From contig OX597819.1 of the NCBI GenBank assembly GCA_951406725.2, positions 13,516,001-13,580,000 of the forward strand: a stretch of DNA of 64,000 bases, read 5' to 3'. Below are positions 1-64,000 of this stretch, piece after piece (position 1 is the first letter of the stretch; each line of letters opens with the position of its first letter). The position numbers were made by a program, and so were the translations under genes. This stretch comes from Octopus vulgaris (taxonomy: Eukaryota). Under the pieces are notes generated by a model. It had not been told where the DNA came from, ran no database searches, and worked only from the letters and a program-made list of their open reading frames with translations.

Positions 1-353
1 GAATAATGACTAATGACTAATGTGTGGGTATATATATGTCATAGAGTGTATAATGTGGTATTTATGCTTGTCTATGTTTTTATGAATGTTAAAGTCTGAG
101 AGGTTTCACTTCATTAAATCATACACACACATACGCACGCATGCATGCGTGCACACACACATGCATGCGTGCACACACACACATAGACAGATACATATAT
201 ACACGATGAGCGTCTTTTGGTTTCTGTCTACTAAATTTACTCAAAAAGCTTAGGTTAGCCCAGGGCTGTAGTAAAAGACATTTGCCTAAAGTCCCATGAG
301 GTGAGATTGAAACCTAAACTCATGGTTGGAAAGCAAACTTCTTACCACACAGC

Positions 354-577
354 TATATATATGTATGTACATATGTATGTAGGTATGTATATATGTGTGT
401 GTATATGTATGTATGTGTGTGTAGGTATGTGCGAGTGTGTATGGGTGTGTGTATGTTTGCATGTGTATGTATGTGTGTGTGTATACGTATGTATGTGCGT
501 GTATGTAAGTATGCGTGTGTCTGTGTATATATGTATGTATGTGTGCGTGTATGTATGTATGTGTGTGTGTGTGCGTG
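354..577. repeat. (TG)n/(TATG)n microsatellite
   Basis: Directly visible. Confidence 0.95.
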
Positions 578-2305
578 AATGTTTTTCCCCAAGACACCTG
601 ATGAATGCTGGAAGGTATATCAGCCGAAATGTTGTATTAACAACAAACAAGATGAGGACAAATATCTGTCAAATGTAAATAATGTAAATAATTCCTCATC
701 TCTTAAATATAGAACTAGAAGTTAGAAGTTACTCTCAATAGTTAGGAGTGGGAGGGCGCCAGTCAATTAGATCGACCTCCAGTATGCAACTGGTACTTAA
801 TTTGTCGATCTCGAAAAGAAGAAAGGCAAACTCAACCTCAGCAGAATTTGAACTCAGAATGTAATGACAGACGACATACCACTAAGCATTACGCCTGGCA
901 TGCTAGCGTTTCTGCCAGCTCACCGCCTTTAAAATAATTTTTTCTACTCTAGGCACAAGGCTCGAAATTTTGGGGAGGGGGCCAGTCAATTAGATCAACC
1001 CCAGTATGCAACTGGTACTTAATTTATCGATTCTGAAAGAATGAAAGTAAAAGTCGACTTTGGCAGAATTTGAACTCAGGATGTAGTGACAGATGAAATA
1101 CCGCTTAGCATTATGCCCAGCATGCTAACAATTCTGCCAGCTTGCTGCCTTTGAAATGTGCCAAATGTTACCATACATCAGTTCTTAAATATATTTTATA
1201 TTATTTATCTTTTAATAACTTAAATGATTTTTATTGTTTATCTTTTCTGGTCATTGCATTTCAAAACATTGATGTTTTGGGCTTGGATTGTCCCATGGTC
1301 ATTCAAGATAATCACCTCAGCATTCTCTCCCTGCCAAACATGATTTGATGCGCAGGCCATGAATTTGAGCTTGAGATCATAAAGGTTTGATGAGCCTACT
1401 CTGCCACACTGGCTCAACATGGCTTGGCAGAGAGATGCAGTTTTTATACTCATACCCGTGTTTATTAATAATGTGTGTGTTTTTATTGGCTAAACTGGCA
1501 ATATGACCATTCCGAAATATAACAATATCTGTTTCAACACACGACTTCACATAAAAAAATCTTGCACAACAAATATATAAATATACATTTATTATTGACA
1601 TAATATATTATTGTATTATTGATATAATACATTTATTAAATATATATTCATTAATGATAATATATATATTTATAATCCAATTTTTATACTCATACCCAGG
1701 AGTCGTTAAGTTGCTTAGGTCATTGATATTATTTTCTATATATTAGGTAGGATTCCTAAATTTTCTGTAAATTTCACATTTTTCTAAGAATACCGAAAGC
1801 AGTCTTTAACCTTTATAGTTATCATCTAAATACCCTTTTACACATGCCCCATACCACCCCCATCACAGCCTCTCTGTAACCATTCACACTTGTATTCAGA
1901 GCTAAGTACACCACCACCACCACCATCACTACAATGCCAGTAATATAACTTCCTTACCTCTCTCCCTTTCTGTTAAGAACTAAATTCTTTGTTCTTTATC
2001 ATTTTCCAAACTATTTATAAGTTTCCTTTTCTTTCTTTGTCTGTTACTCTGTTATTCTGATTACCATTTGTCTTTTGCTTTACACATCACACCAAAACTT
2101 CAATCCCCTCTCCAACTACTACCCCACCACCCCACCCTCAGTTTATTCATTTCGATTCATATAAAATCTCTTTATCATCAACATTTCGATAACTCATACA
2201 CTTAGACATCACATCTTAAGCTTTGCTATAATTTCTAACTATTAAACAAATACACATTGGAAAACCTTATGTAGAGCAAACTACATCCATCTCTAACATA
2301 TATAT

Positions 2306-2499
2306 ACTCTTTTACTTGTTTCAGTCATTTGACTGCGGCCATGCTGGAGCACCGCCTTTAGTCGAACAAATCGACCCCGGGACTTATTCTTTGTAAGCCC
2401 AGTACTTATTCTATTGGTCTCTTTTGCTGAACCGCCAAGTGACGGGGACGTAAACACACCAGCATCGGTTGTCAAGCAATGCTAGGGGGACAAACACAT

Positions 2500-2550
<51 letters not shown>

Positions 2551-2716
2551 TACGACAGGCTTCTTTCAGTTTCCCCCTACCAAATCCACTCACAAGGCAT
2601 TGGTCAGCCCGGGGCTATAGCAGAAGACACTTGCCCAAGATGCCACGCAGTGGGACTGAACCAGGAACCATGTGGTTGGTTAGCAAGCTACTTACCACAC
2701 AGCCACTCCTGCGCCT
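2306..2716 (-). mobile_element. tRNA-derived CORE-like SINE, family A (~400 bp); other copies ~9370-9730, 20920-21326, 21639-22718 (interrupted), 31190-31590, 31598-31990, 37371-37707, 51528-51920, 56180-56580, 60610-61015, 61550-61915
   Basis: A box TGGCTGTGTGG, B box GGTTCAGTCCC, CORE-like CTTGGGCAAGTG, internal (TA)/(TG) tract, tail GAAACAAGTAAAAGAG. Resembles described octopus tRNA-SINEs; exact family name not assigned. Confidence 0.88.
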
Positions 2717-3499
2717 ATATATATTTCAATTTGATATATAATAATCATTATATACTTACATGTGTGTTTGTGTACACACACACACACACGCACATATATA
2801 TGATGGACTCACCTGTCAAAGAAATATATATATGTAAGAGCACCATCCCAGCGTGATCGTTGCCAGAGCAGCTAGCTGGCTTCCATACCGGTGGCACGCA
2901 AAAGCATCATTCGAGCGTGGTCGTTACCAACGTAGCCTTACTGTCTCACATATCACGATCATTTGTAGTATATAAACATCTACATACATGTGAGAATTCA
3001 TGCGTGCATGTGTAGTTATGTCTTTAAATATATATATATATCTTTATATTATATAGAGGGTACTATTATTCATAGGTACCGCACGCTAGGAGGGACTTTT
3101 GCAGTCAAAACTACTAAAATAAACAAATTGTACCGAATGCAAAACTTCAAAGCGAGTCATTTAAAAACAAAATTTAGTTACATATCACCTGTGATTTCGC
3201 AATCAATGCAGAATATGCATTCTATGCTCTTCAGTGCAACAAACTCAAGACATGTAAGAAAAACACAACATCACATACCTGACAACCAACCGTAGAATTC
3301 GCCGCTGCATGTACGAATGTTTATCTTTATATATCTATGAAAATGGCGGGCTTTTTCGCAATGCATTTCGGTAACAACTTGCCTACTCGGAACAAAAATT
3401 CAGTATTGAACTATTCCGGTGAAAAATATAAATTTAAAAATAGGATAAAATCTTTATAAGAAATTATCAAGTAGTTAGCGTGAAAAACCTATATATATA

Positions 3500-3522
3500 T
3501 CTTTATATATATAAATGGCAAA

Positions 3523-3562
<40 letters not shown>

Positions 3563-3991
3563 ATGTCCTTTATACAAATCCACAATTTTTCAGTTAGAGG
3601 GCTCGCACTTTCTATGGTCATTCAAAACCGTCCAAGGGTGGTCGTGCACATCTTTACATTTCCCCAGTCACCCCGCAAAGCCATAAAAAAAATCGATAAA
3701 CCGACCCCTTATGTTTCAGGTAACAAAAGTCTTTAATACAAGGGATGTAACTCACTCCAGCAGTTTAATCTAAAGATATTAAACCATAGCAAGGGAAATA
3801 ACTCTTTAAAACTCTGCATTTCCCTCCCTTTGTTATGTATCACACCAAACGTGCAAGCTTTTTTGATTTGAGAAATGCAGGGAATAATTAACGAGTTAGA
3901 CCAAGTGAATGACAAGAGAGAGGGATTTTCATGGAAGACCAAATATGCTTGACTAGCACTATGACCCGGAAACGCCAGGTCATAGTGCTAG
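3500..3991 (+). mobile_element. Helitron-like element, second family
   Basis: TC start and palindromic 3' end CTAGCACTATGACC...GGTCATAGTGCTAG; shares both ends with 62502-62867. Confidence 0.7.
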
Positions 3992-4105
3992 AATATATAT
4001 ATATATATATATATATATGAGTGTGTGAGTGTGTATATACACATGCAATTAATTACATGCACACACATATGTATAATTACAACTTTCACAATTGCGCAAG
4101 ATATA

Positions 4106-4659
4106 CAGGGTGGAGCATAAAGATCTCTCACATTGTAAATGAATATAAAAAGAGAATACAACCATCCAGGAAAACATTTATTATATTTCTGAAAAGTACA
4201 TAAAAAACAGTTTATTTTACTGGGTTTTAAAAGCTAAACTATATTAGGCAAATAGTTGCTATTGTTGGCAATAAATTGATGCAGTCATTCCCAGAAGTTC
4301 TCCATGACACTGTGTCTCAGGTGGTTTTGCATTGATTTCCTCACAAATCCTTTCTTTTAAATCCTCAAAAGTTCGAGGACAATGTTGGAGAACTGTTTCC
4401 TTTAGGTATCCCCAAAGGAAAACGTTACAAGGGCTTAAATCTGGTGACCTTACCAGCCACCCTCAAAGTTTTTGATTAACTAATAATGAATACAAAAATG
4501 GTAGAACCTAAAAAACGAAAGACGTTTTTGAGTAATTAATAATGAATACAAAAATGGTAGATTGTAGCCTTCCAAATAAAACCTGTCTTACGTCTCCACT
4601 TCTGCTTACCTTCACAAAATGTCTCCTTCAAATGTGGGAGATCTTTATGCCCCACCCTA
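4106..4659 (-). mobile_element. Non-autonomous Tc1/mariner deletion derivative
   Basis: ~29-bp TIRs (CAGGGTGGAGCATAAAGATCTCTCACATT and its inverse at 4631-4659), TA on both sides, internal WLVRSPDLSPCNVFLWGYLKE remnant at ~4391-4459. Confidence 0.9.
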
Positions 4660-5956
4660 TATCTACTGAATGCACAAACTTTGCTAAGATTTTAAAATGG
4701 GGATGCGTATGTGTTTCATACTTCTTTGTGTGCATGTGCATGTGTGTGTGTGTGTGCATGCATGCGTTTATATTAATCACACAGACATTGACGTCAATGT
4801 CAGCTAATGTGTGTAATGTTTCTTTGAGCTTGTATATTGTGTGTGTGTGTGTGTGTGTGTGCATGACAGAGAAACAAAGAGAGAGAGAGAGTCTGTGTGT
4901 TTGTATATATAATATATAGACATACACACATTTACAAATAGATGTAGCATACTACCTGTCCAGAATATTATTTCTTTAACTCCCTTTATCTATTCTGTGC
5001 CAAGAACTCTACCCACTTTTCATTTTATTAAATCAATTATGTTTGTTTTAATTATATTCTAATAATCTTTAATTCATTCTGTTATTACATTTTAAATAAA
5101 CTGGAAATATTATTTTTTAATTTTCTTCGTGTTATTTCATTAATTTTTCTTAATTAATATTATTTATTGTGTAACTCAAAAAGGGTTGTGATACCCAGAA
5201 GATAAATGTCTCAGGAATGAAATGCCAATAACTGAGAATTTGTCTTCTAGGCAGAAAAATGGCATTATCCATTCCAACTGTTTTTTGATAGGTATTTGAC
5301 TCAAGAATCTAAAATAATTCAGCTCTATATCATTGCCAACTGCTAACCTATCATTCTAACTACACATATATCAAGGGTGAGAGGAATATGTGTAGTCATC
5401 AATACCATCTTGAATCTATTTTTCTCTTCAGCAATGATCACAGTTTTGTAAAACATATCTGGTGGAAGCCATCTTTTGTGCAAAATAAATAACTAGTTCC
5501 TTGTCCCTGAAGGTGAGATGGATGGGTGAGTAATTCTCAAGAGTGCATAGGGAGAGTGAAAGACACAGGGTAAAAGGTGAGTCTTCAGGTTCAGCACAGA
5601 GAGAGATCATTGGTAGCATAGGAGGGTGAGCAATGTAAAATGTGAGTGGAGAGGGACAATGTTAAGAAATAAGGATGGCTAACAAAGGAAGCGGTTTCTG
5701 GCAATGCCAGAGAGAACTGGTAACATAGAAAAGGATGATGAAGTATATAGTTCTACTGTCATTTAATTACAGCTTTAGAATTCTGCAATATTAGACAAGT
5801 GATGGCAGAATCAATGAGATGAGTGGGTAATGAAGATGTCACGAGAGGGGGAAAATTGGGTGAGTGGAATATGTAAATGTATACACATCATACTTCCAGA
5901 ATCTCAGTTTCACCAAGGTGGGAAGGTATATATAATTATACACACACACACACACA

Positions 5957-6728
5957 TTGGCACAGATTGACCTTGAACTCTACAGTGCATATGCACTAAG
6001 TTTTAACATTCTAGCTCACTTCTGCTTTTTACAATAATGCGTGGCAGTAAGGAAGATGTGTAGTGAGTGATCGTCACATTGACCATGACAGAGAAAGCTG
6101 AGCAGAGAATCTGCATCAAATTTTGCCAAAAGCTTAGCGATACCTGCTCAGAGGCCTATGCAAGGTTTTCAAAAAATTTTCATCCTTCTTGACACAATCA
6201 AGATCTTGTACAATTAAAACCTAAGTGTCTTTTTGGTTAACTGAAAGCAGTTTTGGCACAAACTTGGCAGACACACGTCTCATACCCAAATCTTCAGTGA
6301 TAATGGACTGAACTGAACTGAACCGTAACTAATCTGCACATTCCCTGATAACTCATGGATGGTGATTCAATGATTTCCCCTCACATTCACATCTGTGATG
6401 TTTTTCTCAGTGCTGCTGGTTGCGGGTCTCCCAGAACGTTTGCCAATACTGACTTACTTTCGGCAATCTTGGAAACGTCTGAATCACTCATACACTTGTG
6501 TGCGGCTCATACATTCCTCTCCATACACTTTCTGCAACTTTGTGTAGGCCTCTGAATAGGTATTGCCCTGACAACTTTCTCTGTTATGGCCGGTGCGGCA
6601 GTCACAGGCTATACGTCTTCCTTCCAAGCAGTGCTGTAAAAAGGCGGAAGTGAGCAGGAACATTATTATGACTTGGTGCACATGCGCAGCAGAAATCAAA
6701 GTCAATTTGTGCCAAGCGACTTCACTCT

Positions 6729-6731
<3 letters not shown>
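5957..6731. mobile_element. Mariner remnant made of two inward-facing 5' ends
   Basis: + strand MTEKAEQRICIKFCQKL at ~6084; - strand SEAYTKLQKVYGEECMSRTQVYE..SGRP at ~6420-6560. The leaders align as inverted repeats. Confidence 0.85.
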
Positions 6732-6764
<33 letters not shown>

Positions 6765-7113
6765 TACTATCCACAAGGGGCTAAACACAGAGAGGACAAA
6801 CAAACGGATTAAGTCGATTATATCGACCCCAGTGTGTTACTGGTACTTATTTAATCGACCCTAAAAGGATGACAGGTAAAGTCGACCTCGGCGGAATTTG
6901 AACTCACAACGTAGCGGCAGACGAAATACGGCTACGCATTTCACCTGGCGTGCTAACGTCTCTGCCAGCTCGCCGCCTATATATAAGTATCAAGTTAGAG
7001 GAGTTTAATACCTCTGAGGGATAATTAAATCCAGAGTCGCTCCTGGCTGTTGGCTGGGTGGGTATGGTGGCAGGTGGTTCGGTTGGTAAACCGGAGTTTA
7101 GGTTATATCTTCT

Positions 7114-7155
<42 letters not shown>

Positions 7156-7285
7156 GCCTGCTCGCTTAGCCAGCAGGGTGGTGTCATTTGAAGGCTAAAA
7201 CAATGCAAAGCGTATTGTGACCAGTGATGTGTAACAACATCTGATAGCCTGGTCGGTCATGTGATATATATATATATATATATAC

Positions 7286-7584
7286 ATATTGTAGTGTGGT
7301 GGGCCGGTTTGTGGGGTTGCTCTGGGTTTCTTGCTCATGGGGGGGCTTGGCCCTGCAGCATGTCTTCAGACCCCAAACGCTGCAGGCTGGGACCTCTTAA
7401 AGATGTGGAGGGGAGAACCTCGTTTGAAAGGTAAAACCCTTTGAAACGAGGCTTTACCCCTCTATGTTTTGGGGCAGTCGCAGGCTGGCGGTGTTTGGAG
7501 TCTGAGGATGCGCTGTGGGGCTAGGCCCTTTATGAGCAAGACACCTGGGGTGGCCCCATGAGCCGGCCTATCCATCTATAATGT
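7286..7584 (+). other. ~300-nt GC-rich imperfect hairpin rich in G.U pairs
   Basis: Arms ~7286-7431 and ~7438-7584 pair end to end around a TAAAAC loop. Confidence 0.85.
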
Positions 7585-7767
7585 CAACTGCTCCACATCT
7601 TAGACTGTGCTTCTCCTCTGGATTAATGTATTTCTACAAATTATATATATATATAGAGAGAGACGATAAGAAATGGAGCAGTGAATGTCAGTGAGAGGTG
7701 GATCATTGGTAATACAGTTCTATATTGAAGAGATGAGGAATTACGTACATTCGATTCCAAGCAGTGA

Positions 7768-7827
<60 letters not shown>

Positions 7828-8271
7828 CCATGTATTTTAATTTAACTTTAAAAAAAAAATGAACGAACTAGTGAGTTTAGTTTAATGGCCTACCAATGTA
7901 TACTATGAGTTTCTTTGCCCTAGGAGTCGGGAAGACACTCGGCAAGAAATGGAAGCAAATTTGAAAGAAGAAAAAAAAAGATAATAATAATAATATCGAA
8001 AAATATCTTAGGAATGAGAATCCAGGTTTGAAATTTCCCCCAAGACGCCCGATGAAGGCTGGAAGGTATATACCAGCCGAAACATTGTGTTAACAACAAA
8101 GAAGATGAGGACAAATATCTGTCAAATGTAAATAGTGGATCATTGGTGTTTTAAAGTCATTATTTAATTAGGATGAGAGTATGTTAAATAATGACTTTAA
8201 AACACCAAGGGTCCACTTCTCACTGTTATTTATTGCTCCATATATATATTTATATATATATTGAACCACGG

Positions 8272-8748
8272 TTTTACCTTTTGAATTACCTACTACCGGT
8301 AACAAGGACCATACATACTGAGGTAATACCAGGAGTGCCTATGGATACGTCTATCCCTTAGAAGGTTACATTACCTCTAACTTATGTATATATACATGTG
8401 TGTGTGTGTGTATATATATATATAAATATATGTGTGTGTGTGTGTGTATATATATGCATGTATATATATATATATATATATATATAATGTTATATAATTA
8501 GGGCTTAGTAAAATAAATTACTTTGCCACATACTGAAATTTTTAGAAATAGCAGCCAAAAAGTTTTTTACCTTTTAAATTACCTACTACCGGTAACAAGG
8601 ACCATACATACTGAGGTAATACCAGGAGTGCCTATGGATACGTCTATCCCTTAGAAGGTTACATTACCTCTAACTTATGTATATATACATGTGTGTGTGT
8701 GTATATATATATATAAATATATATGTGTGTGTGTGTGTATATATATGC

Positions 8749-8787
<39 letters not shown>

Positions 8788-8866
8788 GTTATATAATTAG
8801 GGCTTAGTAAAATAAATTACTTTGCCACATACTGAAATTTTTAGAAATAGTAGCCAAAAAGTTTTT
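8272..8866. repeat. Tandem duplication, ~293-bp unit
   Basis: TTTTACCTTTT(G/A)AATTACCTACTACCGG begins at 8272 and 8565; copies differ mainly in (TA)n length. Confidence 0.9.
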
Positions 8867-9086
8867 TTAGCTATTTCCACTACTTTAAGAAAAGTCTCCC
8901 AAATCTTTGTACATATGATATTTTACTGTTTTCCCTCCATATCTTCGTGAGTTATTTTTGAGTAAATACTATCTGGGAGACTTTTCTTAAAGTAGTGGAA
9001 ATAGCTAAGAAAGTTTTTGGCTGCTATTTCTAAAAATTTCAGTATGTGGCAAAGTAATTTATTTTACTAAGCCCTAATTATATAAC
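8788..9086. repeat. ~113-bp inverted repeat with 72-nt spacer
   Basis: 8788-8901 is a near-perfect reverse complement of 8974-9086. Confidence 0.9.
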
Positions 9087-9186
9087 GTAATATTTTGAAT
9101 ACGCCTTGAATGGTCCTTTTACATACTGAACACTACTTGGTGAAATTAATTAATAACTAATTGATTTTACCCTTAATTATTGATTA

Positions 9187-9254
<68 letters not shown>

Positions 9255-9738
9255 TCGTGTACATTAGAACACATTAAGAGGCTTCCAAATAGGAAAGCCT
9301 TGTGCTAGAAAGAGCAAACCACTAATTATGGATAAATTCTTATTACCCTAATATTATTTATTATGTTTAGGCGCAGGAGTGGCTGCGTGGTAAGTAGCTT
9401 GCTTACCAACCACATGGTTCTGGGTTCAGTCCCACTGCGTGGCATCTTGGGCAAGTGTCTTCTGCTATAGTCCCGGGCTGACCAATGCCTTGTGAGTGGA
9501 TTTGGTAGACGGAAACTGAAAGAAGCCTGTCGTATATGTGTATATATATGTGTGTGTGTCTGTGTTTGTCCTCCTGGTGTGTTTACGTTCCCGTCACTTA
9601 GCAGTTCGGCCAAAGAGACCGATAGAATAAGTACTGGGCTTACAAAGAATAAGTTCCGGGGTCGATTTGCTCGACTAAAAGGCGGTGCTCCAGCATGGCC
9701 GCAGTCAAATGACTGAAACAAGTAAAAGAGAGAAAAAA

Positions 9739-9779
<41 letters not shown>

Positions 9780-9780
<1 letters not shown>

Positions 9781-10365
9781 TGTTGTGCCTGGGGAGAGTC
9801 ATTTTCTTTTTGTGCCTTATAATGTAACACACTCACCAGTAAAATTTCCACTTATTTCTTATTTTTATTTTCCTAAAATTTTCGTTGCGTCTTGCAACCT
9901 TTTCAATAGTCTTGACTCTGTCCGTTATGACGGACAGTTTATAGGGTGAAGAGTACTGTCTTAGAACTTTGACACCCTCTTTTCGGCCGATAATGAAAGA
10001 CTTCAACCAGTTATAGAGATCGTCTCTTACCCCCATTGCAGAGAGTTTCACCATAAGTCTTTTGTGTGGCACAGAATTAAAAGCCTTAGGAAAGTCCAGG
10101 TAAACAACATCCACCCAGGAGCCACCATTAGTGATGCGGGTAATGTCCTCAAGAAATTCGATGAGTTGATAACAGGAGCTGGAGTTTGGAATAAATCCAA
10201 ATTGTGGACGGCTGGATGAGGCTGCGAAACTTCCAGAAGTTCCAGAGGGTTTCTCTGACACAGGATTCAATCAGTTTGGCGATGCAGCTAGTAAGACTGA
10301 CAGGGCGATAGTTGACAGGCGATGTGCGGTCACCTTTTTTGAACAGAGGGATAACGCTGGCAGCT
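9780..10365 (-). mobile_element. CR1-clade LINE fragment, internally deleted RT
   Basis: IPLFKKGDR..NYRPVSLTS, QFGF and VDVVYLDFPKAFNSVPHKRL, then a jump to an IEKVARR (LEKVQRR-like) C-terminal motif. Confidence 0.85.
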
Positions 10366-11309
10366 TAATGGTCATGGTCTGAGGATGTGAATTTTCCGAG
10401 TCCTCTCTCCCCGACCCCCCGTTCGCGAACGCGTATTTTTTTCCTCATATTCGTTTACTACATGTTCTACTATTACTACATGTTGTTGTACTATTAAAAA
10501 ATTTTTTTTGCTTGTGTCAAAACACTAGAGTTTAAAGGTCATGGTCTGCCGACGTGAATTTTCCGAGTCCTCTCCCGACCCCCGTTCGTGAATGTGCATT
10601 TTTTTTTTCATATTCGTTTACAGCAAGTTGTTTTACACCTATTATACTGTTTTTTTTTCCTCTTTTTTTTTTTTTTTTGTTTTTTGCTCGGGTTAAACTC
10701 TTTAGTTTCACCGTTGTTTAACCTTAAAGTCTTCAATAATGATCATTATTTATTAAACCTAAAGGATAACAGATTCGGCAGAAAAAAATCGAGGTATTTA
10801 GGTCGTGAGTTCGAATCCTGCCTACGTCGACTTACCTTTCACCCAGTCACTTACTGTGGTTGATATCATAAGATTGTCCTTTCCCTACAAAATGTTTAGA
10901 ATTTACGGAGTTTACCTTTAGTTTTGTGTTCATATTAGAATTTTTTTTATCATTGTCAAAGACGGTGAATGGTAGAATTATTAGAGCGCCGAAGAAGAAG
11001 AAGAAATCATGTAGTATTTTGCTACACCGCTTTACGTTCTGATTATGAATCGTGTCAAGGTCAACTTCGCCTTTCATATTTCCCGGGTTTATAAAAGAAA
11101 TACCTGCCAGGAACCGGCACCGATCGTAATCGACAATATCTTTCTGCCAAATCTGAGGATTTTGCTCGTAAATTAGAAATTGTCATTATTCAAAAGGCCC
11201 ACAGAATGACAGAAACGAGGGAGCAAACAGACCAAATTTCTTGAGTTTATTCATTAAGTTACCGTCTTTTATATACTGCCTTCGTATTATACCGAGGTCA
11301 ACGGCTTAC

Positions 11310-11341
<32 letters not shown>

Positions 11342-11486
11342 TTACATATACACAGGTTTGACAGTTCAAACAGGGAAAAATTAGAACTGATATATATGTA
11401 AATACTTATTTTTTTATTAATATTTAGCAGAAGCAATAAAGTGATTCAAGGACCAAGAGTTTCGTGCGTTGGCACTTATCAAACGT

Positions 11487-11584
<98 letters not shown>

Positions 11585-11671
11585 TATATACATATATATA
11601 TACATACATATATATACATATATATATACATACACATACATATATTTACATACATATATATATATACAAAC

Positions 11672-11708
<37 letters not shown>

Positions 11709-11789
11709 TATATATATACATACATATACATATATATATATACATATATATATACATACATATACATATATATATATACATATACATAC

Positions 11790-11858
<69 letters not shown>

Positions 11859-11875
11859 CATATATATATATACAT

Positions 11876-11918
<43 letters not shown>

Positions 11919-11955
11919 GTATATATATATATATATATATATACATATATATATA
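11487..11955. repeat. (TA)n/(TACA)n compound microsatellite
   Basis: Directly visible. Confidence 0.95.
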
Positions 11956-12036
11956 CAATTGCAGCGTGGAAGGTGTTTATAAGCCATTTAAGAAACACAC
12001 AAAAGCCGTTCGATTCACTTCAACATTTAAGTTTAA

Positions 12037-12086
12037 TTTGTCAAAATATTTTCGTCGCTAAAATCCGCGACCTGTTCACTGACAAA
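12037..12086 (-). ncRNA. Predicted minimal hammerhead ribozyme, G3-C8 variant (copy 2)
   Basis: Exact reverse complement of 12336-12385. Confidence 0.7.
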
Positions 12087-12267
12087 GTCCGTGCTGCATC
12101 TAAGAATATATATATATATATACATCTTTACGGAGATGTACTCGCATAGCAAGTAATTTGATCTGAGATCGAGTGCTGAAACGAAAACAATTGCAGCGTG
12201 GGAGGTGTTTATAAGCCATTTAAGAAACACACAAAAGCGTTCGATTCACTCCAACATTTAAGTTTAA

Positions 12268-12317
12268 TTTGTCAAAATATTTTCGTCGCTAAAATCCGCG
12301 ACCTGTTCACTGACAAA
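12268..12317 (-). ncRNA. Predicted minimal hammerhead ribozyme, G3-C8 variant (copy 3)
   Basis: Exact reverse complement of 12336-12385, in tandem with copy 2 at 231-nt spacing. Confidence 0.7.
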
Positions 12318-12335
12318 GTCCGATGCAGCACGGAC

Positions 12336-12385
12336 TTTGTCAGTGAACAGGTCGCGGATTTTAGCGACGAAAATATTTTGACAAA
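12336..12385 (+). ncRNA. Predicted minimal type I hammerhead ribozyme, G3-C8 core variant
   Basis: TTTGTCA-GTGAACA-G-GTCGC-ggatttta-GCGAC-GAAA-ATAT-TT-TGACAAA: 7-bp stem I, 5-bp stem II, palindromic AUAU stem III loop. Confidence 0.7.
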
Positions 12386-12467
12386 TTAAACTTAAATGTT
12401 GGAGTGAATCGAACGGCTTTTGTGTGTTTCTTAAATGGCTTATAAACACCTCCCACGCTGCAATTGT

Positions 12468-12476
12468 ATATATACA

Positions 12477-12528
<52 letters not shown>

Positions 12529-12567
12529 TACATATATACATATAATATATATATATATATATATACA

Positions 12568-12598
<31 letters not shown>

Positions 12599-12617
12599 CA
12601 TATATACATATATATAC

Positions 12618-12695
<78 letters not shown>

Positions 12696-12999
12696 CATAT
12701 ATATACATACATATACATATATATACATACATATACATATATATACATACATACATATACATACATATATATATATATATATACATACATATACATATAT
12801 ATATATACATACATATACATATATATATATACATACATATACATATATATATACATACATATACATATATATATATACATACATATATATATACATACAT
12901 ATACATATATATACATACATATATATATATATACATATAATATATATATATATATACATAATACATAATATATATATATATATACATACATATATATAC

Positions 13000-13039
<40 letters not shown>

Positions 13040-13085
13040 ACACATACATACATATATATACATGCATATATATATATATATATAC
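12468..13085. repeat. (TA)n/(TACA)n compound microsatellite ending ~220 bp upstream of the TIMM50 ATG
   Basis: Directly visible. Confidence 0.95.
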
Positions 13086-13144
13086 AACGTGTGTTTATAT
13101 ATATTCATTAATGTATATAGATAATAATTTCTATGAGAGCTAGT

Positions 13145-13305
13145 CATCCAGAGATTCGGTTACAACTCCTGCGGTACTAAAGTCATTCATTCAACACAAT
13201 TCCATTTAAAAGACCGGCAGTTGCCGTCGTCGTCGTGGTAGTCGGGGGGTGACGGTGACGGGGGAGGAGTAATATAATTACCCACAATTCCCCACCACTA
13301 ATAAC
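13145..13305 (+). promoter_or_regulatory. Probable TIMM50 promoter / 5' UTR
   Basis: Locally GC- and CpG-rich non-repeat sequence (gccgtcgtcgtcgtgg) directly before the ATG in an otherwise CpG-poor background. TSS not determinable. Confidence 0.5.
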
Positions 13306-13756
13306 ATGGCGGCCTTCACGAGGTACATGTGTCTTTCAAGGAGGATAAATTTATGCTATCCGATATTGACTCATCATTTTACCTCAGAATCGCGTTTGAA
13401 ATGCACAATTGTAAGAACTTTAATGTCTAGTAACGATTTGAATACACTTTGTGTCCGTCTAGAAAATGTAAAACGACTGTTAAGTACAGAAGCCGATACA
13501 CCTGAGCGTCGAAATGTCCGGAGTAAAAGCACTTCCGACCTAGGGTCTCTCACAAGCGACATCCTTAGTTCCAATATCAAAGCTGCTTCAGTTTCTTCAC
13601 CTTCCAAAGACGGTGGCACAGAACAGTCCAGTTCTTCTTCAGGATCTAAAAAGGAAAGATCTTCGAGATGGACCGGTAAAAATGCATGGAAGTTAGGTTT
13701 ACTGTTGCTCGGAGGTTGGGCTACCTTGACGACGGGCGTACTCATTAGTATTTGGG
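13306..13756 (+). CDS. TIMM50: Tim50 coding exon 1 (presequence, Ser-rich linker, transmembrane helix)
   Basis: ATG at 13306 in ACATGG context. Basic/hydroxylated N-terminus, then TM segment AWKLGLLLLGGWATLTTGVLISIWG. Donor G|GTAGGT at 13757, phase 1, joins exon 2 in frame. Confidence 0.9.
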
Positions 13757-14804
13757 GTAGGTACAAGCGATATAATTTGACTTTGCATTCATAACTTTCA
13801 CTACCTGCCCCTCTATCATTTATTTCTCTCTACTATCCTCTCGTATTCGTTACTTTTTCTGTCATTTGATATTTTCTTTGTAATTTGTTCGCCGTCTTCT
13901 TCTGAGAGGTCATATAGGTGTCATTCGCTCTCATCGCCCCACTTTTGTTTATTATGTCGATTTAATGATTAAATTTCTGCAGTTCTCTATCACTGCACAT
14001 CAGTATTCATTACCTTTTGCCGTATTTCGACTACATCTAAATTTTTGCTTCATTTATTACTATAACAAGTAAGGAATCAAAGAAAACATAATCCATGCTA
14101 CATGCGTGATAAAAGATACTCGAGCCAACAGGAGAATCTCTATGTGGTTGTTTCGACTTGCTAGAAATAGCAGCCATGTATTCCTTAAACCGCACCCTAC
14201 TATTTGAAATAAGGAAAGGTAGACTTAGTCGCTTGGTTTTTTTTTTTTTCACAGTGTCTACTCTGTTGGAAGCATTCGGTTCAAGTCTCTGGTCTGACGA
14301 TAATTTCTTCCTAACAGTCATGGGTAGACACAGAAAAGGATCACGATTGCTGCCTTTCATCTTTTGACTAAGTCATGAAAAAAAAAAAAAGACATAGCAA
14401 ATAAATAAATTAACTTTGTGTTTCATCTTGTGTACGTGTGAATTTATTGAGCTTAATGTCATGCGTTTGTGTTGTATGTGTTTCATATTGTTATGTACAG
14501 CAATAAAGAAGTTTTCAACCTTTTCGCTGTTCGTGAAGCACATTTATCGTTTCTTCTGTTTATTTTTGTAATAGCTAACACATTTACAGTATATGCTTAC
14601 TGTCGCCTAAAAATTCCATTACACACACTCACATGTTCCTTGCAGAATAAACGTTTGCAAACTCACTTTAATACTTGCTTTCTTGATATGAAATGATGGA
14701 GATTGTAAAAAAAATGTTCTGGTCTTGATATAATTAAGTTAACCACCTGGATACAAATACATATCCCAATTATAACAGATGTATATATATATTATTTGTT
14801 GCAG

Positions 14805-14836
14805 GAGCCCCTGCAGTGGATCCGGAAGGGAACGAA
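14805..14836 (+). CDS. TIMM50: Tim50 coding exon 2 (32 nt)
   Basis: ttgttgcag acceptor, GTAAGT donor. Reads (G)APAVDPEGNE, matching the post-TM PxDxxG segment of Tim50. Confidence 0.88.
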
Positions 14837-16659
14837 GTAAGTGTCCATTCATCTAACAAACAATTACATCGTGGTAGAGTCATGATATTGATTTAACACA
14901 CACACACTGTTATAATTTTGTCTTAACGACAGTTCAATAGTGTAAGTGACCAAGTCAGATATGCGACGATACTTTTAATGGTTCATGATTCTACTTCGAT
15001 GCAAATGTTTCCATTACAACACACGATCTCATCACTAACTCCAACATTTAACAATCAGTTTTTGATGACAATTTGTTTCTGTTTATACTTTGGCTTACAG
15101 TGTATAGTTCGATAATCCGTTAGCCGGTTTTATACCATCATATGGACTTTGGATGTCTTTATCATAGACCGTTCTGTTGCAAGCATTAACATTCAGGCCA
15201 TCTCGCTGGGCTGAGAATACCTCCTGTCCCTTTCTCTCCATCAGTCTAGGAGACCCCGTGAAAGATCATGGGGACTGCCCTTCTGGCCAAACCATGAAAA
15301 GAACTTTAAAAAGTACCCTGAAGATATATTAAATACTGTATAATAATGATAATAAATTTTGAGTCAATAGAATTGCTTATTGGTAGAGAATTTACCGGAG
15401 AGTAACATTTGAGAAAAGGCAGAATGGCCTGTGTCGAAGAATGTATTAATGCCAACTGTTACATAACTTGTTCCCTCAGTCACTTTGGACATGGCATGAT
15501 TGAAAGACCGAGAAGGATGTTTTGTCTTCAGATTCCTTGGATAATCTCTATTGATTAGAGTTTTCCAATTCCTTATATTCCAAATGTGAAACACTGTCAT
15601 ATTTGTGGGTCTGCTGAGGGATTCCACCTTGGCCTTATTTTACTATTATAGGCCTGGGCGTATGGTTAAAAAGTTTGTTCCCCAGCCTTATGTTTCAAGC
15701 TCAGTCCCATTGAATGGCACCTTGGGCAAGTGTTCTCTATGGTCCTGTAAAAGGCACCGAAAATCTTAGGAGTGGATTTGGTAGACGAAAACTGAAGGAA
15801 ACTTGATGGGGGAAATATTACCTTGCTTGGAAACCAGTGAAGGTCGGCAACAAGAAGGGAATCCCTCTTGAAAATCTGCCTCAGGGAATTATGACCAACC
15901 CAGCTGAGCTTGGGAAAGTCAACATTAAAACAATGATGAGTATACATCAGTGATGTTGATAGTGTCACTAAACATTTTGTCATCTCTTCTAAGCAAGCTA
16001 ACAAGAGAGCTCCAATGTAGTCTTTTGACCTGCTAGAAAAAGCTGTTAAATCTTCCTCAAACGAAACCTCACCATCTTAAACAGGATCTGACACATCAGG
16101 TTGTATTCCTGGATACACTGAGGGGAAAAATGGAATGGTCATGGCTGGAATACTTTTGATCATAGGTTTACTCAATGAAGGTTAACCTGGAATTAAATCA
16201 CCGCCACAACTTTTGAGGTGGTGTTTTCTTGTTGTTTAGCCCCGTGTCAAGTAGACCTTTGTTCAAAGACATTCCAGTCTTACCATTCATCATCATCATC
16301 GTTTAACGTCCACTTTCCATGCTGGGATGGATTGGACAGTTTGACAGAGGACTGGCAATCCAGGCTCCAATCTGTTCAGGCAAGGTTTCTACAGCTGGAT
16401 GCCCTTCCTAATGACAACCACTCCTACAGTGTAGTGGGCGCTTTTTACATGTCACTGGCACAGGAGCCAGTCAGGCAGCTCTATCTTACTATCATATACA
16501 ACACACCCTGGACTATTTTATGCCATACAAGGGATTCAGACTAGATTTAGCAGTTTACTTTAAAGGAAAACACAACATCCAAAAATACAAGTATTTTGAT
16601 AAAATACCCACAAAACTATGTCTGGGTGATAATAGTTTACTCAAAGTAACCAGCCTCAG

Positions 16660-16990
16660 CATCCATCCATGGCCTTCAAGTAGCTTCAGAACCTGATGCG
16701 AGTATTTCTCTCTGTATCATTGGGAAGATCTTTGAACCCCTCCTTGATTTTAGCCACCAGTTCAGCCTTGGTGTTTCAAGCAGAATGGTTAGTGTCTTCC
16801 TCAACCATGCCCCACACTTAGTAATCCATAGGATTATAATTGGAGGAATTAGGATTATAATTGGGGCTGGTGAAATCTTAGAAATTCTCCAAAAACCGCT
16901 TCTGACTCTTTCGGGAGTTATGTCAAGGGGCCGAATCCTGCTGCCTCACACATGGCCTTCCAGCAGTTTCACATTGAACTGAGCCTAAAG
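16660..16990 (-). mobile_element. Decayed Tc1/mariner transposase C-terminal fragment
   Basis: Reverse strand reads RQQDSAP*HNSRKSQKRFLENF*DFTSP, the QQD.AP.H second-Asp motif. Confidence 0.65.
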
Positions 16991-17514
16991 CTCTGTTCAA
17001 AGATGTGGGGATGAATTCTGATGTGCAGATGCAGTCAGAACACCTGTTGTGTCCCTTCCTACTCGCTACAGCCTGTAGTCTCTGTTGCAGCTGTTCATGT
17101 CATATCGTACAGCCTTCACCATTTGAGCTTGGTTGATGCCAGTGGCACATAAAAAGCACCCACTACACTCCTCAGAGTGGTTGGTATTAGGAAGGGCATC
17201 CAGCTGTAGAAACCTTGCTGGAACAGATTGGAGCCTGGTGCAGTCTCCTGGCTTGCCAGTCCTCAATCAAACCATCCAACTCATGCCTTTATGGAAAGCA
17301 GACATGAAACAATGATGGTTTACAGTGTTCGCAGAGCATTGAGCAGCAGGTATGATGTTGGCATTTTAACACCTGGCCTGAATCATCACGATACAGGTAA
17401 CTCTTTTCGTCTATTCAGATGGCTTCCAGTCCTCCATGTCAGCTAATTCTTCTCAACTGCAACTTTACTCCTTATGCTCTCAAGTATGATTTGGTGAACA
17501 TTTCAAGCCATCGA

Positions 17515-17585
17515 CTGTTCACCAATGCCTGTTCACCAATGCCTGTTCACCAATGCGTGTTCATCAATGCGTGTTCATCAAGCTG
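17515..17585. repeat. 14-bp tandem repeat (CTGTTCACCAATGC) x ~5
   Basis: Directly visible. Confidence 0.85.
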
Positions 17586-18630
17586 TTACTGAAAAAAGGA
17601 GAAATAACAATTGTCAAATTTGCCCTGATCACGTTGTATATGTTTCATCTTTCTCTAAGTTTGTAGAGTATGTTTTGAGGGAGAATTGACTACCATTTGT
17701 AATGATCCAAGGGACAATACAGAGCTTCTGTTGTGTGATTCATCTTGCATTGTTATTCATTTACGTGTTTCAGTCATTTGACTGTGGCCATGCTGGAGCA
17801 CATCTTTTAGTCAAAGAAATTGAACCCCAGGACTTATTCTTTGTAAGCCTAGTACTTATTATATCAGTCTGTTTTGCCGAACTGCTAAGTTACATTGACA
17901 TAAATATTGGTTGTCAAGCGATGGTGGAGGGGACAGACACACACACATACAATTATATATATATATATATATCATCATCATCATCGTTTAACGTCCGTTT
18001 TCCGTGCTAGCACGGGTTGGACGGTTCGACCGGGGTCTGGGAAGCCAGGGGCTGCACCAGGCTCCAGTCTGATCTGGCAGTGTTTCTACAGCTGGATGCC
18101 CTTCCTAACGCCAACCACTCCACGAGTGTAGTGGGTACTTTTTGCGGGCTACCTGCACAGGTGCCAAGAGGGTCTGGCATCGGCCACGATCGGTTGGTGT
18201 TTATAACGTGCCACCGGCACGGAAGCCAGCCAAGGCGGCACTGGCATTGGCCACGTTCGGATGGTGCTTTTTATGTATGAATGATGGGCTTCTTTCAGTT
18301 TCCGTCTACCAAATCCACTCACAAGGCTTTGACTGGCCCAAGGCTATAGTAGAAGACACTTGCCCAAGGTGTCACACAGTGGGACTGAACCCAAAACCAT
18401 ATGGTTGGGAAGCAACCTTCTTACTATACAGCCATGTTTGCACCTATGTTGTTTATAAATACACTGACTAACTACTTGCATTCTGGTTCATGAATTCCTG
18501 TTTATTCTATTATAAAATTGAACTAAAACATTAAAATGTATTTTACCTTCCCTATTCTCGTTGTTTATATGCAACTTTGCTTTTATAATTAAAACAAAGA
18601 AACTTATCATTTATTTAATTTTTTTTCCAG

Positions 18631-18652
18631 TTCAAAGATGAATTTTCTGACT
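18631..18652 (+). CDS. TIMM50: Tim50 coding exon 3 (22-nt microexon)
   Basis: Long polypyrimidine tract ending ccag, GTAAGT donor. Reads FKDEFSD plus 1 nt (Tim50 DEF motif) and is required to keep frame between exons 2 and 4. Confidence 0.88.
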
Positions 18653-18943
18653 GTAAGTTGATGATTTTGTTTGTCCATGTCTAAATGAATTTATTAATTT
18701 ATTAACTCTTTTGTTACCAGCCCGGCTGAAACTGGCTCTTGCTACATATGTCTTGTTTTCATAAGTTTTGAATTAAAATCTTCCTCCAAACCTTAGTCAC
18801 AATTTATGTTCCTAACACTAGCTGAATGATAACTAAGTTATTTTACTAAATTCTTTGTTATGTTTAAAATTAATTGAAAGAAACACAGAGCATCTCAACA
18901 GAAATATGATAACAAAAATATATAATAGAGAAACAATTCTTAA

Positions 18944-19164
18944 CCCTTTCGATACCAACCTGGCTGAAACCACCTCTATCTCTGAGTACAAATGTCTTGT
19001 TTTCATAAGTTTTGAATTAAAATCTTCCACCAAACCTCAGTCACAATTTATGCTCCTAACACCAGCTTAATGATAACTAAGTTATTTTACTAAATTCTTT
19101 GTTATATTTAAAATTAATTCAAAGAAACACAGAGCATCTCAAAATAAATACCTTAACAAAAGGG
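18944..19164. mobile_element. TTAA-flanked piggyBac-like MITE, preceded by a partial tandem copy at ~18702-18915
   Basis: TTAA|CCCTTT...AAAGGG|TTAA; internal sequence duplicated immediately upstream. Confidence 0.8.
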
Positions 19165-19371
19165 TTAATGGAGTGAAATGTAGGATGAACAGAGAATTTA
19201 GGACTATTGTGTTGGTGTTTTCAAAATTCATTGAAACATTTTTTTTTTCTGTAATGAAAGATAGCCTCCTCCTCCTCATCATCATCATTTAACAATGATG
19301 GTTAGGAGGCTATATTTTATTACAGAAAAAAAAAAGGGGGGTCACAAATGGGGCTAGAACAATGTTGAGGA

Positions 19372-19878
19372 TACTTAGTTGTTTATATATCTACACACAC
19401 ACACACACAAATATATATGTTGTGACTGATGTTGGTTTCACACAACTGGCACCTGTACTGGTGGCATGTAAAAAAGAACCGATTACACTCTTGGAATGGT
19501 TGATGTTAGGAAGGGCATCCAGTTGTAGAAACCATACCATATCAGGCTGGAGCTTGGTGCAGCTCTCTGGCTTACCAGCTCCAGTGAAACCGTCCAACCC
19601 ATGCCAGCATGGAAAGTAGAGGCTAAATGATGACGATAATATTTCTTGCCAGTATCTTGTCATTCCTGCCTCTCTGTCATTTATGGTGCCATGTTTTACC
19701 AATTCTTATTTGGTCTCCAAATATTGTGCTGCAAATTGCTCACAGTGAAAGGAATCTAGGATTTCTATCTCCCTTCCATCTTATTCTTCCCATCTTCCCA
19801 TCTTTCCATTAAAGAGCAAATCAAAATGCTTCAAAAGATGCGAGTCCAATGCTAACTTGTGCATGTTTATATTTAAGC
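19372..19878 (+). repeat. Dispersed ~490-bp duplication, copy 1 (copy 2 at 24318-24801)
   Basis: Near-identical, including sequence on both sides of the embedded RTE 3' end. Confidence 0.9.
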
Positions 19879-21971
19879 CATAATGATGATGATCATCATT
19901 ATCATAATCCTCATCATCCTCGTTCCATACTGGCATCAGTTGGACCAAATTGATTTTTAATGGAAACATGAACAGCAGTTGTTCTGTGACAAGTTCAGCA
20001 GCAATATGAAGGGATTAAAACTTTAGGATTAATCACTGATTCTGTCTGCTCTGTTGATGATATTCAGTACACAGGCCAGAAAAGGCACAGGTGCGACGCT
20101 GTGGTTAATAAGCTTTCTTCCCAGTCATGTGATTTGGGGTTCAGTCCCACTGTGTGGCACTTTGAGCAAGTGTCTCCTAGTATAGCCCTGTGTTAACCAA
20201 AACCTTGTGAGTGGATTTGATAGATGGAAACTGAAGCAAGTCCATTGTCTATGTGTGTGTGTGTATACATTGTTTCAGTCATTTGACCGCCGTCATGCTG
20301 GGGCAGCACTTTGAAGGGTTTCAGCTGAACAAATTTTAAGCTGGTACTTTTTGCTGAACCACTAAGTTACAGGGATGTAAACACACCAACACCATTTGTC
20401 AAGTAGTGGTGGTGGTGGTGGGGGGGGCAAACAAAGGCACACAAAAAAAACACATACATTGATATATACATAAATATAATCAATGGGCTTCTTTCAGTTT
20501 CCATTTACCAAATCCACTTACAAAGCTTTGGTTGACCCAAGGCTATAGTAGAAGACACTTGCCCAAGATGCCACACAGTGGGACTGAACCCAGAACCATG
20601 TGGTTGGGGAGCAAGCTTCTTACCACACAGCCACGCTTGTGCCTATATATATATGTCATATATATATGTCTATATATATGTCTGTGTGGTGAGGTATATG
20701 GCCCCAGAAAGCACAAGAATTGGCTTGCAAAACTGTATGGGGTGGCAGACTACCAGGAGGGATAGGGTTGAAGGGTGGATGAACAAGGGGCCATCAGTTG
20801 GGAGAGATAGAGGAGATGCAAAAGAGAGTGGGGTGAGGTGGAGGCAAGCAGCAAGAATAGTAAAGATTATACAAAAATGAATTTCATGAAATCATTGCAG
20901 AAAAGGCCATTTGGTACTGTTTACTCTTTTACTTGTTTCAAGTCATTTGACTGCGGCCATGCTGGAGCACCGCCTTTAATCGAGCAACTCGACCCCGAGA
21001 CTTATTCTTTTGTAAGCCCAGTACTTATTCTATCGGTCTCTTTTGCCGAACCGCTAAGTAATGGGGACATAAACACACCAGCATCAGTTGTCAAGCAATG
21101 CTAGGGGGACAAACACAGACACACAAACACACACACGCATATATATATATATATACACACATATATACGACGGGCTTCTTTCAGTTTCCGTCTTCCAAAT
21201 CCACTCACAAGGCTTTGGTCGGCCCGAGGCTATAGTAGAAGACACTTGCCCAAGGTGCCACGCAGTGGGACTGAACCCGGAACCATGTGGTTGGTAAACA
21301 ATCTGCTTACCACACAGCCACTCCTGAGCCTAATTGAATATTTTGTAGTTATTATTTCTGTTTTGCTCTTCTCCAAAATCTGGGTTGCTGTTAAGGTATT
21401 TTCACTGGGAGCTAGTTATAAGTGTCCGTCCGTTGTAGCAGTATTGCAAACAACAACACTTGCTGAAGAGTTATGAAATTTTGAATTTTTGTGGCTCGTA
21501 TCATGAGATTTACTAATGGCTTTAAAGAGGAAAACACAGCAAAAAGAAAAATTAAGTAATGTAAATGTAGCCCCCCCCTCTGTCACCCCTTCCCAAATGA
21601 ACCCAGATACACATCAGTTTCATATCCATCTTGAATATAGGTGCAGGAGTGGCTGTGTGGTAAGTAGCTTGCTAACCAACCACATGGTCGCGGGTTCAGT
21701 CCCACTGCGTGGCATCTTGGGCAGGTGTCTTCTGCTATAGCCCCGGGCCGACCAATGCCTTGTGAGTGGATTTGGTAGACGGAAACTGAAAGAAGCCTGT
21801 CGTATATATATATATATATACACTCACGGAGTGGTTGGCGTTAGGAAGGGCATCCAGCTGTAGAAACATTGCCAAATTAGACTGGAGCCTGGTGCAGCCT
21901 TCTGGCTTCCCAGAACCCCGGTCGAACCGTCCAACCCATGCTAGCATGGAGAACGGACGTTAAACGACGAT

Positions 21972-22483
21972 ATACAAATTAAGATAGGAGTTGTAAATGC
22001 AACCCTCCATGGGATAACATATATCCAATATACTGCTAGTGAAGTACCCAACAAAATTAATACATAAATGTTAAGGATTGCGATGCAATCAATTCATTTA
22101 CTGTATTATATGGGCAAAGGTAAAATGATTTATCACAAATTACTAATACCAGATAAGAAAATGGAGAAATACATCTAAATCAAATATTAATTACCAGATA
22201 ATACTCAATCACATACTTTATTAAACCACCACATAAGAGACTGTAGGGTTAAACATAAAAAAAACAGAACAAATCTGTGTACATAAAGGAATGTACATAA
22301 AAAAGTGTACATAAAAGAGTGATGTTGTATAATAAGTAGAATATATATAAAAAAGAGAATATACATATAAGTAAATATAAGTATAGATTACATCTTATGT
22401 GATGGTTTAATAAAGTATGTGATTGAGTATTATCTGGTAATTGATATTTGATTTAGATGTATTTCTCCATTTTCTTATCTTGT
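21972..22483. mobile_element. Rearranged Penelope-like non-autonomous element with inverted 3' end (related copy ~48645-49020)
   Basis: 22151-22238 and 22393-22480 are inverted repeats; 22150-22397 matches 48650-48898. The Penelope link is inferred from architecture only. Confidence 0.55.
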
Positions 22484-22842
22484 ATATATATATATATATA
22501 TGTGGGTGGGGTGTCTGTGTTTGTCCCCCTAGCATTGCTTGACAACCGATGCTGGTGTGTTTACGTTCCCGTCACTTAGCGGTTCGGCCAAAGAGACCGA
22601 TAGAATAAGTACTGGGCTTACAAAGAATAAGTCCCGGGGTCGATTTGCTCGACTAAAGGCGGTGCTGCAGCATGGCCGCAGTCAAATGACTGAAACAAGT
22701 AAAAGAGAGTAAAGAGTATGTGACCTCTAATATGACTGGTATTATCAGGGATAACAGGGAAAATACCAGTCTGATGGTTTGTGTTGGCAAAAATAGCAGT
22801 TTAAGATTAAATTTTGTAAAACATAGCCATATTATGTCCTGT

Positions 22843-23225
22843 GGGGAGGCGCAATGGCCCAGTGGTTAGGGCAGTGGACTCGCGGTCATAGGATCGCGGT
22901 TTCGATTCCCAGACCGGGCGTTGTGAGTGTTTATTGAGCGAAAACACCTAAAGCTCCACGAGGCTCCGGCAGGGATGGTGGTGATCCCTGCTGTACTCTT
23001 TCACCACAACTTTCTCTCACTCTTACTTCCTGTTTCTGTTGTGCCTGTATTTCAAAGGGCCGGCCTTGTCACTCTCTGTGTCACGCTGAATATCCCCGAG
23101 AACTACGTTAAGGGTACACGTGTCTGTGGAGTGCTCAGCCACTTACACGTTAATTTCACGAGCAGGCTGTTCCGTTGATTCGGATCAACCGGAACCCTCG
23201 TCTTCGTAACCGACGGAGTGCTTCC
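22843..23225 (+). mobile_element. tRNA-derived SINE family C with 12-bp TSD
   Basis: A box TGGCCCAGTGG, B box GGTTTCGATTCCC. TSD att(a/g)tgtcctgt at 22831-22842 and 23226-23237. Confidence 0.88.
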
Positions 23226-23439
23226 ATTGTGTCCTGTACAGCAGCCTAAGCATTTATAAACACAGAGTTGTCCAGTGTCTCGTATCTGTATGGACAACAT
23301 GTTGTCCAGCTTTTGTTAGATATTTGGTTGACATCTAATTAGCTAATTATTGCAATGTGATGTACCTTGGTTTTTATCTAATTAACTAATGATTGTTTTG
23401 TGTAATTTGTTAATGATTGTCATGTAATACATTTTTCAG

Positions 23440-23498
23440 TATGGTTTGTCCAAGCTTATTTAAAGAGAGCATTAAAGGAATTTCGTCAATACAAACAG
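23440..23498 (+). CDS. TIMM50: Tim50 coding exon 4 (59 nt)
   Basis: atttttcag acceptor, GTAAGA donor. Reads (L)WFVQAYLKRALKEFRQYKQ. Confidence 0.88.
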
Positions 23499-26029
23499 GT
23501 AAGATCAGCTGCTTAAGGTTTATTGTTGTTGTTATGTAGCTCCATCTCTGCTCTTATTGAGCTGTTATTCTTAAGACAACACAGTAAAATTTGAAGGGAA
23601 TTTGGCTGCCACTTCTAGCAAGTCAAGCAATTGTGTGAAGGCTTCTTTACTGGGTATGTTTGGCAGGGTGTGTCATCTGCTAGTGTCAGCCATCAATCAA
23701 GTGAATAATCTGTTTGACTCTGAGTGATACCATGATGAGAGGGACAACATCTTAGACGTTTGTTTAAAATTTAATATTTCTGTTTAGTTTTACTGCTGAG
23801 GGTATGTGATTAGAATAGTGTTTTCATAGGTGCAGCTATGACTGTGGGGTTTCGAAAGTTGCTTCCCAACCACATGGTTCGGGGTTCAGTCTCACTGCGT
23901 GGCACCTTGGGCAAGTGCCTTCTACTATAGCCTTGGGCCGACCAAAGCCTTGTGAGTGGATTTGGTAGACGGAAACAGAAAGAAGGCTGTTGTGTGTGTG
24001 TGTGTTTGTATATCTATATTTGTGTATTTGTGTGTACCCTTGTCTTCACATTGCATAATGGTTGTAAACACACATGACTGACTTAGAAGAAATGTTGTTT
24101 ATTTCCAATCCCCCATGAAAGTATGTCTAGTCATGGAAAAATATGTGAAGGTTGGTGACAGGGAGGGCAGCCAGCTGTAGAAAATCTGCCTCAGAGAATT
24201 CTGTCTGAGCTATGCCAGCAAGGAAAAGCGGATGTTAAATGATGATGATGATAGGGTATTAAGAAACAATCAAGAAGACTTGTCCGAGTATGTCTGACTG
24301 ACAATGGATTCAATGTCTACTTAGTTGTTTATATATCTACACACACACACAAATATATATGTTGTGACTGATGCTGGTTTCACACAACTGGCACCTGTAC
24401 TGGTGGCATGTAAAAAAGAACCGATTACACTCTTGGAATGGTTGATGTTAGGAAGGGCATCCAGTTGTGGAAACCTTACCATATCAGGCTGGAGCTTGGT
24501 GCAGCTCTCTGGCTTACCAGCTCCAGTGAAACCGTCCAACCCATGCCAGCATGGAAAGTAGAGGCTAAATGATGATGATAATATTTCTTGCCAGTATCTT
24601 GTCATTCCTGCCTCTCTGTCATTTATGGTGCCATGTTTTACCAATTCTTATTTGGTCTCCAAATATTGTGCTGCAAATTGCTCATAGTGAAAGGAATCTA
24701 GGATTTCTATCTCCCTTCCATCTTATTTCCATTAATGAGCAAATCAAAATGCTTCAAAAGATGCGAGTCCAATGCTAACTTGTGAATGTTTATATTTAAG
24801 CTGTTTGATGTTGCAGTCAGTTATGAAAGTATTTAGTTCAGCAATACACATCCCTAGTGGCATAAAAACCTGATCATACTTGAGAAACAGTGGTTTATTT
24901 GTCAACAAGGAAACCTCTACGTGTTTTCCTTGAAAAAGCAACCAATTCTTAGAAGAACATTGGATAATGTAGTTCTTGATACACTATGCTAGGATAATCA
25001 TAACTGGAATGGCTTTGATCAAAAGTTTGTTCCTTCAGTTAGGACAAACCAGGGGCTAAACAACACCAGCTGGATGGTCCACTGAAGTAGAAATTCCTTT
25101 TTTTCATGTTCTTTTTCTGTCTTGCAAGTTACATGGCAACCTCACTAGTGTTGGCAGCATGAAAAAAGTATCCAGTACATTCTGTAATGTGATTAGCATT
25201 AGGAAGGACATCAAGCCATAGGAACCCTACCAAAGATGACATTGGAGCCTGACGCAGCCCTGCAGCTTGTTGGTTCTCTGTCAAAACCATCGTGACCTAT
25301 GCCAGCATGGAAGGCAGACATTAAATGATGACGATGAAGGACAATGTTAGAATGTGAAAATGATAAACTCTTGATGTTTTAATATACTGAAAACTACTTT
25401 TGTGTTAGCAATAATAAATCTCTGAACGCAGTGACGGAAGTCACTAGAAAAACCTATAAGTATTTGCAAACAGGTCTTCCTTTCGTCGTAAACCGGTGAT
25501 TACCGTACGTTGACAAGAGGCAAATTACCTCGAAACTGCAGTCCGTGCGTATCGCTTAGGTCTACGAGAGAGGGATGACCTCCCTTTGCAAATACCATAA
25601 GGGCACAGAAAGTGTGCCTAAAGCCAGCTGGAGACGATGATCTCCTGGGGCTAAAAGCTACAGTAACACCCACCCTTAGTGGTTAGCCATAGTGATATGG
25701 CTAGTATACTTTACTTTTATGTTAGGTTTGTTAAATTATGTGGTTCTTGGCTGAGAATATCTTCAATTACAGCATCATCATCATCTAATACTCCTTTTTC
25801 CATGCTGGTCTGCTTTCTCGTAAACATTTTTGTTCAGTCTTCCACTTGGTCTATTACTTCTGTCTTAATGAGAATTATTATTATCGTTTACTTCCAAAAT
25901 AATGATTCTTATAACAGCCAGGTTCAACTTTTATCCAGTAACAAGTCCTCACCTCTGGAGTAGAAAATCATCTTCCTTTTTTATAATTATTTTCATGATT
26001 TCTAAAAAGAATTTATTTTCTTTATTCAG

Positions 26030-26149
26030 ATGCTAAAAGATCCTTCTCGAGAAAAATTACTGCCTGATCCTTTGCAATATCCCTATGCTCAGCCACCTTA
26101 TACTTTAGTTTTAGAAATGACTGGTGTCCTGGTACACCCTGACTGGACG
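26030..26149 (+). CDS. TIMM50: Tim50 coding exon 5 (start of FCP1/NIF-like domain)
   Basis: [40 protein letters not shown], with the diagnostic [17 protein letters not shown] motif. cag/GTAAGT boundaries. Confidence 0.97.
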
Positions 26150-26387
26150 GTAAGTATTGTTTTTATTATTACATGTTGTTCATTGTTGTAACAAAGAAAC
26201 TGGTGTTAAAATAGATCAATCTACTTTACTATTTTAAAGTTTGCATTTCATTGAGGGCTTACTGTGCGTTTCAGCCCTTCACGGTTGATTAAATAGATAC
26301 CAGTTATAGACTTGATGATAAAATAATCACAAATACCCCTTCTCATATTCAAATTTATTAGAGTATAAGACAAGTTGACAGTATGTA

Positions 26388-27085
26388 TTCTGTTGCTAAC
26401 ACCTCATTGTGCCTGTTGCTAACACCTCATTGTGCCTGTTGCTAACATTGCATGTTTCTGTTGCAAATGCTGCAGAGTGCCTGTTGCTAACACTGAGCAG
26501 TGCTTGTTGTTAATGCTGAATAGTGCCTGCTGTTAATGCCAAGTAGTGTTTGTTGCTATTGATAAGCAGCGCTTGCTGCTAACATGGGGCACTGCACTGC
26601 CTGCTGCTAATGCCAGGAAGTGCCTGTTGCTAGAGCCAACCGGTACCTGTTGCTAACGCCGGACAGTACCTGTTGCAATGCTGGATCAGGCCTGTTGTTA
26701 GCACTGGACAAGCCTGTTGCTAACACCAGGAAGACCTGTTGCTAATGCCAGGCAGCACCTGTTGCTAACACCAAATACTACCTGTTGCTGACACTGCACA
26801 ATGCCTGTTTCTAACCATGCACAGTGCCTGTTGCTGACACTATATTGTACAGTATTGCATTGCTGTCACTAATGCTGCATTTCTCTGTTGCTCACACTAT
26901 ACTACTGCCTATTGCTAGCATTGCATTGTTGCATGTTGCTAATTCTGCTCCACCCCACCTCCCCTGTTGCTACCATTTTTCTGCTGCTAACACTATCATT
27001 GTCAGATGATAGCATTGTATTGTTACTAACACCACGTAATTGTCTGTTGCTAGCACTATTGCTGTCTGTTGCTAACACTGTATTG
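26388..27085. repeat. Degenerate ~24-bp minisatellite (core CCTGTTGCTAAC)
   Basis: Recurring (GTG)CCTGTTGCTAACA with divergent linkers, in TIMM50 intron 5. Confidence 0.85.
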
Positions 27086-28252
27086 TACCTGTGTTACTGA
27101 GACATTTTGCCTCTCAAATGTCCTCATCCTGTTTTTTGATAAGGGCATGTGTAGTAGATCAGTTTCCCTCTCCAGACAATGCTTGCAGGTTGTTATGGAT
27201 AAGCATAATTTTCTTTCTTTACATAAGCTAAATACGTCACCACTCAAAGAATTTCTCTCCTCACTGTAGGCAATGACGAAAGTTTCAAGAGTGCTGTTGA
27301 CCAGTGTTCTTCATTGTCAATAAACATTAGTAAGGAACGTCAGTAATTCAGAAATGCTGTCTCTATCAAAACTAAATAAGGAAAAACAAAAAAAACTAAC
27401 TGGAAATAATTATTTGGTGAAGAGAAACAGATATTGGTTAAGGACAAATTTCATAATTTTGGGACACATGGGAGATAACCTCTGACATGTTTTGGTCTTA
27501 CCACTTCATAAGCAAAGCAGTTTATATTCTACTTACTAAATAGTGATGGGGGAATCACTAAATGTTCTCTGCTTGATGTTGAAAAATAGAAGAAGCGGTT
27601 AGGGAGTAAACAGTTCAGAGTTGCCATCCCATACAGAACAGTTGTTAAATTAGTGTTAAATGCTTTCTGTGTTAATAAACTAACTAAAAGTATTAGTGTA
27701 GTAAAGAAAAAAAGACAGTTAATGTCTAATATTACTTCAATGTTATTTATTTTTCCATGAAAATCTTCTTGAGAGTATTGTGGTTAACTAAATATTCTGC
27801 ATCGAATAATCTAGATCCAGTGCAGTTAGCATGATCTCTTAATCCAGAGGACAGGCTGATGTTGTGGTAGCCTGAGGCCAGTGGTTGTTTCAAGTCTTTT
27901 GACTAACATCCCTATCGAGGCCACCCAACTAAGGTTGATCAAGCCAAGCTCTGTATCCAAGCAGCATTCTGCTGACCCCACTGATCACCATCTTTTATAC
28001 AGATGGCATTAAAAATAACATAACTAAACTTTTATGCTGTTTTATAGATTTACATTTACAAGATGAGGAGAAATATCCGTCAAATGTAAATAATGTACAT
28101 AATTCCTCATCTCTTAAATACAGAACTGTGCTTTATAGATATATCAGATTTCTAGTGCAGATGGTGACCATGAATCTCTACACGTGTTTCCCCACTTCAA
28201 CGAAACATGGAAGTAGAGTAATTCCTATACAGTTCTTACTATACAGAGTAAA

Positions 28253-28651
28253 TCTTTATATATAAAAGTGAGGTTGTGTGCTGTCTGTCTCCTACGATTT
28301 AGATTCCTAACTACTCCCACATTTTGCAGTGGAGTTTAACCAAAACCGGATATCTTATAGGCGTGAGTCATATCGAGCCCTTCTGGGTATTAGCGTGCGT
28401 CTACGATGGGTCTACGATTTAAAAAAAAAAATTACCATCAATTTTCCCCATTTTTAATGCATTTTTGGCATATATAAGGGAAGTAACTCTCTAAAAATTT
28501 ATTATTAAATCTCAGAACGTACAAAGCTACAGTAACCCCCCCCCCATTTGTGGTTAACCATATTGAGATGGCTATTATACTTTACATCTCTAAAAATGCT
28601 TATATAGTTATTTCCCTTACAAACCCGAGAAACGCCGGGCGATACTGCTAG
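28253..28651 (+). mobile_element. Non-autonomous Helitron-like element
   Basis: A|TC start, subterminal hairpin CCCGAGAAACGCCGGG, CTAG|T end, no TSD. Second copy at 42138-42534. Confidence 0.82.
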
Positions 28652-29159
28652 TGCTATATAATTGTCGCTTACAATAAAGAGTACTTCTTATACAAGCCTT
28701 ACTAACTATACTGGTACGTTGTAATATAATTCTTACTATGGAGGGTAGTTGTCGTATAATTCTCTATGTAAAAGTAATTCCATTTATATCTCATATATAT
28801 ATATTTGGATCAGGCTGCTTGTTGTGTTCTTGAGCAAGATACTTTATTTCACGTTGCTCCAGTTAACTCAGCTATAGAAATGAGTTGCAATGTCATTGGT
28901 GCCAAGCTGTATCGGCCCCTTTGCCTTTCCCTTGGATAACATCGATGGCTTGGAGAGAGGAGGCTGGTATGCATGGGCGACTGCTGGTCTTCCATAAACA
29001 ACCTTGCCCGGACTTGTACCTCGGAGGGTAACTTTGTAAGTGCAGTCCCATGGTCATTCATGACCGAAGGGGTGGGGTGGGTCTCAAGTCCAACTCAAAT
29101 GATTGCTTAGAATTTCTTTTTCCATGATGTCTTTTATTCTTGTCTTTTTATTCTTGCAG

Positions 29160-29267
29160 TATGGCACTGGCTGGAGATTTAAAAAGCGACCTGGTATAGA
29201 TTATTTATTAAAACAAGTTGGTCCGCCTTTATTTGAAATAGTAATTTATACTTCAGAACAAGGATAT
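29160..29267 (+). CDS. TIMM50: Tim50 coding exon 6
   Basis: [36 protein letters not shown] (GWRFKKRPG motif). ttgcag/GTAAGT boundaries. Confidence 0.97.
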
Positions 29268-31350
29268 GTAAGTAATACATTTAATAATTTTGGTGTTGAA
29301 GAATGTTTGAGTAATAATCTGGTAGAGAGGAATGGTCCTGTCAGTCTGTTTAATTGACAGAACAAGTGCAAAGGATTGAGAATATGTCTGGTACCAAGAG
29401 CAGTGAATGATTGGTGAATCAACAATGTATTCTGGTTGTTGTTATTGTTCAGGTCAAGTGAGTGCATAGAGGTTCCCTCATTGGTTTGAGTGTGCAGCAC
29501 GCCGGGCAAAATGCTTAGCAGTATTTCGTCTGCCGTTACGTTCTGAGTTCAAATTCCGCCGAGGTCGACTTTGCCTTTCATCCTTTCGGAGTCGACAAAT
29601 TAAGTACCAGTTACGCACTGGGGTCGATGTAATCGACTTAATACCTATGTCTGTCCTTGTTTGTCCCCTCTATGTTTAGCCCCTTGTGGGTAATAAAGAT
29701 ATAGGTTGAAGTCCAGGTCATCGTTGACTTGTGACCTATCTGACTTATGGTCGATTGATTTTACAACGATTGGTTTGCCAGCTCCTGGCAGCAATAATAA
29801 ATAGTCCAGTTGAAATCTAATGGGTTTAATTTCTTAGAAATTAACCCCGTCTACAGATGATGTCTGCTAAAAAAACTCTTCCCCTATGCTTGGTTATCGA
29901 TCGCCACTGTTTTGGGTGACTATCCTGTTGCGAACACCTTGAAGCAGCTTTATATTTGTTTATAAGATGACTGCTTGAGACCCTGTAATTTTTGACTAAC
30001 ACCTGTATAATAGTATTATACAGAATGCTGTGTGTGACTTTTACCTGAGAATGTACCTTCATCATCATCATCATCATTTAGTGTCCGTTTTCCATGCTAG
30101 CATGGGTTGGACGGTTTAACTGGGGTCTGTGAAGCCGGAAGGCTTCATCAGGCCCAGTCAGATTTGGCAGTGTTTCTACGGCTGGATGCCCTTCCTAACG
30201 CCAACCACTCCGTGAGTGTAGTGGGTGCTTTTTACGTGCCACCTGCACAGACGTGCCACCTGCACACCTTAAGAATGTAAAAAATAAAACAAAGCTATGT
30301 ATGCCTACAGGCCGACTTACGACCAGTCATTCGGAACCAATTGTGGTTGTAAGTCAATGACAACCTGTACTATGTGTAGGGAGTACTAGCTGATTAATAA
30401 CATAGATAGTATAGGCTAAGGAAGAGTCTTATTAGTCAGACCCATAGTAGTTGGGGTGTTGCACATGAAGGCATGACGACAATACATGTAGAGATATCAT
30501 CTTGATCACCTGTCTGACCCGCAGAAACATGGAAATATATCATCATCATCATCATCATCATTTAGCGTCCGCTTTCCATGCTAGCATGGGTTGGACGGTT
30601 CAACTGGAGTCTGTGAAGCCAGAAGGCTGCATCAGGTCCAGTCTGATCTGGCATTGTTTCTACGGCTGGATGCCCTTCCTAACGCCAACCACTCCGTGAG
30701 TGTAGTGGGTGCTTTTTACGTGAAAGCCAGAAAAAAAAAATACTGGTGGAGAAAGATCTGAGAATATTTAGTAGCATGAGAACTCTCTTTTACATTATTT
30801 GCCACTGGTGTGATGATGTGCTTGATTACTAAACTGATGGCTGCTTGTGAGAGTTTGTATTGTAGGCAAAGAGAATGTTAGCAACAAGTTTAGTAAGCAA
30901 TTTCTTGTGTAGGTTAAAGTGTCCGTCAGGGTTTACTTCTCACTCCTTTCCATTTTTACATAGTTCTCCTGGGCAGAACAGAGGAGCCCCAAAATTGGCT
31001 CTTCATTGGGACTGATTTATGCTAATAATCAGTTGCACACCCATGTCTGATGAAGACTAACAAGCTGAAGTTTTGAAGTAATTATGTTGATAAAGATTTC
31101 TTCTATTTAATCCTGCTATTAAATGTTGTATTGTTTTCATATATATATAACTTGACATAAGAAACAAACATCAAGATATATATATATATCGCAGGAGTGG
31201 CTGTGTGGTAAGTAGCTTGCTAACCAACCACATGGTTGCGGGTTCAGTCCCACTGCGTGGCATCTTGGGCAAGTGTCTTCTGCTATAGCCCCGGGCTGAC
31301 CAATGCCTTGTGAGTGGATTTGGTAGACGGAAACTGAAAGAAGCCTGTCG

Positions 31351-31394
<44 letters not shown>

Positions 31395-32075
31395 ATTGTG
31401 TGTGTCCCCTAGCATTGCTTGACAACCGATGCTGGTGTGTTTACGTCCCCCGTTACTTAGCAGTTCGGCAAAAGAGACCGATAGAATAAGTACTAGGCTT
31501 ACAAAGAATAAGTCCCGGGGTCGATTTGCTCGACTAAAGGCGGTGCTCCAGCATGGCCGCAGTCAAATGACTGAAACAAGTAAAAGAGTATATATATCGC
31601 AGGAGTGGCTGTGTGGTAAGTAGCTTGCTTACCAACCACATGGTTCCGGGTTCAGTCCCACTGCATGGCACCTTGGGCAAGTGTATTCTAGTATAGTCTC
31701 GGGCCAACCAAAGCTTTGTGAGTGGATTTGGTAGACTGAAACTGAAAGAAGCCTGTCGTATATATATCGTATATGTATATACCTGTGTGTGTGTCTGTGT
31801 TTGGGCCCCCCCCCCCCATCACTTGACAACTGATGCTGGAGTAGTCACGTCCCCGTAACATTAGCGGTTCGGCAAAAGAGACCGATAGAATAAGTACTAG
31901 GCTTACAAAGAATAAGCCCTGGAGTCGATTTGGTCGACTAAAGGTGGTGCTCCAGCATGGCCGCAGTCAAGTGACTGAAACAAGTAAAAGAATATATATA
32001 TAATATGTGTGTGGTAATAATTTGTTGATTCACCAGAATCGGTAAACTTAGTACATAAGCATAGAGCATTCCTGT

Positions 32076-34262
32076 ATACATTATAACTGAAAGGTTCCGT
32101 GTTGGCACCATGTAAGAAGCTCCCAGCACATTCTGTAAAGGGGTTGGTGTTACGGACAGCATCCAGTTGGTGAAACCATGCCTGGTGCAGTCTTCTTCTT
32201 CTTCGTAGCCAGCTCCTGTCAAACTGGCCAACCCACACATCATCATCATCATCATCATTTAGCGTCCGCTTTCCATGCTAGCATGGGTTGGACGGTTCAA
32301 CTGGGGTCTGTGAAGCCAGAAGGCTGCATCAGGCCCAGTCTGATCTGGCAGTGTTTCTACGGCTGGATGCCCTTCCTAACGCCAACCACTCCGTGAGTGT
32401 AGTGGGTGTTTTTTACGTGCCACCCGCACAGGTGCCAGACGGAGCTGGCCACCGGCTACGGAAGGATGGTGCTTTTTACGTGCCACTGGCACAGGTGCCA
32501 GGCGAGGCTGGCAACGGCCACGCTCGGATGGTGTTTTTTACATGCCACCAGCACGTAAAAATGCCAGCTCCTGTATAGATTATAACTGAAAGGTTCCGTG
32601 TTGGCACCATGTAAGAAGCTCCCAGCACATTCTGTAAAGGGGTTGGTGTTACGAATGGCATCCAGTTGTTGAAACCATGCCTGGTGCAGTCTTCTTCTTC
32701 TTCGTAGCTAGCTCCTGTCAAACTGTCCAACCCACACATCATCATCATCATCATCATTTAGCGTCCGCTTTCCATGCTAGCATGGGTTGGACGGTTCAAC
32801 TGGGGTCTGTGAAGCCAGAAGGCTGCATCAGGCCCAGTCTGATCTGGCAGTGTTTCTACGGCTGGATGCCCTTCCTAACGCCAACCACTCCGTGAGTGTA
32901 GTGGGTGTTTTTTACGTGCCACCCGCACAGGTGCCAGACGGAGCTGGACACCGGCTACGGAAGGATGGTGCTTTTTACGTGCCACTGGCACAGGTGCCAG
33001 ACGAGGCTGGCAACGGCCACGCTCGGATGGTGTTTTTTACATGCCACCAGCACGTAAAAATGCCAGTTCCTGTATAGATTATAACTGAAAGGTTCCGTGT
33101 TGGCACCATGTAAGAAGCTCCCAGCACATTCTGTAAAGGAGTTGGTGTTACGAATGGCATCCAGTTGTTGAAACCATGCCTGGTGCAGTCTTCTTCTTCT
33201 TCGTAGCCAGCTCCTGTCAAACTGTCCAACCCACACATTGTCATCATCATCATCATTTAGCGTCCGCTTTCCATGCTAGCATGGGTTGGACGGTTCAACT
33301 GGGGTCTGTGAAGCCAGAAGGCTGCATCAGGCCCAGTCTGATCTGGCAGTGTTTCTACGGCTGGATGCCCTTCCAAACGTCAACCACTCCACGAGTGTAG
33401 TGGGTGTTTTTTACGTGCCACCCGCATAGGTGCCAGACGGAGCTGGCCACCGGCTACGGAAGGATGGTGCTTTTTACGTGCCACTGGCACAGGTGCCAGA
33501 CGAGGCTGGCGAACGGCCACGCTCGGATGGTGTTTTTTACGTGCCACCAGCACGTAAAAATGCCAGTTCCTGTATAGATTATAACTGAAAGGTTCCGTGT
33601 TGGCACCATGTAAGAAGCTCCCAGCACATTCGCTTTTTACGTGCCACTGGCACAGGTGCCAGACGAGGCTGGCGAACGGCCACGCTCGGATGGTGTTTTT
33701 TACATGCCACCAGCACGTAAAAATGCCAGTTCCTGTATAGATTATAACTGAAAGGTTCCGTGTTGGCACCATGTAAGAAGCTCCCAGCACATTCTGTAAA
33801 GGAGTTGGTGTTACGAATGGCATCCAGTTGTTGAAACCATGCCTGGTGCAGTCTTCTTCTTCTTCGTAGCCAGCTCCTGTCAAACTGTCCAACCCACACA
33901 TTGTCATCATCATCATCATTTAGCGTCCGCTTTCCATGCTAGCATGGGTTGGACGGTTCAACTGGGGTCTGTGAAGCCAGAAGGCTGCATCAGGCCCAGT
34001 CTGATCTGGCAGTGTTTCTACGGCTGGATGCCCTTCCTAACGTCAACCACTCCGTGAGTGTAGTGGGTGTTTTTTACGTGCCACCCGCACAGGTGCCAGA
34101 CGGAGCTGGCCACCGGCCACGCTCGGATGGTGTTTTTTATGTGCCACCGACACGGGTGCCAGACGAGGCTGGCGAACGACCACGCTCGGATGGTGTTTTT
34201 TACATGCCACCAGCACGTAAAAATGCCAGCTCCTGTATAGATTATATGCCTGGTGCAGTCTT
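32076..34262. repeat. ~499-bp tandem array built from tail-to-tail RTE 3' ends
   Basis: Anchor TTATAACTGAAAGG at 32081, 32580, 33079, 33579, 33742, and a truncated anchor at 34242. Confidence 0.92.
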
Positions 34263-36244
34263 CTTCGGGTGTTTTTTACGTGCCACCCGCACAGGTGCCA
34301 GACGGAGCTGGCCACCGGCTACGGAAGGATGGTGCTTTTTACGTGCCACTGGCACGGGGTCCAGGCGAGGCTGGCAACGGCCACGAATGTATGGAGCTTA
34401 TTACGTGCCACCGGCACGGGGGCCAGGCGAGGCTGGCAACGGCCACGAACGGATGGTGCTTTTTACGTGTCACTGGCATGGAGGCTAGTCGGGGTGGTGC
34501 TGGCAATGGCCACGATCGGATGGTTCGCTTACTTGTCACCGGCACTGGTATCACAGCCGCAATTTCCATTGATGTTGATCGACTTCGATCAACACCAGCA
34601 TTGAAAACGGTTATCAAATGATGATGATGTCCCGAATTCCGTGGTGGGCTTCTTTCAGTTTCCATCTATCGAATTCACTCACAAGGTCAGCCCAGGTCTA
34701 TAGCAGAAGATGCTTGCTCCAGGTGAAGTGCAGCGTGGCTGAGCCTGAAGGCAAATTCCTTAAGCACACAGCCAGGCTTGCGATAATATATTCTGTGGTG
34801 TTTGACTGTGAAGCGTACTATTGGATGATAATGAAAGGTGGGCATTGAATAGGAAGAATGGAAAGAAATGAGATGAACCAGCAAATCTACCGGACATGTA
34901 TTGGTCATCTCATTAAGCATGGAAAAATAGCCAGCCTTGCCTGGCCTCTGTGCCGGTGACACGTAAAAAGCACCATCCGTCTGTGGCCGTTTGCCAGCTC
35001 CGTCTGGCACCTGTGCGGGTGGCACATAAAAAGCACCCACTACACTCGCGGAGTGGTTGGCGTTAGGAAGGGCATCCAGCCGTAGAAACACTGCCAGATC
35101 AGACTGGGCCTGATGCAGCCTCCTGGCTTCCCAGACCCCGGTCGAACTGTCCAACCCGTGCTAGCATGGAAAGCGGACGCTAAATGATGATAATGTGACC
35201 ACAAATCTCTTAAATTTAGCAAAATAGTTTCAAGGAATATAAGAGTTATTTCCCTTAGAACATGATTTGTACGTTTTTTCTGTTTTTTCTTTCGTGTGTG
35301 TTTGCGTGTGTGAAATGTTTCGAAAACTGACTCTATTGTATAAATATACTGATTACTACTTTGGAGATGTTTGGCAAATATATTTATCTAACCAGTTCAC
35401 CCACCTCGTCATCAGTATCGCTAGATTGGAGGGGGGGGGTTAAAAAAAAGAACTTTTTGCCCTTTAAAAGTTTCTCAGCTGAGGTCTTTGTCTTGCAAGC
35501 GACTTGCTGACTCCTGCTTGTGTCACATAAAAGGCATTTGTGCTGGTGTCACGTGAGAGTCACATTGTTGGTGCTATGTAAAAATCCGTCAGTACACTCT
35601 GTAAAGCGGTTGGCACCAGGAAGGGCACCCAGCAATAGAAACCATGCCAAAACAGACAAATGAGTCTGGTGCAGCTCTCCAACCATGCCAGCTCTTTAAA
35701 ACCATCCTATCCATACCAGCATGGAAATCGGACGTTGATGATGATCATTATCATCATCGTCGTTCAACGTCCACTTTCCATGTTGGCATTGGTTGGATGG
35801 TTTGACTGAGGACTGGCGAGCCAGAAGGCTGCACCAGGCTCCAATCTGATCTGGCAAAATTTCTCCAGCTGGATGCCACTCCGAGAGTTTAGTGGGTGCT
35901 TTTATGTGCCACTGGCATGAGGGCCAGTCAGGCGGCTCTGGCAACGACCACGCTCAAAAGGTGTTTTTTACATGTCACCTGCACGGGAGCCAGTCCGGCG
36001 GCACTGGCATTGACCACGCTTGAATGCTGTTTTTTATGTGCAGGTAAGGCAATACTGGCAACAATCACACTCGAATGGTGCTTTTTACGTGCCACCGGCA
36101 CGGGAGCCAATGAGTGCCAATCAGGAAATATGTAATATTGTATATCTTGCCTCTAACTTGTCATATGTGAATGATTTCATCTCTAAATTTATCAATATCC
36201 TTTTTTCCCATCTCTTTGAATTTTATATTTCTTGTATTTTACAG

Positions 36245-36343
36245 AATGCTGACCCTATAGTCAATAATCTAGACCCCAATGGTTTTATCATGTACCGTCT
36301 CTACAGAGATGCCACTCGTTATATGGAAGGCCATCATGTTAAG
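36245..36343 (+). CDS. TIMM50: Tim50 coding exon 7
   Basis: [33 protein letters not shown]. ttttacag/GTGAGT boundaries. Confidence 0.97.
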
Positions 36344-36851
36344 GTGAGTTTTCTCAATAACATTTGATCAACGCTTGAAGCAACCTCACAAAAATAGTTT
36401 TCATTGTATCAAAAACAGAAATTGTAGTTGTAGCCAATGCCAGTGTCGCCAGACTGGCTCCCCATGCCGGTGGCACGTAGAAAGCACCATCTGAACATGG
36501 TCGATGCCAGCCTCCTGCCCTGACTGGCTGATGTGGATTGGTTAAATTTGTTGGCAGAGTATTTTGGAATACAGCAAGTGGAGACAGTTGGTGTTTACCA
36601 TTGCGCTGTTATTAGTGCACTCTCGGAGTGGTTGGCATTAAGAAGGGTATCCAGCTGTAGAAACATTGCCAGATCAGATTGGAGCCTGGTGCACCCTACT
36701 GATTCGCCAGCCCTCAGTCAAACCGTTCAACCCATGCCAGCATGGAGAGCGGATGTTAAACGATGATGATGTTGATGATTTGATTTTGTTTAGTCTTATA
36801 TGAATCTTGGAAGACACTTGAAAATCAGTTCTAAGATCCATTTGACATTGT

Positions 36852-37157
36852 CACCGTCACCATGACCGACCAGGCTATCAGATGTTGCTACACATCGCTG
36901 GTCACAATGCGCTTCACATTGTTTTAGCCTTCAAATGACGCCAACCCGCTGGCTAAGCGAGCAGGCCGACAGAAGAAAGAGTGAGAGAAAGTTGTGACGA
37001 AAGAGTACAGCAGGGATCACCACCATCCCCTGCTGGAGCCTCATGGAGCTTTAGGTGTTTTCGCTCAATAAACACTCGCAACGCCCGGTCTGGGAATCGA
37101 AACCGCGATCCTACGACTGCGAGTCCGCTACCCTAACCACTGGGCCATTGCGCCTCC
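36852..37157 (-). mobile_element. SINE with family C head but a different 3' module
   Basis: First ~180 nt match 22843-23022; the remainder matches the isolated fragment at ~7153-7264 instead. Confidence 0.82.
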
Positions 37158-37719
37158 ATTTTGTGTAAATACGAAGTAGCTTGTGACTTACTCAGCTGTA
37201 CAGTCTGGGTCCCTAGTCATTGCAGTGCTGTGTAATCAATGACCCTTCATGTCATAGCAAGGGCTAAAAACACTTGCACTGCTTCATAAGGGTAGACCTG
37301 AAAGTAAATCACCAAATTTGGTTTAGTATTGGAGAGTATCTAATGGTCTGTAATTAAATCTTAAGCATATAGGCACAGGAGTGGCTGTGTGGTAAGAAGC
37401 TTGATTCCCAACTATGTGGTTCCAGGTTCCGTGTGGAACCAAAGCCTTGTGAGTTGATTTGGTAGATGGAAACTCAAAGAAGCCTGTCATATATATATAT
37501 ATGTATGTGTGTGTGTCTGTGTTTGTCCCTCCAACATCGCTTGGAAACCGATGCTGGTGTTTTTACATCCCTGTAACTTAGCGGTTCGGCAAAAAAGACT
37601 GATAGAATAAGTACTGGGCTTACAAAGAATAAGTCCTGGGGTTGGTTTGGTTGACTAAAGGCGGTGCTCCAGCATGGCCACAGTCAAGTGACTGAAACAA
37701 GTAAAATAGTAGTGGTCTT

Positions 37720-38555
37720 TGTGTGGGGCCAATGTACAGGTGCGATAAACGCAGGGAATGTGCAGAAAAAGTAATCTGTCAAATGCCAGTGGGGACATTT
37801 AGAAGTAGTTGATAGTGTCTGTTACCTTGGTGATCAAGTCAGCAGTGGAGGTGGATGCTCTGAGAGTGTAGCAGCTAGATTAAGAATGGGGTGGGCAAAG
37901 TTCAGAGAGCTTCTACCTTTGTTGGTAACAAAGGGCCTCTCCTTCAGAGTGAAGGGCAGATGCCTGTGTGCAAACAGCCATGTTACATGACAGTGAAACG
38001 TGGGCTGCGGCCACTGAGTACATGCGAAGACTTGAAAGAAATGAAGCCAGTGTGCTTCACTGGATGTGCATGTATGGCAGCGTAGCTTGAGAGTAAAATT
38101 GGACATAAGAGGCATCAGATGTGGTGTGTGCAAGAGAGATGACTGCGCTAGAATGGGTATGTGATGCGTATGGATGAGGACAGCTGTATAAAGAAGTGCC
38201 AGTCTCTGTGGAGGGAACCTGTGGAAGAAGTAGACCCAGGAAGACATGGGATGAGGTGGTGAAGCATGATCTTCGGATGTTGGGTTTCAAAGGGGTGATG
38301 ACAAATAATTGAGACCATAACAGTCTGCTGTGCTTGAGAAGTCTTGTCAGGCCAATTGAAATCATAGTTATGGGCAGTTACAGTGACATGTAAAAGGTGC
38401 CCACTACACCCTGTGTGATTGACATTAGGAAAGGCATCCAGCCCTAGAAACCAAGCTAAAATCAGACTGGAGCCTGGTACAGATCCCTGGTTTACCAGTT
38501 CTAGTCAGACTGTCTGACCCATAGCAGCAAGGAAAATGGATGCTAAATGATGACA
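37720..38555 (+). mobile_element. Older RTE LINE 3' fragment
   Basis: YLGDQVSSGGGCSESVAARLRMGWAKFRELLPLL-type RT C-terminal sequence followed by the same 3' UTR. Confidence 0.85.
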
Positions 38556-38694
38556 CACACACACACAAAGTTGACTGTGGATATTTCAGATTAAGAAGAC
38601 ATTTTCTATCCCTGCTTTTATAGTGCATTGTTATGGAACTTTGTTGTATTTAATAATAAATATCATAAAAGTGTTTCCATATTTATTTTTGCAG

Positions 38695-38851
38695 GATCTT
38701 TCTTGTTTAAATCGAGACCTTTCCAAAGTAATCATTGTAGACTGGAATGAAGAGGCAACCAAACTTCAAAGCCAGAACAGATTTCTACTAAAACGGTGGA
38801 CAGGAGATGATAATGACCGAACACTCATAGACTTGGCAAACTTCTTAAGAA
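38695..38851 (+). CDS. TIMM50: Tim50 coding exon 8
   Basis: DLSCLNRDLSKVIIVDWNEEATKLQSQNRFLLKRWTGDDNDRTLIDLANFLR plus 1 nt. tttgcag/GTAAGT boundaries. Confidence 0.97.
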
Positions 38852-39921
38852 GTAAGTCATGGGATTATTAATTCCTTTCATTAAACCCAAAGGGTATATC
38901 TTCATCTCATCATCATGCCTTTTCCTACTCCTGGGTTAGACGCACTTCAATGCATCTAGCAACTGAATGCAGTGTTTTTTCATCTGGGAAATGCAGTAAA
39001 CAGAGAAAAAGTCACCAGTTTTTCTCACATGTGTGTGTCATGTTTTTAACAGCTAAATTCCCAGTTCTATCTTTAAGAGACGAGGAGTTATGTACAAAAA
39101 GCACCATCCGATTGTGGCCGTTGCCAGCCTCATCTGGCCCCCGTGCCGGTGGCACGTTAAAAGCAACAACTGATCGTGGCCGATGCCGGACCCCCCTGGC
39201 ACCTGTGCAGGTGGCATGTAAAAAGCACCCACTACACTCACGGAGTGGTTGGCGTTAGGAAGGGCATCCAGCTGTAGAAACACTGCCAGATCAGACTGGG
39301 CCTGGCGCAGCCTTCTGGTTTCCCAGACCCCAGAAACAGTCCAACCCATGCTAGCATGGAAAATGGATGTTAAACGATGATGATGATGACGGATATTTGT
39401 CCTCATCTTGTTTGTTGTTGACACAACGTTTCGGCTGATATACTAAATGTAAATAATGTAGCTAAATTCCCTTCCCATTAGCCCCTGTTTTATAGTTGGG
39501 GCTGGATCCATTTCGTTGTGCCACTGGCAGTAGGGAGTTTATCTGTAACAAGACTAAAGAGTAGATCTACCTTGTTTCAGGAATTCTCCTCCTATGCTTT
39601 ATAGTCACAAATGAGAGGAAAAAAGTCTTCCAGAGATCTAAACTTTTTTTATAATATTCTTCTGTTTTCTGTCCATTCTTGTAAGGATTGAATGAATAAA
39701 TTATTGGAAGCATTCTCTTCTAGCTGGATGCCCCTCCTGATGCTAGCTTATTGGTGTTTTTCATGTAAGGCATTGAGTGACCAGATTATTTATTTTTTTA
39801 TTTCTTTATTGCCCACAGGGGGCTAAACATAGAGGGGATAACTAAGGACTGACAAAGGGATTAAGTCGATTACATCGACCCCAAAACGATGAAAGGCAAA
39901 GCTGATCTCAGCAGAATTTGA

Positions 39922-40852
39922 AATGCGTAAGCTCGCAAGGAATGAAGCCAGTATGCTCCGCTGAATGTGTAATGTCAGTGTGCATACTCGACGGAGTGTA
40001 AGTACCTTGAGAGAAAAGTTGGGCCTAAGAAGCACCAGGTGTGGTGTGCAAGAGAGATGACTGCGCTGGTAAGGGTATGTCGCGAGAATGGATGAGGATA
40101 GCTGTGTGAAAAAGTGCCATACCCTAGCAGTTGAGGGAACCTGTGGAAGAGGTAGACCTAGGAAGACTTAGGATGAGGTGGTGAAGCATGACCTTTGAAC
40201 ATTAGGCCTCACCAAGGCAATGATTAGTGACCGAGATCTTTGGAAATATGCAGTGCATGAGAAGACCTGGCAAGCCAAGTGGCCTATGCCAGGGGTGTAA
40301 CCAGCCCACTTATGCGTACCTTTCCTTCATTGGACACTAAACTCTGCTTGCGGAACCTGTTAAGGCAAGTGAGATCAAAATCAAATCAAATTCGCAAATT
40401 CAATGACTGGCATCCGTGTCAGTGGAGAGCTAAGAGCGTGATCGCTGCCAGAGCAGCTGACTGGCTTCTGTGCCGGTGGCACGTAAAAAGCACCATTCAG
40501 ACATGATCGTTACCAGCATTGCCTTACAGGCACTTGTGCCGGTGGCATATGAAAAAACATTTGAGCGGGGTCATTGCCAGTGCCGCAGGACAGGCTCCTG
40601 TGCAGGTGGCACATAAAAACACCACTTGAGCGTGGCTGTTGCCAGTACCACCTGACTGGTCCTTGTGCCCGTGGCATGCAAAAGCACCCACTACACTCTC
40701 GGAGTGGTTGGCGTTAGAAAGGGCATCCAGCTGTAGATACTCTGCCAGATCAAGATCGGAGCCTGGTGCAGCCATCTGGTTCGCCAGTCCACAGTCAAAT
40801 CGTCCAACCCATGCTAGCATGGAAAGCGGACGTTAAACGATGATGATGATGA
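39922..40852 (+). mobile_element. 5'-truncated RTE LINE 3' end (ORF C-terminus, 3' UTR minisatellite, (GAT)n tail)
   Basis: Decayed RT C-terminus (..GTCGRGRPRKT..), then repeats of GTGCCGGTGGCACGTAAAAAGCACC and the tail GGACGTTAAACGATGATGAT. Confidence 0.88.
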
Positions 40853-42137
40853 TAATGACCATAACAGCAGATAAAATACCTATTTCTTTACTACCCACAA
40901 GGGGCTAAACACAGAGGGGACAAACAAGGACAGACATAGGTATTAAGTCGATTACATCGACTCCAGTGCGCAACTGGTACTTAATTTATCGACCCCGAAA
41001 GGATGAAAGGCAAAGTCGACCTCGGCGGAATTTGAACTCAGAACGTAGCGACAGACGAGATACTGCTAAGCATTTCGCCCGGTGTGCTAACGTTTCTGCC
41101 AGCTTGCCAGATGAAATACCGCTGAGCATTTCACCTGGCGTGCTAACGATTCTGCCAGCTCACCAACCAGATAATTATTGGGAGGATTAACTGAAGACAA
41201 CGCTGCCTGCTGCACTTCCATACAGGCCATCACAGACATGTCAAATACACGCTGACCACCCACCCACCCGCCCATCATCCCCCCCTCTCTCATCCTTTCC
41301 CTGTCTCCTGGATTATTGTTACTATTCCACTCCTTTTCACCCTCTTTACTACTACTGTCGATGATCTCCATCTCTCCCTTGAACTCTCTTTGTGGTATTG
41401 ATTACCTGTCCATCCTCATCGTTCGCCACGTCCGTCCCTCAACTCGTCTCTGTCTCTACGAATCTCTGCAGTCGTCACTCACCCTTTCCTACCTTCCCTC
41501 CACTCTGTATTTATCGTTTGATCATTCATCAACCTTTGTTCTTCATTCATTATGTTCCTCGCCCCCCCCTCATCCACTGAGGCTCCATCCACCCTGACAC
41601 CTCATCACCACTGACAACAGCTCTGTCCTCTGCACTTTTGTGCAGGTAATTGCAAACATATCAAATACTCACACCCTTACCACCCATCCTCTCCCCTCCC
41701 CTTCCGTCCGTCCGTCCGTCCCTCCCTCAACTATCCTTACTACTCTACTTAATACTCTCATCTCCTACGTCTCCTCTTCTTCTGTAATGTGAGTTGCCAC
41801 TTTAACTCAGTGATTTTCAGCCATTTTTTTTTTCCTGTTGACCCCTGGTGTTATGAAGGGCATCCAGCTATAAAATCCTTGCCAAAACAGACTAGGAAGC
41901 ATGGTGCAGTCTTCTGTCTAGCCAGCCCCTTTCAAACTGTCCAACCCATGCCAGCATGGAAAAGTGGACATTGAATGATGATGGGCACTCCTAGCCATTC
42001 ACTGTTTTAAAAAAAATGACATTGATCATCATCATCATCATTGTTATCGTAATCATCATCCTTTAACGTCCGTTCCCCATGCTGGCATGGGTTGGACGGT
42101 GCTGACATAGGATGAACATTACATTTTTATAATTAAA

Positions 42138-42534
42138 CTAGCAGTATTGCCCGGCGTTGCTCAGGTTTCTAAGGGAAAAATACTATATAAGCATTTTTAG
42201 AGATGTAAAGTATAATAGCCATCTCAATATGGCTAACCACAAAGGGGGGGGGGTGTTACTGTAGCTTTTTACGTTCTGAGATTTAATAATAAATTTTTAG
42301 AGAGTTACTTCCCTTATGCCAAAAATGCATTAAAAATAGGAAAAATTGATGGTAAATTATTTTAAAAATCGTAGACTCATTGTAGACGCGTGCTAATACC
42401 CAGAAGGGCTCGATATGAATCACGACTATAAGATACCCGGTTTTGGTTAAACTGCACCGCAAAATGTGGGAGTAGTTAGGAATCTAAATCGTAGGAGACA
42501 GACAGACACACAACTTCACTTTTATATATAAAGA
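42138..42534 (-). mobile_element. Non-autonomous Helitron-like element (same family as 28253-28651)
   Basis: Full-length reverse-complement match with the same termini. Confidence 0.82.
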
Positions 42535-42946
42535 TATTAGGAATTGTATGAGAAAAATTAAAATTTATTGAAGAAGTAAAAGCAATTTATTGCTTTTTAA
42601 TTTTAACAGCAAAATCTTGAAAAAAGACCTCCCTCCCACTACAAGGGTCATATGGACGTCAGTTGAGGACAACTGCTTTAATCTCTTGTCCCTTAATACA
42701 AAGCTGTTCCCTTCTCAGTCAATGAAGATCTTAGTGTTGTGAGCTGTGTGGCAGTCTCACAAATGTTAGGTGTCACAAAATATAGGATTCAGTTAAGTGG
42801 TTGGTTTTAGGAAAGGCATCAAGCCATAGAATCCCTGTCAAAGCAGGCACTGGAGCATGAGGCAGCCGCCAGAGCCATCACTTCCTGGCGGACCATCCAG
42901 CCGATGCTATTATGGAAGATGAACACTGGATGGTATATATCATTCT

Positions 42947-43177
42947 GCGAGCTGGCAGAAACGGTAGCACGCCGGGTGAAATGCGTAGCCGTATTTCGTC
43001 TGCCGTTACTTTCTGAGTTCAAATTCCGCCGAGGTCGACTTTGCCTTTCATCCTTTCGGGGTTGATAAATTAAGTACCAGTTACGCACTGGGGTCGATGT
43101 AATCAACTTAATACCTATGTCTGTCCTTGTTTGTCCCCTCAATGTTTAGCCCCTTGTGGGTAATAAAGAAATAGGTA
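42947..43177 (+). mobile_element. SINE family B (~230 bp); other copies ~755-928, 975-1150, 6762-6978, 29495-29705, 40879-41165, 48038-48260, 53214-53447
   Basis: GAGCTGGCAGAA head, B-box-like GAGTTCAAATTCC, central GAGGTCGACTTTGCCTTTCATCCTTTCGGGGTCGATAAATTAAGTACCAG resembling a conserved SINE central domain (Meta-like, tentative). Confidence 0.85.
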
Positions 43178-43319
43178 TATATCATTTGAGATGTGAATAT
43201 CACAAAAACTACAGAGTCAAAGCAAATGAAACTAAACAGGCTTAATGTTGAGCAACATAAGATTTATTCCTCCAAATTTGAATGAGAAATTCAAAGGTAT
43301 TTGGATTCCATGAATGATT

Positions 43320-44008
43320 TCCCAAATGTTCAATATGCACATTGCACACATCAAGTCGGTAGTGCAGCTCCTCCCAAACACGCCACAGCATGTCTTGGGT
43401 AACAGTCTCCAGTGCAGTAGTGATTCTTTGCTTGAGTTCCTCTAGGTCTGCAGGAAGAGTGGGGGAGACATAGACCAGGCCCTTCGCATAACCCCATCTT
43501 TGCGCTTTTGCTTGTCATCTGCTGTTATGGCCTGAACGAGCTGCCTCTTGTAGGGTTTCATTAGCGTTTCCTCAGGACGCGCCAAACTATCGTTGGAGGA
43601 ATTTGGGTTCCCACACTTGTTCTTGGGGCTTCGCAAGAGCTTGTTGGTGAATCTGCTTGACCGATGTTATTGGTCATTCAGATCCTTTTGTCCAGACAGC
43701 CTTCCTCTTTGAATTTTTTGTGCCATGTCCAAACCCACATTGCCATTAGTGACTTTTTAGAGAACTCTCTCACAAATGCCTGCTGCACAGTCTTGTTCGA
43801 CTGTGTTTGAGCATACTCCGACACACAAAACACCTTTTCTCTTCCAGTGAATGCCATTTCTATACCTGAAAAGATAAACATATCAAACATTAAGCATAAA
43901 ATTTTGACCTGTTTCTACACATGCTGTTAAAATTTGAAGTCATTTGAACAAGAACTGGCAAAGTTATTAGACTGTGAAATGATATCAAATTTTTTGAAAC
44001 ACCTTTAT
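43320..44008 (-). mobile_element. Tc1/mariner (Tc3-like) transposase remnant
   Basis: MAFTGREKVFCV..NKTVQQAFVREF..WHKKFKEEGCL HTH start and KPYKRQLVQAITADDKQKR. TIR-like end TTTGAAACACC next to TA at ~43993-44009. Confidence 0.8.
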
Positions 44009-44250
44009 ATAATAATAATAATAAAAAGTAACCTCAAAAGAATGAGTCCTCGATATTAGAGAAATAGAGGCATAAGTTGGACAGGTTGACTGAGGACTGG
44101 CAATAGAGTACTATAATTGCAACCTTTTACTGTTTGTTCTAAATTATAACATATATATATAAAACTTTGAAACTGTATCTTAGCTGGTTGGTGATTAAAT
44201 AAAAGCTCTTCATTGGCTCATACTGTTATATGTATGTGTGTGTATGTATG

Positions 44251-44312
<62 letters not shown>

Positions 44313-45263
44313 TAATCCAAACAAGAAAACATAAAAAAACACAGCAACGCGAGGACGTGGAACAAATAAAGTATTATTGGACGTTCAGGAAAGAAGGAAG
44401 GTTTAATGTTTTGAGCGGAGCTCTTCGTCGGAAACAAAGGAGAAGGAAAGATCCCGAGAAGGGAAGACAGAGAAAAAAAAATTGCTGGCGGTGCTCACGA
44501 GGTCACATGTTGAGGTCATATATATATGATGTATGTTTGTGCTGTATCATCATCTTTTAATGTACTGTAAAGCGGTTGGCGTTAGGAGGAGCATCCAGCT
44601 GTAAAAACCATGACAAAACAAACGTTGAAGCCTAGAGCGGCTCCTAGCCTTACCACTTTATGTCCAACTGTCCAACCCATGCCAGCATGGAAAACGGAGT
44701 TAAATGATGATAATGAATGTGTGAATTCTTATTTAGCTCCACGTGGCTGTTGCCAGTGCCGCCTGATTGGCACCCATGCTGGTAGCATCTAAAAAGCACC
44801 ATTCAAGTGTGGCTGATGGTAGTGTTGTCTGACTAGCACACATACCAGTGGCAAAGAAAGAGCACCATTCCAGCGTGACCGATGGCAGTGCCGCCTGACT
44901 GACACCCATGATGGTGGCATGTAAAATGCACCATTCGAGCGTGGCCGATGCCAGTGCACCCATGATTGGCTCTTGTGCCAGTGGCACATAAAAAGCACCC
45001 ACTACATTCTCGGAAAGGTTGGTGCTAGGAAGGACATCCAGCTGTAGAAACCTTGCCAAAACAGATTGGAGCCTAGCATAACCTCCTGGCTTGCCAGTCC
45101 TCAGTCAAACCGTCCAACCCATGCCAGCATGGAAAGCAGACGTTAACCAACGATGATGATGATCAGTTCTTGCTGAGCAGATTTATGATCAAAAGAATTC
45201 TGTTTGCAACAGTCTTATCCTTTTTTTCCACTCAAATATTGTGTATTTAAAACCACATTGTCA

Positions 45264-47352
45264 AGACTCAGCAATAAGAGCAAGGTCGTCAGCGTAGAGG
45301 AGCTCCCAGGGACAGCCTGTCTTGAATTCCTCCGTAATTGCCTGGAGTACTATGATAAATAGGAGGGGGCTGAGTACTGAACCCTGGTGGACCCCAACCT
45401 CTACTTTGAATTCTTCTGTGTACATGTTGCCAACCCTAACCTTACTTACGGCATCTCTGTACATGGTTTGCACAGTCCTCACCAGCCATTCATCTATCCC
45501 TAGTTTCCTCATTGACCACCAGATAAGGGATCGGGGGACCCTATCAAAAGCTTTCTCCATGTCAACGAAAGCCAGGTACAGGGGCTTATCTTTGGCTAGG
45601 TATTTCTCCTGCAGCTGCCTTACCAGGAATATAGCATCAGTGGTACTTTTCCCTGGCACGAACCCAAACTGCATCTCATCTACACTAACTCTCTCTCTAA
45701 TTAGTTGGGCTATGACCCTCTCCGTAACCTTCATTACTTGATCCAACAGCTTGATACCTTTGTAATTATTTGTATCTAGGGCATCACCTTTACCTTTGTA
45801 GCAGTTGACTAGTATGCTGCTGCACCAGTCATTGGGTATGACTCCTTCGTGTATCACCTGGTTGACTATACGGGTGACTAGGTTATAGCCGACACTGCCA
45901 GATATTTTGAGCATCTCTGTAGTAATTCCTGATGGGCCTGGGGCTTTCCCTGTCTTCATGCTTCTAATTGCCTTAGCTACCATGGAACTATCAACTCGGA
46001 TAGCTGGTCCCTCTGTAGGGTCAACATTCGGCAGACTCTCTTTATCCCATTCATTTTCCTCATTCAGCAACCTTTCATAGTGGCGTCTCCAAGCTTCTCT
46101 CTTTGCATCCTCATTTAGCGCAAGTGAACCATCCTCCATGCGAACACATTTCTCTCCTACCACATCACGATTCTCTCTCACACACTGTCTTGCAACACGA
46201 AATACCTCAAGTCTTTCATCCTCACGGCGCAGGACATTGGCAAATTTTCTCTTATCTGCTTCCCCTCTGGCTAGATAGACCTGTCTCCTAGCTTCCCTTC
46301 TGGCAGTCTGATACCCTTCCCTGCTACCACCGTTCTTCCAGGCCTTCCAAGCCTGTTTCTTTTGTCTAATAGCCCTGTCAACAATATTGTTCCACCACCA
46401 CGTTATTTTGGGTCTTAAGGGGACTTTGCACCAGCCACAGATCTGGTCAGCGGCTTTCAGCAGGTTGTCCCTCAGAAACGTCCAGTTGTCTTCTACCCCA
46501 TGTGTAGCTATACCCCCTTCCACTTCGTCGAAGGCTTCAAGTAACATATCTCTAAATCTCTGTCCATTTGCAGGGTCTTTAAGCTTCCAGACCCTTCTTC
46601 TCCATGTTGGTCGTCTTCTAGTCGCCCTCTTAGTCCTGATCCTAAAGTCACTAACTACCAGTCTATGTTGTGGGGTGCATTCTTCGCCTGGGAAGGTTTT
46701 GGCATTTATAAGCAGCCATCTTTCCCTTTTTCTGGCAAGGATGTAGTCGATTTGGCTAGTATGCCGGCCCGATCAGTAGGTGACCAGGTGGCTTGTTGGT
46801 TTCCTGAAGTTAGTGTTGCAGACCATAAGACTATTCGCATCGCAGAACTCCAGCAGCCTGGTTCCCTCCTCGTTGCGGGAACCATAACCGTAGCCTCCAT
46901 GTACGCCATGGAAGCCCCCAGCATGTCGTCCAACATGCCCATTGAAATCACCAGCCACAAGGAGAAGGTCCCTGTCGTTCGTCAATGAGGTGGTCTGCAG
47001 TAGGGTGTCATAGAAACTGTCTTTCTGTCCATCGGGTAGCCCTGGCTGAGGGGCATAGGCCGATATAATGGTTGCTAATCTATTATGAAGCACTATTCTA
47101 ATCTTAAGTATTCTGTCACTTACTCTGATTACCTCAATTACTCTATCTATCCATTTCTCAGCGATAAGTATACCCACGCCACCAACCCCGTCAGTGTTCC
47201 CTGCCCAGAAAATCTTGTACCTGTGTTCCTTGCCTGTGAGGACCCTAGCAGATCCTCCTCTCCACCTTATTTCTTGCATACAACATACATCAACACGTCT
47301 CCGTTCAAGCATCTCGACTATCTCGCCAGACCTACCTTTCAGTGTGCCTACC
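45264..47352 (-). mobile_element. RTE-clade LINE, APE endonuclease + reverse transcriptase, truncated at both ends
   Basis: APE motifs (CCMQE, SAYAPQ, AGDFNGHVG, SQIDY) and RT motifs (KAPGPSG, QFGF, FVDMEKAFD, GVHQGSVLSP, YADD) in one frame, with a single TGA at 46773-46775. Confidence 0.96.
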
Positions 47353-47372
47353 TTGCAATCATACTTAGTCTT

Positions 47373-47740
47373 ACAGTTCTATATTTAAGAGATGAGGAAT
47401 TATTTACATTTGACGGATATTTGTCCTCATCTTGTTTGTAGTTGACACAACATTTCAGCTGATGTATCTCCCACGGGCATATGGCATAGTGGTTAAGAGT
47501 GCGGGCTACTAACCCCAAGATTCCGAGTTTGATTCCAGGCAGTGACCTGAATAATAATAGCAATAATAACTTTGAAAAATACCTTAGGAATGGGAACCCA
47601 GATTCGAGGTGCTCCAGCATGTCTGCGGCCTTCGGGCTAAAACATTTTTAAGGATTTAAGACACCTAATGAAGGCTGGAGAGTATATCAGCCGAAATGTT
47701 GTGTTAACAAACACAATGAAAGACAAATATCGTCAAATGT
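47373..47740 (+). mobile_element. tRNA-headed SINE-like element with hammerhead motif and inverted 3' end (family D); other copies 580-716, 7711-8134, ~28050-28128, ~39063-39459, ~52695-52835
   Basis: A box TGGCATAGTGG (47482-47492), B-box-like GAGTTTGATTCC, (AAT)n, hammerhead-like segment at ~47660-47705. 47373-47470 is an inverted copy of the element's own 3' part. Confidence 0.75.
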
Positions 47741-50424
47741 TATAAAGACCTGCCTTGTTATAAAGATTTGAGTTTTCTAGTTGGGAAGAGAGTCTAACGA
47801 CTTAAATTTTTGATTGTTCTGCTTCTCGTTATCTACAGTTGTTAAGATGGAGTTGACCAGAAACTGTGTTTAACAGCGACACACTAGTTTAAGTGATTTG
47901 CTGTCTGGTAAAAGATATGAATAACCTCAGGTGTTGTTGTCAGAGTAGCAACACATTTTTTGCATATCAGACTTTTCATTAGTTGTCTACACTTGAAAGA
48001 GGGAGTGTGTGGGAGGTGAAGACTTGGTGAAGTGTTAAGCGAGCTGGCAGAACCGTTAGCATGCCGGGTGATATGCGTAGCCGTAGTTCGTCTGCCGTTA
48101 CGTTCTGAGTTCAAATTCCGCCGAGGTCGACTTTGACTTTCATCCTTTAGGGGTCGATAAAATTAAGTACCAGTTACGCAGTGGGTTCGATGTAATCGAC
48201 TTAATCCGTTTGTCTGTCCTTGTTTGTCCCCTCTATGTTTAGCCCCTTGTGGGTAATAAACAAACATATTTTGCAGTATTGAGGTAAATTCTGTGTTCAA
48301 TTCCCTCTGAGGTTAACTTTGCCTTTCATCTTGGTGATAGTATATGAGAAAATCAAGTGTGAGCTGATGATGTGTGTGTAGTTGTATGGTAGTCTAGATG
48401 TTTGTTCAGTAATGGATACTTGCTAAGCAACATAGAATTACAGGGGCCTGAAGGCATCGTATCTATAAAAGATGTACAACATAAGGATCTGTTAGCATAC
48501 GTTATTAATGATGGAGAAAGAAAACCTGTGTATTGTGTGGAATGAACACTAAATCATGACAGCCTTCTTTCTGGTCATGTCTTATGTTGTGAATGGGTGA
48601 TCAGAAACATGAAACTCTGGGTAACAGTATATATATATGTATATATACAAGATAAGAAAATGGAGAAATACATCTAAATCAAATATCAATTACCAGATAA
48701 TACTCAATCACATACTTTATTAAACCACCACATAAGAGACTGTAGGGTTAAATATAAAAAGCAGAACAAATCAGTGTACATAAAGGAATGTACATAAAGA
48801 AGTGTACATAAAAGAGTAATGTTGTATAATAAGTAGAATATATATAAAAGAGAATATAAATATAAGTAAATACAAATATAAGTATAGATTACATCTTACA
48901 GCTGTTTCGGCCATGTAGATAAGTATGTCTCATTTTACCAATATTAGCCCTTTATGGTTGGTCAATATATAGATATATCCCATGGAGGGTTGCATTTACA
49001 AGCCCTATCTCAATTTGTATATATATATATATATATTTTATTTTAGTGCGAATGGTTTTGTTATACAGCGCTGGGTTTTACAATCCTGTAAATAATAATA
49101 ATGGTATTTATATAAGCCTAAAGCTTATAGGGGATCACAGTGCAATGACTAAGAAAAATAGTCTAATAATGGGGCATATAAGCCCTCGACAGAAAAAAGT
49201 AGACTTTTCCTATCCGCATGGGATTTGAACCCACATTCTTTTGTTAATGCAACTATGGTGGAATCTCCTGTCACAAATGACAATGAGGGTTTTCAGGAAT
49301 TTCATGTTGATGATTTGTTTATAGTGATCAAATGTATGTGCTGTACATTATCTTCCTCCCTGCTTCAAATCAATGGTGCCTCTACGGGTGCACAATGTGC
49401 CACACATTGGATATTGAAGTGACTCGAAAGTACCTTGGATCGTAGGGCGACATGCTGTGCTTGAGGAGACCTATTTAGTCAAGCACATCAAAACCAAAAT
49501 CAAATGGAAATTGTAGTTGTGATCCCCGTGCTGGTAGCATGTAAAAAGCACCATTTGAACGTAGCCGATGCCAGCGCTGCCTCGACTGGCCTCCGTGCCG
49601 GTGGCATGTAAAAAGCACCCACTACACTCATGGAGTGGTTGGCGTTAGGAAGGGCATCCAGCTGTAGAAACACTGCCAGATCAGATTGGAGCCTGGCGCA
49701 GCCTCCTGGCTTCCCAGACCCCGGTCGAACCGTCCAACCCATGCCAGCATGGAAAACGGATGTTAAACGACGATGATGATGATGATGACGGAGCAATGTG
49801 AAACAGTGTTTTGCTCAAGAACCCAATGTACCTCTTGGTCTGGGAATCAAAACCATTGTCTTGCAATTTGAAGTGCAACACCTACCCACTAGTCCACACA
49901 CACACACACACACACACACGAGTGTTATATGAACTTTTTATAAAGAAACCGTTGATGCCTGTGTGAAATGGTAATGTGTCTTTGTAATTATTGCTTTCTC
50001 ATAGTGTTGACTCATTGCCATTGCGTAGAGCCGTGATTAATAGCCGTGTATTTCCCAACGGTTCTCTTCTGCTTTGAGTCATCGACCAATTCATGTTGCT
50101 GATTACAACTGTTGACATATGCACCTGGGTTGGCTTCCTGGTGTTGACAGAAGCAGTGTATGGGTGGGCTGGAAACATAGTAGCCAGAATAAGGGTGAAG
50201 TGGGGGGGAAGAGTTTCGGGTGTTCTCATGAAGAGTAGATTGTATGATGCTTGTGTATGAAATGGAATACTGCGTGTCAATGAGTCCTACGTGTTGAATG
50301 TGATCATTGCATAAATGTTAGACAAAAATAAGGTAAGAATGCTCTACCGGATTTTGTAAGGTTAGGGTCCATGAACAATGGAACATAAACTGAGCTGTGA
50401 GAAAAACTGGGAGTGAGAGGAATT

Positions 50425-50985
50425 TGGTGAACCCTCACCTTACTGACAGCATCCCTGTACAGGACTTGCACGGCTCTTACCAGCCACTCATTTATCCCTA
50501 GTTTCTGCATTGGCCACTAGATGTGAGATCGGGGGACCCTGTCAAAGATTTCTCCAAGTCCACAAAAGCCAAGCATAGGGGTTTATCTTTGGCTAGGTAT
50601 TTCTCCTACAGTTGCCGTTCCAGGAATATAGCATCAGTGGTGCTTCTACCTGGCACAAAACTGAACAGCATCTTATCTAAGCGGACTCTCTCCCTAATTA
50701 GTTGGACTATGACCCTCTCCGTGACCTTCATCACCTGATCCAGCAGTTTGATACTCCTGTAGTTATTTCTATCTAGAGCATCACCTTTACCCTTGTAGCA
50801 GTTGACTATGGTGCTGCCACAACAGTCATTGTGTATGACTCCTTCATGAACCACCTGATTTACGATGCGGGTGACAAGACCATAACCCACACTGCCCGAT
50901 ATTTTAAGCATCTCAGCTGTGATTCCTGATGGGCTGGGTACTTTCCCTGTCTTTATATCTTTAATTGCTTTATCTACCAGGGTAT
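50425..50985 (-). mobile_element. RTE LINE RT fragment, same family, more decayed
   Basis: MLKISGSVGYGLVTRIVNQV...STTDAIF matches the 45261-46547 protein. Confidence 0.9.
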
Positions 50986-52743
50986 TTTTGTGAAATAATT
51001 AAAATAATATTTTGTCCTTGGAATAATTATTTCTGATTAGCATTTTCTTGCTCACTACATTGAATATATTAACACTCTGTGGCACTGGCACGGGTGCTCT
51101 TTACATGGCACCAGTACAATTATTAAGCTGTCAAAAAAAAAAGGAGTGGCTGTGTGGTAAGTAGCTTGCTAACCAACTACATGGTTCCGGGTTCAATCCT
51201 ACTGCGTGGCATCTTGGGCAAGTGTCTTCTGCTATAGCCCCAGGCCAACCAATGCCTTGTGAGTGGATTTGGTAGACAGAAACTGAAAGAAGCCCATCGT
51301 ATATATGCTTGACATTGGGAGATAGGCAATTGACATTGCTTCATTGGGAGATAGGCACCAAAGAAAAAAACAAACAAAATTCTTTGAAAGTGTTGCTTCA
51401 GCTTGGCAGTCAAAAAAATTATCAACTCTAAATAAAATAAAGTAGTGGCAGTCAATGCCTAGAAAGTGGTGCTCTAGCTTGGCTGTAATCCAATGATTGA
51501 AACCAGTAATGAAAGCATGTATGTGTGGAGCGGCTGTGTGGTAAGTAGCTTGCTAACCAACCACATGGTTCCGGGTTCAGTCCCACTGCGTGGCATCTTG
51601 GGCAAGTGTCTTCTGCTATAGCCCCGGACTGACCAATGCCTTGTGAGTGGATTTGGTAAACGGAAACTGAAAGAAGCCTGTTGTATATATGTATATATAT
51701 ATATGTATGTATGTGTGTGTATTTGTGTGTCTGTGTTTGTCCCCCTAGCATTGCTTGACAACCGATGCTGGTGTGTTTACGTCCCCTGTCACTTAGCGGT
51801 TTGGCCAAAGAGGCCGATAGAATAAGTACTGGGCTTACAAAAAGAATAAGTCCTGGGGTCGATTTGGTCTACTAAAGGCGGTGCTCCAGCATGGCCGCAG
51901 TCAAATGACTGAAACAAGTAAAAAAAAAAAAAAAAGCAAATTTCTGTGATGTCTGATCCTGGACAGAAAATCTAGGCTAGAAAGTTCACTTTGTGCAAGT
52001 TATCCTTCCTCTACCTGTTGCATTCAATCCATTCCATTTGATGCCGTGATAAATTACCTGCATGTAAGTTCAGCCAACTGGAACACCCCCCCCCCACTTC
52101 CCCCCACTTAGCAATGTATATCTTTAATTAATACAAACCTGTCTAATTGATGTCTGTTTTAATTCATATAAACCTGTTTAACCTATGTCTCTCTCTCTGG
52201 GGAACATATAAATTTCTCTTTCACATCCAAGGATATAAACTAGATTTTGCATCATCATTTATTTACCCCTACCACCACATCCTCTTCCCCACCACCACCA
52301 CCACCATCCGTGGTTATTGCTGTCATACAGCAACTCGTTTGGAACAGTGAAGCTTTGTGTGTAACCTTATATGGTATACACTACTTGATAGTGTGAAACC
52401 CTATCATCTCAGGTAACTAATTGGTTTTTAAACTCCATGGTTCTTGTTGCTCAGTCTTGAGTGAACAGATTTATGATTAAAGTTGTTCCAAACTTAATCA
52501 ACCTGTACTTTATTTATTTATTTATCTATTTTTATCTCAGGCTCTATTTTCCAATGTGTCTTTTTTTTTAAAGTTTTAAAAAGACAATTGGGTATGATTT
52601 CAGGGAGATTTTGCTGTTATTTCTAACAGGTCAAGCAACCACATGGAGCCTCCTTTGTTTATGTTTGTGGTGTGAATGTTTTACCTAGTGTCATATACAT
52701 TATTTACATTTGACGGATATTTGTCCTCATCTAGTTTGTTGTT

Positions 52744-52789
52744 AACACAACATTTCAGCTGATATACCCTCCAGCCTTCATCAGGTGTC
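52744..52789 (-). ncRNA. Predicted minimal hammerhead in family D (canonical CUGAUGA core)
   Basis: Reverse strand GACAC-CTGATGA-A-GGCTG-gagggtatat-CAGCT-GAAA-TG-TT-GTGTT. Copies at 593-638, ~8044-8091, ~47660-47705 and a partial at ~39419-39443 give consensus ...CAGCCGAAACGTTGTGTY. Confidence 0.65.
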
Positions 52790-52910
52790 TTGGGGGAAAT
52801 TTCGAACCTGGGTTCTCATTCCTAAGGTATTTTTTATTTTTGCTGCCGCTGACACTCTACTATAGGATTAATTGTTGTCTTAATCTTCCACAATCTCTTC
52901 AGCTCTCTGG

Positions 52911-52949
<39 letters not shown>

Positions 52950-55900
52950 GGTGGTGAGCTGGCAGAATCATTAGCACACCAGGCAAAGTGTTTAGCAACA
53001 TTTCATCCGTCTTCACATTCTGAGTTCAACCGGTTGAATTCCTTCTTGTGAAATTAGCACGGAAATGGTTGAGGCTTCTACAGAAACATGTATCCTTAAC
53101 ATAATTCTCAGACTAAACCAGCATCACTTGATTAGAATGCTCTTTTTTAATTACTGGTACAATACAAAGGGAGAATTGACCCTTAGGGCTGAGCTGGGCT
53201 GGTATTGACCCAAGGCGGCAAACTTGCAGAATCATTAGCACGCCGGGCGAAATGCTTAGCGGTATTTAGTCTGCCGCTATGTTCTGAGTTCAAATTCCAC
53301 CGAGGTCGACTTTGCCTTTCATCCTTTCGGGGTCGATTAAATAAGTACCAGTTAAGCACTGGGGTCGATGTAATCAACTTAATCTGTTTGTCTGTCCTTG
53401 TTTGTCCTCTCTGTGTTTAGCCCCTTGTGGGTAGTAAAGGAATAGGTATTGACCCTAGTAAAGTTTGTGGTGGTATTTGAATTCATTCTGGCAAAGAGCC
53501 AGAATGAATATCACAACACATTCTTTGTTACACCTTAATGATCTTGCCATTTCACTTGTTAAATTCCTTAGAGAAGATGAAGGATACGAGGGTGTCAAAT
53601 GGGGTTTGTAACCCACATTTAATGCTTGGTTGAAACCATTTCGCTTTATGAATGTGGTTGATGCCTCTGGAAGTAAAATAGAAAAGTCTCAAACACCCAA
53701 TCTGCCTCCCCATGAAGTTGAGGCTGGCACCAATGTTGTAAAATAGGCCACATCTCTTTAAGTGATGTCTATCATCATCGTTTAACGTCCGCTTTCCATG
53801 CTAGCATGGGTTGGACGATTTTGACTGAGGGCTGGCGAACCAGATGGCTGCACCAGGCTCCTATCTTGATCTGGCAGAGTTTCTACAGATGGATGCCCTT
53901 CCTAATGCCAACCACTCCAAGAGTGTAGTGGGTGCTTTTTACGTGCCACCAGCACAGGGGGCCAGTCAGGCAGTACTGGCAACGACCTCGCTCGAATCTT
54001 TTTACACATGCCACCGGCACAGGTGCCAGTAAGGCGACGCTGGTAATGATCACGCTCAAATGGTGCCTTTTACGTGCCACCTACACGGAAGCCAGTTAGC
54101 CGCTCCGGCAACGATCACTCTTGGCACCCTACTAGTGTTAATGATTTCTAATTGTTAATTACTGTTGTTGATATTTAACTCCAAGTAAGTTCTGACTGAG
54201 CTAATCAAGTACCAACCTATCATTATTGGTGCTATCGAAGGTCACATTAACTAACATATTGTTTCTGTGTATATTTGACTGCTATTTCTAGCAATACTGA
54301 AATGGAGAGTATTAACAGAAAACTTTATTTTAAAATTTATTTTATTTTGATTTTTTTCCTTTAGTTTCATTAAATTCCAAATTAGTCAAACAAATCTGAC
54401 CAATTACATGTTTGTTTTTTTTTTTATTCTTATTTATTTTTGGATAAATTTCCCTTTTCGCATAATTCATTCATCAACTTCTAGATAAAACAATCTAAAT
54501 CTGAATAGGTTTTAAAGGGGTCTATGGAATATATTGTGTTTCTTTCTTTATTTGATGAGTCTACAAAATCCCACAGTTCTGCTGTTACACAAATTGGTTT
54601 TTTGACATTTTCTTTCTAATTTTTATGACAAACAGACTCTGGTAATTTAGGAAGGGTTAACTCCCTCATAATAAATGTTTTGGGGGAGATTATTTGTTAT
54701 AGTTCTTATGTGTTTGGCTTTTTTCCTAATGTATTGTTTCACTAATAACCCTATTAGTAATTAAGAGATATCAAGTAATACCATTCATTATGGTCATCTT
54801 CTCCTTCCGCTCTGCTCATTCCTCAATTCATCAACAGCATTCCTTGTTTTCTCTTATATCAAACTCAATCTCATTGTTGTTAATAATTTAGTTGCAGCAT
54901 GGGACTCATGGCCAATGAAGCAGCCTGTTAGAAACAACAGTCAAATATTTCATATATCACACTTTGGCACTTGAAAAAGAGAGGGACCAATTGAATAATT
55001 TAGTTCTAGATTTGACGGGATTCTGTTGGTTACTATGACAAGGGGTTCCAGTTGATTCGATCAACGGAACAGCCTGCTCATGAAATTAACGTGCAAGTGG
55101 CTGAGTACTCCACAGACATGGGTACCCCTAATGTAGTTCTCAGAGAGATTCAGCTTACACAGAATGTGATGATTCTGGCCCTTTGAAATACAGGTAGAAC
55201 TCATTTTTGCCAGATGAAGGACACGTGTCACCAGGAATCGAACTCCTGACCTTATGATCATGAGCCAAATCTTGAAAAAGGGCAGGATGGCCATGGTGGA
55301 GGGCCTTTGATACTCGGTTCGCTCAGTTGGGGCTCATCTCGGACTAAACTGCAACAACAATGATACATGAAGTCATGGCTTAGACAAAAATAGAGAAAAT
55401 GTTTTCAATTTAATCTCTTTGGATTTCATTAAAGAACAATAGAGTTTCTGAACCCATCAGCATTCAGATTGCTCTGCCAAGTATTATATTGCTTATTTGT
55501 TCACCTTGTTTTCAATTAATCATGCATTATCTTGTAGCTTTGAGATTTCAATAAGGAAACTGTATTCTGAGAATGCAGTGTGAGGGGCCAGCATAGAAGT
55601 GGTAGAATATTTGGGCTGAATTTGGCCAGATTAAATGCTAAAGAGTTAAAAGGATAAATATTGATTATTGAATTAGTCGTATTAATTTATTTATAAGTCA
55701 AGTTTGCTATGAAGAAATACCTGAATAACTTAACTTGGTTAATATCAATCTTTATAAAGATGTGCTGTGTGTGTGTGTGGATATGTTTTCCATGGAAACA
55801 TCAAAAGGATTTATAATGAGCTGCAACACCTGTAATGGGATAGCAGAAACAGGGAAGGAGGAGATTAGGATAAGAAAGAGTGTGATAGGGAAAGTGTGTA

Positions 55901-56094
55901 CATTACCTCTTCGAAAAGCGAGTTGATGGTTGACATGAAGTATTAGTTAGGAAGACAAAAAAAAAAATGAGAGAAAAAGACAGTTTGGGAGAATGAAGAA
56001 AAGAGGTATAGAAGAGAAGAGGGCTTAGAACCAGTATGGTGTATTAGGAAAAAAAGACATACTGCAAATTTACATTGTGTCCTTGGTGATACAC

Positions 56095-56182
<88 letters not shown>

Positions 56183-56596
56183 CAGGAGTGGCTGTGTGGT
56201 AAGTAGCTTACTAACCAACCACATGGTTCCGGGTTCAGTCCCACTGCGTGGTATCTTGGGCAAGTGTCTTCTGCTATAGCCCCGGGCCGACCAATGCCTT
56301 GTGAGTGGATTTGGTAGACGGAAACTGAAAGAAGCCTGTCGTATATATGTATATATATATATGTGTGTGTGTTTGTGTTTGTCCCCCTAGCATTGCTTGA
56401 CAATCGATGCTGGTGTGTTTACATCCCCGTCACTTAGCGGTTCAGCAAAATAGACCGATAAAATAAGTACTGGGCTTACAAAGAATAAGTCCTGGGGTCG
56501 ATTTGCTCGACTAAAGGCGGTGCTCCAGCATGGCTGCAGTCAAATGACTGAAACAAGTAAAAGAGTAAAAGAGAGAGTAAGGGTATATATATATAT

Positions 56597-56668
<72 letters not shown>

Positions 56669-58021
56669 ATATATATAACCAGCCCATTTAAGCGTACTCT
56701 TCAATCATTGGGCAATAAACTGCGATTGCGAAGACCTGTTGAGGCAAGTGAAATCGTTGTCGTGGCTGATGACAGTATCTCCTGATTGGCACCTATGCTA
56801 GTGGCACGTTAAAAGCACCATTCGATCGTGATTGTTGCCAGTGCCGCCTGACCGGCCCTCATGCTGATGGCACGTAAAAAGCACAGATTGGAGCCTGCTA
56901 CAGCCCTCTGGCTTGCCGGCCCTCAGTCAAACCGTCCAACCCATGCCAGCATGGAAAGTGGACATTAAACGACGATGATGATGATGATGATATATATATT
57001 AAGAAGATAAGGAAAGAAAAGAGTGTAACAGAGAAGGAGATTTTTAGGCAATCATTAAAATGGAAAAAGTAAGAGAAGAATAAACGCACAAATACACACC
57101 CTGAAATATCAGTGGTGAGAGAGATTTTATGACCTCTTTCAATATGTAGGTGTATATATAGCATGGAACATGGATGTTAAGTGATGTTGCTAATATCACA
57201 GGAAGATAAAGAAAGGAGAGAAGAGAGATTGTGCATGCTGCATTGTTTAGGTAGGAAAATTAGGGGTAATAAGAGGATTGATTGATGTGTGTGTGAGGGA
57301 GAGAGTGAAAGATAGTGTGGGAGAATAAAGACATGAATAGGAAGAGGGGAATGTAAAAGCATAAAATAAGGTATGATAGAGAAAAAGAAAGAATATTCTG
57401 TAAGTTTAGCACATGTTCCTAGATAAATATATACCATGTCTGTGTATAATATGTATGTATGTATGTATGTACATTTGACATATGACAAAGGGATTAAGGA
57501 TCTGGGTGAAATATTTTATAAGCTTTCTGTGACAAAAAATAAACTAACAAAGGCTAGCAAAATTGACCTATAATAGACATAGAAATCCAGGTAATCTGTG
57601 CTTTATCAAACCATCACCAGTTCAATTTTATATCTGAAGTTTAGTCACCAAGTAAAATTGGTATTATACAAAAAAAGGCACAAAGTTTGTGGGTATTTAT
57701 TCCTTTTCTTCCGGCTAAGGCTGGAGAGTCATAGTTCCCTAGTACAATAGTCACATTTGTTAATTGTTCCTGTAATAAACAAAGTAAATTTGTGTTCTAC
57801 TTTATTCAGCTGATCAATTATGGGATCAGTTAATAAATGTGATTATTGTTCTAGTGACTCTCCAACCTTACAAGAATTGGGAAAGCTACCTTGAATATAA
57901 TACATAAATATCCGTTGCCTTTGTGCCTCTTCTATAGTTGTTGTGTAGTTAAAAGTTTCACGGCTGATACGCATGGTTTTGGGTTCAGTCTTGCTGTGCG
58001 ACACTTTGGAGAAGTGCCTTT

Positions 58022-58166
58022 TATAAGGTTGTCCCAAAAGTTTGTAGAAAGTCTTGGAAAATAATGGTCTTTATTTTGAGGAATAATTTTTGTTGTTTTT
58101 GTTAGTACTTGGCGAGTAAAAATTCAATTTTCGCAAGTGTTTACGAACTTTTGGGACAACCTAATA
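58022..58166. mobile_element. Mariner-type MITE nested in a SINE
   Basis: TIRs AGGTTGTCCCAAAAGTT / AACTTTTGGGACAACCT with TA flanks; splits a SINE copy at ~57950-58230. Confidence 0.8.
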
Positions 58167-58421
58167 ATGTAACCCCTAGCTAACCAAAGCCTTGTGAATG
58201 GATCTGACAGACAGAAACTGAAAGAAGGCCATTGTGTGTGTGTGTGAGAGAGAGAGAGAGATCAGCATTGTTTTAACATCTGCTTCTGCATGTTTGCAAG
58301 GACACAGCTTTGTATTGGCCAGCTGCCAATGTTGGGACACAATTTTCTATGGTCAGCTACCTTTCCTACACACCAACTTTTACCTGTTTCCAAGCAAAGA
58401 AGTAATCCCACAATTTATTAA

Positions 58422-58640
58422 CCCTTTAGTGTTCAGATTATTCAATCAAACATAATGCCTATTGATTCCCATTTATTTGAATTAATCATGCATTATCTCA
58501 TATCTTCAAGAGCTTGATGGTGTAATTACTTAATGTAGAATAACATTGTAGGGTAGGTGTGAGAGCCTGGATCTGATCAGTTTGAACATAAAACAGATTA
58601 ACTATTTTGACCGGATATGACCGGTTTAAATACTAAAGGG
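58422..58640. mobile_element. TTAA-flanked piggyBac-like MITE (other copies ~55450-55650, ~63546-63770)
   Basis: TTAA|CCCTTTAGTGTT...AATACTAAAGGG|TTAA. Confidence 0.82.
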
Positions 58641-59200
58641 TTAAACAGTAAACAACCCAGACGTAATCGTTTACTACTAATTTTCTGTAGATTTATCTCT
58701 TTTAATTGAATGCACACTTTAGTTTGTTTGCTAATTTTGTTTTGGTTTTGGTTTCCCATTTCTCTGATTTGGTTCTTTGTTCCTGACATTTTCCAATATG
58801 TCTCTTCAGCAGAGAATCACAAGTGGCTGTGTAGTGATGAATTAAATATCCTTTTGTTGTCACTTGCCATTTCAAGTTCAAATCAAACTGGGTTTCATTT
58901 AGATGTTCATACACACTGGGGTTACATACAGTCAATTTGATACATCTTTCCCACAAAATATTTGGACCTGTGACAGAAAACAAGAGTTTTTACAGGTTTA
59001 GTGGGCATTGTGGTGTAGCAGATAAGTTTTGCAGTGAAACACAGCAAGAATCTCAGCTGCAATTTCCAGTTGGAATTAGCACCCATCACTTATGTTATTG
59101 ATACTCCTGAGAAAAGTATGAGCGTAATATAATCTTGTCTCTTGTCTTCTGTAAATTTGTATGTTTATGACTAAAAAATATCACCCTTTATTTCTTACAG

Positions 59201-59304
59201 CTTTGTCAATGTCTGGCATTGAGGATGTACGATCAGTTCTACAGCATTATAATCAATTTGATGATCCAATCGAAAGGTTTCGAGAAAACCAGCGATTACT
59301 TCAG
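59201..59304 (+). CDS. TIMM50: Tim50 coding exon 9 (not in the ORF track); final exon not found in window
   Basis: tttcttacag acceptor, phase 1. Reads (T)LSMSGIEDVRSVLQHYNQFDDPIERFRENQRLLQ (EDVR.VL..Y...DDP motif). GTAAGC donor. Confidence 0.95.
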
Positions 59305-62300
59305 GTAAGCATGATTATATCACCTTTATCAGAATAACTTGGTCCATTCCTGCTGAAATGACACTGGGCAATGGCAGAAATTGGAGTAAATATTAAATGT
59401 GTGGGCTTATATGTAAGGGTCAATAAAAGACCATCCCAAAGATACAGTGCCTATCAGTCTAAACCATAAAGGTAATGGAAGAAAGGGAATCTAAAATAGC
59501 TTCATGAAGACACTGTTATCACCTGCCTAAATTCACTAATGCCACATTAATGGCTATGTAAAATATGGGAGCTTTATATGCCTCACTTTGTAGTTTCAAG
59601 TTTATAGAATTTCCTTACTCTGTTTCGAGTCCTTTGTCCTTAGACCATTTCTCAGGTGAACCTGACAGAGGGAAATATGTCTTGTGATGGATTTCAACCC
59701 ATTTGATAGACCCCCCTGGTACCTGTGCAGGTGGCACGTAAAAAGCACCCACTACACTCGTGGAATGGTTGGCGTTAGGAAGGGCATCCAGCTGTAGAAA
59801 CACTGCCAGATCAGACTGGAGCCTGGTGCAGCCTCCTGGCTTCCCAGACCCTGGTCGAACCGTCCAACCCATGCTAGCGCGGAAAACGGACGTTAAACGA
59901 TGATGATGATGATGTCCTGGACTTCAGGAACGAAGGGAAATAACCCAGTATGGCTGCTGGACAGCTACACACACATACACATACACATACATATATATAT
60001 ATATACATATGGAAACACACACACACACACAATTATGAACACGATCACCACATGCATAAGAAAAAAAACTGAGCCAAGGGACATAACTCAATGTATCTAT
60101 GTTTTTCTGTACAGATACAAAAACGCCACATGCAGACCTGTGTGTGTGTGTGCATAACTCACTCATCATGTGGACATACATGCATACACCATATACATAT
60201 ATAGGTGTCACACAGCAAATATATCTCCAGTCCTCTGTCCACTCCACTATATGCACCACCCTCTAACTTGGGTGGACGGGCCCCTGCCCCTTGTCCATCA
60301 CACCTTCACCATGTTTCTCTTATAATGCAAGACACCTTCTCTGTCCCTCAAGGCTAAGCCCCGCCCCGCCCCAGTTGCGAAGTCTTGGTAAACTCTCTGC
60401 TGCTGGTGCCAAGTGAAGAGTACCCAGCAGACTCTGTAGATTGGTTGGTGTTCGGAAGGGCATCCAGCTGTAGAAGCCAATCCAAAACAGACTGCAGAAC
60501 TTGATGTAGTTTTCTGACTTTGCCTCTTCCTGTCAAACCGTCCTACCCGTACCAACATGGAAAAAGGGACATTGAATAATGATGATGATGATGATGGTGG
60601 TGTCACATATACTCTTTTACTCTTTTCTGTCATTTGACTGCGGCCATGCTGGAGCACTACCTTTAGTCGAGCAAATCGACCCCGGGACTTATTCTTTGTA
60701 AGCCCAGTACTTATTCTATCGGTCTCTTTTGCCGAACCACTAAGTGACGGGGACATAAACACACCAGCATCGGTTGTCAAGCAATGCTAGGGGGACAAAC
60801 ACAGACGCACAAACACATACACACACACACATATACATATATATACATATATACGACAGGCTTCTTTCAGTTTCCGTCTACCAAATCCACTCACAAGGCA
60901 TTGGTCGGCCCGGGGCTATAGCAGAAGACACTTGCCCAAGATGTCACGCATTGGGACTGAACCCGGAACCATGTGGTTGGTTAGCAAGCTACTTACCACC
61001 ACACAGCCATTCCTGTTGCTTATCTGTTAAGAAAGCAAATTATTTTCATCATCATCATATCATTTAACATTCGTTTTCCGTGCTGATATGCAATGGATGG
61101 TGTAACAGCAGCTGACAAGGCCAGGAGCTATACCAGGTTCCATTGTCTGTTTTTGGTTTAGATTCTAACGCCAACCAATTTACAGAGTGTACAGGGTGCT
61201 TTGTTTGACAGGAACACTTAGTAACTAGAGAGACAAAAAAACACCCTCACATGGGAGTGGCGGGTTGTATTAAGGGAAGAAAAAGAATAGTTAAGCCAAT
61301 ACTAACATATTTAATACAGTGAATATATAAAAACTAATTGGAAATCATTATGTTGAGTAAAAGACATTAGTCACTGACTAATAATATTTTGATTCTTTTG
61401 CTGAATAGGGGACAGTTTCATATTTGTTTCAGTCTTATTACAACTCCTCAGTAAATTATGAATCCAGCTAAATGACAAAATGGTGGATTTCAGAACATTC
61501 TTTCAGCATGTGTTTGTGCTGAGGTAATGGTTATGAATGAAGATCCTGATATTCTTTTATGTGTTTCAGTCACTTGATAGCAGCCATGCTGGAGCACCGC
61601 CTTTACTCAAATGAATCGACCCCCAGGACTTAATTCTTTGTAAGCCTAGTACTTATTCTATTGGTTTCTTTTGCTGAACTGCTAATGTTAAGGGGACGTA
61701 AACACACCAATATCGGTTGTCAAGTGATGGTGGGGGGGACAAAAACACACACACATATACGACGGGCTTCTTTCAGTTTCCGTCTACCAAATTCACTCAC
61801 AAGGCTTTGATCAGCCCAAGGCTATAGTAGAAGACACTCTCCCAAGGTGCCATGCAGTGGGACTGAACCCAGATCCGTGTAGTTGGGAAGCAAGCTTCTT
61901 ACCACACAGCCACACTGTTCCTATAGCTATAGTAGAAGACACTTGCCCAAGGTACCACACAGTGGGACTGAACCTCGTATCATGTGGTTGGGAAGCAAGT
62001 TTCTTACCACACAGTCATGCTGCACCTGAATGTTCTTTAAAACCAAGGGGCAGAGTAAGTTTTGTCCTCACCATCATCACCTCAGTGTCCATTTTGTTAG
62101 CTGCCGGAGCCGGTCTTTTCGTGTCTACCCAACTGCCATTCAAAGCAGTCTTTTCTCATCTTCCTGAGGTCATAACTGCTTTGGATCTAAGTTTACCTCT
62201 TCATCCCAAGCCTTTTTCGTCTCTCTCTTCCGTGCGTTCCATTTACTTTGAGCACACCCCCACCCATATCTATATGCAGTTTAACTCCCTCACCTCCATA

Positions 62301-62501
62301 CCAATAGTCTTTCTTGCATTTTACATCTGATTCCTTCTATCTTCTCAGTCCTGGTGTTTATGCACCCTAGTATCACTTATCCAGTGGAGCATGCTCATTT
62401 CATTTTCTCCTACCTTTGTAGATCCTCTGTGTTCAAAGCCCATGTATCAATACCATGTCCCAAATACACACACACACACACACACACACAGTAAATATAT
62501 A

Positions 62502-62867
62502 TCTCTATATATATAAACAGCAAAATGTCTGTGTGTGCGTGTCCTTTATACAAATCCACAATTTTTCAGTTAGAGGGCTCGCACTTTCTATGGTCATTGA
62601 AAACCATCCAAGAGTGGTCGTGCACATCTTTACATTTCCCCAGTCACCCTGCAAAGCCACTAAAAAATCAATAGAAGTGACTTTTCTATGAATTTTCTAT
62701 CCAAAACCCAATCAAAATGCCCGAAACTTGATACGCCAATTGAATGCCAGCTAGCTGTATGTGATTGGTCGGAGATTTGGACAGTACTCGCGTGTATGTG
62801 CGCACGCACGCAGCTGTATATGCATGCACTAGCACTATGACCCGGCGTTGCCGGGTCATAGTGCTAG
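62502..62867 (+). mobile_element. Helitron-like element, second family
   Basis: A|TC start, perfect terminal palindrome ending CTAG|T. Confidence 0.72.
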
Positions 62868-63344
62868 TATGTATATATACATGTTGTGTGTAAGCTACTT
62901 GGGTACTGTGCTGGTGCCATGTAAAAAGCACCTGTACATAGAAAGTGCCCAGTACATTCTGTAGAGTGGTTTGTGTTAGTATGAGCATCCAGCCATAAAA
63001 ACCATGCCAAAACAGACCATTGGGGCCTGGCACAGCTCTTTGACTTGCCAGCTCCTGTCAAGCCACCCAAACCATACCAGCATGGAAAACGGACATTAAA
63101 TGATGATGATGATGATGATGATGTGTTATGTTAAGAAGTGGTGCATGATACCAGAATTTTTGACTTGACTCAAATATAACAAACTACGTCGAATTGTTGT
63201 TAGGGTCTGCTCCTAAGTGGAGTCAAGACTGGCTGATTTCTCCTGGTATCAGGTCGTACTAGTTATAATAAAGTCAAAGCTAATAGTGATTTTGATTTCA
63301 TTATTACAAATATAAGATGAATGCATGTATGTTGCCAAGGACAT

Positions 63345-64000
63345 GCATTTAGTTGAAAGAAATGAAGCTAGTATGCTTTGCTGGATGTGCAGTGTCATTG
63401 TGCGTGTACGATAGAGTGTAAGCATCTCGAGAAAGAAGCTGAGCATAAGACGCATCAGATGTGATGTGCAAGAGAGACAACTGTACTGGTATAGGTTATG
63501 TGATGTGTATGGATGAGGACAGCTGTGTAAAGAAGCAACAATCTCTAACCCTTTTGTGTTCAGATTACTCTGTTAAATGTAATACTTTTTCACTCAAATT
63601 GTTTTGAATTAATCATGATATTCTTATAGCTTTGAGGTTTCAATGATGTGATTGTTTATTTTTAGAATGACATTGTAGGGTAGGTGTGAGAGGCTAGATA
63701 TTGCCAGTTTGAATATGAAACATGTGGAATATCTGGGCCTGATATGGCCGGTTTAAACACTAAAGGGCTAAATGTGGAGGGAACTTCTGGTAGAGGTATA
63801 CCCAGGAAGACATGGGACAAGGTGGTGAAGTATGATCTATGAATGTTGGGTCTCACAGAGGCAATGACTAATGACTGAGACCTTTGGTGATGTGCTGTGC
63901 TTGAGAAGCCAAGTGGAATTGTAGTTGTGGCTGATGCTGGTGTTAATTAACTGTCATGTAAAAAGCACTCTTGGAGTGGTTGGCATTAGGAAGAGCGTCC
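63345..64000 (+). mobile_element. RTE LINE 3' fragment interrupted by a MITE at ~63546-63770
   Basis: Homologous to 39922-40270; the inserted segment matches the 58422-58640 MITE. Confidence 0.8.

Follow-up and report, generated by a model that had tools for sequence, protein, structure and literature searches.

Truncated ends of an autonomous Penelope-like element in Octopus vulgaris carry a predicted hammerhead ribozyme with a natural G3-C8 pair

Three short repeats in a 64,000-nt stretch of the Octopus vulgaris genome (contig OX597819.1, positions 13,516,001 to 13,580,000; hereafter the window) are the pseudo-LTR (pLTR) end of an autonomous Penelope-like element (PLE), continuous both with its 3' UTR and with its tail and ORF. 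We consider it probable that units of this kind are 5'-truncated ends of the element lodged in (TA)n, and that they carry a minimal hammerhead with a compensatory G3-C8 pair which is likely a weak cutter, acting as a dimer or with the aid of a protein. By place and fold the motif in the window is a PLE hammerhead; it fails the literal core consensus and its ribozyme activity is a prediction from sequence.

The initial annotation had reported three identical folds in a direct, direct and inverted arrangement within (TA)n, and this description holds. The 20-nt start of the fold has exactly three exact matches in the window (12067-12086 and 12298-12317 on the minus strand, 12336-12355 on the plus strand), none of 100 shuffled versions of the window yields any match, and the 50-nt hammerhead fold is the same sequence in all three copies. 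In the remainder of the unit, two bases distinguish copy 1 from copy 3, and copy 2 has a 1-nt deletion relative to copy 3. The extents of the copies were refined to 11956-12106, 12128-12322 (tail included) and 12322-12466. Copy 1 (11956..12106, minus strand; fold 12037..12086, core 12079-12073, predicted cut 3' of 12044) is a 5'-truncated pLTR stub without the tail; it carries two bases of the older subfamily type and is probably a separate insertion. A (TA)n remnant and a few bases (12107..12127) separate it from the 60-nt tail of copy 2 (12128..12187, minus strand). The start of copy 2 was moved to 12128 because these 60 nucleotides are element tail and not filler, the same stretch coming after the unit and continuing into the ORF in the tandem copies L042 and L047. 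The stub proper of copy 2 (12188..12322, minus strand; fold 12268..12317, core 12310-12304, predicted cut 3' of 12275) does not contain the bases at which stubs mostly begin. It forms the left arm of an inverted pair whose right arm is copy 3 (12322..12466, plus strand), a stub without tail that begins within the family's main 5'-end cluster; in the window this cluster position corresponds to 12101-12106 and 12322-12325. Copies 2 and 3 are the usual inverted pair, with the tail on one arm. The first ATG of the element ORF (MAYKHLPRC...) lies at 12435..12437 on the plus strand, 92 nt past G3, and reading stops after 10 codons here. On either side is (TA)n/(TACA)n microsatellite, that on the left (11490..11955) being the likely target and that on the right spanning 12467..13085. 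The locus itself is ordinary transposon debris, and its stub copies are probably inert.

The fold can be followed in copy 3 (12336..12385, plus strand), where a type I topology with minimal stem III had been proposed and where each of its parts is present. A 7-bp stem I (5' strand 12336-12342, 3' strand 12379-12385) encloses the swapped core G3 U4 G5 A6 A7 C8 A9 (GTGAACA, 12343..12349, plus strand), an unpaired G (12350), stem II (12351-12355/12364-12368), GAAA (12369-12372) and loop 3 (ATAT, 12373-12376), followed by the UH site formed by U16.1 (12377) and U17 (12378), so that the predicted cut lies 3' of U12378. Stem II is closed by G10.1-C11.1, with GAAA following and a single unpaired base after A9; this base is G, which lies outside the published consensus H and is common to five relatives. 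The minimal stem III is the palindrome AAUAUU, and the hammerhead sits in the pLTR, sense to the ORF. The canonical core CUGANGA is absent, being replaced by GUGAACA in all three copies and in 5,733 genome motifs, and positions 3 and 8 are Watson-Crick paired as G-C. Stems I and II form in a 51-nt piece (z -4.26), a stability equalled by none of 200 shuffles; over the whole 141-nt unit the fold stability is not unusual (z 0.14). The expectation that standard searches would miss the motif was borne out, as none of the 74 matches to Rfam covariance models in the window at E up to 10 is a hammerhead. These matches are only miRNA-like and far under the cut-off (mir-1295, 47.9 of 100 bits), scores that arise from the inverted repeat and the (TA)n.

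In the account of Perreault et al. (2011, PMC3088659) the active hammerhead conformation includes the 3-8 pair, and the 2'-OH of residue 8 is the proposed general acid in PMC6155905. G8C is described as killing cleavage and C3G as partly rescuing it (PMC8495972), and a partial rescue by C3G/G8C is also reported for the hammerhead of a PLE, Poseidon PAc of Anolis carolinensis (Frangieh et al. 2024, PMC11167929). Minimal hammerheads are described by Cervera and de la Pena (2014, PMC4209133) as cleaving poorly even when dimeric. The window motif resembles the minimal hammerheads of metazoan PLE pLTRs characterised there in its pLTR place, sense strand, G10.1-C11.1 pair, GAAA, unpaired base between 9 and 10.1, palindromic minimal stem III and UH site; it differs from them, as that paper presents them, in its G3-C8 pair, its unpaired G against the consensus H and its 7-bp stem I, and its activity is predicted.

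The genome searched comprises 2.8 Gb in 227 contigs and gave 1,322 first-look candidates for the unit, of which 40 were scored and nearly all proved 100% identical. Among 20 loci anchored on the ORF, the whole unit lies about 1 kb past the stop in 17 and part of it in one, the others being broken. In the tandem copies L042 and L047 the unit, a 60-nt stretch and the ORF are contiguous, with the first ATG inside the unit (window position 12435). Four loci hold two units facing apart, and three of these carry RT or GIY-YIG frames reading toward the unit while all four run on into the common 3' UTR. The suspected link to Penelope is supported, the 17 anchored loci and the contiguity in L042/L047 tying an RT and GIY-YIG ORF to the unit. 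This ORF would have about 1,067 codons (70 + 997, joined from two copies) and encodes an RT with a C-terminal GIY-YIG; an open frame of 998 codons is found at L045. The GIY-YIG domain scores 25.5 bits in Pfam against a cut-off of 22.6. The RT part of the ORF has no Pfam match, a homologue matching RVT_1 weakly and under the cut-off, and a 524-aa piece of the ORF also has none; a solved-structure search with the ORF profile returned one weak RT match. The ORF contains the motifs RYVDD and GGAIG, a CX3CxxC linker (CQSNCAVC) before the GIY-YIG and CCHH-type residues, and copies of the element show partial tandems, inverted 5'-truncated copies and an optional tail. Judged by features described by Craig et al. 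(2021, PMC8557442), namely the C-terminal GIY-YIG, CCHH-type residues, CX2-5CxxC linker, partial tandems, inverted 5'-truncated copies, one-sided tail and microsatellite targets, the element would be an EN+ PLE of the Neptune/Nematis type. It departs from these elements as they are described there in its swapped hammerhead core, and its CX3CxxC linker separates it from Penelope/Poseidon, which in the same account are without one.

The ends of the copies suggest how the stubs may arise. An anchor placed downstream of the fold matches the genome 4,051 times; in the first 100 of these matches the 3' ends form two groups about 59 nt apart, 41 short and 59 long, and the sister family that we call family B has the same pair of 3' ends, located +26 and about +85 relative to its ATG. 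Frangieh et al. (PMC11167929) explain the 3'-end pattern of Poseidon PAc by two internal RT start sites, a pattern that the two octopus groups match. The likeness to PAc, as reported in that work, includes two 3' ends that define a tail inside the ORF start, AT-rich targets and a hammerhead near the ATG; the differences are the octopus tail of about 59 nt and the G3-C8 pair, which in PAc is an engineered mutant. Measured from nt 1.1, the 5' ends of the same 100 copies lie at -63..-53 in 42, at -52..-44 in 3, at -43..-39 in 12, inside the fold in 9, at -5..+3 in 4 and at +4..+31 in 12, with none exactly at nt 1.1; alignment carries the remaining 18 into the 3' UTR, a number that inspection lowers to about 14. 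The main cluster is sharp and sits 10-20 nt ahead of stem I, near -58, where the RNA most likely begins. Ten of 15 informative copies have an additional G just before this cluster; since three of the ten are from the opposite arm and two are duplicates, the G gives no more than a hint of a cap-derived base. The bases at the cluster also resemble a 3' splice site.

We picture, from these ends, an RNA that would begin near the -58 cluster, a (TA)n target that would be nicked by the GIY-YIG domain, and reverse transcription that would start at two internal sites and proceed to the RNA 5' end, so that stubs of about 145 and 200 nt would result. Such stubs would often take the form of an inverted pair with the tail on one arm, as in copies 2 and 3, through a presumed inversion mechanism. 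In the master elements selection would hold the active-site geometry, for which base 8 would need only to pair with base 3. Most templates would be copied uncut, making cleavage occasional and unnecessary for insertion.

The initial annotation had favoured a different picture, in which the repeats form a young non-autonomous unit whose tandem minus-strand copies constitute an active dimer in cis beside a TIMM50-like gene, and this we judge very unlikely. Stubs do far exceed ORF-bearing copies (1,322 against 88 first-look candidates), as a non-autonomous unit might lead one to expect. However, the unit belongs to an autonomous element, of which it is a truncated end: that element has long open frames, the unit is 100% identical to the end of its ORF-bearing copies, and internal RT initiation on the full-length RNA can make each stub. 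The word young is apt for the newest subfamily only, the core swap itself being old and kept in a relative that is 61% identical. Dimerisation in cis has in its favour the palindromic AAUAUU and, when copy 3 is left out, a fold with the hammerheads of both copies 2 and 1 formed (-64.7) that lies within 3.6 kcal/mol of the minimum (-68.3). Against it, the loop-3 pairing probability in this dimer is 0.04, and in any read-through RNA the two arms, copies 2 and 3, would fold back on each other almost perfectly over about 137 bp (-243.5 kcal/mol). Copy 2 would then be sequestered by copy 3, and a working dimer in cis is unlikely at this locus. Between copies 1 and 2, moreover, lies (TA)n, and their subfamily bases are not the same. 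As for the gene, an ATG is indeed present at 13306, 840 nt from the stubs, and two downstream exons match the NIF domain; the gene (13306-36350, plus strand) has exons near 13306, 26030, 29160 and 36240. We take it to be TIMM50-like; that name comes from its motifs rather than from a named match, and a solved-structure search with the TIMM50-like exon gave no match. Nothing observed links the stubs to this gene, and because thousands of copies sit in (TA)n their position near it needs no explanation.

Two other origins were considered and rejected. A MITE or DNA transposon does not fit the interiors between units, which consist of inverted RT-EN ORF pieces that differ in length and are neither fixed nor transposase. 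Nor are the units a non-LTR retrozyme or a repeat in their own right, given that they are identical to the ORF-bearing ends and that the direct copies are separated by tail and (TA)n. The retrozymes described in bioRxiv 10.64898/2026.07.22.740005 are likewise short hammerhead-bearing repeats related to PLE pLTRs, but are presented there as head-to-tail tandem monomers, whereas the octopus stubs occur singly or in inverted orientation, with a sequence identical to an autonomous element's end.

Returning to the truncated ends of the autonomous element, the 3-8 pair can be followed across the octopus families. A pattern that accepts either C or G at each of the two positions has 10,113 genome matches (control, 0), and 5,733 of these are G3-C8. 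G3 with a base other than C8 was counted 381 times, and C8 with a base other than G3 163 times. By-eye counts in the first 100 rows of each list lead to estimates of about 133 G3-G8 and 34 C3-C8 motifs and leave about 4,200 C3-G8; all of these counts mirror a few amplified masters rather than independent events. G3-C8 is the family state of the window family and probably arose once; C3-G8 motifs are those of other families. A search for a canonical core set in the background of the window family gave 12 genome matches, and none of the 10 examined comes from this family. In contigs from eight public runs under four organism labels the motif is covered, and any change at position 3 or 8 stays below 5%. 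Family B, the sister in a quick tree (support 100) with 55% amino acid identity, has a C3-G8 motif at the equivalent place, 135 nt before its ATG, and many open frames of 1,300 codons. Its ORF is about 240 aa longer than that of the window family, with an Asn/Gly/Ser-rich stretch (L065:2150-3100). Hammerhead position 9 is normally fixed, yet in family B it is A in older copies (CUGAUGA) and C in the youngest (CUGAUGC; L065:6224-6270), and a metagenome relative (L403:2497) with the core UUGAAAC also has A9C. The presence of A9C in the youngest form of an active family implies that core decay is tolerable in an active element. Family C is decayed and has a canonical core. Another octopus family has a canonical minimal hammerhead with a 6-bp stem II and unrelated stems (L089:289 minus, L294:763 plus).

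The age of the swap is best seen in family D. A search for this family gave 53 matches, 33 of them with C8 and its loop type, and by eye 24 of these 33 have G3. Over 90 nt lying outside the search pattern, 16 of 20 fetched candidates (four poorly aligned ones being set aside) show 61% identity to the window family and 64% identity among themselves. They align with the window family as far as the short 3' end, and no ORF was found alongside the copies fetched (L482-L508). The majority sequence has C7, another loop II, no loop 3 (mostly AAUU) and a changed outer pair in stem I, which reads GUGUCA/UGACAC against UUGUCA/UGACAA. Alignment of these copies indicates that the G3-C8 swap is old, having outlasted changes in most of the fold's variable parts, and its retention in family D, together with C3-G8 or U3-A8 in relatives, points to selection on the pair. 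As to covariation of the stems, suggested earlier as a check on the fold, stem II is nearly invariant among octopus families (4 of 5 pairs), and stem I aligns poorly, with 59% of cells paired on an unadjusted alignment.

Beyond the octopus, 80 metagenome loci encoding related proteins were scanned with positions 3 and 8 left free. Of 17 sense-strand matches, 13 are U-A (about four lineages, one of them oversampled), three are C-G and one is a poor match without a Watson-Crick pair, so that 16 of 17 are Watson-Crick on the sense strand as against one of six on the antisense strand (five of six being other combinations). G3-C8 is absent from these 80 loci. Fourteen aligned rows divide into seven C-G, five U-A and two G-C, a count that is descriptive because the rows were picked for stem II pairing and a Watson-Crick 3-8 pair, which also makes their stem II score partly circular. 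The tree was a quick search without named reference elements, and two of its long branches are unreliable. Among the metagenome contigs we also noticed distant RT elements, a cluster of which has a conserved U3-A8 minimal hammerhead after the ORF (L443, L448-L450, L455, L459, L463, L464, L468, L477).

These comparisons bear on the possibility that the two core changes drifted by chance in one master and were spread by transposition, the pair being unselected. A single origin would suffice for all G3-C8 copies, and G3-G8 copies exist, but family D keeps G3-C8 while N7, loop II, loop 3 and stem I have changed, and 16 of the 17 sense matches in other organisms are Watson-Crick. Already weakened by these observations, drift is in our estimation very unlikely. 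The G3-G8 copies make up 35 of the first 100 rows among motifs with G3 and a base other than C8, and may be either an old intermediate allele or a product of reverse-transcription bias. A single intermediate subfamily gains no support from the 22 copies aligned, which are scattered over older backgrounds with no clear group. By-eye counts make C-to-G at position 8 roughly five times as frequent as G-to-C at position 3. None of the G3-G8 copies among the rows counted (L124-L143, L075, L105) is of the youngest loop type, and in a post hoc comparison G3-G8 is associated with the tail (16 of 22 against 13 of 42, p 0.003).

Whether selection on the pair reflects cleavage was approached through the 5' breaks at nt 1.1, for which 30 of 48 matches were fetched and the denominator is 4,347 copies. 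Twenty-two of the 30 break at this site, giving a genome-wide estimate of 35, or about 1% of some 4,300 copies. Matched controls at -2, +8 and +21 gave 9 of 30 each, with estimates of 20, 13.5 and 21 and a few misclassified. A control at +20, whose pattern is narrower and less well matched, gave 1 of 30 (estimate 2); the 16-fold excess seen against it was discarded, having fallen to about twofold against the three better-matched controls. The twofold excess is itself confounded by stem I microhomology, which explains some of it (L202), and as a sign of cleavage it lends weak support. Inverted pairs with both arms ending at the cut site are found at L207/L208, L199 and L211.

The same element and fold could also be kept for a reason other than cutting, if the G3-C8 form no longer cleaves and serves as an RNA structure (in protein binding or control of translation from the ATG) or as a promoter. 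That most copies derive from uncut RNA is consistent with this, 75 of 100 reaching the 5' strand of stem I or past it and so having been made from RNA intact across the predicted cut site. In the experiments of Frangieh et al. (PMC11167929) the PAc hammerhead needs protein in order to cleave and can be dispensed with for insertion in vitro, which its mutants leave unaffected, and no RNA-seq reads are reported to end at the site; Naiads are described as thriving without canonical hammerheads (PMC8557442), and A9C is present in the active family B. What stands against a non-cutting structure is that the 3-8 pair is that of the active conformation (PMC3088659) and is Watson-Crick in three forms across relatives, and that 5' breaks are about twofold in excess at the site, including inverted pairs that end there on both arms. 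We regard this reading as unlikely, though it deserves more weight than either the cis dimer or drift.

From the alignments presented here, the G3-C8 hammerhead, whose cleavage is predicted, is likely to be a natural form of a variant that we otherwise met in publications solely as a laboratory mutant. Our literature text search, which took in few subscription journals, found G3-C8 in the accessible texts as laboratory variants only (PMC3884650, PMC11167929), and a text search for octopus hammerheads found no natural G3-C8. Natural 3-8 pairs described in the literature that we found are C-G and U-A only: the natural covariation given in PMC4209133 is U3-A8 in Schistosoma, and the natural variants set out in PMC3088659 are U3-A8 only, a compensatory change of the same pair for which the window family has G3-C8. 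A wider reading, which we offer tentatively and hold to be somewhat short of probable, is that this octopus Penelope lineage has long used an active G3-C8 hammerhead, as relatives 61% identical would imply, and is the first natural case. The clade would then switch among C-G, U-A and G-C, possibly through the G3-G8 still seen in old copies. Such motifs would be missed by CUGANGA and Rfam searches, and some PLE groups regarded as hammerhead-free may carry swapped cores. If true, thousands of motifs per genome are invisible to these searches, which would expose a blind spot in the search descriptors. A family-wide and long-kept G-C pair would mean that natural selection has accepted a laboratory rescue mutant, and would argue for selection on the active-site geometry of PLE hammerheads despite the copying of most templates in uncut form. 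The families would also supply a matched natural series (G-C, C-G, C-G with A9C, and U-A) for asking what hammerheads do in PLEs.

The window contains traces of other retroelements. By inspection, a LINE-like element on the minus strand at 45264-47378 has an AP-endonuclease frame and a 503-aa RT-side frame, and smaller RT fragments lie near 9836-10270 and 50609-50998 on the minus strand.
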